From positions 38,068,001 to 38,132,000 of the forward strand of contig OX597817.1 of assembly GCA_951406725.2 (NCBI GenBank): DNA of 64,000 nt, written 5' to 3'. Source of the stretch: Octopus vulgaris. Taxonomy: Eukaryota. Below the pieces are notes generated by a model, which saw only the letters and a program-made list of their open reading frames with translations, was not told where the DNA came from and did no database searches. The translations under genes and the position numbers were made by a program. Positions 1 to 64,000 of the stretch are shown piece by piece. Numbering within the stretch: position 1 is the first letter of the stretch; the number at the start of each line of letters is the position of its first letter.

Positions 1-180
1 ATATTACTGAACACACTTACCACACCCATTGTGCTAAGAAACTCTCAAATACATCTAGGAAATATTTGAAAGGGTGGCCTTTTACAACACTAGGACCCTA
101 ACAGATAACAGCTTACACTCTCAGCTCCGGAATAGATCCAGAAAAATCATCTCAGATTATATTACAAGGCTAAATAAAGT
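1..180 (+). mobile_element. 3' remnant of an R4/Dong-like non-LTR retrotransposon
   Basis: Opening bases translate to a decayed version (LLNT..) of the C-terminal LLGTA.ILR.L motif seen in other copies in this window; heavily degraded. Confidence 0.3.
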
Positions 181-989
181 CTTACAAATGAATTCCCCTT
201 ACGGCTAGGGTGCTTTATAGGAAAATAAATCAAACCAATGCTTGACTCTAATTTCTCGACATCCAACGGGAGGAAAAGATGAAACGGTGACCATGTTAAG
301 ATTTGAATTGAAAGCGTAAAAGACCATAACTAAATACCACAATTCATTCTGTCCGATGTTATAACAACTTTGCTAATATTCTACTATATTAAATATGCAT
401 TTAAAATCAATAGACAAACTGACACCTTATAAGCAGATTGTTTAATAAGACCGTTATTATTTCATCGACTATTTTCTATAGTGAATTTCTTGTAGAAATT
501 TTCTTTCATTGTTGACAGGTTATTTTCAAGTAAATTAATAATTATGATGTATGTGTTGTCTTTACCTGTATTCATTATTTACAATATGCCTTTGATGAGA
601 TATTTACAGCGCCTTGTTATAAGAATTTGTCATGCGGTCATTCACCTTAATACGAATTAGTTTAACGTCAGTTACTTAACGAGTATTTCCACTTTTAATT
701 GACTCTTATCTGATGAAACTTTTGACTATAATCGCTCTTAAAGATGGCTGATTTGTCTGACAATTGCAAAGAGCGCCAGAATTCATACTTGTTAGTAAAT
801 TCTATTTAACAATCTTACCAATTTACATGTTTATTGTCAAACCGACGAGGAACTTCTAACTGATTGTTCAACGCGTCAGAAATAACAGCCAAATCCCCTT
901 CAAATCCCACTCTACCGTCATTACAAAAGGAGGATACATCAAATGTGCCTGAACAAGTAGCGGGATGGTCACGACTGAAATGGCTTCGG

Positions 990-1034
990 CTATATTGTAA
1001 TATACAATTTTGTTCGATTCGACTGTTTGCCTTT
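990..1034 (-). CDS. candidate last coding exon of a small spliced gene (KGKQSNRTKLYITI*)
   Basis: Minus-strand acceptor ttttcattacttcAG; phase-0 frame continues from the upstream exon to TAG. Confidence 0.3.
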   Translation of the reverse strand, partial: KGKQSNRTKLYITI

Positions 1035-1151
1035 CTGAAGTAATGAAAATAGAATAACAGTTTGTGCCGTAATGTTTCAGCAATTAAAAAGATATCGGAG
1101 TATAAAATTGTTACTGAGGTAACATAATATACTGAGGTATAAAATTCTTAC

Positions 1152-1301
1152 TGAGTATAAAATGTTACAGCGGTAACAATTTGGTGACCATTCCATTTGA
1201 CGCAGCTGCTTTACACAACAGTTTCCATGAAATCCTTCGTTCGCGGGTGAAATGTCACCTACATTCAATTCAACTTTGAAACCATTCACTTGACGAAGAC
1301 T
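1152..1301 (-). CDS. candidate 150-nt internal exon (SLRQVNGFKVELNVGDISPANEGFHGNCCVKQLRQMEWSPNCYRCNILYS)
   Basis: ttttAG acceptor, GTAAGA donor, length a multiple of 3, only frame 0 open, non-repetitive sequence. Confidence 0.45.
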
Positions 1302-1383
1302 CTAAAAATCTAAATTAAAAACGGATTCATATTCATGAATTTGTCAAATTAAAGAGTCATTATTTTTCTTGGCACATACATAC

Positions 1384-1422
1384 CTCAACAGATTCTGATG
1401 CATTTGTAATTCGCTTCCGGAA
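1384..1422 (-). CDS. candidate 39-nt internal exon (FRKRITNASESVE)
   Basis: cttttAG acceptor and GAG|GTATGT donor; phase 0/0; 82-nt intron to the next exon. Confidence 0.45.
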
Positions 1423-1977
1423 CTAAAAGTATTCTCCACCCTGGATTTAGACTATATTGGTCACAACCACGTTAGAAATAAGTTTTCGTCAACAAGACAT
1501 TTTCTTTAAAAATATCAAAGTTGATAAAATAAAACAACTACGGAACGATATTACAAGTCAACGAGTTAGACTTAACATGGTCGCACAATTTCTTTCAAAA
1601 ATCACGCCGTAAGATCTTCAAAAACAGAACGAAATGATCACATTTAATGTGATCCTAGAAGTAGCATGCCAGTAACAAGACAGGATTATCATAGTTGTGA
1701 TCATAAGTCTGCTCGACCAGTAGTTACCTTGGGTTAATCATCAATAATAATACGACATGAACTATTTTTTTTTTATTTAGTCATGGCCGTTTGGTTAAGA
1801 AGCCCGTTTGCATCACGGAATTCGGGTTTTGTCCTACTACACGGACCTTGGGCAAGTGTCTTCTGCTATAGCCACGGGATTACCAAATGCCTTGTGAGTG
1901 AATTTGGTAGACGGAAACTGTGTGGACGAATCGAATATACAGCATTCTATTTTAAAGAACTTTCTAACTTTACTCAC

Positions 1978-2026
1978 AGTTAAACATTCGTGTCCACATA
2001 AGCGGGACATTAAAGAAGGTAAACCC
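1978..2026 (-). CDS. candidate 49-nt exon with putative start ATG at 2010 (MSRLCGHECLT)
   Basis: ttttAG acceptor and GTGAGT donor; the ATG frame ends in phase 0, compatible with the 39-nt exon. Confidence 0.4.
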
Positions 2027-2107
2027 CTAAAACACTAAAGTACCTTATCGCTCCTAGAGACAGTCTGAAATGAGAAGACGAGCTTCAAGCTCTTCCTGGC
2101 TGCTGTG

Positions 2108-2284
2108 GTCTTCTTCTTCTTCTTCTTCTTCTTCTTCTTCTTCTTCTTCTTCTTCTTCTTCTTCTTCTTCTTCTTCTTCTTCTTCTTCTTCTTCTTCTTC
2201 TTCTTCTTCTTCTTCTTCTTCTTCTTCTTCTTCTTCTTCTTCTTCTTCTTCTTCTTCTTCTTCTTCTTCTTCTTCTTCTTCTTC
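2108..2284. repeat. perfect (TTC)n microsatellite, about 59 units
   Basis: Direct reading; source of the poly-K/E/S/F ORFs. Confidence 0.98.
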
Positions 2285-2361
2285 CAATCAGGACTCACGC
2301 CATTAGCCACAAAGAATAATCTCTAATTCGAGCCTACTCTACGCTACTAAGAATGCCTGTT

Positions 2362-2428
2362 GCAACCTGAAGATCCACCCACCACACGCGATAGACTGGC
2401 GGTTGCACGGGCGCGAAAGCTACGTTGT
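2362..2428 (+). ncRNA. degenerate type I hammerhead-like motif
   Basis: gcaac-CTGAAGA-t-ccaccc...gggcgc-GAAA-gc-TA-c-gttgt; stem II mismatched and one extra nt before stem I. Confidence 0.4.
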
Positions 2429-2564
2429 TATCCTCATGCCGTAAACGGTGGCTTTTAACGGGTGGAGAGCTGAACCCTCCTGGGGTACAGGGGATTCGCA
2501 ATCTAGACTAGGGTCTGAAAGTTTACTACACCATAGTGGATTACACCATGGTTCCTCTGCTTTG

Positions 2565-2763
2565 TGGAAGAAGTAGGAAGAAAGAGTGAGAGAAAGTTGT
2601 GGTGAAAGAGTACAGCGGGCTTCACATCCCCTCCGCCCCGGAGCCTCATGGAGCTTAGATGTTTTTGCTCAATAAACATTCACAATGGCCGGTCTGGGAA
2701 TCGTTACCGCGTTCTTACGACCGCGAGTCCGCTGCCCTAACCACTGGGCCATTGCACCTCCAC
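2565..2763 (-). mobile_element. tRNA-derived SINE, 5' half (same family as 54477-54869)
   Basis: Matches about 54675-54869; tRNA-like head gtggaggtgcaatggcccagtggttagggcagcgg on the minus strand. Confidence 0.85.
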
Positions 2764-2853
2764 GGCTGCTGTGGTTGGCCATACTCTTCCAGCCAAGTTC
2801 TTCCTCTGGCAGCGTTGTTGTTGTTGCTGTTGTTGATATTGATGATGATGATT

Positions 2854-3065
2854 AGGCGACGAGATGACAGAATCATTAGCACGCCGGGCAAAATGCTTAG
2901 TGGCATTTCGTCCGAATGCATGTTCTGACTCCAAATTCCGCTGAAGTCGACTTTGCATTTCATCCTTCGGAGTCGATAAAATAAGTGGCACTTGAGTACA
3001 GGGGTCGCTGTAGTCGACTTACCCCTCCCCCAAAGTTGCTGGTCTTATACCAAAATTCGAAACCG
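2854..3065 (+). mobile_element. SINE family A, diverged copy
   Basis: ggcgacgag...gtcgactttgcatttcatccttcggagtcgataaaataagt core shared with many copies in the window. Confidence 0.85.
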
Positions 3066-3579
3066 ACGACGGTGACAATGATGATGATGATATCTTGCAT
3101 TTGTAGCTTTTGTGGCTTTATAAACACACACGTACACACACAATACACGCATTTTCGCTTGTAATATTGTTGTGACGATGGTAGCTGTAAATATATTGAT
3201 ATTCAAACTCGCCCCCTCCTCCCAGGCCAGAATGATCAAGTGGATCTCTGATTAAAGTTGTTCTAGCTGTGTCCACCACATACAACATCCTTTTTGCATA
3301 TCAGGGTCTACTTTGACAAATCTGTTTTTTTTTTTATTTGAGATGATAGAATGTGAATTGGGGAGATTTGTTGCTATTTCTAGAGAGATTCGGGTGACCA
3401 TGAGGAGGCACCTGAGGGGTTTATTGTTGCTGTCTGGAAGGATGTTATTTCCAAAGAAAGAACATGGTCTCAATACTTGCCACAGAATGAACTCTGTTAA
3501 TAGTACCCAAGAAAAAGAATGTGTTACACGGCGTGATAGATTGATTTACCAAGCATCTGTGGCCCTAGGGGCAATAAAT

Positions 3580-3581
3580 TA

Positions 3582-3634
<53 letters not shown>

Positions 3635-4235
3635 CATTATTATTATTGTTGTTGTTATTATTATTATTTTCATATAAACACAACAGATTAGACTGTTGGA
3701 AAAGAAAAAATCCTAACATCGGGCTACAACAAGTAACCTTATATGCCAAGAACCCTCTCAAGTACCCTATCTGTCCCTAATAGTACTGTTTTCTGGACTG
3801 TACTAAACTGGGTTTTATGCCTATTTCCTCTATCCCTGTGTTCAGATCTTTAGGGACAGTTCCCAATGCAACTATAACTACTGGGGTACATTTTACCCGC
3901 ACTTGCCATAGTCTCTGTAATTCAATGGCTCGGTCCTGGTACTCGCTAGTACATGCTAATTTAGTTAGCAGTTATTTTATCTTGAGGTTTGATAACAATA
4001 AGTCTCCCCAAATCTCAAGAATCTTTCTTAAGGTTCTTGCAGAATATAGGATCGTACTTTTCTGCAGGTCGACAATGTGAGTTTAAATTTCAACACACTT
4101 CAGTCGTTTTGTTAGCATTTTGGGTGTTGTGCCAAGTGCACCAATAACCACTGGAATAATTGTTGACTTGGTCTTCTACAGTCTCTTCGGCTCTCTGGCT
4201 AGACCCTGATATTTCTCAAATTTCCCTCTCCACAA
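3580..4235 (-). mobile_element. two adjacent 3' ends of R4/Dong-like LINEs with a (TAA)n tail or target
   Basis: Minus translations PVVIVALGTVPKDL and IPVVIGALGTTPK..LQKSTILYSARTLRKILE, typical of the C-terminus of RLE-type elements; (TAA)n at 3580-3670. Confidence 0.75.
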
Positions 4236-4500
4236 AACTTCAGGCCTTGTGACTATAGTAGAAATGATTATTATTGAGGTGACTATTGGGGCTGGCAGAA
4301 TCGTTACTACGTTATATAAAATGCTAGCGGCATTTCTTAGGGATTTTTTCATTCTGAGTCAAAATGCTGCTACAGTCAACTTTGTCTTTCGTCATTTCGA
4401 GGTCAATAAATGAAGTACCAGTCAGGGCCTGGGGTCGATATAATCGACTTACTCCTTTGCTCGAAATCGCTGGCCTTGAACCAGAATTAAAAAAGGATTA

Positions 4501-4554
<54 letters not shown>

Positions 4555-4649
4555 GATTATTATTATCATCATCATTATTATGATTATCATTATCATCATC
4601 ATTATTATTATTATTATCACCATCATCATTATTATTATCACCATCATCA

Positions 4650-4690
<41 letters not shown>

Positions 4691-5137
4691 GAGTGAGAGA
4701 GCAGTGCATGCCATCAAAGTGACACTGGGGTAATATATACAAAGCCCAGTATAACCATCATGACTACCCATCTGATAAGGGTACACTAAGCACATGCATC
4801 ACAAACATGTGTGCGTGACATGGGGATCTAATATCAAGATAAACAGCGCATGACCTTGCAGGTGAGGCTCAGTTAGAATTTTCATCTGGTCGAGTAACCT
4901 ATCCCGCTCAAAAGGTCCCTGAATAAGGGTTGTTTAAGGATGTTAAACGAAACACCCATGTTTCCAGAGGTGAATTATTCAAACCCCAAAGAATCCCTCT
5001 CAACACATGGCTATGATGCTCCCCCACTACTTCTGCTCGTGATCAGAGATGCACATATCGTCAGCCACTAAGGGACGTGTTCAAATGGTTAAGGTCAATC
5101 AACTGACAAGCAAATCTGTGGTATTGAGCAGAATATT
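4691..5137 (-). mobile_element. (AAT)n-embedded non-coding interspersed element, truncated copy 1
   Basis: Highly similar to 5150-5596 and 41427-41972; flanked by (ATT)n; strand inferred from a putative (AAT)n tail. Confidence 0.8.
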
Positions 5138-5149
5138 ATTATTATTATT

Positions 5150-5592
5150 GAGTGAGAGAGCAGTTCATGCCATCAAAGTGACACTGGGGTAAAATATACG
5201 AAGCCCAATATACCCATCATGACTACCCGTCTGATAAGGGCACACCAGGCACATGCATCACAACCATATGTGCGCGACATGGTGATCTCATATCAAGATA
5301 AACAGCACATGACCTTGCAGGTGGGGCCCAGTTAGAATTTTCTTCAGGTTGAGTAGCCCATCCCGCTCAAGCGGTCCCTGAATAAGGGTTGTTTAAGGAT
5401 GTTGAAAGAACCACCCATGTTTCCAGAGGTGAATTATTCAAACCCCAAAGAATCCCTCTCAACACATGGCTATGATGCTCCCCCACTACTTCTGCTCGTG
5501 ATCAGAGATGCACATATCGTCAGCCACTAAGGGACGTGCTCAAATGGTTATGGTCAAACAAGTGACAAGCAAATCTGTGGTATTGAGCAGAA

Positions 5593-5596
<4 letters not shown>
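5150..5596 (-). mobile_element. (AAT)n-embedded non-coding interspersed element, truncated copy 2
   Basis: In tandem with copy 1; same truncation point (..gagcagaatatt). Confidence 0.8.
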
Positions 5597-5642
<46 letters not shown>

Positions 5643-6176
5643 TTTACTGTGCGCAAGATGTTGTAATGAAAGTGTAATAAAACAGGAAGTTATAAAGTTC
5701 AAACTTTTTAAAACACATTTGAAGTGTTTCAAATAAAAACTCTAAATATAGTTAGGAACAGTAACACCGACGATGACATCAACAATGGCAACAGCCTTAA
5801 ACTGCAACAACGTCAAGAACACCAGCAACAACAACAACAACTGCCACTAAGTAGCCAATGATTAATTGCAACTGGTAAATAAACAATGGGTGAAGTGTGA
5901 TTGCAGCTGCAATTAAATGCAATAATAAAAAATTATGCCATAAATAACAGAAAATAGAAGCAAAATAAAAGGCGGAAAAAAAACATGCAGTAAAACAAAA
6001 CGTGAAATCATTAATTGCTGAAAGTTAAACACCAACATCACAACAATAACAACAGCAACAATATTAACAATAACCAATATTAAGAACAATAAATAACAGC
6101 CACATCGAAAATAATCCAGCGATGACATGTAAGTTTTCAAGGAAATCTGCCACTCTACCAAAATATCTAGCATTAC

Positions 6177-6282
6177 CTGAATACGTCAATCGATTGCTTT
6201 GATCAGGTGTACTACAAAACCGGATATATGTGCTGATTGGTGGAGACTAAAGAGTATGGAACCGGATTTTCCAAATGATTGG
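6177..6282 (-). other. candidate non-coding (5'UTR) exon
   Basis: Strong acceptor tttttattccAG and donor CAG|GTAATG; stops in all three frames. Confidence 0.4.
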
Positions 6283-6363
6283 CTGGAATAAAAAATATAT
6301 ATATATAATCCAAATAGAAACTATAAATGGGAATTATTATCATTATTATTATTATTATTATTA

Positions 6364-6409
<46 letters not shown>

Positions 6410-6463
6410 CATTATTATAGAAGTTCGGTACGTCTGTAAATGAGAACTAGTTTCGAAATCAAA

Positions 6464-6478
6464 CACTTCCGCTTCCGG
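6464..6478 (-). promoter_or_regulatory. tandem ETS/GABP-type motif CCGGAAGCGGAAGTG, candidate promoter
   Basis: Double GGAA core typical of metazoan housekeeping promoters, about 180 nt upstream of the candidate exon. Confidence 0.45.
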
Positions 6479-6553
6479 TTTAACTAAAAGCCTCTACTAA
6501 CCTCCTTCCAGGAACTACGGAATGATTGATTGCTAATTTACTTTAAACCATGT

Positions 6554-6590
<37 letters not shown>

Positions 6591-6687
6591 TGAGAGTTTG
6601 TATATGTGTTTGTATGTGGGTACAAACACGCACACAAATTACACGTACAACATGAGTAAGTAGCATGTGTGAATGTATGTATGTATG

Positions 6688-6737
<50 letters not shown>

Positions 6738-7080
6738 TATGTACATATATATATATTGCCTCAGGAAGTGAATCAAACGAAGAAGTGGGAAAATTAACTT
6801 TACGAAAATAAGTTTAATTTATTCGAAATTCCAAACTCATATTTTGTTTTATATATATATATTTCATTGAAAACTTCATATTTTGTATCATATATATATA
6901 TTTCATTGAAAATTTTTATTGTGACATCAAAGTTTCGGCTTAGCAGCAATCACCGGATTAACTCGTGACGGTTGGTCATCTTCGAAGTTACTCTCAGTTT
7001 TTTCCGCGTAAGAATTTATAAACATGTACTCTACTAAAAGCTATTGAATGATCTTTTAATTTAATGCTTAACTATATATA

Positions 7081-7484
7081 CTCTTTACTCTCTCTTTTAC
7101 TTGTTTCAGTCTTTTGACTGCGGCCATGCTGGAGCACCGTCTTTAGTCGAGCAAATCGACCCCGGGACTTATTCTTTGTAAGCCCAGTACTTATTCTATC
7201 GGTCTCTTTTGCCGAACCGCTAAGTTACGGGGACATAAACACACCAGCATCGGTTGTCAAACAATGCTAGGGGGACAAACACAGACACACAAACACGTAC
7301 ACACACACATATATATATATATACATATATACGACAGGCTTCTTTCAGTTTCCGTCTACCAAATCCACTCACAAGGCTTTGGTCGGCCCGAGGCTATAGC
7401 AGAAGACACTTGCCCAAGATGCCACGCAGTGGGACTGAGCCCGGAACCATGTGGTTGGTTAGCAAGCTACTTACCACACAGCCA
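7081..7484 (-). mobile_element. SINE family B (tRNA head + CORE-like cttgggcaagtgtctt + internal microsatellite + (GAGTAAA)n tail)
   Basis: Near-identical to 11695-12120 and 50585-50981; A/B-box-like head on the minus strand. Confidence 0.92.
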
Positions 7485-7523
7485 ATAAAGTAATAAATAA
7501 AATAAAACATATGCATATATACG

Positions 7524-7555
<32 letters not shown>

Positions 7556-8399
7556 AAACCTTAAAACAAACATCAGTGTGTATCAAATTACATTGTTCGC
7601 GCGTGCGCGCACACACACACATTGTTAATTTTTTGTAGAGGATCTATATTCAATTCAACCAATCCTACTAAATACACGCGGACTGACTCAATTGAACATA
7701 ACATCTCACCCAGAATAATCATATAAAATAGGGGTGGTTATATATCGACCCAGAGGAGATGAAAAGGCAAATTCGATTCCAATAGGATAGGAATTTAATG
7801 TGAAGAGATGTGAAGCTTATACAATGTAAATTTCCTGCCAATGCGCCGTCATGAGAATGACAAAGCTATTGATTTCTTTAAGAGTGCAGAAGGCAAGGGG
7901 TAAATAGGTGGTTTGTTTTTAGGGTTCATGGTGACTTAACTGAAGGGGAATCGACGCATAATTAAAATTCGAAACTGGCGAGCAGACTCAGCATGCCTCG
8001 GATTCTGTCCACTCTATTGTTCTCCTACAATCTTCCTTTGTTTAGGAACAAAGCTCAACGCTTTTAAAAGTGAGGATATATGAAATTGTGCTTTTTATTC
8101 TCTTCTGCGTAAACATGACTGTCTGGTTAAAAACTTCAATTCGCAAATACCAAGTCAGCCCTTAGATTCGATCCCACTGTGCTTTATTTCCTCTTCTTCA
8201 GGTCATCATTTGTGAGTGAAATTTAGTAGATAGAAACTGCATGGAAATATGCCAAAGAGACTGTTCTTTGTCTCGAGTAATTGATATAATCCAGTACCCG
8301 ATTTAATACCATCACCTAGATTTTGGGTACCTTTAACAGAGGCCGTTATGTTGAAAGCATTGGAGTCAGGTCTACAGTTTAGAAGATAACCTCTTCGCA

Positions 8400-8730
8400 C
8401 TAGTCACGGACATCCTTAAAAGAATTTTATCAACTCAGATTCCTTCTGAATGAAGTACATTTGTTGAAAAATCGGCGCAGACGATCCCTGAATCAAATAT
8501 GGTGCGTGATCTAGGAATAGAAATGAACAACAATGCCTCATTTCACACACATATCAACAAAATGGTAACAATATCTAGAAGACGGGCCGCTTGAATTCTG
8601 AGAAACTTCCGGACAAGGGACCAAGAAACTATGATGACACTATGGAAGTCATTTATCCTCAGCCGACTGGACTACTGCTGTCGGCTATGGTCACCTTATA
8701 CTACAAGGACGATAGCAGAGCTTGAAGCCC
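8400..8730 (+). pseudogene. CR1/L2-group LINE reverse transcriptase C-terminal fragment
   Basis: VRDLGIEM..FHTHINKMV..ILRNFRTRDQETMMTLWKSFILSRLDYCCRLWSP with an in-frame stop. Confidence 0.8.
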
Positions 8731-8736
8731 GTCGTA

Positions 8737-8782
<46 letters not shown>

Positions 8783-8826
8783 TAAAACTTACTTGGAAAA
8801 GATGCGTGGCGTTCGATCATATAATA

Positions 8827-9185
8827 ATATAAATAATATATAAATATATGCATATTTACATACGTATATGTGCATACCTACATATATATGTATATATAAA
8901 TGCATATATGGATACAGGACATCAAAAAAAGGTGAAACGCGGAGTAGACGAAACAGGGACAACTGAAGAAGGGGAATATTCGTTGGGTTGTATGTTTTGT
9001 TTCTCTGTTTATTTCGTTGTTTGAAAAAAAGTTCGTTTCTATGTTTTTGTTTTTATGTTTTCGTTTCTCATTGTGTTCAACGTTTTTTTTTTTTTTTTGT
9101 GTCCTGTATCCATATATGCATTTATATATACATATAGATGTTAGGTATGTACATATATGTATGTTTATATGCATATATTTATATA

Positions 9186-9195
<10 letters not shown>
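8827..9195. mobile_element. fold-back element with about 95-bp inverted arms next to (TA)n; probable Penelope-like remnant
   Basis: ..atgcatatatggatacaggaca / tgtcctgtatccatatatgcat.. inverted arms around a core of about 180 bp. Confidence 0.6.
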
Positions 9196-9239
<44 letters not shown>

Positions 9240-9256
<17 letters not shown>

Positions 9257-9504
9257 TGCATATGTTTATGTGCCTGTGTTAGTCCTCCCAACATTGCTTG
9301 ACAATCAATGCTGGTGTGTTTACGTCCCCGTTACTTAGCGGTTCGGCAAAAGAGGCTGATAGAATAAGCACTAGGCTTCCAAAGAATAAGTCCTGGGGTC
9401 GATTTGCTCGACTAAAGGAAGTGCTCTAGCATGGCCGCAGTCAAATGACTGGAACAAGTAAAAGAGATAAAAGAGAGTATATATACACTGACAGGAGATA
9501 TGTG

Positions 9505-9547
<43 letters not shown>

Positions 9548-9785
9548 ATTTATGTGTGTTCATGTTTTTATGTCTGTGTTTGTCCCCCACTACCGCTTGA
9601 TAACCGGTGTTGGTGTTTTTACAGCCCCTGTAACTTAGCAGTTCGGCAAAAAGACATATAGAATAAGTACTAGGTTTAAAAAAAAATCCAGCCGTCCATT
9701 TGTTCGACTAAAACCCTTCAAGGCGGTGCCCCAGCTTTGCCGTAGTCAAATGACTGAAACAAGTAAAAGATAAAAAACGAAAGAT
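9240..9785 (+). mobile_element. two 5'-truncated SINE family B-related 3' halves
   Basis: gcggttcggcaaaagag..gaataagt..cagtcaaatgactg.aacaagtaaaaga occurs twice. Confidence 0.85.
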
Positions 9786-10293
9786 CCTAGAATATACTTT
9801 TGTTGAGTGAAATTTTATTTAAAGCCTATCATACCAAATATTTAGAGATTTTGAAAACACCTCTCTAAGTTACCTTATCTGCATTTTTGTAATTACTTGG
9901 TTACAGTAATTGTAAAATAACTTGTTTAAAGTAATTACAATTTTGTTAGGTGGACAGAATTCCGAAGTAAATTAAGTAACAAATTCTGAAATTCCACCTT
10001 TTTTGTTAACATTTCGTTGAAGTTTTATAAATTATCATATTTTATAAAGTAATAGGTATTAGATATTTGGGGTTGTGGTTTATTCAATGCAGCCTTCCAG
10101 GATTTAAAAAAAAAGAAGAGGTGATCACCACAGCTGATCTCTAAACCATACAAAAAAGAAATTTTTTGAAATATTAAAATAAGACTTCTTAGGTCGATTT
10201 ATTCGATTTAACCTCCTGAAAGCAGTGCCTAGCGTGGTCACAGTCCAATGACTGAAACATGTATAAGAAAAATGATATAAGTGAGTTGAAATA

Positions 10294-10525
10294 TGTTTCT
10301 TTATTATCCACAAGGGGCTAAACATAGAGGGGACAAACAAGGACAGACAAACGGATTAAGACGATTACATCGACCCCAGTGCTTAACTGGTACTTAATTT
10401 ATCGACCCTGAAAGGATGAAAGGCAAAGTCGACCTCGGCGGAATTTGAACTCAGAACGTAGCGGCAGACGAAATACGGCTACGCATTTCGCCCGGCGTGC
10501 TAACGGTTCTGCTAGCTCGCCGCCT
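10294..10525 (-). mobile_element. SINE family A, full-length
   Basis: Reverse complement of the 25279 and 53428 copies; tRNA-like head plus gtcgactttgcctttcatcctt central domain (resembles the Meta/MESC SINE domain, from memory). Confidence 0.92.
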
Positions 10526-10769
10526 AAGCTTTAACCGGAATTGAAACGGTACCGTTATCCTTACTTGTGGTGGAGCTTGCACGGTAATTTTTTCGTTTTT
10601 TTTTTTTTTAACCTTTTATCACACTCCTCCTTACTAAATGTTACCGATCTTTTTATTGTTCAGAGTAGATTCCAACCAGACAGTGAGACTGTTCCCAGTA
10701 GAACGATGCAAATGTTTGTTCACATCTTTTTTTTACAATAAAAGAGTTTTTCATACGTTTCAATAAAAT

Positions 10770-11100
10770 AATTTGACAACCGCCAGCCACCACGACTACG
10801 ACACGCTTCAACTGTCATGGTTGACTTCGGCTATTACGGTTGACTACACAGGACGTCTTCCGACAGCTATATAATACTGTCGCTTTCCTTCTTTTTATCT
10901 ATTTGTCTTTGCTCATTTTATTCCCCACTCTTCTTCCGTTTTTTTTTCTTTATAGTATCTGCCCCCCCTCCACACACACACACCCCACAACTACTTTTCA
11001 GTAATAAAGTCGCCGCTCACCAGTTGACAACTGACAAGCGACAAATGGCGGTTGTATGTATTAGAGGCGAGGCGCGGGAGTGGGGAGAGACGTCAAGTGT
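10770..11100. promoter_or_regulatory. CpG-richer non-repetitive island with YY1-like (AAATGGCGG) and CRE-like (GACGTCA) motifs
   Basis: Motifs at about 11044 and 11089; more CG dinucleotides than the flanks. Confidence 0.3.
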
Positions 11101-11694
11101 TGGGATATAAAATTATGTGGGATTGCCAAAAGTATGTGGGTCAATCGACACTATGGAATGTATCTTTTCTGCCGGACCCAATAAATGTCGTTGCGGTATT
11201 AAGTTCAAACTCTCAACGTTCTTAGTTCAAATCCTGCAGCGATTGAGCTTACTTTTCAGCGATTGAGCTTACTTTTCATTCTTTCGCATTCGGTACAATA
11301 AGTATCAACTGTTGTTATTGTTGTTGTTTAATACCAGGCCAGTCCTGTTCGAGCGCACCTACAATCAAAGGCATTCCAGCACTGATTATCCTGTCTTTTA
11401 GGAATGTCCAGATTACGTTTTCTGGCAGGTTCTTTCGCTTTTTACGGCAGCAAGGTGTGAGTTGAAGTAATTCTAGCAACTATTTCTAGCAGGTAAAGTT
11501 ACCACGCAAGAGCTACTTGATTGGCTCGGATAAGTACCGGTTACATACGGAGCAAATTCAATAGAATGTGCCTAACTAATAGCATCCCGACACTGCCTTG
11601 TTATATTTTGGACACGGCATGGCAATCAATGTTTTCTATTTGATAGTCTGAGAAGGGGGAGATGGGAGAGGGACCAGTGCTCATATATACCCTC

Positions 11695-11913
11695 TGTCTC
11701 TTTACTCCTTTACTCTTTTACTTGTTTCAGTCATTTGACTGCGGCCATGCTGGAGCACCGCCTTTAATAGAGTAACTCGACCCCGGGACTTATTCTTTTG
11801 TAAGCCCAGTACTTATTCTATCGGTCTCTTTTGCCGAACCGCTAAGTTACAGGGACATAACACACCAGCATCGGTTGTCAAGCAATGCTAGGGGGACAAA
11901 CACAGACACACAA

Positions 11914-11948
<35 letters not shown>

Positions 11949-12120
11949 CATATATACGACGGGCTTCTTTCAGTTTCCGCCTACTAAATCCACTCACAAG
12001 GCTTTGGTCGGCCCGAGGCTATAGTAGAAGACACTTGCCCAAGGTGCCACGCAGTGGGACTGAACCCGGAACCATGTGGCTGGTAAATAAGCTACTTACC
12101 ACACAACCACTCCTGCGCCT
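11695..12120 (-). mobile_element. SINE family B, full-length
   Basis: Head aggcgcaggagtggttgtgtggtaagtagc on the minus strand; (GAGTAAA)n tail. Confidence 0.93.
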
Positions 12121-12499
12121 TGATTTTTTTAAAACCTATCTTCGAAACATGAAACTAACTCGTCAAGAAGCCCTTCAGTACTGGTGAGATCAATGAGTTA
12201 CACATCAGTTTGCACATCTGTAGGTTGATTTTCTACAAGGAAATGGAGCTCCACATTGTCGATCTTCTGAGGAAGAAAGTATATGTCTGTCTGTCTGTCT
12301 GTCTTTTAGCTACTCACATTGACGTTGGGTTAACAACACTAATAGAAGTGTTGCCAGTGGAAGACTTAACTCTAGACTCTGGTTAGGTTATGGGAACCAC
12401 TTTAGCACAAAGATCGGTTTATATCAGACAACTGTCCTAACTACGTTTTGAAATAGTAGTGAAATATGGGCATCCTAACACGAAAAGAAAGCAAAATTA

Positions 12500-12760
12500 A
12501 ACCAGACCAATTCCACTTAAGACGCAATCAGAACAAGTTGCAGTGAAAATGAGACTGTACTTTAACATTACAGAATGAAAGGAATCGAAGCTCTCTTCAT
12601 CAAAGGCTAGCGATGGTGGTCAAGAAGCATTGATTTAATGGAGTCAAATATAAAAACGCTTTTACGGGGAACTAACCATCGGCCGGCATTTACAAGAAGC
12701 ATTATGGTGTCTTGAAATCTAATCTCAAAACATGAGTTTCCACTGACGACTGTGAGAGGT
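12500..12760 (+). pseudogene. decayed RTE LINE ORF C-terminal fragment
   Basis: MKGIEALFIK..RWWS..FYGEL-like remnants paralleling the copy at 39764-40213. Confidence 0.55.
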
Positions 12761-13320
12761 CAGTAGTTAGTTAGGCGGTCAGCGTGGCGATGAGCTATAC
12801 GGGAATAAGCAACTTAACTAAAAAGACAAAGATCTATAAGATAGCTAAGCCCTTCGTTTTGACATGAGTATTTACCTTAGGTACACTATTTGAAGACAAA
12901 CCTGTAACCAGATACGTTAAATGTTTTTACTCTTATGTGTCATAGAAACCCTATTAGGGTGTCATTTTTTCCTATTTCTTTGAATTCCTATTTTTCATCC
13001 ACAATTCAAACAAATCAGTCAATGTATTGACAGGCTAGGCTAATGGAACATCGGGAAGATGTGAACAATGTGGGAAAATATATTGGTTTTAGATTTTGGC
13101 ACAAGACCAGCAATTTCGGAGGAGGGATAAGTCGATTACATCGACTCAAGTGTTCAACTGGTACTTATTTTATCAACCCCGAAAGGATGAAAGGCAAAGT
13201 CGACCACCGCTGAGTGCGCAGACGGACGAAACGTCGCTAGGCATTTTGCCCGGTGTGCTAACGATTCTGCCAGATCACCACCTTAATGAAGGAAAATACA
13301 TTACAGACTAATTTATTATA

Positions 13321-13783
13321 GCATTAATAAATCTCTGAACGAGATATAAACAGTAACCGCTCGACAACGTAAAGTGTATTAGCCATCTGAATGTGGCTAG
13401 CCACTGGGGGTGAGGTGTTACTGATGCTTTTAGCCCCAGGAGATCAACGTCACCAGCTGGCCTTAGACACAAAATTTCAGTGCCCTTGTGTTATTTGCAA
13501 AGGGAGGTCATCCTCCCTCGAAAACCTAAGTGATACATACGGACTATAGTTTCAAGGTAATTGCCTCTCGTCAACGCATGGTAAACACCGGTTTTCGATG
13601 AAGGAGACCCTCTGCAAATAATAATATTTAACGTTTTTCACAGCTCCCTCTGCAAATAACACAAGAGCACTGAAATTTTGTGTCTAAGGCCAGCTGGTGA
13701 CGTTGATCTCCTGGGGCTAAAAGCATCAGTAACACCCCACCCCCAGTGGCTAGCCACATTCAGATGGCTAGTACACTTTACGT
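13321..13783 (-). mobile_element. non-autonomous Penelope-like fold-back element with 12-bp TSD
   Basis: Inverted arms of about 140 bp (13366-13506 / about 13643-13784), 45-nt one-sided tail 13321-13365, direct repeat TAATTTATTATA at 13309-13320 and 13784-13795, hammerhead in the spacer. Confidence 0.85.
13536..13580 (-). ncRNA. minimal type I hammerhead ribozyme with two C>T substitutions
   Basis: catgcg-TTGACGA-gagg-caatta-cctt-GAAA-ctatag-TC-cgtatg; 6-bp stem I, palindromic stem III, GUC site. Confidence 0.8.
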
Positions 13784-15450
13784 TAATTTATTATAATGGT
13801 TGATAAAAAAAATAACGATTAAAATAAATGAAAAAAGAAAAACGAATGAATTTATCTGACAACCCAATACATTCCATGAAAACGAAGACTCCAGTGGAAT
13901 CCATGAGACTCAGTGAATTACAATAGAAATACTCGACAATATTGACGGTCTGTTCCTCACCCACCCCATATACCTCAAAGAAAGAATGGAGCTTTATTAT
14001 GAATTAAACAACCCCTAAACACTTTGCTTCATCCCAAACCCCATCTTATCACCATGACCATCATTAATTTCCCTCCCTTTATTTTCTAATCTATCCCCAC
14101 CCCACCTTTTTTTTTACCTTTTCCCCTCTAATCTATGACATCTTGAATGTTCAATTCGTAAAATAATTACTTCCCTTTTATAACTTAAATATTGCCAATG
14201 TCATCCTTACAGCTTTTCCTACCTTCTTTCTTTCCTTCTACCTTTATATTTTCTTTGTTTGTTTCTTTTTCTTTTTTTCATTCTTATTTAATTTCCTTCT
14301 TTCTGTTTTCCGTTTTTCTTCCTTCTTTCATTTCTTCGTTTCTTTTTTTTTTTTCTTTTCCTTTCTTCATTGAACCGTTCTCTCCCGTTCGTTCGTTCTT
14401 TCTTCCCTTCTCTTCCTTCTATTTTTCTTTTCATTTACTTTGACAATGGCCTATTCTCTGTTAAATCGTTTCTTTGTAACCACCAGAAGACGTCCACCGT
14501 CATTAGTAAGCTCTTTTTATGGCTTTTTTTTTTCCTTCGACTAAAATGTCTTGACTGTTTTCTTCCAATCATTCATTCATTCATTCATTCATTCACTCAT
14601 TCATTCACTCATTCTTACCTTCTTTCCCTTTGTCTTTCTTTTTTCCTTTCTTTCCATCATCCAGTCTGGCAACCTACCAGGTTATTTTAAAAAGCCATTA
14701 AAAAAAAAAGAAAGAAAAACGGGAGAAGAAAGAAAAAAGAATAAAAGAAAAATGCTTAGTTTACAATTGCAATCTTTCGTAATAACTGGGTCACGTGACC
14801 CCAGTTTGGACCTTGCTTGTTATTATTATTTCATTATTTGTGTTATTTTTTCGTGCATTATATTGACTTTTTATTTCTTTCGTTGTTCACATTTGCTTTT
14901 TCCTCTTTCTTTTCTGATACATGCATACAAACACATATGCATATATGGACATACATATGTATGTCCATATGTATATATGCATGTATGTATGTATGTATGT
15001 ATGTATGTATGTATGTATGTATCTATGTACGTGAGTATGAACACGCACACACACGTACACACACACACATCAGACTCTTTTTCTAGTTCAGCCAGATAAG
15101 CTGGAATGCGGTTGTCTATTCGTATTTGATTTTTTATTAGGTACAAGTCAAAATGGCTTTAGAAAAGGGCCCGATTTTTATTTCATGTGGGAAATTACAC
15201 GCCAGAAGTATGATAACCTTATTTTCTGTTTCTATCATTTTGGTTTGGTTTAGCAAAGAAAAAATTAATAAAAGGAAAGAGACAAAAATTCGGTGCCAAA
15301 TTGTTAAAACGTCACAATTTTGACTTGTTAATTTTATCGTTTGGTCATCTTTAAATGGTTGATGTTTAGAGGAACTGAGAAACAATTTGCCTTTCAAAAC
15401 AGGGATGAAATAACATCACTTCCTAGTTGATATCCTAATATTTATGCATT

Positions 15451-15491
<41 letters not shown>

Positions 15492-16079
15492 ATGTCAACG
15501 CACATACACACATATTTACGCACACAAACACGCACACACACACACATTCGTGAAGGTAAGCACGCATATGCATACTTATTCACAATTATACATACACTGC
15601 TTTGTCATTAGAAAATTTCCACAATCGAGGCACATGATTATAATCAATTCAATGAGTGGTAATTTTTCAGTTCTGTGGTTGAGTTCAAATCCCACCAAAG
15701 CCACCTTTGTATTCCATCCCTCTGGAGTCAATAAAATAAAGTACCAGTCAAGTATTAGAATCGATTTGATCGATTGTTCTCTCCCCCAAATTTTTAATTT
15801 GTGCCAAGGTAACAAATTATAAATTTAGCCCAAATCGTCTGTTTTCACGTCGAGTTTAAATTCCGCCGAGGTCGACTTTACCTTTCATCCTTTCGGGGTC
15901 GATAAATTAAGAACTAGTTGCGTACTGGGGTCCATCTAATGGACTGGCCCCCTCTCCAAATATTTCGGGCCTTGTACCTAGAGTAGAAAAGAACAGAAAG
16001 TACCAGTCCAGGTTGTAGACAAGCGGAACAGTAAGGGTGCTAGACTGGGTGTTTTGCATTAGTTCCGCATTTCTTGTCC

Positions 16080-17681
16080 TATATTTTCAGTATTTCTTCT
16101 GGTTCTTAATGCCTTGAATTCAAATTTTCTCGTGACCTACTTGAGCGACATCTCGGATACAAGCATTCGGGTTAAGTTTCTGATTTGAGCATAACTTCCG
16201 CTTTCCCTCCCACCCGTTTCAAATATCCTCTGAAAGATTTATGAACATTTAGAAACGGAGGACGTTGTTTTAATTCCTCTATATATGGGAATGAGGATGT
16301 CAAAGATACGTATACCAAGAGTCCCACCTCAAGTCGACCCTATGTGGTTGATGGCGGCAGTCCTGGCAAAGAAGGAAGATTAATATAACACTCCTTCAGG
16401 CTACCGTCAGAGAAAAGTCTTATTGGACTGATTAAATGGTTCACTTCCTAATACAAGCAGAACAGTCAATTTTAGAACAGCTACCGGAGTAAATAGAAAT
16501 TGGGGAGGAATTCCTTAACGTATTCGTCGAGGGACGTAAGCCCCGATGTTTCCAGCGTGGCCAGCTGGGCCATATACTGTAGAGACGACGAGCAAGAATC
16601 CGATGGTGAGGAGGAGGAGGAGGAGGAGGAGTGAGAGAGAGAGAGAGAAACAGAAAAAAAGAAAGCAACTTACAAGAGAAAAATGGAATGTTCAAATCAA
16701 CAAAAACAGATGGAACTAAAACCAAGAAAGAAAATTCCAAAAAAAGACAAACCAAAAATAGTAAGAAAGGAAGCAGAAGACCGGGGGATAGTCGCGTTAC
16801 ACAACAACTCGACACCTGGAGAGGCAAGTCGATGCCTCCTGACAGCGTCGTGGGACGTTGGATGGAGGGTCCGATTAAGTTGCTAGGCTTCTGGTTTGGA
16901 CCAGACCTCCAAATAGAGAAGAACTGGGCCGAGGTAGAGAGCAGGGTGGCCCACATAGCCAAGACCTGGTCTTGGCGGTGGTTATCCCTGAAAGGGAGGG
17001 CGGAGGTAGCCAATGTGTTCATCGCATCGGTCATCACCTACCACCTAACTGTCGTTCCCTGCTCTGATTCGTGGTTGAGCAAGCTGGAAAGACAGCTCTT
17101 CCGCTTTTTGTGGAAGGGTTCGAATCCACTTGTGAGACGCTCTATTTGCTGCCAACAACCATTAAAGTGTGGGCTAAGGATGCCTTAGCTGATGATGTGC
17201 AGGCACACGCTGAGGTTGAGGTATCTGTAGCTCCATCTGGATGGCAATTGCGAGAAAGGTGATTTGGAAGACGCGAGTTAAAGGGTTAATAACAGGCATT
17301 TTTATCTCTGGCCCTGGCTTGGTGAATTTCTTCATCTGCCACCTAAGGAGGAAAATAGGGTTAGAGAAAAAATGCCTGTCCGCGAAAATATTCCAAGATT
17401 GGTGGAAGAATGTCGCACGAATGCTGCGTATGGATGGAACCGCATGAATACAACGCAGGAAGAACCCAAAGCATCAGTGGTGAGACGGGGCTCGTGGGGT
17501 CCGAGCATATCCCGCCGCCCCACTCCATTCTGTATTGTTGTCTTGTATATGTTATCATTCGAACTATTCATATTTATGTAAAATTTTAAAATTCATCTTT
17601 TTGTTAACTCATACGTGAAATCTGACCCCACATCAGATTGTAATGCTCCCTCTTTGTTGTCCTCTTGTGGGAAATAAAAAA
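16080..17681 (+). mobile_element. internally deleted Tx1/L1-like LINE (ORF1 zinc-knuckle remnant + ORF2 C-terminus + poly-A end)
   Basis: GRKPRCFQRGQLGHI near 16530; IKLLGFWFG..NW..LSLKGRAEVAN..FRFLWKG..GLRMP at 16800-17188; ends in AATAAAAAA. Confidence 0.8.
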
Positions 17682-17684
17682 TTT

Positions 17685-18225
17685 ACGAAATGCTTATCGG
17701 TATTTCGTCTGCTGTTACGTTCTGAGTTCAAATTCTGCCGAGGTCGACTTTGCCTTTCATCCATTCGGGGTCGATAAACTAAGAACCAGTAACGCACTGG
17801 GGTCGATATAATCGACTTAATCCGTTTGTCTGTCTTTGTTTGTCCACTCTGTGTTTAGCCCCTTGTGGGTAGTAAAGAAATAGGTATTTCGTCTGCTGTT
17901 ATTTCTGAGTTCAAATTCCGCCGAGGTCGACTTACCTCTCATCCTTTCGGAGGTCGATAAATTAAGTACCAGTACGCACTGGAGTCGATGTAATCGACTT
18001 AATCCTTTGTCTGTCCTTGTTTGTTCCCTTTGTGTTTAGCCCCTTGTGGGTAGTAAAGAAATAGGTATTTCGTCTGCTGTTATGTTCTGAGTTCAAATTC
18101 CGCCGAGGTCGACTTTGCCTTTCATCCTCTCGGGGTCGATAAATTAAGTACCAGCTGCGTACTGGGGTCGATCTAATCGACTGGCCCCCTTTCCCAAACA
18201 TTCGGGCCTTGTGCCGAGAGTAGAA
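17685..18225 (+). mobile_element. tandem array of three headless SINE A modules (about 181-bp period)
   Basis: ggtatttcgtctgctgtta restarts at about 17699, 17883 and 18064. Confidence 0.9.
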
Positions 18226-19029
18226 AAAAAAATTAACCTCTTCTCTGCTAGGCGCTAATCCACCCCCTAGATCATTCTTCTCTACTCGATGGTGGATTAG
18301 CAGAATCGTTTACACGTTGAACAACAAACAGATGCAGGGTTAATGTGCATTCATTTACATTTTGAGTTCACATCCTAACGAGGGTCACATAGCCGTTTAT
18401 CTTTCCGGAATTGACTATATTGACTGTTCCCTCCCTCCTGAAATTCTAGGCTGCATACTAATGTTAAAAATCAGTATTATTTTATTCCACAGGGTTAATA
18501 CTAATCTGTTTTCTGAGGTGTTAGAATACGCCTGGGGACAGAAGGCCTGTCTTGATATAGGTAAACAAATCCCAACCTGCGAAATTGAGTTCAATCAATC
18601 TCTCATCACTTCCACAAGGTCCAGTCCTTGTTGCAGTGTGGTAGCCCATGTGCCTTGATGATTCTGAGAGCTATGCCAGCAAAGTGCAGGCTCTTAGTAG
18701 AGCCTCTTATTTTGGACAGGTCAAGGAACAGAGGCTACTTTAATACGGACCACCTTATCGTTTGATCGTCTTTAAATGGCTGATGTTTAGACGAACTTTA
18801 TATACGTCATGGAAACTTTATATACGTCAAGAAACAATTTGTCTTTCAAAACAGGGATGAAATAACATCACTTCCTAGTTGATATCCTAAATATTTATAC
18901 ATTAACAGCCCATACCCCCCCCCACACACACACACGAATGTCTACACACACATATTTACAGACGCAGACAATACACATACACACATTCATGCAGGTAAGC
19001 AGGCACATGGGTTTGTGTAAGGCCAACAC

Positions 19030-19320
19030 TCCTACCTAGAAAAAGCAAAGTTACAGAAACATTGATGACAATTCATAAACAACGAGGACCTGGGTGAGAA
19101 AGGCCTTCCTTTAGGAAGGCATATGATGCGATGACACGTCAGACCCTGACATGGAACCCACGTGGGAGGTGGAAAAGAGAAAGTCCTAAAAATACTGAGA
19201 CAGAGCTGAAAAAGTAGCGAACCAACTAGAGAGAAGCAGAAAATACAACCGAGAGCCAAGGGCAGTGGAAAGAAGCCGTCGATGTCCCATGTCTCATAAG
19301 GAGCGAAAGGTTTAAGTAAT
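19030..19320 (+). mobile_element. RTE LINE 3' end
   Basis: TRQTLTWNPRGRWKRESPKNT-like C-terminal motif followed by a short taagtaa tail. Confidence 0.7.
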
Positions 19321-19578
19321 CTCTAATCAGTTTTGCAGTTTTAACGTGCAGAAGTGAATTACGCTACTTCCTCATGACAATTTGGTAGTCGCGACATGCT
19401 GATTTGACCTTCAAAAAACAAGTCAAATCACCTACAAATAATACCCTATCGCTTTAAAAAAGAAAAAGTGACATTAAACAATACAGTTCAATGTATACTA
19501 TGCTTAGAGAAAAAGCTTGACTGGAATGCCGTAGGTTTGCTCAACTAAGGCCAGGTTGTAGCTAATTAATAACAATAA

Positions 19579-19900
19579 AGACTCCGCCGGTTACGACGAC
19601 GAGGGTCCCAGCTGATACGATCAACGGAACAGCTTGCTCGTGAAATTAACGTGCAAATGGCTGAGCATTCCACAGACACGTGTACCCTTAACGTAGTTCT
19701 CGGGGATAATCAGCGTGACACAGAGAGTGACAAGGCTGACCCTTTGAAATACAAGTATAACTCATTTTTGCCAGCTGAGTGGACTGGAGCAACGTGAAAT
19801 AAAGTGTCTTGCTCAAGGACACAACGCGTCGCCGGGAATCGAACTCACAACCTTACGATCATGAGCCGAATGCCCTAACCACTAAGCCACGCGCCCTCAC
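19579..19900 (-). mobile_element. tRNA-derived CORE-like SINE (family C), full-length with 12-bp TSD
   Basis: TSD TAATAACAATAA at 19567-19578 and 19901-19912; tRNA head gtgagggcgcgtggcttagtggttaggg. Confidence 0.93.
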
Positions 19901-20308
19901 TAATAACAATAACACTGTTATTGGGAATCGCATAACCATTTTACCTTTTTGGTAATTCAGTTAATGGGACCAAATAGATCCGTGCTGCCATTTCTTGGTT
20001 TGTTGACTGATTCTATCAACATGACCATATTGGATGATAGGTAGTGGTTGCTATTGTGGTGGTAGTGGTGGTGGTGGTGGTAGATATGGCTCTTGCATCC
20101 TTTCCCTAAATCGGGATGTGATTCAGCTTGAACATTTGCGGTTTGATGTTCATGTAAATATTATGGTCAGGGAGAGTCTCAGAAGATTGCAATTCTGGGG
20201 AGAACGGATTGTACAAAATAGTTAATGAAAGGTTTAGGGATGGAACACTGTAGGCAAAGCGATTGATAGACAGATACCACCCAGTTTCAGAGAAGTAAAA
20301 ATCTCAAT

Positions 20309-20345
<37 letters not shown>

Positions 20346-20679
20346 TATTGTTGTAGTAGTATAAGAGGTAAAGTAAAAAGACAACATCTGTAGCTTAGAT
20401 GTTATAGCATGTCGGTGAGCGAATCTTTGTCAATTAGCCGGATAGCCATTTTGGTGTTTGGCCAAGTTTTTTTTTCTTTTTAATATGTAGTAGTAACAGA
20501 AGTATTAGTCTAGACATGTGAGTACTGCTGTGATGAGAGTCACACAAAAACTTTATCAGAAGCTAATAATCAGAAGTATTTTTTTTTGTTTATTTATTTA
20601 TTTTAATCCAGAAGCGGTTAAGGCTTTGTGGTACAGTATTATCAATTTATCCTTATGAGAAATCATTAGTTTTATAGCC

Positions 20680-20960
20680 TATGGTTTAGAAAACTTATAG
20701 TCTGTCCAATTTTTGAGAATATCCCACCGTTGCGTTTTTAGCCTCCTTCTACATTTTTCGCATTCGTTTTGTCCTTTAACAGATTATTTTGTCCGTTTAC
20801 TTATTAAACGTTCGAAATATATCAGTCTTCTGTTTTTGATTGTGTTTAATGAAATATCTAAAATATTTCACCTTCGTTAGTCACTGGTTTTGAGCTCTGT
20901 TCATGATATTCTCATAAGTCTTTTGTATAGTTACATCTTAATGTGTTAATAGTTTTGTTA
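20680..20960 (-). pseudogene. decayed RTE-type LINE C-terminal fragment
   Basis: LNTIKNRRLIYF.. ..LKNWT remnants on the minus strand. Confidence 0.5.
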
Positions 20961-22364
20961 ATGTTTATGTTCCAGCTAAATAGAGTAGAGTAAGACTATA
21001 CACAAGCCTTAGGTAATCATGTACAGTGGAACTTGTGCCAATGTTATGAATCATTATATACACATAATCCGTACAAGAAGGCGACAAACTGGTAGAATCA
21101 TGAGCACGCCAGAGAAAATGCTAAGAGATATTTCTTCCGGCTACATTACTCTGTGTGTGTGTGCGCGTGTGTTCAATATGCACATATAGCTGTGTGCATG
21201 TGTTCAGTCTAGGAACTTTAAATGGAGAATCCCTGGAATGTTTCGCAAACTTTCATTAGACATTCTAAGTTCGATCCCCGCCGAAATCAACTTTGCCTTT
21301 CATCCCTTTGAGGTTGACAAAATAAAAACCTGTCAAGAACAAGGGCTGATGTAATCGACTTGCTCCCTCCTCTCAAAACTGTAAGCCTTGAAGCCTGCAA
21401 CGAACCAGCATCGCGTTCAGGGCGAACGTTGCGATCTCAGCCACTTTATATACGTCATAGAAACCATGTAACTAGCCTTATAAGTCAAGAAAAAAAAATT
21501 CTCAGAGACTTTAGAACGATTTAAACAAAAGTATTCTTTTATTCTTTTACTTGAATCAGTCATTTGACTGCGGCCATGCTGGGGTACCGCTTTAATGTAA
21601 AATAAAAGGTGGAGGTTTCAAATTGAGATTCTATTCTTCCCTTTTCCTTTTATAAGTGTTTATCATGTTTCAGTGTTACTTTTATAACAAACTTTAGCGG
21701 TTTTAAATTAAAATAAGCTTCATAGCGGTGAGCTAGCAGAATCGTTAGTACGCTGGGGAAAAAACTGCTTAGCTGCATTTCTCCCGGCTGAGTTCAACTT
21801 CCGCCGAGGTCGACTTTACCTTCCATTTCCGTTCGGAGTCGATATAATAAGTACCAGTTGAGCACTGAGATACATGTAGTCGACTAGATCCATTCCCCTA
21901 AAATTTTAGGCTTTGTCCCTACAGTAAAAATTAAAATTAAAATACATCTTAAAACTAAATGTCGGTCCAATTTTGGTTAAGGAACTATAATACAGAACAT
22001 GGGAGGATAAAATTTTATTCTTGTTTTCCGTTTAACGTTCGAATTTACTGAGGTAATTAAATATCTAATTTTATACTTTCTTCTACACTGTAGTACTGAA
22101 TTCCCAGTATTCTGCCGATAAAATGTTAATTTAATTGGTTTAAATGGGTGGAATATAATCTCCCGAATTCTGCCTGGTAATCCTCCAAATTAAGGAAACG
22201 TACAGAAGATTCGACCGATCAAATAGTCTGTTTAATGAGAAACAAAAAATTATTTGTATCTTAATTGGAATTTCAGTTTCTAATCATGTCCAAACCAGTT
22301 TTCTCAATATCCATGAATTACGCGCACGCATGCATGCACGCACACACGCACGCGCACACGCATG

Positions 22365-22396
<32 letters not shown>

Positions 22397-22755
22397 CACA
22401 CACACACATTGTAGTAACTGTATGGATGGATGCATGCATGCATGCATGTGTGTATGTATATATACATGTGCACAATATGTGGGTAGGCATAAATACTATT
22501 GTATGTGCGAATTTGTATGGTATGTGTGTGTATTTCTTTGGGATTAATTTAGGTTTTTCTTTGGTGGAATTCAAAACGGTCAGCAACAAAATGACAAGGA
22601 TCTTTTGTTTAAGTCAAGACAGCTGTTGGGGTTTGAGGCTATGTGAATTAATGAGTGCAAATATGTATGTTTGTGTAGATAAACTTGTCCGTATACAGTG
22701 GGTATGCTTTAGAACACAAGCATGTACGTGCTACATTACTTTGTGTGTGTGCGTG

Positions 22756-22813
<58 letters not shown>

Positions 22814-23229
22814 TGTGTTCTGTATGCACATATAGCTGCGTGCATGTGTTCAGTCTAGGAACTTTAAATGGAGAATACCTGGAATGTTTCGCAAATTTTC
22901 ATTAGACCAATTTCGAATCAGTTTTCTTTGTTCTTTCTTGGAAATTTTGAATGTTTCTAAGCTTTTATGTAAGTCTATTATACAAAACCCAGTAAGGCAG
23001 CGAGCTGGCAGAACCGTTAGCACGCTGAGAAAAATGCTTAGCGGCATTTCGTTTGTCTTTATGTTTGGAGTTCAAATTCTGCCAAGGTCGACTTTGCCTT
23101 TCATTTTTTTGGGATCGATAAAAATAGTACCAGTTAATCATTGAAATCGATATAATCGATTTGCCCCCTACTCCGAAATTGCTAGCCTTGTGCCTATTGT
23201 AGAAAGGACTATGACGAGAAAACAGTGCA

Positions 23230-24100
23230 CCTATGATAATAAGTATAAATGTAACTCTGTTATCTGGTTATAAGTAAGCTTAAGTATTTCATCAGCTCTT
23301 TATAGATGTTCTCCTTCTTTTCAATATTTGAAGAAGTAAAGAACATCATCTTATCTCTACAGCAGTGCATGACTTTTGCTTCCTATAGAACAATATCTGG
23401 TATATTGTGTTCTGCATCAAGTTGTTTTCTTTTAGTGGAATGTTCCACCAGTATTCTTTATTTTTAAAGGTGTGGAAACGTTTTGGATCTGGTGTGCTTT
23501 GGTATAACCATCAGGACAATCCTTACTGTGTTCAATATTGTTAATGGTTTTATCGACAATATCGTGTCTCATGGCAAGGTAGTATCTTGGAGATATTTTG
23601 GGACGGCTTCTGATGAAGTGGATGATGTACTCGACACTGGAGTGGCACAATCAACATTTTCATTCACATTGAAAACATTTTGAAGCATTTAAATATTTTA
23701 GTAGCAATCTTCCGTTCCTGGATAGCAAAGGTGTCACCTTCTTAATGAGAAGTGATATATCTGTTTCAGGTGCAGGAGAGGCTACCATTTTTGTCAATGT
23801 TGTTGATATTCTTTTGCTTAGAGATATGTAGCGATGCATAACTTTCTTTTAGCATGATAACTATTTCTCCAAGTCTCTATTTAACTAGGTCAGTTCTGTT
23901 ACCTTTGATCCATGAGGGACAGTTGTACTCACAGAATAGCGGCTCTGAGTGCACATTGGACCGACGTTAGACTTTGTTTAAGTGGTAGATAAACAATCGG
24001 AAGACTTAAATGTGTTTCAGAAACTCAAAAAGATAGCAACAGTGTCGGGTCGAAGAGACATTGTTACTTGACTTCACTCTTCACTTCAAATTTCTTGGAC
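23230..24100 (-). pseudogene. R4/Dong-like LINE zinc-knuckle/RLE region, decayed
   Basis: CHSSVEYIIHFIRSRPKISPRYYLAMRHDIVDKTI, homologous to the CCHC-RHD motif. Confidence 0.75.
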
Positions 24101-24184
24101 AAAGATCCGTACAGTACAGTGCTCAACATATCATTATGAAAGAATCTTATGGTACAAAGCAGCTTAGTTGGGTAAGTAATCGTT

Positions 24185-24490
24185 TCTACTGGAAGCACAA
24201 GGCCTCAAATTTTGGCGAAGGGATTAAGTCAATGACACTCCAGTGCGTAACTGGTACTTAATTCATCGACCCCGAAAGGATGAAAGGCAAAGTCAACCTC
24301 GGCGGAATTTACACGCAAAACGTAGTGGTAGACGAAATACCTATTTCTTTACTACCCATAAGGAGCTAAACATAGAGGGAACAAACAAGGACAGACAAAC
24401 AGATTAAGTCGATTATATCGACCCCAGTGCGTAACTGGTACTTATTTAATCGACCCCGAAAGGATGAAAGGCAAAGTCGACCTCGGCGAA
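24185..24490 (-). mobile_element. tandem SINE A modules
   Basis: cgaccccgaaaggatgaaaggcaaagtc.acctcggcg occurs twice, about 184 bp apart. Confidence 0.85.
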
Positions 24491-25278
24491 AGAACACTAA
24501 CAATATTAATAGGATATGTTGTCGCTCATAGACTCGTACCCTTTACATCAATTCACATGTCGCAAGTTATACTCTTACAATTGAACAGCAGTGGATAACT
24601 ACTTAATACATGTTGATACCATTAAACTTCCAATTACCGTTTATTTCTTATAATTGTGGAAGATATTACACTTATGATTATTAACTACCGTAAAGTTTTA
24701 ACAACTTTATATTGCTATGCAGTATGGTGTTGTTGCTAAAATCATTCAATACCTTCTGTAGTAATGATTGGCCCCTGAACAAAAATTATCTCTATTTAAT
24801 AATAGCTGCTATAACTGTTGGTTGGTTGGCTGGCTGGTTGGTTGACTGATTTCTCGTCACGCTTTACATCAGAGACAGTGATAGAGAGAGAGAGAGAGGG
24901 GGTGAGAAAGAGAAAGAGAGAAGGGAGAGAGTAAAAGAGAGATCAGAGAGAGTTAACATAATAGGTACAGAACAAATGCACATAGTAGGCTTATTTTTAA
25001 TGAAATTTTGCAGAGATAAGTTTTCTATAGAGCAGACAGCCAATATGTTGATGAAATTTAGAAAACTAATAACATATATTTATTGCATATACAAATGAGA
25101 AATTTCTTTTATTTAACTGTATTTTAAGATAATAAATATTTTTCTTTTGAAAATGTGTCACGAGCAAAATCTACAAGTGCACTTTACCCTCATTGGTTTT
25201 CATTGAACTAACAAAATCCTTTTACCTTAAACAGATGGACTGTTTAACATATTACCATTCATTACTTGCCCAACTATG

Positions 25279-25512
25279 AAGGCGGCGAGCTGGCAGAAAC
25301 GTTAGCACGCCGGGCGAAATGCGTAGCCGTATTTCGTCTGCCATTACGTTCTGAGTTCAAATTCCGCTGAGGTCGACTTTGCCTTTCATCCTTTCGGGGT
25401 CGATTAAATAAGTACCAGTTACGCACTGGGGTCGATGTAATCGACTTAATCCGTTTGTCTGTCCTTGTTTGTTCCTTCTATGTTTAGCTCCTTGTGGCTA
25501 GTAAAGAAATAA
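25279..25512 (+). mobile_element. SINE family A, full-length
   Basis: aaggcggcgagctggcagaaacgttagcacg...gtaaagaaata. Confidence 0.93.
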
Positions 25513-26189
25513 ATATTGTTAGTGTTCTCAAATATCAACGTAGCAAATCCACGCATAGCTTTTTGTTGGTCTTCGACGTTTCTCTTTCACGTTTCGTTGA
25601 CATGCGTTCGTCTCACGTTTGCTTCCGTGTTGCAAGCCATCGGAAGCAGTGCTTCCTGAGAAGTTCACTCCCGACTCGTAAAATGTTGTTCTCTTTGCCT
25701 TTGAGTATTTAATGCATTCATTTTCTCTGCTCTTGTTCAATGCTTACTTATTAAGTGCTTACCATACGCCACTCAAAGCGTGTGTTGATTAATGCCTAAC
25801 CTCTTTTCCCGTTGTTTCCTTTCTTCTAAAATAGAGCTTGACTATATTATTTCTTTGGAAACTACAAGATGATCTCAGGATTTTGCATATTTTGATATTA
25901 ATTGGCACGATTTCCTCCCTAATTTAGTCACATGTCTAAACTGTTGGTGCTATTTAAAGTATCGAGAAAGGGTTTTGTTGTAAGAGGAAATTACATTTGG
26001 TAAATACAATGCCGTTGTACATGACATTGGCAAAGTATTCATTCGTGTCTGGTATGGTCTTGTTTTAGCTAAATTCCGTCTGTGGTCTACACTTCTCCCT
26101 CATTTTGGATTATAGAATTTCTAACTACTACATCAATGCACCATCGTAACTTCTGATCTTCTAAATTAGTGAACTTAAATTCCACAGGT

Positions 26190-26945
26190 ACAAGACATAC
26201 AAGGGAGCTGTCGGCAAGGATCTCGGTCTACATTTACTGTAGATCTAAACGACAGGAAAAAAGACGACTGACATGGTCAGATAAATAAGAAAACTACTCG
26301 ATATAGACTTCAAACATTTACTGCAGTTTCGAGAAAGCAGCACCACAGGATGAGATTTCATATTTGGTACAAAATTTCAACATTTTAAAGAACAACACTC
26401 ACCGATATATTTAAAACAACCATAGAAGCCCACGTTGATACACCAAACATAGCAAGAAGCTATCTCGCAGTCATTTATAAAAATACTGAGAAATACAGGC
26501 CTAATTCTTAACGAAACATCATGTGTACGCTTTCTACAGTCTGCTTAAATCAGTCCATTCAAGACCATTGCACGGTAAATGATAGTAACCGATGAACAGG
26601 CAGATGGAATATGGGAGTATAGGGGGTTGTGCCAAGCAGTAATTAATAGAGCTGTACTGCCTGAAGTGAAACATATAGCCCTCAGAAACCTTATATCAGT
26701 ATGGCTTGATTACAGAAAAGTCGTTTAACTCTCTCTTGGCTGCTAGAATCATTGTATTTTACAAAAGTGCTCGCTACCCTAGTTGCAGCTATTCAAATGC
26801 TTACAAAGACTGGGTCAAACATCCTAGCCCCCGTAACTGAAAGAACAACCATACAATTGTCTCTGGTGGCATAGATATTTCGAAAGGAATATTCAAGGAG
26901 ACAGTCTGTCTGTTAGTTATTCTATTCACTTTATTATTAAAACTG
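26190..26945 (+). pseudogene. R4/Dong-like LINE RT remnant (partly duplicated at 28365-28885)
   Basis: DEQADG, NLISVWLDYRK and frameshifted KGI.QGDSLS motifs. Confidence 0.7.
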
Positions 26946-27448
26946 GTGCAATTTTTTTGTTGTTGCAAAAAAAGAAAAATAATTCGTCTGGAGAGGCAGA
27001 CTTGGTGTGTTCAACTGTCTCACTGTACAGGCTGCATGTCTGCATTTGCTGCTTTTTACAACAGCAAGATCAAAATAATTTATGTATTCACGATCTTAAG
27101 GTCTGCACTGGATGTGTGTGTGTGTGTGTGCGCGCGGCACTTCTGTGTGTGTCTGTATGTGTGTGTGTGTGTGTACGTATGTATTAGCAATAGAAGCAGC
27201 CTTTGTAATGAATATTAACTTGTACATCCAACTTAACATGGATGTGCTGTGCAAATATGCCATGAGCTGCAGGAATCGTCCTGAAAAATCATCTAGTATG
27301 GACGTTAAGTGCTAATAAAGCACAAATTACATCAGTAAGCGAAATTTTATTAACAAGGCGGACGGGCCTGTTTGTATCACGTGACTTCAGCGTAATTTGT
27401 GCCTCATCAACAAGAGGTAATCTACCACTGATTGCCAGACTGAAATTC

Positions 27449-27641
27449 CGTCAAACCGATGTATTTTAAAATGGATTAAACTGACAGCGATGTCGCAAAA
27501 AGCTGGTGGGTTATATATATAAATTAGACATCAGCAATGGAAGTAGCCTTTCCGTCGCTAATAGCTAATTTATAGACAACCCACCAGCTTTTTGCGACAT
27601 CTCTGATTGTTTAGGCAGTGTTAAACTATATCGGTTTGACG
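27449..27641. repeat. imperfect palindrome of about 190 bp (MITE-like hairpin); second copy at 29388-29580
   Basis: cgtcaaaccgat/atcggtttgacg and gatgtcgcaaaaagctggtgggtt/aacccaccagctttttgcgacatc. Confidence 0.85.
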
Positions 27642-27931
27642 AACCAAACATCTAACGTAAGACATATTCTGCTTCTATATATGATCACTAGGAAATTCTT
27701 TAGTAAGGATTTGACAACCTAGTCTCTTTAAAAAGGGTAGAAACAAAAACCTTGCGTATATTAAGAAATTAACTTTCTACCTCAACATCCCGTGAACAAT
27801 AAACAACTAAACCTTCAAAAGTTGCGACAAAATCTCTGAGGATCACGCATATGACATTGCCAAACCATGAAGACTAAGAGAGGAAATATTTCATCTTTGA
27901 CATCCTGCTGATGCTACATAAAGCTCAATTA

Positions 27932-27980
<49 letters not shown>

Positions 27981-27981
<1 letters not shown>

Positions 27982-28364
27982 TAGCAGTATCGCCCGGCGT
28001 TGCTCAGGTTTGTAAGGGAAATAACTATAAAGCATTTTTAGAGAGTTATAGCCAAAAAATAGCAAAAAAATGGAAAAAAAATGATGGTAAATTTTTTTGA
28101 GAGTTAAAAAAGGTAGAGTTGCGTCCCCTAGACGGTCTGTGGTTTGGGTTTCTAATTCTCGACCCCATGTCGAATTTATCGATTTTTTTCAGAACTGGGG
28201 GAACTTTTCAAAATTTTCGCTGCGTTAGTTTTGAATTATGACATTGGGCTATGTGTGTGTCAAGTTTCATCAGAATCGGTTGAAAGCCGTGGTCAGAGTG
28301 AGGGTACGAGAAAACAGATACACAGAAACACGCACAGACAAACTGCCGTTTATATAGAGAGAGA
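27981..28364 (-). mobile_element. non-autonomous Helitron, copy 1
   Basis: Minus strand A|TCTCTCTCTATATAAACGGCAG... ends cctgagcaacgccggg (hairpin) cgatactgCTAG|T. Confidence 0.88.
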
Positions 28365-29870
28365 TAGAAGCCCACGTTGATACACCAAACATAGCAAGAA
28401 GCTATCTCGCAGTCATTTATAAAAATACTGAGAAATACAGGCCTAATTCTTAACGAAACATCATGTGTACGCTTTCTACAGTCTGCTTAAATCAGTCCAT
28501 TCAAGACCATTGCACGGTAAATGATAGTAACCGATGAACAGGCAGATGGAATATGGGAGTATAGGGGGTTGTGCCAAGCAGTAATTAATAGAGCTGTACT
28601 GCCTGAAGTGAAACATATAGCCCTCAGAAACCTTATATCAGTATGGCTTGATTACAGAAAAGTCGTTTAACTCTCTCTTGGCTGCTAGAATCATTGTATT
28701 TTACAAAAGTGCTCGCTACCCTAGTTGCAGCTATTCAAATGCTTACAAAGACTGGGTCAAACATCCTAGCCCCCGTAACTGAAAGAACAACCATACAATT
28801 GTCTCTGGTGGCATAGATATTTCGAAAGGAATATTCAAGGAGACAGTCTGTCTGTTAGTTATTCTATTCACTTTATTATTAAAACTGGTGCAATTTTTTT
28901 GTTGTTGCAAAAAAAGAAAAATAATTCGTCTGGAGAGGCAGACTTGGTGTGTTCAACTGTCTCACTGTACAGGCTGCATGTCTGCATTTGCTGCTTTTAC
29001 AACAGCAAGATCAAAATAATTTATGTATTCACGATCTTAAGGTCTGCACTGGATGTGTGTGTGTGTGTGTGCGCGCGGCACTTCTGTGTGTGTCTGTATG
29101 TGTGTGTGTGTGTACGTATGTATTAGCAATAGAAGCAGCCTTTGTAATGAATATTAACTTGTACATCCAACTTAACATGGATGTGCTGTGCAAATATGCC
29201 ATGAGCTGCAGGAATCGTCCTGAAAAATCATCTAGTATGGACGTTAAGTGCTAATAAAGCACAAATTACATCAGTAAGCGAAATTTTATTAACAAGGCGG
29301 ACGGGCCTGTTTGTATCACGTGACTTCAGCGTAATTTGTGCCTCATCAACAAGAGGTAATCTACCACTGATTGCCAGACTGAAATTCCGTCAAACCGATG
29401 TATTTTAAAATGGATTAAACTGACAGCGATGTCGCAAAAAGCTGGTGGGTTATATATATAAATTAGACATCAGCAATGGAAGTAGCCTTTCCGTCGCTAA
29501 TAGCTAATTTATAGACAACCCACCAGCTTTTTGCGACATCTCTGATTGTTTAGGCAGTGTTAAACTATATCGGTTTGACGAACCAAACATCTAACGTAAG
29601 ACATATTCTGCTTCTATATATGATCACTAGGAAATTCTTTAGTAAGGATTTGACAACCTAGTCTCTTTAAAAAGGGTAGAAACAAAAACCTTGCGTATAT
29701 TAAGAAATTAACTTTCTACCTCAACATCCCGTGAACAATAAACAACTAAACCTTCAAAAGTTGCGACAAAATCTCTGAGGATCACGCATATGACATTGCC
29801 AAACCATGAAGACTAAGAGAGGAAATATTTCATCTTTGACATCCTGCTGATGCTACATAAAGCTCAATTA

Positions 29871-29925
<55 letters not shown>

Positions 29926-29926
<1 letters not shown>

Positions 29927-30308
29927 TAGCAGTATCGCCCGGCGTTGCTCAGGTTTGTAAGGGAAATAACTATAAAGCATTTTTAGAGAGTTATAGCCAA
30001 AAAATAGCAAAAAAATGGAAAAAAAATGATGGTAAATTTTTTTGAGAGTTAAAAAGGTAGAGTTGCGTCCCCTAGACGGTCTGTGGTTTGGGTTTCTAAT
30101 TCTCGACCCCATGTCGAATTTATCGATTTTTTTCAGAACTGGGGGAACTTTTCAAAATTTTCGCTGCGTTAGTTTTGAATTATGACATTGGGCTATGTGT
30201 GTGTCAAGTTTCATCAGAATCGGTTGAAAGCCGTGGTCAGAGTGAGGGTACGAGAAAACAGATACACAGAAACACGCACAGACAAACTGCCGTTTATATA
30301 GAGAGAGA
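29926..30308 (-). mobile_element. non-autonomous Helitron, copy 2 ((TA)n on both sides)
   Basis: Same TC...hairpin-CTAG termini, inserted at A|T. Confidence 0.88.
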
Positions 30309-32370
30309 TATATATATGGGAATATTACTCTCATACAAACATCAAAGTGTGAATTTGACAGATTTGTAATGATTTAATCACTAATACGCTACAACACCTA
30401 ACGTAGGTATCGATAAAAGAACATCTATATGTTTGCTCGACTTAAAAATAACAACCAAATTTCCTTCAAATCACAAGCTTCAGTCTTAGAAAAACAAAGG
30501 TACATAGAGAAATGTAGTTCTAAATACCTTGTATCTAAATAAAAGACAAAATGGTTACACCTGGAATGTTTTTGATCATGGGTCTGCTCAGTGATACTTA
30601 ACCTGGCCTAAGCTACAACAACAATAACAACGACAGTATCAATCTGAGAGATACGCTGTTTCTATCACCGTTGAGCTAGTTAGTTTATTACATGCAAGTA
30701 TGGTCGAGTGTTTATGAAATTCGCTTTGCCAATTATGAAATTCTGGATTTGATATCATTGCGTGTTATCTTCGGTAAGTTTCTTTTATCATCGCCTCAAA
30801 TGGAATCAAACCATAGGAGTGAAAATGGAAAGACGGAATTTGCTCCATCAAGCCTAAACAACCTCTGAGACCGTGTACATGTTTTAGCCACAACACATGC
30901 TCGAGTAACTAACTGCATTAAAGTTAAACAATCTAAGGGAGCATGTACGTGTTATGCCTACTGTCTTCTCTCGATTGGCTAACTGTATCATGGGGAAACG
31001 GTCTTTATGGACACGCACATATCGTGGTAACTACTCATTTTTGAGCGGCTAACTGCGTCAAGGTCAAGGAATCTGGGAGAACCTGTACGCTTCATGGGCT
31101 CTGCCCCTTCTTGGTTGATTGACTATATCAAAGTCAAAACAGTCTGTAAGAATCTGGATGTGTCATGACCATTGCCTTTTCTCGATTGGTTAACAAATAA
31201 AAAAGAAATAAATAAATAAACATCTCAATCTTCTTACATCTACGTACTGGTGACTTAGAGAGTCATTTGATACATCAAGTGAATGTTTGATCAAGATGTA
31301 CATTCCACGAATGAATGCTGTCAAAGGTAATAGATTAACAACCGCAGTCATCACCACCACCACTACCACAGTAACAATAATAACGTCTTGTCTGCTACAA
31401 GGACTACGAATGAAAGAAACATTATAAGGAAAAATGATAAAACATTGGGGTTTATGCAGAATCAATTATGCAAAGAAAAAACAAAAGTGAAGAAAAGCAA
31501 GAGGCACGACAAACAAAAGTATACATAAGTCACGAAATGAGATGTCCCAATCATAGAGGGAGAAGCCATCTAAGGCCAAGCAATGGACACTGCAGATTAA
31601 AAAATTGATCTATCAAAGGCAAGTGCCCTCTCCCATTGTGTTATTCGGCCCACTGTCCATCCTCGCTTCTTTTATCCACCTCCTCCCGCCCCTTCTCCTT
31701 ATGGAATTCAAACAAATTGATGAGGTTTTGACCAAAGAGGAAACTGTCTTTCTTCAGACCCTCGATCTTGTCCACCATGCAATCGTTTTCCCTAAAGCCA
31801 CTGGATAGGAAAAAAAGACATTTTGCAATTTCCGATCAAAGACAGACGACAGGGAAATCCTCGAAATGGATTCGAGTTTGGCAACCGGCATTTTTATGCC
31901 AGTAGAACTTGTCCCGAACAGATAATACCGATTCTCTGTAAAACCAACTCACAACCAGATCAAGGACTTCAAGAGATTGTCCAATATCCCCTAACTGAAA
32001 GCAGTGGTGTAGTGTGGTGTGTGCGGATTGGAAAGGACCGCCACCTTGTATACATGTGTTTGCTGTAGTCAAAGGTACGTTGCAGTGAAGGAAGACGACA
32101 ACCAATTTAGTTACTACACAGAGCGGCCAAAACACGCGTTACGTCCACCAGAAGAGAGTGCTCAAACGACGTTGTCGTCTTTCATAACCATTCCGAGTTA
32201 TTCGTCGCTCAGTTACAACACTGATTCTCTTTTCAGTTGATCTCACTGCCCAGCTAACAGAGTGCTGTGAGCACCAGGCAACATTTCAGATATCAAACGC
32301 TCTGCCTTAGTCAGCGCATGTCGTTTTGCTTAGAAATTTAAGACTAAGACACAAATACTTCCGAATAAAA

Positions 32371-32657
32371 CAATGGTTCCCAAAGTGGGCGGTACCGACC
32401 CCACCCCGCTCTAGGGGCTGTGGGAAGACTCAGAGAGGTGTTGAAGAAAATGGGATGACCAAAACGGAGCAATGAATGTAAAAAACAAACAAAAAAATAA
32501 TGGGTAAATTAGGTTAAGTTTTATTTGTGAAATATTGTTGTTTTGAATTTGCTGCAGTAAATGGTCTATGTCTGTGATGATGGTGGTAGTGGGGGCACTA
32601 AGAATGTGACCTGGGAACCAAGGGGGGCGGCAGCCTGAAAAAGTTTCGGAACCAATG
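32371..32657. mobile_element. hAT (Charlie-like) MITE
   Basis: TIRs caatggttcccaaa / tttcggaaccaatg and 8-bp TSD GAATAAAA (32363-32370, 32658-32665). Confidence 0.9.
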
Positions 32658-34503
32658 GAATAAAATTATGGAATGGGTTGCTTAGTCCTGATTTCCTACC
32701 TTCGAAGATCTTGAAGAGAAGAAGAAGAAGAAGAAGAAGAAGAAGAAGAAGAAGAAGAAGAAGAAGAAGAAGAAGGCTTGGTGGCTTGGTGGCTTTAGCG
32801 GCGGAAGAAGAAGAAGAAGAAGAAGAAGAAGAAGGCTTGGTGGCTTTAGCGGCGGTAGTTTTTGCAATCACGCCGTTGTGTCGCCAGTGTATGAACCACA
32901 AGGCACCAACCTCAGCGGACGACTAAACTATTGAGTCCTCCTGTCACTTTCCTTATCACCCCCCTCCCCCAAACCTCATAACCGCATCACAATTACTACC
33001 TCCACCACCACCACCATCATCATCATCACAACTACTACCAGCAGCACCACTACCAACACCATCACCTGAGCTCGACCCAAATCATAACTGCGTCTTGTGT
33101 CACACCGGAACGGAGACGTTAGACAGAACCCCCGCCGGTGTATGTCAGCAGGGTAATCCAAGAACAACAGGTTTTGTTGTGAACAAACAGCTATCTGTTT
33201 GCCAGGTAACCTGTAAACCTATCAATTCTCCGCCGTCTTCACTCTCACCCTCGCCGTCACCCCAACATACTTTCTACGTTTTTGTTTGCTTTGTTTTATG
33301 AATCTGTTTTATTTATTTATTTGTGTATTTGTGTGTTTATTTGTGTATTTTTTTCATTTCTTCTTACCAACCCCGTTCACCCAACTCACCTTCTCCCACC
33401 CATCGTAAAACACATTGTCTGCCATCTTACCAGAATACAATGGATGTACTTAACATTGAAGAATGCAACCAAAGCTTTTTGTGTATGTATATATACACAT
33501 AGACACACACTCACACATTGATAACACCTGCATATAAGTGTGTGTGTGAGTGCGTGTGTGTGCGCGCGTGCGTGTGTGTATGCGTGCGTCTCTGTGCGTC
33601 ACTGTGTATGTGCATATGCATATGTGTATATATATGTATGTGCGCATGTATGTGACTATGCGTGTGAGTGCATGAATATATGTCTGAAGAATGCAAGTTC
33701 GGCCGGCTGGGAGATAAGTTCTCTTTGCAATTGAGCTGTCTTGGGCTCGATTCTTTAGCGAAGCATGTTTAGGCGTCTTTTATCGACTCAAGTCCGGTTA
33801 TCGAAATTGGCAGATGGAAACTGTGAAGAAACCTGAAGGACGGACTGTGCTTATTAATTCAAAGGGTTGACCTTATTGTAGTGTCATATTGATTCTGTCT
33901 GAAAATTACTCTAAAGATACAAGTGTCTATGGAACACCCAGCCACTTACACTATGATTTAATGAATGAATGCTCCTATTTATCTGACAAGTGGAATATTT
34001 ATCATAGAAACCGACGGAGACCCACGTAACTTTTTTTTATGTTATATAAAAAATATGTATGTATAAAGATGAAAAGGAATGAAGAGAAGGGTGGGTGATG
34101 TGGGTGTATATATGTTCGTTCCTGGTTTATATTTTACGAATTTCTCAGTAATTGAGAATCAGCCGGTTTCTAGCCTAGAAACAAGACCCTTTCTTTGGAA
34201 TTTAGGCATCAACAGAGTAGGAATTAATGTATAACTTAAACAAAAGCGAGATAAGAGGAATAGCTCAGAGTGGCCAGTGACATGCTTATGAACATCATAG
34301 ATAAATACAAGTATATAAAATACTCTACAAAATAAAATGTTAAATTAATTACAATCATCTCCACCTCTAGAAGATGCGTCATAATGGTAGCAGAGAACAG
34401 CTGCATATGAGAAGCGGGAATATTCCCAATAATCAAGAATTCTTCAACGTTGACATGCCATTAAAGAAAAGGGACAGCTTTATTGATTGGAGATAAGAGG
34501 GCA

Positions 34504-34548
34504 GTTATGGACATGTGTTTCTGTTTCAATAGGCTTCATCAGCATGGC
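34504..34548 (-). ncRNA. degenerate hammerhead motif in a Penelope-like remnant
   Basis: catg-CTGATGA-agcctattgaaaca-GAAA-cacatg-TC-cat; stem II damaged. Confidence 0.5.
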
Positions 34549-34957
34549 CTCTCTCCAGCAGCCAAGAGGTGTAGACGTATGCGAAAAGAGTGGAATATAT
34601 GTATGGCCTAAGGGATTCGAATAATTAAAGCAAAAAACGAGCAATGAGATTTTAATTCAGAGTGGCCAAGGATGTATATATGCATGCGAGTATCTATTTA
34701 TGCGCCCACATATATGCATATGCGTGCATATATACATGTGTGCACATGCACACATGAATGCAGGATGGAGGGCATTACTTTACATAGATTCCATTACATG
34801 CTAAACCTCTTGAATGTTTTACATGTTTTGACATCACGACTGATGGCTTGCAGCTGCAGACTCTTGTTTGGCTGTGTTTTTTCTGGTTTTGTAAAACCTA
34901 ACTTCTCAAGATTGGTCGCGAGGCAGTTAATCAAGTAATCATGTTCCACAATAGCTG

Positions 34958-35312
34958 TATGTATGTATGTATGTATGTATGTATGTATGTATGTATGTAT
35001 GTATGTATGTATGTATGTATGTATGTATGTATGTATGTATGTATGTATGTATGCATGCATGTATGTATGTATGTATGTATGTATGCATGTATGTATGTAT
35101 GTATGTATGTATGCATGTATGTATGTATGCATGTATGTATGTATGTATGCATGTATGTATGTATGCATGTATGTATGTATGTATGTATGTATGTATGTAT
35201 GTATGTATGCATGCATATATGTATGTATGTATGTATGCATGCATGTATGTATTTATGTATGCATGTATGTATGTATGCATGTATGTATGTATGCATGTAT
35301 GTATGCATGTAT
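34958..35312. repeat. (TATG)n/(TGCA) compound microsatellite
   Basis: Direct reading; representative of dozens of (TA), (TG), (TATG), (TCTA) and (TTA) tracts. Confidence 0.98.
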
Positions 35313-35499
35313 GTTTGAGGCATGCATGCATATATATATATGTATGTTCTCTTTCTTTGAGTTTTATTGAAGTTCTTAAGAGAGTTCAAGCCGGTCACTA
35401 ACAAAATGACTAGACTTTTTGAGTTAAGAGAGTTTTTGGTGTTTGTAAATATGTAGCTGAGTTGGTGCGTTGGTTGAGCGCTTGATGCACAGACCCAAG

Positions 35500-36330
35500 T
35501 ACTTGCATCGATTCACCTAAAGAATCTCAGATAGAAAATCTTTTGGAACGTCTTATAAACCTTCACCGTGCCGCTAATAGATTGGATTTGGAGAATCCGC
35601 ATCTTCGAAAAACCTAGTATTTCTAGGTTTTTATGTGAATTTGTTGGTACATAACCTTCTGCACATATGGTCATAGGTACAAATTAGAATTTATAGTCAG
35701 GATTATAAGTTCCGCATTAAGTGCCCTTTTCCTGGACCTTTGATCATACATTCACATCCGCTGGGCAACTGACCTCAACAACATTGCGTGAATTTTGCTA
35801 ACGTCCCACGGAACAATATCCAGTCTATTATGTTTGTATCGAATAACTGTTTTTATTGGAGTGTTCCACCAGTATTCCTTGCTTTTAAAGGTGTGAATAC
35901 ACGCTAGTTCTAACATGCCTTTGATGCATACGCCAAGGTAATCCTTCCTGCAGCTAACATTGCAAATAGCCTTTGCAAATATATCATGTCTCAGGGGCAC
36001 GTAATATCTCGTAGACATTTTGGGGCAGATACTGATGATGTGGGTTATAACTTCCACACTGGTATAGCAGAAGCGACAACGTGGAGGTTTGGTGGCATAT
36101 TTGTTCCTCTTGTTTATCCGGCATATCATGGCTATCTCTTGTTCCCGGATAGCTAAGGCATATTCTTCTAGGTGAAATGTAATGTATCTATCACAGGTCC
36201 AGGAGAGGCTACTCTTCTTGTCAATGCTGCCAATGCCCTCTGCTAACGGGATATGTACCTATGCATTGCTTTTAGCTGGTACGATGCTTGCTTCTCCTCC
36301 AAACTTCTGTTTAGGTAGGCCAGCCCAGCC
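35500..36330 (-). pseudogene. R4/Dong-like LINE zinc knuckle + restriction-like endonuclease fragment
   Basis: CRFCYTSVEVITHIISICPKMSTRYYVPLRHD...KEYWWN..KHNRLDIV. Confidence 0.85.
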
Positions 36331-36849
36331 TGTATGTATGTATGTATGTATGTATGTATGTATGTATGTATGTATGTATGTATGTACAAGGGATGCTGCA
36401 AAGCACCTGGTTTGGGGTTAAAAAAATACGGTGGGATTAGTTAACTTAACGAAGTTAAGAAACCGCACTTCGTGCAGCCTTTCGTGCTAGCTTCTGTAGA
36501 GGGCTAATTGGGCCTGCGGCCCAATACAAGAAAGAGCTAAATAGCATGACTATAAAACGTCTACAATGACTATAAGCTCCGGTGATGTTTTATCTGAAGT
36601 TAAGGATGGATGAGAATTTATTCTGTAATGTAATCATTCTATTGTTCCAGTCGCAAGTTGACTTAACAACTGTCGTCCAATTTATACCAATGTTCTTTTC
36701 TCGACGTAATATTAACAAAGGAAATGTTATTAATCTCCTCCTTGATCTCCTCCCTAAGATGGCGTAAATCGGCCAAATTTTACCTGCTAAAAATAACAGC
36801 CCAAATGCTTTTAAATCAAATGTCAATGCTGGATGTTCAAGAACCAGAT

Positions 36850-36978
36850 GAAGGGCCGATTTCAATCCCGGGATCAACCTGATTCCAAAACGGCATAATA
36901 TGCCTCCGCAGAGCAAATGTAGACTGAGATACAGAGATCTCAGACGGACAGACAGGACTTCGCTTTTATTAATATAGA
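36850..36978 (-). mobile_element. Helitron 5'-end fragment
   Basis: A|TCTATATTAATAAAAGCGAAGTCCTGTCTGTCCGTCTG, same style as the other Helitron 5' ends. Confidence 0.55.
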
Positions 36979-37222
36979 TATTCTTCTCTCAGATTCTCAC
37001 ACTTATTGAAGCGGTCCTTCAGTTTTCCTAAACCCTGTAAAAGAACCTTTTGCGATACCCTTAAAACCAGGAACTCTTCATCACTTTCTCGTATGTATAT
37101 GTGCTTTCGTATGTATACATTTTTGCACGTAATCATGTTTGAATGTGAGTGTGTGTGTGTGTGTGTGTGTGTATACCTGTGTGTATTTGTGTGTGCATGC
37201 GTATGCCGTGTGCCGTGTGTGT

Positions 37223-37264
<42 letters not shown>

Positions 37265-37712
37265 ACAGTATGTATATAAAATGTCTTTACACGTGACATG
37301 ATGTAATAGAATGCATACACGTGTATGAGTGGCGTGTCTGCATACGTATTAGGGTGGCGTGATATGTTATATAGATGGTATGACTATGACTGATGAGGAG
37401 AGGTAAAAGGTGAACAGCAGGAGAGAGAGAGAGAAGGAAGGAGGAAGAGAGAGAGGGAGGCAGGGAGGAAGAGAGAGAGAGAGAGCGGTGTTGTATGTCA
37501 GCTAGACAGACGGACAGAGCTGGGGTAAGGAGAGAGGTATTTTGGGTTAAGGTTTCATTTGAAGAAAATCAAACGGAGAAGAGAACTGAAAATATATTAT
37601 TGGAAAAGATGGTGGAATATATCTAAGAGTGCGGTTGTTGTTGTTTAACCTCAGCTTAGCCCTCATTGACCATACCTATTACAGAAGGCTTTCCAGCCGT
37701 ATGTCTGTCCGT

Positions 37713-37788
<76 letters not shown>

Positions 37789-37799
37789 ATATATATATC

Positions 37800-37878
<79 letters not shown>

Positions 37879-38849
37879 CTATCTATCTATCTATCTATCT
37901 ACATACATGCATACACATATATCTATATCTATATTTATATCTAGCTAGCTAGCCCTCTCCCACACGTTCATACACCTATATATATATGCATACATACATA
38001 ATACATACATACATACATATATACATACATACATACATACATACATAATACATACATACATACATACATACATACATGCATACATACATACATACATACA
38101 TACATACATACATACATACATACATACATACATACATACATACATACATACATACATACATACATAAATGTGAATGTGTATTTATCTATGTGTATTTGTG
38201 TATTAATAACTGTATATTGTATAATTGCATTCTCTTCATTTACTATTTTAGTAATGAAATTCCCTTACAAGGACGTAAAGTTTTACTTGTCAATTCATCA
38301 AGTAGAGTTTGCTTTGGTGCTATTAACGGACACCAGAATAAATAACGCATTTATGTGTGTATATTTATATATGTATACATGTATATGTGCTTATGAAGGC
38401 ACACACTCACGCACACACAGATGCCTGCACACAAACGTACGCATGTGTTCTTGTCGCTAGGCAAAAGACGCGAGTTCTCAATACATGTTGCGCATATCAT
38501 TTCTCAAAAATGAATTTCATATCTCTGTCATCTTCAGACAAGAATCCGTTCCCGCCTGAATATCACAATGGCATGAAACTCGCCTGTGGCCGTATCTGGT
38601 CTGTAGTTCTTTATTCTTTCTTTTTTTCTTTCCCCTTTCTCCCATATCATTATTACTTTTGTTTTTATTTACTTTGACACTTAATGTGCTGATTCTGAAC
38701 AGGATAGCATTTTAAACGGTCGTTCACTATTTTCAATCGATCAATCTTTCGATTGAGTAAACGTTACCACGAACGCAACCGAAATAGATATCAGAAACAG
38801 GTGTTAGTCTACAACGCACAAATAAATGTATAAAGCCCATTATTTATGA

Positions 38850-39012
38850 TGCCCTGTCGAGTAAGAGGGCACCGCAGAGAGCATGGAAGCTGTGGGTACG
38901 AACTCGGTTGAAGCCGACTGCACGTGTAATAACTTCATGCCCGGGTATTGCAAGTATTTTGCATGGGCAATGGTCAGTGATGGTCTTCTGCAGTCACTAG
39001 AGGATAGCCATC
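38850..39012 (+). mobile_element. probable RTE-related 3' end
   Basis: Ends ..gaggatagccat + (TATG)n, resembling the 3' end of the opposing RTE copy. Confidence 0.45.
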
Positions 39013-39045
<33 letters not shown>

Positions 39046-39136
39046 TGTATGTATGTATGTATGTATGTATGTATGTATGTATGTATGTATGTATGTATGT
39101 ATGTATGTATGTATGTATGATTGTATGTATGTATGA

Positions 39137-39223
<87 letters not shown>

Positions 39224-39236
39224 CATACATATATAT

Positions 39237-39307
<71 letters not shown>

Positions 39308-39315
39308 CATACATT

Positions 39316-40490
39316 ATGGCTGCCCCCTCGTTATCGAGTATTGCCATTGCACGAAGCTTAACTGTTACTGGTGCTGTGATCGAATGTGACTTTTTAGCCC
39401 AGCTAAAGATCTACAATGTCTTGTACAAAATTGGCAACTAAGACCTTTACTGGTAATAGCCGGCTGTAGTTGTAACTGGGATTCATGTACCTTTGCATGT
39501 CGTTTAAGTCCTCATGCCGAATTACACTCTCCTCCACATGCCCGACAGATATGATTTGTATGGTGTGTTACACCACCACCAGTGGCCAGGTTGTCAATCA
39601 TCTGTCTCGTTTTATGACTACGAAGATGACTCATGAGTCCAGCTTTACTGAGGCAGGGTCTTGCACAGACATTGCATGTCAGAATCAAAGGAAGACCCTT
39701 CCCTTCTGGAAGTTTAACATCGATGCCCTTCCTGATATCCCTCGTTACTTTCTCATGTGCAACTCAAGATTTCTCAAACGTGGCTGTCCCCTTATGCACA
39801 ATCCTTCTCCACCTGATACGATCAATAGCTATGCCTTCCCATAGGTCAGGTGAGATGCAAGCATCTCTTAAGGAAGCCTTCAGCAAGTCCTTATACCTCT
39901 TTTTTGGTTTATGTGGAGGTCGTTCTCCTTTAGCTAACTCTCCATAAAAGAGTTGTTTTGGCATCCTTGAATCCTTCATTCTGACCAGATGACCACTCCA
40001 TCTGAGCCTTTGCTTCAACAGAAGAGCTTCTATACTTACACACCGAGAGCCTTCGAGTATTTCAAGATCACTGATACGGTCCTTCAACTTAATGCTATAG
40101 ATCCGTCTGAGGCACATCTGATGGAAACGTTCCAGATGTTTAAGGTGGTATCGATATGTGACCCACGTCTCGCAGGCATAGAGAAGAGAAGGGAGCACGC
40201 AAGCCTTGTACACCTTTATCTTTGTCTTTCTGCATATGTCTCGCCGACTCCAGAGACGCTTTTCTAGCCTTCCGAAAGCAACACCTGCTTTCCTAATTCT
40301 ATATGGAATTCATCATCCACATTGCCATATCTATTAATAGTGCTTCCCAAGTAAACAAACTGATCGACTACATCAAGTCGTTTACCATTCACATAGATAT
40401 TTGGTACACTATACTGCTTACCAGGGGCAGGTTGATGCATGACAACAGTTTTCTTGAGATTGACTGTCAATCCTAAGGCAGTGTAAGCAT
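39316..40490 (-). pseudogene. 5'-truncated RTE-BovB-like LINE (RT C-terminus + 3' region)
   Basis: GLTVNLKKTVVMHQP..FVYLGSTI and YKACVLPSLLYACETW..LRWSGHLVRM..PKQLFYGEL; frameshift near 40264. Confidence 0.92.
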
Positions 40491-40558
40491 CACATACATA
40501 CATACATACATACATACATACATACATACATACATACATACATACATGCATACATGCA

Positions 40559-40593
<35 letters not shown>

Positions 40594-41373
40594 GTCGTAT
40601 GTGTGTGATTATGTGTGTGTGTGTGTGTGTGCATGTGTGTGTGCCCGTGTGTCTGTTTGTACATCTATGTGTCGGTGTTCTGTTTGAAAGTTCAAAAGGA
40701 GTAGACAACGTTTTAGCGAGCCAATTGTTCGTTATATAAAGAGGTTGGGTCTGATACTTTTGTCTTGAAATGTTGCATTTGTTTTCCCAGCCAGCAGACA
40801 TTGAGGTGTAGATTTTGTCTAATTATATATTACCCCATGCTACTATCATTTATTATCCCTTGAGTACTGCTCAGGTACTTCAGTCAGAAATTGTAGACTT
40901 CGTCAATCTGAGATGCTTTCCACTTGCATGCATTTCTCAATTTGCTGCCGAGACACTTGCCGGTAAAAGATGAGTGGCAAAGTTGATCTTGGCAAAATGA
41001 TTTGCAGTGCTTTAAGATTTTTTACGTTCTGGGCGAAAATCCTGCCGAAATCAACTTTGCCATTCATCTTTCTGGTATCGATAAAATACAGTGTAAATCA
41101 AGAACTGGGTTCAGTTTAACTGGCCAACCCCTCTCCACTCTCAATTTTTACCCTTGTGCCTATGAATGAAATCAGGCGGCGAGTTGGCAGAATCGGTAGC
41201 ATACCAAACAAAATGTTTAGTGGCATTTCTTCCGGCTCTTTAGGTGTTCTATTCAAATGCTGCTAAGTCCAGCTTTGCCTTTCATTTTTTCGCGGTCGAT
41301 AAAATAAAGTCCAGTCAGGTACTGGGGTCAATGTAATAGACTAATCAAAAGTACTGACCTTGTGTCCAAATTA

Positions 41374-41426
<53 letters not shown>

Positions 41427-41969
41427 GAGTGCATGCCATCAAAGTGACACTGGGGTAAAATATACGAAGCCCAGTATACCCATCATGACTACCCGTCTGA
41501 TAAGGGTATACAAGGCACATGCATCACAACCATATGTGCGTGACATGGTGATCTGATATCAAGATAAACAGCACATGACCTTGCAGGTGGGTCCCAGTTA
41601 GAATTTTCTTCTGGTCGAGTAGTGCATCCCGCTCAAAAGGTCCCTGAATAAGGTTTGTTTAAGGATGATGAACAAAACAACCATGTTTCCAGACGTGAAT
41701 TATTCAAACCCCAAAGAATCCCTCTCAACTCATGGCTATGATGCGTCCCCACTACTTCTGTTCATGATCAGATATGCCCATATCGTCAGCCACTAAGGGA
41801 CATGCTCAACTGGTTATGGTCAAACAACTGACAAGTAAATCTGTGGTATTGAGCAGAATATTTGCTGTAGCCCATCTTTTATACCAAGACAAAACAATGT
41901 ACATGATAACACGTCCAATCAGTTAAGATCAGAAGCTACGAGAGCCATTGCCTGGTACTGCATCAGGGC

Positions 41970-41972
<3 letters not shown>
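41427..41972 (-). mobile_element. (AAT)n-embedded non-coding element, longest copy (about 545 bp)
   Basis: (TTA)n on both sides; extends about 110 bp beyond the copies at 4.7-5.6 kb. Confidence 0.85.
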
Positions 41973-42023
<51 letters not shown>

Positions 42024-42713
42024 TGAACACAAATATTTCTAAGTATGCATATGGTTGCACAAACGCACGTACGCACACACACACGCTTACGCACACGCAT
42101 TCAGCTTCACACACACACACACTTGCACACACGCAAGGTAATGAGTAATATAGTAGTATTAAAATAGTAATGCCATTCTTATATATAGCAAACATATAAG
42201 CACATCAGAACACAGAAAATTTGGTGAATGAGAAAATAGAAAGAAAAAGAGAAAAAGAAAAAAGCACAAAAGCAAAAACACTATACAAAAATGCACGATG
42301 CATTGAAAGATGATGTAAAATGCAAGAGATGCAGAAAGAGGAGAGGGTGCAGAATAAGTGTGTGAATGGGAAAAAATTAGCTGAGGATAATGTGAAAGAT
42401 AAAGAGGAAGTGAGACGAAACGAAACAAAAAAATAATGGAGCGTGTATTAAAACGTGTTGTTGATCCAATACCATATATGGCTGACTTAAGATTGCTTTC
42501 ATTGTTCCATATAACATAGTTCGCCTAGACACGCCTCCCCTCCTCTCCGTATTTCTCTCTGTTTATCTATTTGCCTCTCGATATTTCTTTCACTCTCTCT
42601 CTCTCTCTGTCATTCACAAAAAGGCCTGCAGTTAGTGCGTGCACTCTGTTGAGTTATGTGCAATGTGCAATGTACAATGAATGTAGCCCTGTTGCATTTA
42701 TAAATGCACGCAG

Positions 42714-42770
<57 letters not shown>

Positions 42771-43503
42771 AGTGTGTTTGTGCACGCATGTGTACGTCCT
42801 TGTACATGTAAAAATATGAATGGATCATCAAGTAGCTGTATGCATGGATGTGTGTGTGAGTGTGTGTGTGTGCATGTGTGTGAAGGGGGGCACGCAGATT
42901 TTTTATGTATGTATGTATGCAGTTGCATATGTATGTGTGTGTGTGTTTTTTGTATATGTGTGAATGGATAAACAGCTAGGTGTATGCATAGTCATTTGGG
43001 AGAATGCGCGTGCGCGTGAGTATTGCATGCAGCTAGATAGGTGTGCACGTACATATGCATGTGATGCATGAATGGATTCCTGGATTAGTGTAAGTGTAAC
43101 AATGAAAGTTTATGAGTGGGAACACACAAGGTTATCAATGATAATAATAATAATGGTTATTTGCTTGAGACCACTTCAGAGTATTGCGTACAGGAATGTG
43201 CGTGTGTATTTCTGTACGTGCGCGCGCGGACATACACACACCTACATACATACATACATACATACATACATACATACATACATACATACATACATACATA
43301 CATACACATACATACGTTCATACAAATGCATGCATGGGAACGTGGTTAAGAAGCTCGCTTTGCAACCATATGTTTTCGGGTTCAGTCCTACAGCGCAGCA
43401 CCTTGAGCAGATGTCTTCGAGTATAGCCCCGGGTCGACCAATGCTTGTGAGGGAAATTTGGTGGACATAAACAACACGGAAGCCAATCGTGTGTGTGCTG
43501 TGT

Positions 43504-43552
<49 letters not shown>

Positions 43553-44112
43553 TGTGTTTGAATACATGCAAGGTCAAATAGTTAAGAAGTCTGCTTCGCG
43601 ATTTGTGGCCCTTAATTTGATCCCACTGCACGGCACTTTAAGCAGCAATGTTTTACTATAGTCTCGGTCCGAATCAAACCTCGTGAAGGGAAAAGGGTTG
43701 AAAGGAACTATGCAAGGCCGTCGAATAGAATCCCTCTGTAATTCAAGGGGCCAAACAGGGCACGCTGCGATGAGCTGATTTTTACCCAGCCATTTATTCT
43801 ATAACCGTTTGAATACATAACGTACTTTGAGGAGTTGTGCTGATATTTAAGAAAATAAGTTAGGTAACACGCACACACGCACAAACACACAAAAGCTATT
43901 ATAGGCAAGAAGCAAAAGTAAGCTTATACACACATCCATCCATACATATACATATGTATGTGTATGTGTAGTCTGTGTGTGTGTATGTGTGTGCGTCTGT
44001 TTGTGCGCGTGTGTGCATAGTAAATATCGTTAATATATATATATATATAATCCATTCATATTTACACGTACAAGGATGTACACACGCGTACACAAACACA
44101 CGCACACACACA

Positions 44113-44158
<46 letters not shown>

Positions 44159-44290
44159 GAGAGACAGACAGACGGGCGGACGGGCAGACAGACAGACTGA
44201 CAGGCAGACAGACAGACAGATAGACAGACACACAGGCAGATAGTTTGACCCCCCAACTATTTCACGCTATTAAACAGCTGAGAGATCCTC

Positions 44291-44322
<32 letters not shown>

Positions 44323-45039
44323 GGATGATGTAATGCATCTTGTGCAGTAGTGCTTGCAGCCCTCTCGCTTACAGCTCGCTGCAGTTGATTAACCCATTTG
44401 GTGAAGCGAAGAGCAACCTAAAGTCAGTCTTCCCTACCAGTACACACCCTCCTCACTTCACTAACATTCTCTTAGTCCTCTCTGTCGACACATACAATAA
44501 CTATGGCTTTACGGCTAACTTGTTGAGGGAACATGATTCAGTAGTGAATTACCTAGATATAGCGTGCAGGCGTTCTCTAGTTGAATATATCCTAAGATCA
44601 ATGTAACCCACAACCTTGTCATTTAGCCAAGGAAGAAAAAGGCCAGGTGAGTACATCCCGAGAATAAAGCCAGCTGTGGCAGTCAGCTTTAAGACGGATA
44701 GGTTTGCAACAATTTCTAATAACTGGGAGGAGATATCGTTCCTCGTGGGGTTTTTTCCACCACATCTGTCTTCTTCACAGAGACAACAGGTGTATTGAGA
44801 AATGTGCACACCCAACATCACTATAAAGTTTCATTGCACAAGTGTCTCATTTTGAACTGTGGATCATGGATCTTGGATCCCTAACGACGCTGGTGATGAT
44901 GGAGAGTCTGGTAAGAGGAGCAGATCTGAATATACTGGAAGAATCGAATTAGAATTCTACGTGTCAGAGATCAGCTCATCAGTCATTGACAGTTAGCAGT
45001 GAGTAGCAGTTTTCCCCTGTCTAAATCCTGTTATTGAGC

Positions 45040-46375
45040 AGCCCTATCTAGCGGCTACGCTGCTCATCTCAACCAGGATAAGACACACAAAAAATGCTTA
45101 AAATAGTTCACTCAGCTTAATTCCTGAATACGAAACCGCGTTTGTTACGACGTTCAGTAAAGCAGTTGTAAAAAGAAAAATATATGATAATATATAAGTA
45201 GGGCTTGTCACGTGAAATACACGGATACTGACTGATGTTGACAACTCGACGAGTCGACTCGAATGTTGATGGCGCTGCAAGTTAGTGAAGTGAAGCGCTA
45301 CAGATATTGCTGCATCGGTAAGACCAAGCTAGTCGGAGATGGATCGCTTAATAAGGTTAAAGAGGGTTACAACTTCTGGAAGAATTACCCGAGTGTGTAC
45401 ATCACTGATATAACATCGGCTTTACTGTGAGAAACAGTCAGCGTTTTAAACTGTCTGATGCATCGAATGACTTTAAAGTAGCTGATATCAGTCCGTATTT
45501 TCCTTGCTGAGAGCCGCTACTTTATGTTTCAGATATCCTAGGCACTAACTCTGACATCTGATAATCAGGATAAAGACTGCTTGCTTCTATTAGAGGTTAG
45601 ATCAGGTAATAATTAAAATGAGTGATTTCAATGCAAGATTAAGGAAGAATAAGAAACCTGGGAAAAACTAACTGCAATGCAATCAAACTTCTCTCTGTGT
45701 GTAGAACACGATTTCAGAGTAAAAATCACTTTGTTCCCCTGTGCAATTGGGGGGGGGAGTAGAGTGTTCAATAGATCATATGATATTGGCAAAACTCACA
45801 TCGCAAGAGCTTCCCTTACATTACCGAAAAAAATCAGACATTAAGAAATTCACCTGTTGCAATCTCAACAATCTTGATACTTGTAAGAACTTTCATCACT
45901 CTCCAGTTTCAGAGGTATCCCCAACTCCTCGGAAGTTTGCATACATAATAAAGGGACCATTTTAAGTTCCGTTCTTTATGATGCTACAGTCAAAACCGTC
46001 GGATAGGAAACGGATAAACACCTAACCTGGTTCCATAAGAATCCCGGAAAATTCTAAGTGGCATGCACAAGGCACATAGAGCATCTGTGAATAATCCTTC
46101 GCCAAACTTTCCAAGAAATGATTGAGAAGTATGGAGATAAGCATGGTATGCACAATTTCTAGGGATACAATAAAGACTAAGTAGACATGATCTTTGTTGC
46201 AAGGCAGATTCAGAAGAAATGCGAAGAACAACATCAATAACTCTTCATTATGTTTGTGAATCTAATAAAAGGCTTTTGCCCCTGTAGACAGAGAGGTTCT
46301 GTGGAATGTTCCCTGAGTGTTTAATTTCCTGACAAGATTACAGTGTATCGTGCGTCTGTGCCATATAGTGGTGAT
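45040..46375 (+). pseudogene. decayed, internally deleted RTE-BovB-like LINE (APE endonuclease + RT fragments)
   Basis: KRY/DIAA..TKLVGDGSL..EGYNFW and DMIFVARQIQKKCEEQHQ*LFIMFVNL..VDREVLWNV. Confidence 0.8.
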
Positions 46376-46459
46376 TTCAACATGTGGAACTATTAATCCC
46401 GACGCATTTTTTCTCTCTCCGTTTTTTTCTCTTTCTCTCTCCATCCCCACCTCATTCCT

Positions 46460-46495
46460 CTTTGCCGTTGAGCGTAGGTTCGAAACGTCAAAAAC
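46460..46495 (+). ncRNA. highly degenerate minimal hammerhead-like motif
   Basis: tttg-CCGTTGA-gcgtaggttc-GAAA-cg-TC-aaaa; core mutated. Confidence 0.3.
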
Positions 46496-47443
46496 TTTTC
46501 CATATTTACCGAGTATCAAACTAATACACCAGGTTGTTGTTCCCTCACCTCCCTTTGTCTTTTGTTTACTGCACATTTGAACTACATACATACATACATA
46601 CATACATACATACATACATACATACATGTATACATACATTCATACATACATACATACAAACATACACGCACACACACACACATATAAAAATATATATATA
46701 TATACATAAGAGAGAAAGAGAGAGAGATAGAGAGAGAGAGGGAGAGAGAGGGAGAGAGAGAGAGAGAGATCCTCATCATGAGCAGCATTAGCATCATCCA
46801 TTAATGTCCCTCTTTTTCATTATGGCATGGGTTAAACGGTCCGAAATGAACAGCTGAGCCAAAGAGTTATGCCAAGTTCTAATGTCTGCTTTGGCAATCA
46901 GGTAGGGCTGCACTTCAGTGACAAACTGAAGACAGAACATGTATAGTAATGTGAGGGATTTGGTCTCCCATTCAGTAAATCCTGTGTTTAGGAGAAAAAA
47001 ATATTGTTGAAGAAATCATCAGTGATTGAGAAAAATGAATTTCAAAAACGTTATTTGAAGTGGGATAATGTAATGTCTAAGAATACTTGAACATCTGCGG
47101 AGATATTTCTTGCATTCGTTTTATCTAGTTTCTTTGAGTTAGCATCGCAGATGTATTGCCACGGTCATAAATTTAGTGACCAGGGGTTTCATCAGTTTTC
47201 ACTCTTCTAAACGATAAACATAATAATAAATATGAACTGCACAAAATCTCCAACTGTGAAGTCAGCATCAACATGAGATACATTAATATTTATATTCTCT
47301 TTCTTTTTTAATTTCATGAATTCTTCCTCTAAGAATTTTTGGTCCTAGAATATGCAAAGTTCCATTATTTAGAATTTAGACATTAACAAGAAGAATCTAT
47401 ATCGTTGCATTGTTTTAATTACAGACTGGATTTTCAAAGCATG

Positions 47444-47499
<56 letters not shown>

Positions 47500-47505
<6 letters not shown>

Positions 47506-48230
47506 TCTGTCTGGAGAAGATGTAAAATCCAGCTTCTTCTAACTATTACTTATATAGTGAGTAACACAATCAAGTGCACCAATGATTATGAGTACATTTG
47601 TGAACTAATAATTTGGACAGATAAGCTGTAAGTATCAAAACAACTTGTCAAGAAATGTTTTCACTGGTTCACATGCGTTAAGAAGCTGATCTTTACAACA
47701 GTCGGTTTTTTTTTTATTTGTCCAGAAAACAACGCCAGGAGTGTTTTGCTTCCATTTAGTGGCTAGAAACATTTGTTAATTTATTTGTTTTTCCATTTGT
47801 CCCTGGACAGTCCATCATACAGATGGCGCTGGATATTGTTTAGCAGTAATGTCAACCCAATTAAAGAAGGTATTATCTTCATAACATATTAGGAAGCAGC
47901 CAGTGACATATGTAATGACCTCCACTGATATGAGACACAATGTTTTGATCACGTTTTGGAGGTCTGAAGGGTTCAATGCCTCCTTCGTTCAATAGATATT
48001 TTTAGCTGTGTTTTAATCTTCGGATTGCAGAAGCAAAGCTTTCAAAATGCGACGTGATGAAACGGTATCGAGATCAAAAAGTCTGTCGATATTCGCATCA
48101 CTCAAAAGTTTCCCCCGAAACATTGTCATGTATAAACCTTGTTGATTTACAGTGTTTCTACTCCAACTCTGGTTGTATGTATATCTGCTCGAAAGGTAGT
48201 GTCTTGTATGAAATATTTTCAAATCGGAAG
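47500..48230 (-). pseudogene. very decayed R4/Dong-like LINE fragment
   Basis: LCLISVEVITYVTGC..DITAK parallels the zinc-knuckle region at 36 kb. Confidence 0.45.
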
Positions 48231-48304
48231 TAATGCTGCATCTTTAAGTTCAGAATTTGTGTGTATGTGTGTTTATATGTAGATCTATTTATGTATCGAT
48301 CTAT

Positions 48305-48366
<62 letters not shown>

Positions 48367-48513
48367 GGTTAAGTAATTGAGATTCTAGTGAATTCTAAAG
48401 AATTCACATGAATATGGTCCTTAACTAGGATGCACCGGAAATCTATATGGTGTTAACCATACGACAAGTGGGGTGATTACAAATAGGAAAAAAGCAACAA
48501 GAATGGATTAAAA

Positions 48514-48601
48514 TCTCGGTACGATCGTTTCGTACGAGGACATCTTTAATAAGCTACAAAAAATGCAGTGAATACAGATGGCTCGTACTCGTCAGCCGAA
48601 A
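48514..48601 (-). ncRNA. type I hammerhead ribozyme with extended stem II (left arm)
   Basis: Exact reverse complement of the 48619-48706 motif. Confidence 0.88.
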
Positions 48602-48618
48602 AATGTTCTCTGATGTTT

Positions 48619-48706
48619 TTTCGGCTGACGAGTACGAGCCATCTGTATTCACTGCATTTTTTGTAGCTTATTAAAGATGTCCTCGTACGAAACGATCGTA
48701 CCGAGA
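48619..48706 (+). ncRNA. type I hammerhead ribozyme with extended stem II (right arm)
   Basis: tttcgg-CTGACGA-gtacgag[~43-nt hairpin]ctcgtac-GAAA-cgatcg-TA-ccgaga; all core residues intact, GUA site. Confidence 0.9.
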
Positions 48707-48730
48707 TTTTAATCCATTCTTGTTGCTTTT

Positions 48731-48805
<75 letters not shown>

Positions 48806-49370
48806 CCGGGATCTGGAATTATCCAGTAATTTTTTTGCTAGTTTATTTTGTCTCTTTGTCTTCTCTCCTGGTGCTGTATGAACATTTAATGTGGTTTTAG
48901 AGTCAAGTTTTGGCTGCTATTTCCAGTGTGGTGGTATCTCTTAGATAGCCTAAATTATAATTTTAATAACAATTATTACCTTTGAATGTTTTAATTCCAT
49001 GCTGGACACCTGATAATAGAGGACATTAAAACATTCGGATAGATAGACGATACAAAGGTGGACAAGAGAAACAACAATTAGGACAGGCAAAAAAGACGGG
49101 TCATTCGTGGCTTTCTTTCCTCAGTTAAGTTCAGAAGTCACAACCATTTCGGGCAGTTAGTCTTGAGATGGTTCGATCTGTTTGCCTACATATATATATA
49201 TAAAGCAAAATAGCTAGTTGTAAAATCTCAAGAAAAGATATAGTATTAACTGTACTAAACAGTAAAGTCAGTTGCCACATCAAAGTGGCTGTTGAATGTC
49301 ACTACTGGTTTAACTCCATGCAGATTCTCCACCAGCTGGTTATCGGTGCAACACTCTGGCATGCAGGTGC

Positions 49371-49419
49371 TCGCGACTGAGGATAAGTCAAATAGCTCGA
49401 AACTGAGTAAGTCTCGCGA
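49371..49419 (+). ncRNA. type I hammerhead ribozyme
   Basis: tcgcga-CTGAGGA-t-aagt-caaata-gctc-GAAA-ctgagtaag-TC-tcgcga; 6-bp stem I, first stem II pair mismatched. Confidence 0.72.
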
Positions 49420-49669
49420 TCTGGTTACCCGCTAGAGAGTTCGCTCCCCCTGCTAGCACACATTTCTATACAAGGAATTTTGTATTTTTTTCACAAACTA
49501 GAGTATGGCTACTGACACCAAGCTTAAGGATTGTATAATGTACAAGTATAAAGAAATTCGGCGGTACTGACGTTGGATATGATCTGTCTGATACTGTTAG
49601 TTGGAGAGATATGTTCAATTCTTCCAGTGCCTTCGAATTTAATATTTTTAATATTTAATATTGTGAAGT

Positions 49670-49752
49670 CCCATGCTGATGAAAAAAATGTTCGGGAAAA
49701 GTATAAATTATACATTCTTTATACCGATCTAATTCCGAAACGCGTACATGGG
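49670..49752 (+). ncRNA. type I hammerhead ribozyme with extended, partly decayed stem II
   Basis: cccatg-CTGATGA-[..gtataaa/tttatac..]-GAAA-cgcg-TA-catggg. Confidence 0.75.
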
Positions 49753-50584
49753 TAATCAAATATCGATTGATTTTCGTTATTTTTCCTCTCTGCCTTCGTG
49801 GATTGTTTTCGAGTAATTTGTTTTTGTCTGGGAGCCTCTTTTTAAGGTAGAGGAAATAGCTAAGGTCTTTTGGCTGCTATTTCTAAACTTCGGTATGTGG
49901 TAAAGCAAATCTTTGTTGAACCCTATTATAAAGTATTACTTTAATTTACCGCGAAATGGTGCTTTTTCATGCCGAATTCTACTTGGTGAAATTATTGATT
50001 ACTAGTTAATTAATTAATTTTACCCTTTGTTATTATTGATACATATATATATATATATATATAAATATATATATATACACACACACACACACACCGTGTA
50101 TTTGTCTGAATCGTTTAAATACTGTATCTTTGAAACATTTGGATACACACATATTAATCCTTTTTTTAAAGTGTCTGATGTGTGACATGGGCGTGCCGCG
50201 GGGTGTAGATAGATTGACAAATAGATAAATTTATTGATCCACAGAGAGACAGATTGAAACACAGATATACAAATACACATACACACACATACACACACAC
50301 ACACACACATTCATGCACGCACGCAAGCACGTACGCGCACGCACACACATCTGGCATTTTAAATACCTTGGTTGTGCTATTCTTTACATAAGGTGATCAG
50401 AAACGAAGAGATGATGTTATTTGAAGATTTTAATCATCACTTGGATAGGTTAGTCTGCCAGTCCCAAGGTCAGTCTGATGCAGCATACTGTAAACATTGT
50501 AGAATCGCCTGCAACGGTAACATATAAATACGAATATAAGTATATGCATGTGTACATTCTTATAGATATTCTTATATATATATA

Positions 50585-50981
50585 CTCTTACTCTTTTACT
50601 CTTTTACTTGTTTCAGTCATTTGACTGCGGCCATGCTGGAGCACCGCCTTTAATCGAGCAACTCGACCCCGGGACTTATTCTTTTGTAAGCCCAGTACTT
50701 ATTCTATCGGTCTCTTTTGCCGAACCGCTAAGTAACGGGGGACATAAACACATCAGCATCGGTTGTCAAGCAATGCTAGGGGGACAAACACAGACACACA
50801 AACACACACACGCATATATATATATACATATATACGACGGGCTTCTTTCAGTTTCCGTCTACCAAATCCACTCACAAGGCTTTGGTCGGCCCGAGGCTAT
50901 AGTAGAAGACACTTGCCCGAGGTGCCACGCAGTGGGACTGAACCCGGAACCATGTGGTTGGTAAACAAGCTACTTACCACA
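50585..50981 (-). mobile_element. SINE family B
   Basis: Near-identical to 11695-12120, slightly 5'-truncated. Confidence 0.92.
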
Positions 50982-51039
50982 TTTTTTTTATATACTTCAG
51001 CCCAAAGCTGTAAATTGCTGGGGCATTGTCAGTACATTC

Positions 51040-51875
51040 ACCTTTTCAATACCCATTCCTCTGTTGTTGGCTTTTAATAGATGAGGAAGTTCGATATTGC
51101 AGCCTTCGTTTGAGTTTCTTGCCGTGATGTAGGACCATCTGGGATCTTGGACAGCAGAGGGTCAAGGTGCTTCTTGAAAATATTTTACTCTCGTGTAGAT
51201 CACTCAGTTATTTTTTGGGGGGATGTTAAATAATCGCAGGCCTTTGAATCCAAAGTTATTGTAGAACCCAAGTCTAAGTCAAGACGGGATGGGTGAGATC
51301 TTTGGAACAGAACAGTGGTGTCTTGTATAACTCTTGATGCCAAGTTTGGTGCCGTCTCTTATAGTATCTTCCATATGTATATCAACGTATATCTTTCTCG
51401 CCTTCGCTTCAAAGAGTAGAGCCGCAATTCTTTCGATGGCCCCTATTCGCTCACATGTTTCATAGATGCAAACATCTATGTGTAGCACCGCTAAACTGTC
51501 TCGAGTTAAGCTATTAAACTGACGTTGTGGAGTGACGAGAGTTGAGAACAGTAGCCTAGACGGCTTAAAACATATGTCCTTCATAAGACCAATAGGACGA
51601 GCATAGTTTCCTGGTCCCTTGTTCTGAAAGTTCCCAGAATTCACACGGCCATTCATCTGCATATTGCCACCATCTTGATAGTATGTACAAGAGACGCTGG
51701 TTCGTTGCCCATACCAATTCCCAGATCCCGCACTGTGGTTGACTATGGCATTGCTAATCCTTTTGATCCAAAGTATTTTGGTTGTGGCATGTTAGCACAA
51801 CCTGGCTGGTAGTGGAGTATTTGGAATGTTCCTGCGTCAAATTGCATGCTATTTTCTTCAACTCGTTAGTATATG
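51040..51875 (-). pseudogene. CR1/L2-group LINE ORF2 3' part (same family as 8400-8730)
   Basis: TVRDLGIG..ILGTFRTRDQETML..LSRLGYCSQL..LYSLKRRRERYTLIYIWKIL..GLRLFN with stops. Confidence 0.85.
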
Positions 51876-52152
51876 GTATCTATGTGTGTGTGTGTATGTG
51901 TGTGTGTGTGTGTGTCTGTCTGTCTGTCTGTCTGTCTGTATGTATGTATGTATGTATGTATGTCTGTATATATGCTTGCATGCATGTATATATGTATGTA
52001 TGTATGCATGCATGTATGCATGTATGTATGAATAAGTCCTGCTGTCGATTTGTTCGACAAAAGGCGGTACTCATGAATTTTTGATGTGGTTTTTGAGTCA
52101 AGTTTCGACTGCTTTATCTAGCATCTAGCATGATGCTATCTTTTGGATACCC

Positions 52153-52218
<66 letters not shown>

Positions 52219-52461
52219 TATATATCAGCTGCATATCAGCATAACTTGTTTGGTAAGTAACTTGATCTGGAAACGTGTGTTGAATCTGAAACAATTACTT
52301 CGTAGAAGAGTCAATTTAACGATTTATAAGGCACTAACACCATCATATACACCTTTGCTTTATTATGTGGTAGATGTAAATATATCTGATGGAATGTCAC
52401 ATACTTTTGTGTTCATCTACAAAACATGATCAATGACACAATTGTGCTGTATATAATAATG

Positions 52462-52526
<65 letters not shown>

Positions 52527-52578
52527 GTCTTATCTGTCTGTCTGTCTGTATCTCTCTCTGTCTCTGTCTGTCTGTCTG

Positions 52579-52630
<52 letters not shown>

Positions 52631-52740
52631 ATATAAATGTATGTGTGTATATGTGTGTATGTATGTATGTATGTATGTATGTATGTATGTATGTATGTAT
52701 GTATGTATGTATGTATGTATGTATGTATGTGTGTGTGTGC

Positions 52741-52804
<64 letters not shown>

Positions 52805-52967
52805 TGTTGTGGTTTTGTGCATTGGAATAGTTTTTGACATTGGAATAGTACCTGAAAACAAAAAAGAGTGAATATAACATTATATAAGTATCGTAGACGC
52901 ATACGTGCGCGCGCGTACAAACACACACACACGCACATGCATACACACAGACACACAGACACACACA

Positions 52968-53018
<51 letters not shown>

Positions 53019-53399
53019 ACACAAACACACAGATGCATGCAAAACTAGATCTGTTTTAGTAATGGTGAGTTCTGCATTAATTGATCACTGAGGCTTCTAA
53101 ACTACGACAGAGAAAATACAAGGGGAGTAACTCTTTTAACAATTTTTAACTTCCATGAATTTTGCTGCAAAATTCTGGAATAAAAAAGAAATAATACAAC
53201 CGTTCCGTTGTATGTATGTATGTATGTATGGATGGATGTATGTATGTATGTATGTATGTATGTATGTATCTATCTATCTATCTATCTATCTATCTGTATG
53301 TCTGTCTGTCTGTCTGTCTGTCTGTCTAGCTAGCTAGCTAGCTAACAACTTTTTTGTCTACACAAACTCAAATGCATACATACATACATACATACATAC

Positions 53400-54245
53400 A
53401 AATGTCATCACGGTATTATCAACCGATAAGGCGGCGAGCTGGCAGAAACGTTAGCACGCCGGGCGAAATGCTTAGCGGTATTTCGTCTGCGTTACGTTGT
53501 GAGTTCAAATTCCGCCGAGGTCGACTTTGCTTTTCATCCTTTCGGGGTCGATAAATTAAGTACCAGTTACGCACTTGGGTCGATGTAATCGACTTAATAC
53601 CTATGTCTGTCCTTGTTTGTCCCCTCTGTGTTTAGCCCCTTGTGGGTAATAAAGAAATAGGTATTATCAACCGATGAGACATGATGTTTTAGCTAGGACA
53701 CTCTATAATGAAATCCGTCGGAAGGATAATCCCAAGGGCAAAAAAGTAAAAACCCACAATATGGTAGAAGACATAGTTACTCATAATATAAAGGAATACT
53801 GGTGGAATGTACTAGTGAAGACCTCAATAAAATGTAAGCAAAACAGACCTGATATAATGATTTGGGATAGAGAAGAGGAACTGCACATTTGTGGAAATTA
53901 ACTGCCCAGCGGATGTTAACATAGAGTTGAAGTTCAGTGAAAAAAGAACACCTATACTGAACTATTGAGAAATCTGAAGTTACTCTATCCGGATTACAAG
54001 TTCAGGTTAATACCTGTAATTATTGGAACCCGGGGATATGTAACACACTGCCTAAATGCCAATATTGAGAATTCATAATCATACTAAGAATAATTGGAGC
54101 ACTAGGTTTTGTTAGTAAATGTTTAAACGAGAATCTGGATAAATTGAGATTTTCAGAAAGAGAAATCGACCGGCTAATTCGTACATTACAAGTGCAATCT
54201 GTGAGTGGAACAGTAAAAATATGCAAGTTCCAAATGTAAATTTGT
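53400..54245 (+). pseudogene. R4/Dong-like LINE RLE region interrupted by a SINE, followed by a second 3' end
   Basis: MSSRYYQP|MRHDVLARTLY..KEYWWN..NRPDIMIWD..IPVIIG; second IIGALGFV..QSVSGTVKICK. Confidence 0.85.
53428..53659 (+). mobile_element. young SINE family A with 16-bp TSD
   Basis: GGTATTATCAACCGAT at 53412-53427 and 53660-53675. Confidence 0.95.
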
Positions 54246-54476
54246 CTGTGTTAACTACATCCCAAAGATAGAGCCTTGTATCTTTCTTGGAAACCGGCTC
54301 CCTCCTCAGTGGAAGATTTATAATGATTAAAAAAGAGAAGAAATATACATACATACAAAATCGATGCAACACATGTTGAACGGAATCCCACACATAGAAG
54401 ACACCACCAGGACGGGTTGAAACGAACGTTGTACAGAAGAATGTTTAATACCAAAACCATCTTCTCGTTACTTAAT

Positions 54477-54869
54477 GGATGGATGGAAGCACTCCGTCGG
54501 TTACGACGATGAGGGTTCCGGTTGATCCGAATCAACGGAATAGCCTGCTCGTGAAATTAACGTGTAAGTGGCTGAGCACTCCACAGACACGTGTACCCTT
54601 AACGTAGTTCTCGGGGATATTCAGCGTGACACAGAGAGTGACAAGGCCGGCCCCTTGAAATACAGGTACAACAGAAACAGGAAGTAAGAGTGAGAGAAAG
54701 TTGTGGTGAAAGAGTACAGCAGGGATCACCACCATCCCCTGCCGGAGCCTCGTGGAGCTTTAAGGTGTTTTCGCTCAATAAACAATCACAACGCCTGGTC
54801 TGGGAATCGAAACCGCGATCTTATGACCGCTAGTCCGCTGCCCTAACCACTGGGCCATTGCGCCTCCAC
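54477..54869 (-). mobile_element. tRNA-derived SINE family D, full-length with 12-bp TSD
   Basis: TCGTTACTTAAT at 54465-54476 and 54870-54881; 3' ~175 bp shared with family C at 19581-19760. Confidence 0.93.
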
Positions 54870-55193
54870 TCGTTACTTAATATAATTACCCTAACTGACA
54901 CTGCGGCGTTCCTGAAGTAGATCCAACGGAGGTATACCACGACTGCGGATGATAACGGGTAGCCTAAACTGTCCCGCGGACAACACTTTGGTCGGCGCGC
55001 TGCTATAGTAGAAGAAACTCTCCCAAGGTACCACACAGAGGGACTGAAGCAAACATTTTACCACATATACACCTGCGCCAATAAACGCACACACATATGC
55101 ACACATACAAATAAATAGATAGACGAACAGACAGCTAGACAGACAGACGGACTGAGAGATAGATAGACAGACAGACAGACAGACGGACGGACG

Positions 55194-55320
<127 letters not shown>

Positions 55321-56349
55321 TAGACAGATTTCGTATTCTAATTCGACCAGATTCTTGCTTTCTCTAAAACCACAAACTCTGCGAAACTACTGAAAAACCC
55401 TTCACCGAAACTTTCAACTTCACTCACACCAGAAACTGCTCGTTCAACAATAACTACCTCGCTAAGGTCGTCTTTGCACCTTCACTCTTTCAGGGTTGAT
55501 AAGAATAATACCAGTTGAGTATTGGGGTCGATTACATCGACTCCAGTAACCTTTTCCACAGTAACCTTTTCCCACAAAATTTCAGTTTCTGCTTTGAGTC
55601 CTGATTTTCTCAACAAGTGTAGGATTTTACTTTGTCTATTTCTTTTCTGGTTAGCTTATCCCAGTATTTGCCATGTTAGAGATTTTCTTGCTATCGTTTT
55701 ATCATGATATTTGTAGTTACAGTTTTACTTTAGAATTTAGTTGCTTCACAGCTTTTGTTGGGTTTTTTTTTTCTCCATAATTATCAAGTATCTCTCGGCT
55801 TCCTTGAAAATAGAAAACAATTTTCCTTGGGTTTGAGTTAGATATTTCTGTAATCCTATGGTGCAGATTTTACAGTAGTTTTATTATTATTATTTTTTTT
55901 TATTATACTTTGATATTTTTACTTCCTATATTAACGCAGCGAATCGGCCTCATTCAAAGGAAAGTAAAGGGTATACACTGCAGTAGATATTCAGCTTTTC
56001 CTTCTGTGTTCATACCCAACAATAATCGGTTTGTGCCCTAACGTTGTATACATGCATACATACATACAAGAGGGCGCCGTCAACATCAGACGTCTAGGCA
56101 TAAAGGGCCGTTTAAGATATATTTAATATATATTTTTGAACGTTCCCTTCTACATTTATGCCGACTCCTCTGGCCTAAATCTGTAACTGGTTTATTTCTC
56201 CCATTATTAATAAGAGAAACACCTTTTACCTACCAACGTAACGTTATTCAGATCGGACTTTAAAAATGTACCTTAACAATTGTGGCCGAAACTAACAACA
56301 CCACCACCGACGAAAGCAGCACTACAGTACCACTAAGCTATCTAAGAAG

Positions 56350-58200
56350 ACGTAAGTACTCCTCTCATTTTACTTAAACTCTACATCTAAACCAACATCT
56401 ACTTCGATGCTATGAAAAAGCCCATGAAGACCCTTCTATCGGATATATGAAGCAGTAAAAAAAGTACTGGGACGGATTTTACCCCGACTTAAGCACCTTT
56501 ACTGCGAAACAACTTCGGCAAATAGCATCTTTTTTCAAGAGAAAAATAATTTGTTCTCATGATGTAAATCGATCTTCTCAAAACCCTGAAAACTGACCAA
56601 GACCTACCAGAAAAGAGATCGAAAATAATGTAACCAAACCGCCGCCATCACTAAATTCTCATGTCTCTCCAAATGTAACTGATTCAACAGAGACAACTGT
56701 AGAATATATTCAACTTAGAAATATCTTGAAACTACAGTTCGTAGAAAACTATTCTACTTTTTTGAATCTATCGTTAAGTAACAGGCCGTTCTTAAGAAGA
56801 TTATGAAAAACACGCAACAGCCCTAATGTTGAAAGTTATTGACGGTGTCGCTGGAGAGCACAGGTACCCATGTGATGTTAATTCTGGAGTATTAATGCTC
56901 TCATATACACAGCTGCTATGATTCTAATAGAACACCTTGGAGAAATCTGCAGTATACATGGTAATGAAAGTACTAAACCGAAACAACCTAGATGGAAAAC
57001 AAAACTTGAAGAAAGCATCAACAATACACGCCGCCATATTGGATGGTTAACCACGACAATAAAATGTAAAAGGAACAATGAGTTTACACATCATCAATAA
57101 TATCTTATAAACAATTGACAAAACTGTTTGGTGACTCTTCACAATAAGCTCCCGAGAGAAAGTTAATTACTCTTAAATACGAACTCAGAGCTCTGAGCGA
57201 AAATCTTCGTTATCGCAAGCGAATTTTCAAATGAATCTGCATAGATCTCAAGTTTGCTGCTAACCCACAGATAGTATATAGAAAGATAACGAAAGAAAAT
57301 ATTACCATTATGAGAGTTACTTTTCAAGAAGTAATTCAATCATTCTGGTTGAAAATCTTGAACGAAAAGAGGAATCTCAGCCTCAGTGCATCGTGGCTAA
57401 ATTGCAGTAAAGAGTGAATGTTGTACCGACATCAGCAGTAAAATATGTGCAGTTGACCAGAAAGTTTTCACCATAGCTGTATGCAAACTGCCAAATGTGA
57501 AGGCACCTGGAAGGGACCTAGTAGTCGGATAATGGTACAAGCAGCTGAAGTTTTACAGAAAATCATCAGTAAGCATTCAAAAGTACTATGGAAAGCCAGA
57601 TTGGTAAACCAAATTGGCTTGCTATATATAGCACGGACCAATCTCGTGGCCAAGAATGAAACCACCGAGTTGCCTGAAAAGTACAGGACCATTACTTGCC
57701 TAAATATTATGTACAAACTGCACACAAGCTGCCTCAACCAATTTTTCAAGGATCATTGTGAGTCCAACAATATAGTGACTGATGAGCAAGCCGGTGGAAA
57801 GAACAGCTTTTGATAAATAAAGCTGTAATGTCTGAGGCTTAAAAAAAACATCGTCGGAACCTTACAGTAGTATGGCTTGATTATAGGAAGACATTTGAGT
57901 CTATTCCCCACTCATGGCTGCTGAAGTGTCTCCATTTGGTAAAAGTGCCTGCTACATTAATTGCTGCCATTGAGAGGCTCACAAAGACCTGAATCACAAT
58001 CCGTACACTTAGAACACAGAGTGGAACAAACGTCTCCAGTGCCATAAATATTTCAATGGGAATATTCCACGGAGATAGTCTCTCTGTACTTTTGTTAATT
58101 TTGGAGTTAAACCCATTATCATTCCTACTACGAAAAACAAACGGCTAAATGCTATGATATGCAATTGCAAGAGATATTAATGTAATCCATAATTTCTTTG
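56350..58200 (+). pseudogene. R4/Dong-like LINE, N-terminal and RT region, decayed
   Basis: YRTITCLNIMYKL..DEQAGGK..WLDYRKTFESIPHSWL..GIFHGDSLS..HNFFV, cut just before the catalytic DD. Confidence 0.88.
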
Positions 58201-59374
58201 TAATCCCGAGCAACATATTTGCTCGGGATTAAGTTAGGATTATAAAACCAATCAAGCTCTTTATTTCAAAACAAACTAAGTAACGTCGACGTCGAATTTG
58301 GGTGAAATCCGTTGAAATTGGTAAACTCTTGGCCGAAATTATGCAGACAATTTGATTGGGAAATCCCATAAGGAATTGGTTTATCGATTTTTTCCGCTCA
58401 TCGATTGTTTTTTTTTTTTTTTCGTTTTTGGAGAACTTAAAGCATTCAAAAAATCCCATGAGTTCTAAGTAATGCTGGCATCGAGTTTGAACAAAATTGG
58501 TAGACGTTATGGTTGAAAATGGGGTGTAGCCAATTTTAGTGGGAAATCCTATAAGGAATCGGTTTATCGATTGTTTTATATTCTGATTAAATGGAAAACC
58601 ACATAAAGAATCAGTTTATTGATTTTTCACCCCAAATAGGACTTAATCGAACATTGCTGGTTCAAAAACATCTATATTTATACTTTAATGTTGGTTTTCT
58701 TACCCAACCCAGTTCTGCAGAATCAGTGTCGCGACGGGAGCGCATGGGTTGGGAGTTTGATCGGCAGAGTGATCAGGTTGCATATGCCAACCCTTTTGAA
58801 ACCCGCCCCCCCATCATGTAAGTCCACTTTGCCTATGGTTTGGGAACCCTTCCAGCAAGGTAAAAGAACACCCAAAAGGGCCCCCGATCCTCTGTGCGAG
58901 AAGCGGTTACGTTCAGATCACAACTAAGTATATATATATATATATATATATGGGCAACACACACACACACAAACATATACGTACATACACCTATTGCATA
59001 CATGTTTTTGCACGCCTTTGCCCCTGCCCCTATCCCACCACCACTTCCTACCCAAGTAATACCATCAATTGAAGCAAATTTGGCACCCGGGTGTAAGTTT
59101 TGTAACAGGAATCGAGAAACCTACCTTCTCCCGCAGAGATGTGAGAGTCAAATCTCTCCTTTCGAAAACATGAACAGTTTCGAAACATTGTTTACAAAAT
59201 AATAGCTGATCGTTTGCGAAGGAGCGTGTCTACAGTCAACACGTCGGTCTTTTGCTCTGGTAACCTTTGCTCTCTCCCATGTTCACGCACGACCAGCTAT
59301 ATATCGCTATGAGTAGAGCAACGGATTCAGCTAATTTGGAAATTAGTTGTGGAGAAACGGAGAATCTCGTTTAT

Positions 59375-59431
<57 letters not shown>

Positions 59432-59936
59432 GGGCAACACACACATTGCATGCATGTGTTTTGTACGCATGCATGCTCGTGTGTGTGTGTGTGTGTGTGT
59501 GACTGAAGCTATTCACACACACATACATACATACATACATACATACATACATACATACATAACAACACCTGTCTGTCTGTTTTTGCCTGTTAATTACTCA
59601 GTAAAAAGACGAAATTTTAAAAACCTGTTATCTCTCACTCTCTCTCTCTCCCTCTCCCTCCCTCTCTTTACACCGTCCCTAGAAAGGGACTTAACTCATG
59701 TTTGTAAACACCAATGGCGTCACTACAGTGGATTTCTCCGCCGTGAAAAGTTATGCCTCAAAATTATTTACCGCTATTCGCGGGTGCCTCGGGGGAAAAT
59801 AATTTAACCAAAATACTGCTAGGATCGTGACGAATGTCCTCATAAAATTTGAGCGACATGCATGCTAATTTGTGGATGTGCATAAACTACATTCACGTAC
59901 ACACACACACACACACATTCTGCCTTATATATATAC

Positions 59937-59939
<3 letters not shown>
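58201..59939 (-). mobile_element. composite non-autonomous Helitron-derived element
   Basis: Minus 5' end A|TCTGTATATATATAAGGCAGAATGTGTG; opposite end cccgagcaa (as in the 28-kb Helitron hairpin) folded back; internal ggaaatcc.ataaggaat.ggtttatcgatt subrepeats. Confidence 0.6.
59237..59374 (+). pseudogene. Helitron RepHel Pif1-helicase C-terminal fragment
   Basis: QHVGLLLW*PLLSPMFTHDQLYIAMSRATDSANLEI..TENLVY matches the VGL..PVFSHGQLYVALSR..T.NVVY motif VI region. Confidence 0.85.
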
Positions 59940-59978
<39 letters not shown>

Positions 59979-59985
59979 TAATCTA

Positions 59986-60046
59986 CTGACGAGATTACAG
60001 TTTATCCTTGCGGATATTAATAATCGAAACTGATTCAGTACATGGG
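59986..60046 (+). ncRNA. hammerhead ribozyme core lacking the 5' strand of stem I, at the start of a Penelope-like fragment (59971-60295)
   Basis: CTGACGA-gatta[..tatcc-ttgc-ggata..]taatc-GAAA-ctga-t-tcag-TA-catggg; downstream catgggtaatca shared with the 49670 copy. Confidence 0.8.
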
Positions 60047-61054
60047 TAATCATTTTTATTTCATTTGTCTTGCTTATTTTTAATACTTTGGTTTTGTGCT
60101 GATTTTTTAGTTGAGAACATATTCTTTGTGGAAAATAGCGATTTGACGTCTATATCTAGCATGTTGACCGTCCACTTTTTGAGTGGTCAGTCCTTTAAAT
60201 TTTGTATGTAAAAATATTTTAATGTTCGGTTTTTTTAATATGCTGGGCCACTGGTTTTAATTGATTAATATCAATTTCTACCCTTATTAAATTTTATATA
60301 TATATATATGTAGGTCCCGAACTGACAGAATTGTTACCACACCGGACTAAATGCTAATCATCATTTCATCCGTCTTTATGTTCTGATTTCAAATTCCACC
60401 GATGCTGACTTTGCTTTCCATCCTTTTGGATTCGATATAAGCACCAGTCAAGCAATAGGGGTGATATAATCGACTGGCCCTCCCCAACAAATTTCAGGTC
60501 AAATGCCTACAGTAATGCTTGTTATTATATTATTGTAATTTTAATTCTGTAATTAGATTAATTATTTTTTAATTATTATATTTCTTTTTAACATATTTTT
60601 AATGCATTTTTTAAAACTTTTTTATCTGTTTTATAAATTCAAAATTTTCTTAATTTATCTTATCATATTACAAATATTATTATTTTAAATATTTATTATT
60701 TTAAGGGAAATATTCTTTATGAAGTATATCTTCCTTAGTGAATAATATATTGGTTATTTCTCTTTAGAACTCTTATTAACTCAACATGTTTTCTCCTAGT
60801 CTTAGAATCAATACTGATCAAATATTTTCCATCATGCCCTAAATGATAATATATCTACTGAAAAAGTTGCTTCTAGATACCTCCTCTATGTATTTGAATT
60901 GGTCAATAATAGTTTAAATGGGGTGGGAATTTTGTCATAAACTCTTCAAGTTGACAGGTGGGATTTTTAGTTTCGCTGCCTTTTATCTCCCTTAAAATGT
61001 CTATTCTAAGCAACAATGTATAACTCTGATAAGCGTATTACATATCTCTCCATT

Positions 61055-61094
<40 letters not shown>

Positions 61095-61159
61095 CGTGCG
61101 TGCGTGTGTGTGAGTGTGTGTGTGTTTGTGTGCGTGTGTGCGACGCTGTGTGTGTATGC

Positions 61160-61259
<100 letters not shown>

Positions 61260-61382
61260 TAGAAAAAAAGCACCTTTTATCAATTCAAAATGAAAAATTA
61301 AATTACACCATCAAGAAAATTACATATAATAGAAGTATTAAATATACGATAAAAATACAACGATGATTAAGTAATGTGCAAA

Positions 61383-61497
<115 letters not shown>

Positions 61498-61569
61498 AAG
61501 TTGGCATAACTTTCTTTTAACTGACATAGGTCGTTCAAATTGACTAACTCTTCCTCATTTACAAAGTTA

Positions 61570-62250
61570 TTACATATTATTTCAATCGCAAAAGAAACAT
61601 TCTCGTCATCGCTGAACCCAACTCTTAAATTCTCTTTGAAAATATTCAGGTGTGTACTCTTCTAGTCACACGTTTGTGTTTTCAAACCATTGTACCTTAA
61701 GATTTCATTGAGTTGAACACGTGGAATTTAGAGAGAGCTAGATCCTGATTGTACGATGAAAGGGATACCACTGAATAGTCCAATTTGCCCATTGCTTGGT
61801 TTCTTGCCAATGACATTTGTGGTCACACATTGTCATGGAGAATGTGAATAGTTTTCTATAGTTTCTTCCTCCTAGTGGCTTCACTAAGCTTTTCTTGGAA
61901 CAGCCATATTCCAGAATTTCGTGGTAAATGATGCACTTGTCATCTTTAAAAAATCAGCCGCCATGCACTTTCTGTGCTGATCGCTGGTTCTTGAACTTCT
62001 TAAATCTTTAAGAGGTCACGCCCTTCTATGGACTGTGTCTTCGTTTCCGGACAGTAAATTTACGCACATCTTTCATCTCCTATCACTAGATTTCAGCAGA
62101 TCAGAATAGGCTCATTCCCTACAATGTTTAATTAAATACACTACCCTTTTCACTTGTTGCTTAAGTAAACTTTTTGACATATTCCAGCACAGTTGAAACT
62201 ACTGTGGTCGTTAATACTCTAATCTTGTTCGATGTCCATCACTAAATTTT
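61570..62250 (-). pseudogene. mariner transposase remnant
   Basis: KKFKNQRSAQK..IIYHEILE..IHILHDNV*P..SYNQDLALS, corresponding to the HDNARPH and YSPDLAPS motifs. Confidence 0.85.
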
Positions 62251-63257
62251 AAAGGTTATTTACTTTGTTACATAATCTCTGAAGAATCGACAATGTAATT
62301 ATGAGATTTTTTCTTCATAAAACGGAAACTATTGTTAATGAAATATGTGTAAGATGATGTAACTTTACTTTATGAACAAACACGCCAGTTTTGCATTTTT
62401 TGTGTGTGTATGTGCGTATATGTATGCACATATATATACACGTATTTGTGTGTACCACTGCAATGCATACATACACATAGACACATATTTTTATGCATAT
62501 GTGGATATTTTGGAATTGTGTATACGCCAGCTTCGTGCGTGTTTGTGCGTGCGTATTTGATTGTATTTATAAATATTGGGATATGTGTGTGTATTTGTGT
62601 GTGTGAAAGTTTGATTGTGTATGAGTCTATATATGCAGCCAAAACTACGTACATATTAGAATACTTTCATGATGTTTGCGTATGTCTACATATTGCATAT
62701 TTATATGTATTCAGTTATTTAAGGACTGTGTATAGAGGGGGATCTGTGGGATATGTGATGCTTGCATTCAGCCGTCAGTTTTGAATATTTGCATTTTCAT
62801 TAATAACATACACATTTACACTGTCTTCGTCATCGTCATCGTCATCATCAGTAGCATCCCAATCAGTGTCATTATTCTTCCCTCCTCTTACTCCTCCTCC
62901 TTATAATCATCATCATCATCGTCGTCGTAGTCATCATCCACACCATCGTTGTCGTTGTCATCGTCGCTGCCTTTATCATCGTAATCGACGTCGTCATAGT
63001 TATTATCATCATTTCATTATCAGCATTGCCCTCATCATTGTTGTCATTGTTGCCGTCATCATCTTCATCATCGTCTGCAACAACAACAACAAATAAGCTT
63101 TTCATTTTGCAGTTTATGAGTGATGTTTCTCATTCATTATTTTTTTGTATGCAGGTACGTGCGCGAGCGCGTCTATAGACGTGTATAGGTGTGTATGTGT
63201 ATGTGTATGCCTGTTGTGTGAGCATGTAAATACGCATGTGTGTGAGTGTGCATACGA

Positions 63258-63301
<44 letters not shown>

Positions 63302-64000
63302 ACGTGAAGATGTGAAATGACGTACATATCGGTTGTTCAAACATTGTCGACGCAATGAATGATGGGAGAATATATCTCTCAATGGACGTCAAACTATAAA
63401 CATAGTCAACCGCCATTATCCACCCGATAGCCCCCCCCCTTCTCACTGTCACTTTCACTTTCTCTCTCTCTCTCTCTCCCTCTGTTGCTCTCTCACTCTC
63501 TCTCTCCCCTTCTCTCTCTCTCTCTCACTCTCTCTCTCTCTCTCTCTCCCTCTCTCTGAGACATACATTAACGCACAATCATACTCACGCGCAGTCTTGA
63601 AAGCGCATACACAGTCGTGCATTCGCATGCATATGCACGCACGCATACATACACATGCACGAACACTTTTTTCTAGCAGTCGAATTGTTTTGGCAAACAT
63701 GCATAGCAAGCAATTTGTGTGATACGAAGGTGATTAGTTTGACAGTGGCAATGACGACGACGAAGACGACAAAGACGATGATGATTATGATGACATTGTG
63801 ACGATGATGATGATGATGGTGATGGTGACAGTAGTAGCGACAGAGGTGGTGCAGGCGATGTGTTGTTGTTGTTGTTGTTGTTGTTAGTGGTGGTGCAGGT
63901 GACTATGGCGGTAGTGGTGGTGGTGGTGGTGTTTGGTTGACGCTGATGACGCCCAGTTGAGTGCGCGTGTAGCAACTCGTGTGTGATAACTGGGACTGAA

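What the first reader, a model, noticed from the sequence alone, without database searches (positions are those of the whole stretch)
26423..30308. 1.94-kb tandem duplication with the exact junction expected from Helitron rolling-circle read-through
Seen: each unit is about 1.56 kb of flank plus a 384-bp Helitron (minus). Copy 2 has (TA)n on both sides and looks like the original site. Copy 1's 5' TC is fused to ..ggcttctA, which at the array edge continues A|Tgg, a canonical A|T target 1.56 kb downstream of the element's 3' end. The 3' hairpin has a weak T-G position (cctg..cggg). Inference: the donor 5' end was joined to a downstream cis target, the terminator was bypassed, and element plus flank were duplicated. 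This would be a very recent snapshot of Helitron-driven capture of host DNA.
Basis: partly seen in the sequence, partly recalled or inferred. Interest (0 to 1): 0.75.

Follow-up and report, generated by a model that had tools for sequence, protein, structure and literature searches.

The report
Helitron-made tandem duplication of flanking DNA
A small rolling-circle transposon (Helitron) and 1.56 kb of neighbouring DNA with no recognisable gene are present twice in a row, joined exactly at the transposon's first base; other copies of the family carry shorter duplications that start at the same point, so the transposon's own enzyme likely made this one by copying past its stop signal and rejoining on the spot.

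Summary
The duplication is in the window: two 1.94-kb units with no substitution, joined exactly at the 5' TC of a 384-bp non-autonomous Helitron. One run's contig holds the junction, but it is short and may come from the assembled animal. The family is young (at least 3,199 5' ends) and has intact 6-kb RepHel partners. Both copies share a rare base, so the second is local. The family often makes 5'-anchored duplications: 12 of 14 short ones start at the TC (0.8 expected), and 47 of 58 head-to-tail junctions lack the last G and read CTA|TC, as here, though most belong to one mobile dimer lineage. Likely mechanism: the enzyme-bound 5' end was rejoined to an A on newly made DNA after terminator bypass. 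Corrections: the T-G hairpin is the family norm, the distal site is a mediocre target, the flank was not found elsewhere, and no second case turned up (0 of 45; 0 of 22). Tandem Helitrons and end bypass are known; base-precise in-place duplication of host flank was not found in 9 paper searches. The scan noted looser analogues on other DNA.

The parts
26423..28364 (-). Unit 1 (downstream unit in element orientation): element copy 1 plus 1,558 bp flank
28365..30308 (-). Unit 2 (upstream unit in element orientation): element copy 2 plus flank
27981..28364 (-). Non-autonomous Helitron copy 1, 384 bp, TC...CTAG; its 5' TC forms the new junction
29926..30308 (-). Non-autonomous Helitron copy 2, 383 bp, between TA repeats; keeps the original 5' flank
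28364..28366 (-). Junction ...GGCTTCTA|TCTCTCTC..., 3-letter ambiguity TAT; held by a 56-letter contig of run X4
26422..26424 (-). Distal breakpoint in its unjoined state, ...CTTCTA|TGGTTG; top 16% of window AT sites by target profile
27993..28008 (-). 3' hairpin of copy 1, CCTGAGCAACGCCGGG (T-G wobble is family-wide)
29938..29953 (-). 3' hairpin of copy 2, the terminator that was likely bypassed
   Evidence: bypass inferred
28319..28319 (-). Rare A at element position 46 in copy 1 (copy 2: 30263); 5 exact matches in the genome, 2 of them here
27934..27980 (.). (TA)n at the 3' end of copy 1 (copy 2: 29873-29925); inside the unit, not at a breakpoint
26423..27933 (.). Duplicated host flank: old repeat remnants, TG microsatellite, an inverted-repeat piece; no Pfam hit over cut-off, no Rfam hit; six CTAG on the transposed strand
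27981..30308 (-). Resulting element-flank-element composite (2.3 kb) with a 5' TC and an intact 3' CTAG; predicted to be movable as one Helitron
   Evidence: structure; mobility inferred from the composite

Best explanation
This is a recent tandem duplication that starts exactly at the 5' TC of a young non-autonomous Helitron, and it was likely made in place by the RepHel enzyme of its autonomous partner. Shown: the geometry, the local origin of the second copy, an intact partner, and many other family duplications anchored at the TC. Inferred steps: (1) RepHel nicks at a|TC of copy 2 and stays bound to the T (Helraiser model, PMC4778049). (2) Host synthesis from the flank's 3'-OH displaces the element strand and runs past the hairpin/CTAG and six further CTAG for 1.56 kb. 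(3) The bound 5' end is transferred, as in a target join, onto a 3'-OH ending in A on the newly made strand (or the sister chromatid) at 26423; the old strand is never cut at its 3' end. (4) The one-strand loop is fixed at the next replication. The same step stopped earlier would give the family's 26-310-bp head duplications and the dimers that lack the final G.
For: Junction exactly at TC after an A, in the orientation that rolling-circle synthesis needs. A precedes 164 of 170 full-length copies. Partner: 9 of 14 RepHel loci fetched share the first 241-249 bp at 94-96% and the 3' end; Pfam Helitron_like_N + PIF1 in 2 of 2 ORFs scanned. Local origin: A46 is in both copies and in only 3 other exact matches genome-wide, which differ from the window copy at 10, 11 and 3 positions. 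Family series: of 23 matches with two 5' motifs within 300 bp, 13 (12 events) have a 5' piece abutting an exact TC start, 3 (2 events) are duplications not anchored there, 3 are ambiguous and 4 are not duplications (sorted by eye). About 0.8 of 14 are expected under uniform breakpoints. A precedes the join in 9 of 12. L244 and L248 match their neighbour letter for letter and share variants seen in no other locus held. Direct head-to-tail junctions: 47 CTA|TC vs 11 CTAG|TC, plus 7 with spacers, of 65; CTA|TC arose in at least 4 subfamily backgrounds. Read-through in this family: an element-103 bp-element composite stands at 4 places on 3 contigs. Rough chance of a host duplication hitting a 5' end: 0.03-0.05 per genome (from 2 background cases in 680 kb).
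Against: Only one flank-carrying case: 0 of 45 other (A/C/T)CTA|TC 5' ends repeat their upstream flank within 9.8 kb (positive control found), and 0 of 22 close pairs are clean cases. 29 of 40 G-less dimer loci share an 11-bp deletion in the last copy, so they are one mobile lineage, not 40 events. Some head duplications join copies of different subfamilies (L261, L264, L104), so insertion at a resident 5' end also gives this pattern; L242/L250 and L261/L264 may each be one lineage. The distal site is a middling target: 16% of 6,228 window AT sites score as well, and only 17% of true sites score as low. Host-type kb-scale tandem duplications exist here without the element at their edges (L158, L270). 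Sequence alone cannot tell a new-strand join from circle re-entry. Junction support is one short contig; X1 and X2 contigs lack it.
Confidence: 0.55

Rival explanations
1. Read-through circle that re-entered the donor site: RepHel bypassed the terminator, closed a 1.94-kb element+flank circle at CTA|TC, and the circle went back in by homologous recombination or by insertion at the donor's own a|TC.
For: Gives the same sequence. Helraiser makes circles, about half with aberrant junctions (PMC5876387 passages), and carries 1.6 kb of flank in about 11.7% of events (PMC4778049 passages). Plant arrays with many 5' ends are explained by circle replication (Xiong 2016 as told in PMC12628747).
Against: Helraiser showed no local hopping in 701 re-insertions. 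26- and 60-bp members of the family series are implausibly small for circles (inference). The flank is not found elsewhere.
Confidence: 0.2
2. Host repair or replication slip (microhomology-mediated tandem duplication) that happened to start at the TA/TC-rich 5' end of the element.
For: 3-letter microhomology TAT. Unanchored kb-scale tandem duplications occur at about 2 per 680 kb. The distal site is an indifferent target. A RepHel nick could also seed host repair; an unchecked scan note (e1-10333443) reads another element's end duplications that way.
Against: Two of the three shared letters are forced by A|T. The long (TA)n tracts lie inside the unit, not at the breakpoints. 0.03-0.05 coincidences are expected per genome with uniform breakpoints. 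It does not explain 12 of 14 anchoring or the loss of exactly one G.
Confidence: 0.13
3. Two steps: the element hopped locally into the A|T 1.56 kb downstream, then unequal crossover inside the two copies, with a chromatid lacking the new copy, duplicated the flank. No read-through is needed.
For: Gives the same sequence and explains the canonical A|T directly. An unchecked scan note (e1-9520962) invokes unequal crossover between Helitron copies elsewhere in this genome.
Against: Needs two rare events. The shared A46 rules out almost every outside donor unless the crossover fell in the first 46 bp. The flanks are identical, whereas run X2's other allele differs at 14 of 176 letters. No local hopping for Helraiser.
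Confidence: 0.07
4. Assembly artefact: one copy written twice.
For: Zero substitutions, differences only in runs. X1 and X2 contigs cross the left edge without a branch. In X2 the two left-edge allele contigs sum to 24.5, as much as inside the unit.
Against: The junction stands in a contig of run X4 beside the normal edge. Contig depth is 102.8 inside vs 63.6 outside in X1. In X2 the window-like allele is about twice the other allele inside the unit (17.3:9.2; 18.3:8.6). The tool warns that contig depth is no copy number. An artefact has no reason to start at TC.
Confidence: 0.05

Closest known systems
Helraiser/Helibat1 end bypass and 3' transduction (Grabundzija 2016, PMC4778049; passages read)
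   Same: TC start, hairpin, CTAG end, A|T targets with an AT-rich 3' side; terminator can be bypassed by 1.6 kb.
   Different: There the flank is carried to a new site with a new 3' end, circle junctions are CTAG|TC, and local hopping is absent. Here the flank is doubled at the donor site and the join reads CTA|TC.
Tandem Helitron arrays with many 5' ends and one 3' end in plants (Xiong 2016; not held; seen only as summarised in PMC12628747 and PMC5148889); bat and silkworm arrays (PMC4067079 passages)
   Same: Head-to-tail repeats restarting at the 5' end, ascribed to rolling-circle replication or a bypassed terminator; the short head duplications here look alike.
   Different: Those repeat element sequence and are thought to insert as concatemers at new sites. 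This unit includes unique host flank that is still at its source.
Fusarium FoHeli elements with multiple 5' termini (PMC5148889 passages)
   Same: First 31-85 bases repeated before a full element.
   Different: Explained there by self-insertion plus chimeric excision; non-canonical Helitrons; no host flank.
ToxB-HLE tandem amplification in Pyrenophora (bioRxiv 10.1101/2025.11.13.688278; 12 passages read)
   Same: Host DNA tandemly duplicated in place, with a Helitron-like repeat at the junction.
   Different: There the repeat supplies a 3' end, the 5' end is a putative motif in host DNA, no RepHel lies within the unit, and an unequal crossover is added. Here the junction is the 5' TC of a canonical element with an intact partner, and the captured DNA lies 3' of it.
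TE dimers by double insertion (McGurk and Barbash 2018, PMC5932611 passages)
   Same: Tandem dimers arise during bursts of activity.
   Different: Needs target-site duplications at the junction; Helitrons make none, and these junctions lose one base.

Membership tests
Canonical non-autonomous Helitron | 5' TC and 3' CTRR termini | tested here: met
   Both window copies, and the CTAG end in all 30 loci; in 1 of them the TC is eroded into a TA run
Canonical non-autonomous Helitron | GC-rich hairpin about 11-12 bases before the 3' end | tested here: met
   16-letter palindrome ends 12 letters before the end; the partner's reads CCCGGGCAACGCCGGG. The young form is weak: not formed in the predicted fold (-3.3, z -0.03) vs formed in an older copy (-5.8, z -1.48)
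Canonical non-autonomous Helitron | Insertion between A and T, no target-site duplication | tested here: met
   A precedes 164 of 170 full-length copies; T follows all 129 that end in CTAG; empty TA site in the sister unit of L158
Canonical non-autonomous Helitron | Autonomous RepHel partner sharing the ends | tested here: met
   9 of 14 fetched RepHel loci share 5' 241-249 bp (94-96%) and the 3' end; longest ORFs 1,081-1,744 aa; Helitron_like_N + PIF1
Canonical non-autonomous Helitron | Transposition shown biochemically | not testable with these tools
   Needs a cell or in vitro assay
End-bypass (3' transduction) capture | DNA 3' of the terminator copied together with the element | tested here: met
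   1,558 bp of 3' flank duplicated with the element
End-bypass (3' transduction) capture | Captured flank present at a new genomic site | tested here: not met
   Distal 800 bp has only the two local copies at 100% among 40 scored; the rest are 65-85% old repeats. The proximal flank was not searched
End-bypass (3' transduction) capture | Damaged terminator in the donor copy | tested here: not met
   Hairpin and CTAG equal the family majority
Rolling-circle tandem arrays (many 5' ends) | Repeat units restart exactly at the 5' terminus | tested here: met
   This junction; 12 of 14 short duplications; 58 direct junctions
Rolling-circle tandem arrays (many 5' ends) | Array inserted as a concatemer away from its source | tested here: not met
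   The unit runs on into its own genomic flank at 26422; the family's G-less dimer lineage does move as a unit
Microhomology-mediated host tandem duplication | Short microhomology at the junction | tested here: inconclusive
   3 letters, 2 forced by A|T
Unequal crossover between two repeat copies | Repeat copy at both outer ends of the array | tested here: not met
   No element at 26422; the variant with a partner chromatid lacking the new copy remains open

The most novel reading that the evidence does not exclude
Helitron RepHel has a donor-site reaction besides transposition: the bound 5' end is rejoined to an A on the strand being copied, duplicating everything copied so far (26 bp to 1.9 kb in this family; one base short of the end in the G-less dimers). 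When copying has passed the terminator, one step puts host DNA between a 5' end and an intact 3' end, giving a ready-made, properly terminated capture element. This would explain how captured fragments end up inside Helitrons with unchanged ends, and would make active Helitrons local makers of tandem duplications.
Probability: 0.35. Interest if true: 0.75.

Novelty: new variant of a known kind. Interest (0 to 1): 0.52.

Why it matters
How Helitrons get host DNA inside their ends is unsettled: end bypass explains new 3' ends but not internal captures (PMC6544945 passages). This locus shows a likely route at base resolution: duplicate element plus flank in place, and the flank lands between a 5' TC and a normal CTAG. 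The family offers many young junctions and intact transposase genes, so the idea can be tested by genome-wide counting and in a Helraiser-type assay. The locus itself carries no recognisable gene and is a single case, so its value is mechanistic.

Tried and rejected
Raw-read runs X21-X23 laid only 7, 24 and 3 reads: uninformative. X5 (organism B) covers 27372-27930 and stops at the TA tract, so the empty site was not seen. 'Private weak hairpin': rejected. 'CTA is a cryptic terminator that marks such junctions': CTA precedes only 1 of 123 other 5' flanks and matches the dimer join, but six CTAG were passed and 0 of 45 other CTA-preceded ends are flank duplications: not supported. '42 independent G-less dimers': rejected, mostly one lineage. 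L044/L158 looked like a second case but is an older duplication with the element in one unit only. L028, L087, L090, L093, L063, L019 flank repeats: no second element-flank unit. L221/L270: triplication without the element. L076/L077 four-copy array: spacer is TA-rich and resembles the upstream flank, ambiguous. A genome-wide search for pairs more than 300 bp apart could not be run, so long units were sampled only among CTA-preceded ends, the first 100 listed 5' ends on C1 (two dimers, one pair 8.7 kb apart whose copies differ in structure; flanks not cross-compared) and 1.5-kb flanks of loci held. Coding or RNA content: 7 ORFs without a Pfam hit over cut-off, no Rfam hit. Xiong 2016 and Dias 2016 (recalled titles) were not held. 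No supplements were read; Supplementary Fig. 4 of PMC4778049 (abutting bat Helitrons) may hold similar junctions.
Full report
OBSERVATION. The window lies in a 2.8-Gb, 227-contig eukaryotic assembly; earlier scan notes call it octopus (unchecked). 26422-28366 and 28364-30310 align over 1,941 columns with no substitution and four length differences in runs. Read on the minus strand the order is: 5' flank, element, 1,558-bp flank, element, the same flank, exit. The junction is ...GGCTTCTA|TCTCTCTC...; the exit reads ...GGCTTCTA|TGGTTG; the original 5' end reads ...CATATATATA|TCTCTCTC.

IS IT REAL? Run X4 holds a 56-letter contig (depth 4.4) with 26 element letters joined to 26422-26451, beside the ordinary left-edge contig, so its graph branches exactly at the breakpoint. 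The contig is shorter than the tool's 31-letter bridge rule, and X4 may be the assembled animal. X1 and X2 contigs run over the edge without showing the junction; contigs drop variants. Depth hints at extra copy: 102.8 inside vs 63.6 outside in X1; window-like allele about twice the other allele inside the unit in X2. Against: X2's two left-edge allele contigs sum to 24.5, as much as inside, and the tool warns that contig depth is no copy number. Three raw-read runs laid 3-24 reads and say nothing. I put artefact at about 5%.

THE ELEMENT. It is a canonical non-autonomous Helitron: TC start, hairpin, CTAG end, A before 164 of 170 full-length copies, T after all 129 CTAG ends, at least 3,199 exact 5' ends. 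Of 14 RepHel loci fetched from 150 scored matches, 9 share the first 241-249 bp at 94-96% and the 3' end; they are about 6 kb, with ORFs up to 1,744 aa carrying Helitron_like_N and PIF1 (2 of 2 scanned). The hairpin's T-G is in 20 of 27 unselected copies; it weakens the predicted fold but is not special to this copy. Targets outside TA repeats have TAA at +8 or +9 in 49 of 72 cases; the distal site has it at +10, scores in the top 16% of window AT sites, at the 17th percentile of true sites, and ranks 13 of 132 in the flank: allowed, not favoured.

LOCAL ORIGIN. Both copies carry A at position 46, where 164 of 170 copies have G. Genome-wide the variant has 5 exact matches, two of them here; the other three differ from the window copy at 10, 11 and 3 positions. 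The junction copy therefore comes from the resident copy.

THE FAMILY DOES THIS OFTEN AT SHORT RANGE. (a) Of 65 places where a 3' hairpin is followed within 40 bp by a 5' end, 47 read CTA|TC (final G lost), 11 CTAG|TC and 7 have spacers. All 40 loci of the 42 exact G-less junctions were examined: 29 share an 11-bp deletion in the last copy, so most are one dimer lineage that moves as a unit, but the junction occurs in at least four subfamily backgrounds. (b) Of 23 matches with two 5' motifs within 300 bp, sorted by eye: 13 matches (12 events; heads of 26-310 bp) have a 5' piece abutting an exact TC start, 3 (2 events) are duplications not anchored there, 3 are ambiguous and 4 are not duplications. 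Uniform breakpoints would give 0.8 of 14. A precedes the join in 9 of 12. L244 and L248 are letter-perfect local copies sharing variants seen in no other locus held; L261 and L264 join different subfamilies, so insertion at a resident 5' end also contributes, and two pairs may share ancestry. (c) An element-103 bp-element composite stands at 4 places on 3 contigs, with different outer flanks in the 3 compared: read-through of an intact terminator with transport of host DNA occurs in this family.

RESULTS AGAINST. No second long flank-carrying case: 0 of 45 other CTA-preceded 5' ends within 9.8 kb and 0 clean cases among 22 pairs within 300 bp; pairs further apart could not be searched genome-wide. 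Host-type kb-scale duplications without the element at their edges occur (L158, L270), about 2 in 680 kb; with uniform breakpoints that gives 0.03-0.05 chance hits on a 5' end per genome, more if TA/TC tracts are fragile. The distal 800 bp of flank are not found elsewhere at high identity; 7 ORFs have no Pfam hit over cut-off and Rfam finds nothing.

MECHANISM. From the Helraiser model (PMC4778049, PMC5876387; passages): nick at a|TC, enzyme bound to the T, synthesis from the flank's 3'-OH. Inference: a join of that T to a downstream A on the same displaced strand closes a circle and leaves no duplication. A join to an A-ending 3'-OH on the new strand or sister chromatid gives, in one step, new copy followed by old uncut copy, which is the pattern at every length seen: the last copy is complete with its own 3' flank, the first stops at a variable point, usually an A. 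It also accounts for loss of exactly the final G. I give this route 0.55, circle re-entry 0.20 (RepHel-made in all about 0.75-0.8), host repair 0.13, hop plus unequal crossover 0.07, artefact 0.05. The routes give the same sequence, so only population reads or an assay can separate them.

COMPARISON AND NOVELTY. End bypass, circles, tandem arrays and multiple 5' ends are in print, and a Helitron-like element was proposed for tandem amplification of a fungal gene. Nine answered full-text searches (a tenth was on octopus repeats) showed no report of base-precise donor-site duplication of 3' host flank or of G-less dimers. I saw listings and selected passages only, no whole paper and no supplement, and two key papers were not held. 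The element is a member of the canonical Helitrons; the event works like end bypass but fails its test of a new site. Verdict: new variant of a known kind, interest 0.52; the single case and gene-free flank hold it down, the family series and testability raise it.

Noticed in passing
40 loci of G000 (L088-L125, L020, L025): Head-to-tail dimers and two trimers lacking the final G of the upstream copy; 29 share an 11-bp deletion in the last copy and so transpose as one 757-bp unit.
   Followed up: yes
L154-L157 (C7, C7, C20, C21): Element-103 bp host DNA-element composite at four places; the two elements belong to different subfamilies.
   Followed up: partly
72 non-repeat 3' flanks across loci: Target preference beyond A|T: TAA at +8 or +9 in 49 of 72, resembling the element's own AT-rich 5' end.
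   Followed up: partly
L140-L142, L145-L147, L150-L152: Autonomous 6-kb Helitron family with long open RepHel frames (up to 1,744 aa, STPR repeats at the N end); possibly still active.
   Followed up: partly
L242-L264: 5' head duplications recur at element positions about 140, 170-180 and 310, suggesting preferred stop points.
   Followed up: partly
L158 (C1:5782500-5792499): Older tandem duplication with the element in one unit's TA tract and the empty site in the other.
   Followed up: yes
L270/L221 (C13:21.759-21.767 Mb): Near-identical 2.6-kb triplication without this element at its edges.
   Followed up: partly
L076/L077 (C12:88.728 Mb): Four element copies separated by 86-88-bp TA-rich spacers.
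   Followed up: partly
G000 C29:27.64-27.83 Mb: Cluster of at least eight RepHel matches on one strand.
   Followed up: no
window 4675-5608; 17699-18182; 48483-48736: 459-bp tandem pair between ATT tracts, 182-bp tandem of a dispersed repeat, and a 255-bp near-perfect palindrome.
   Followed up: no
window 27480-27630 (and copy in unit 2): Inverted-repeat piece inside the duplicated flank, matched by many other contigs; likely an old small transposon.
   Followed up: no
runs X21-X23 on window 25400-31400: Runs with the same species label laid almost no reads even on the thousand-copy element; unexplained (filtering or label).
   Followed up: no
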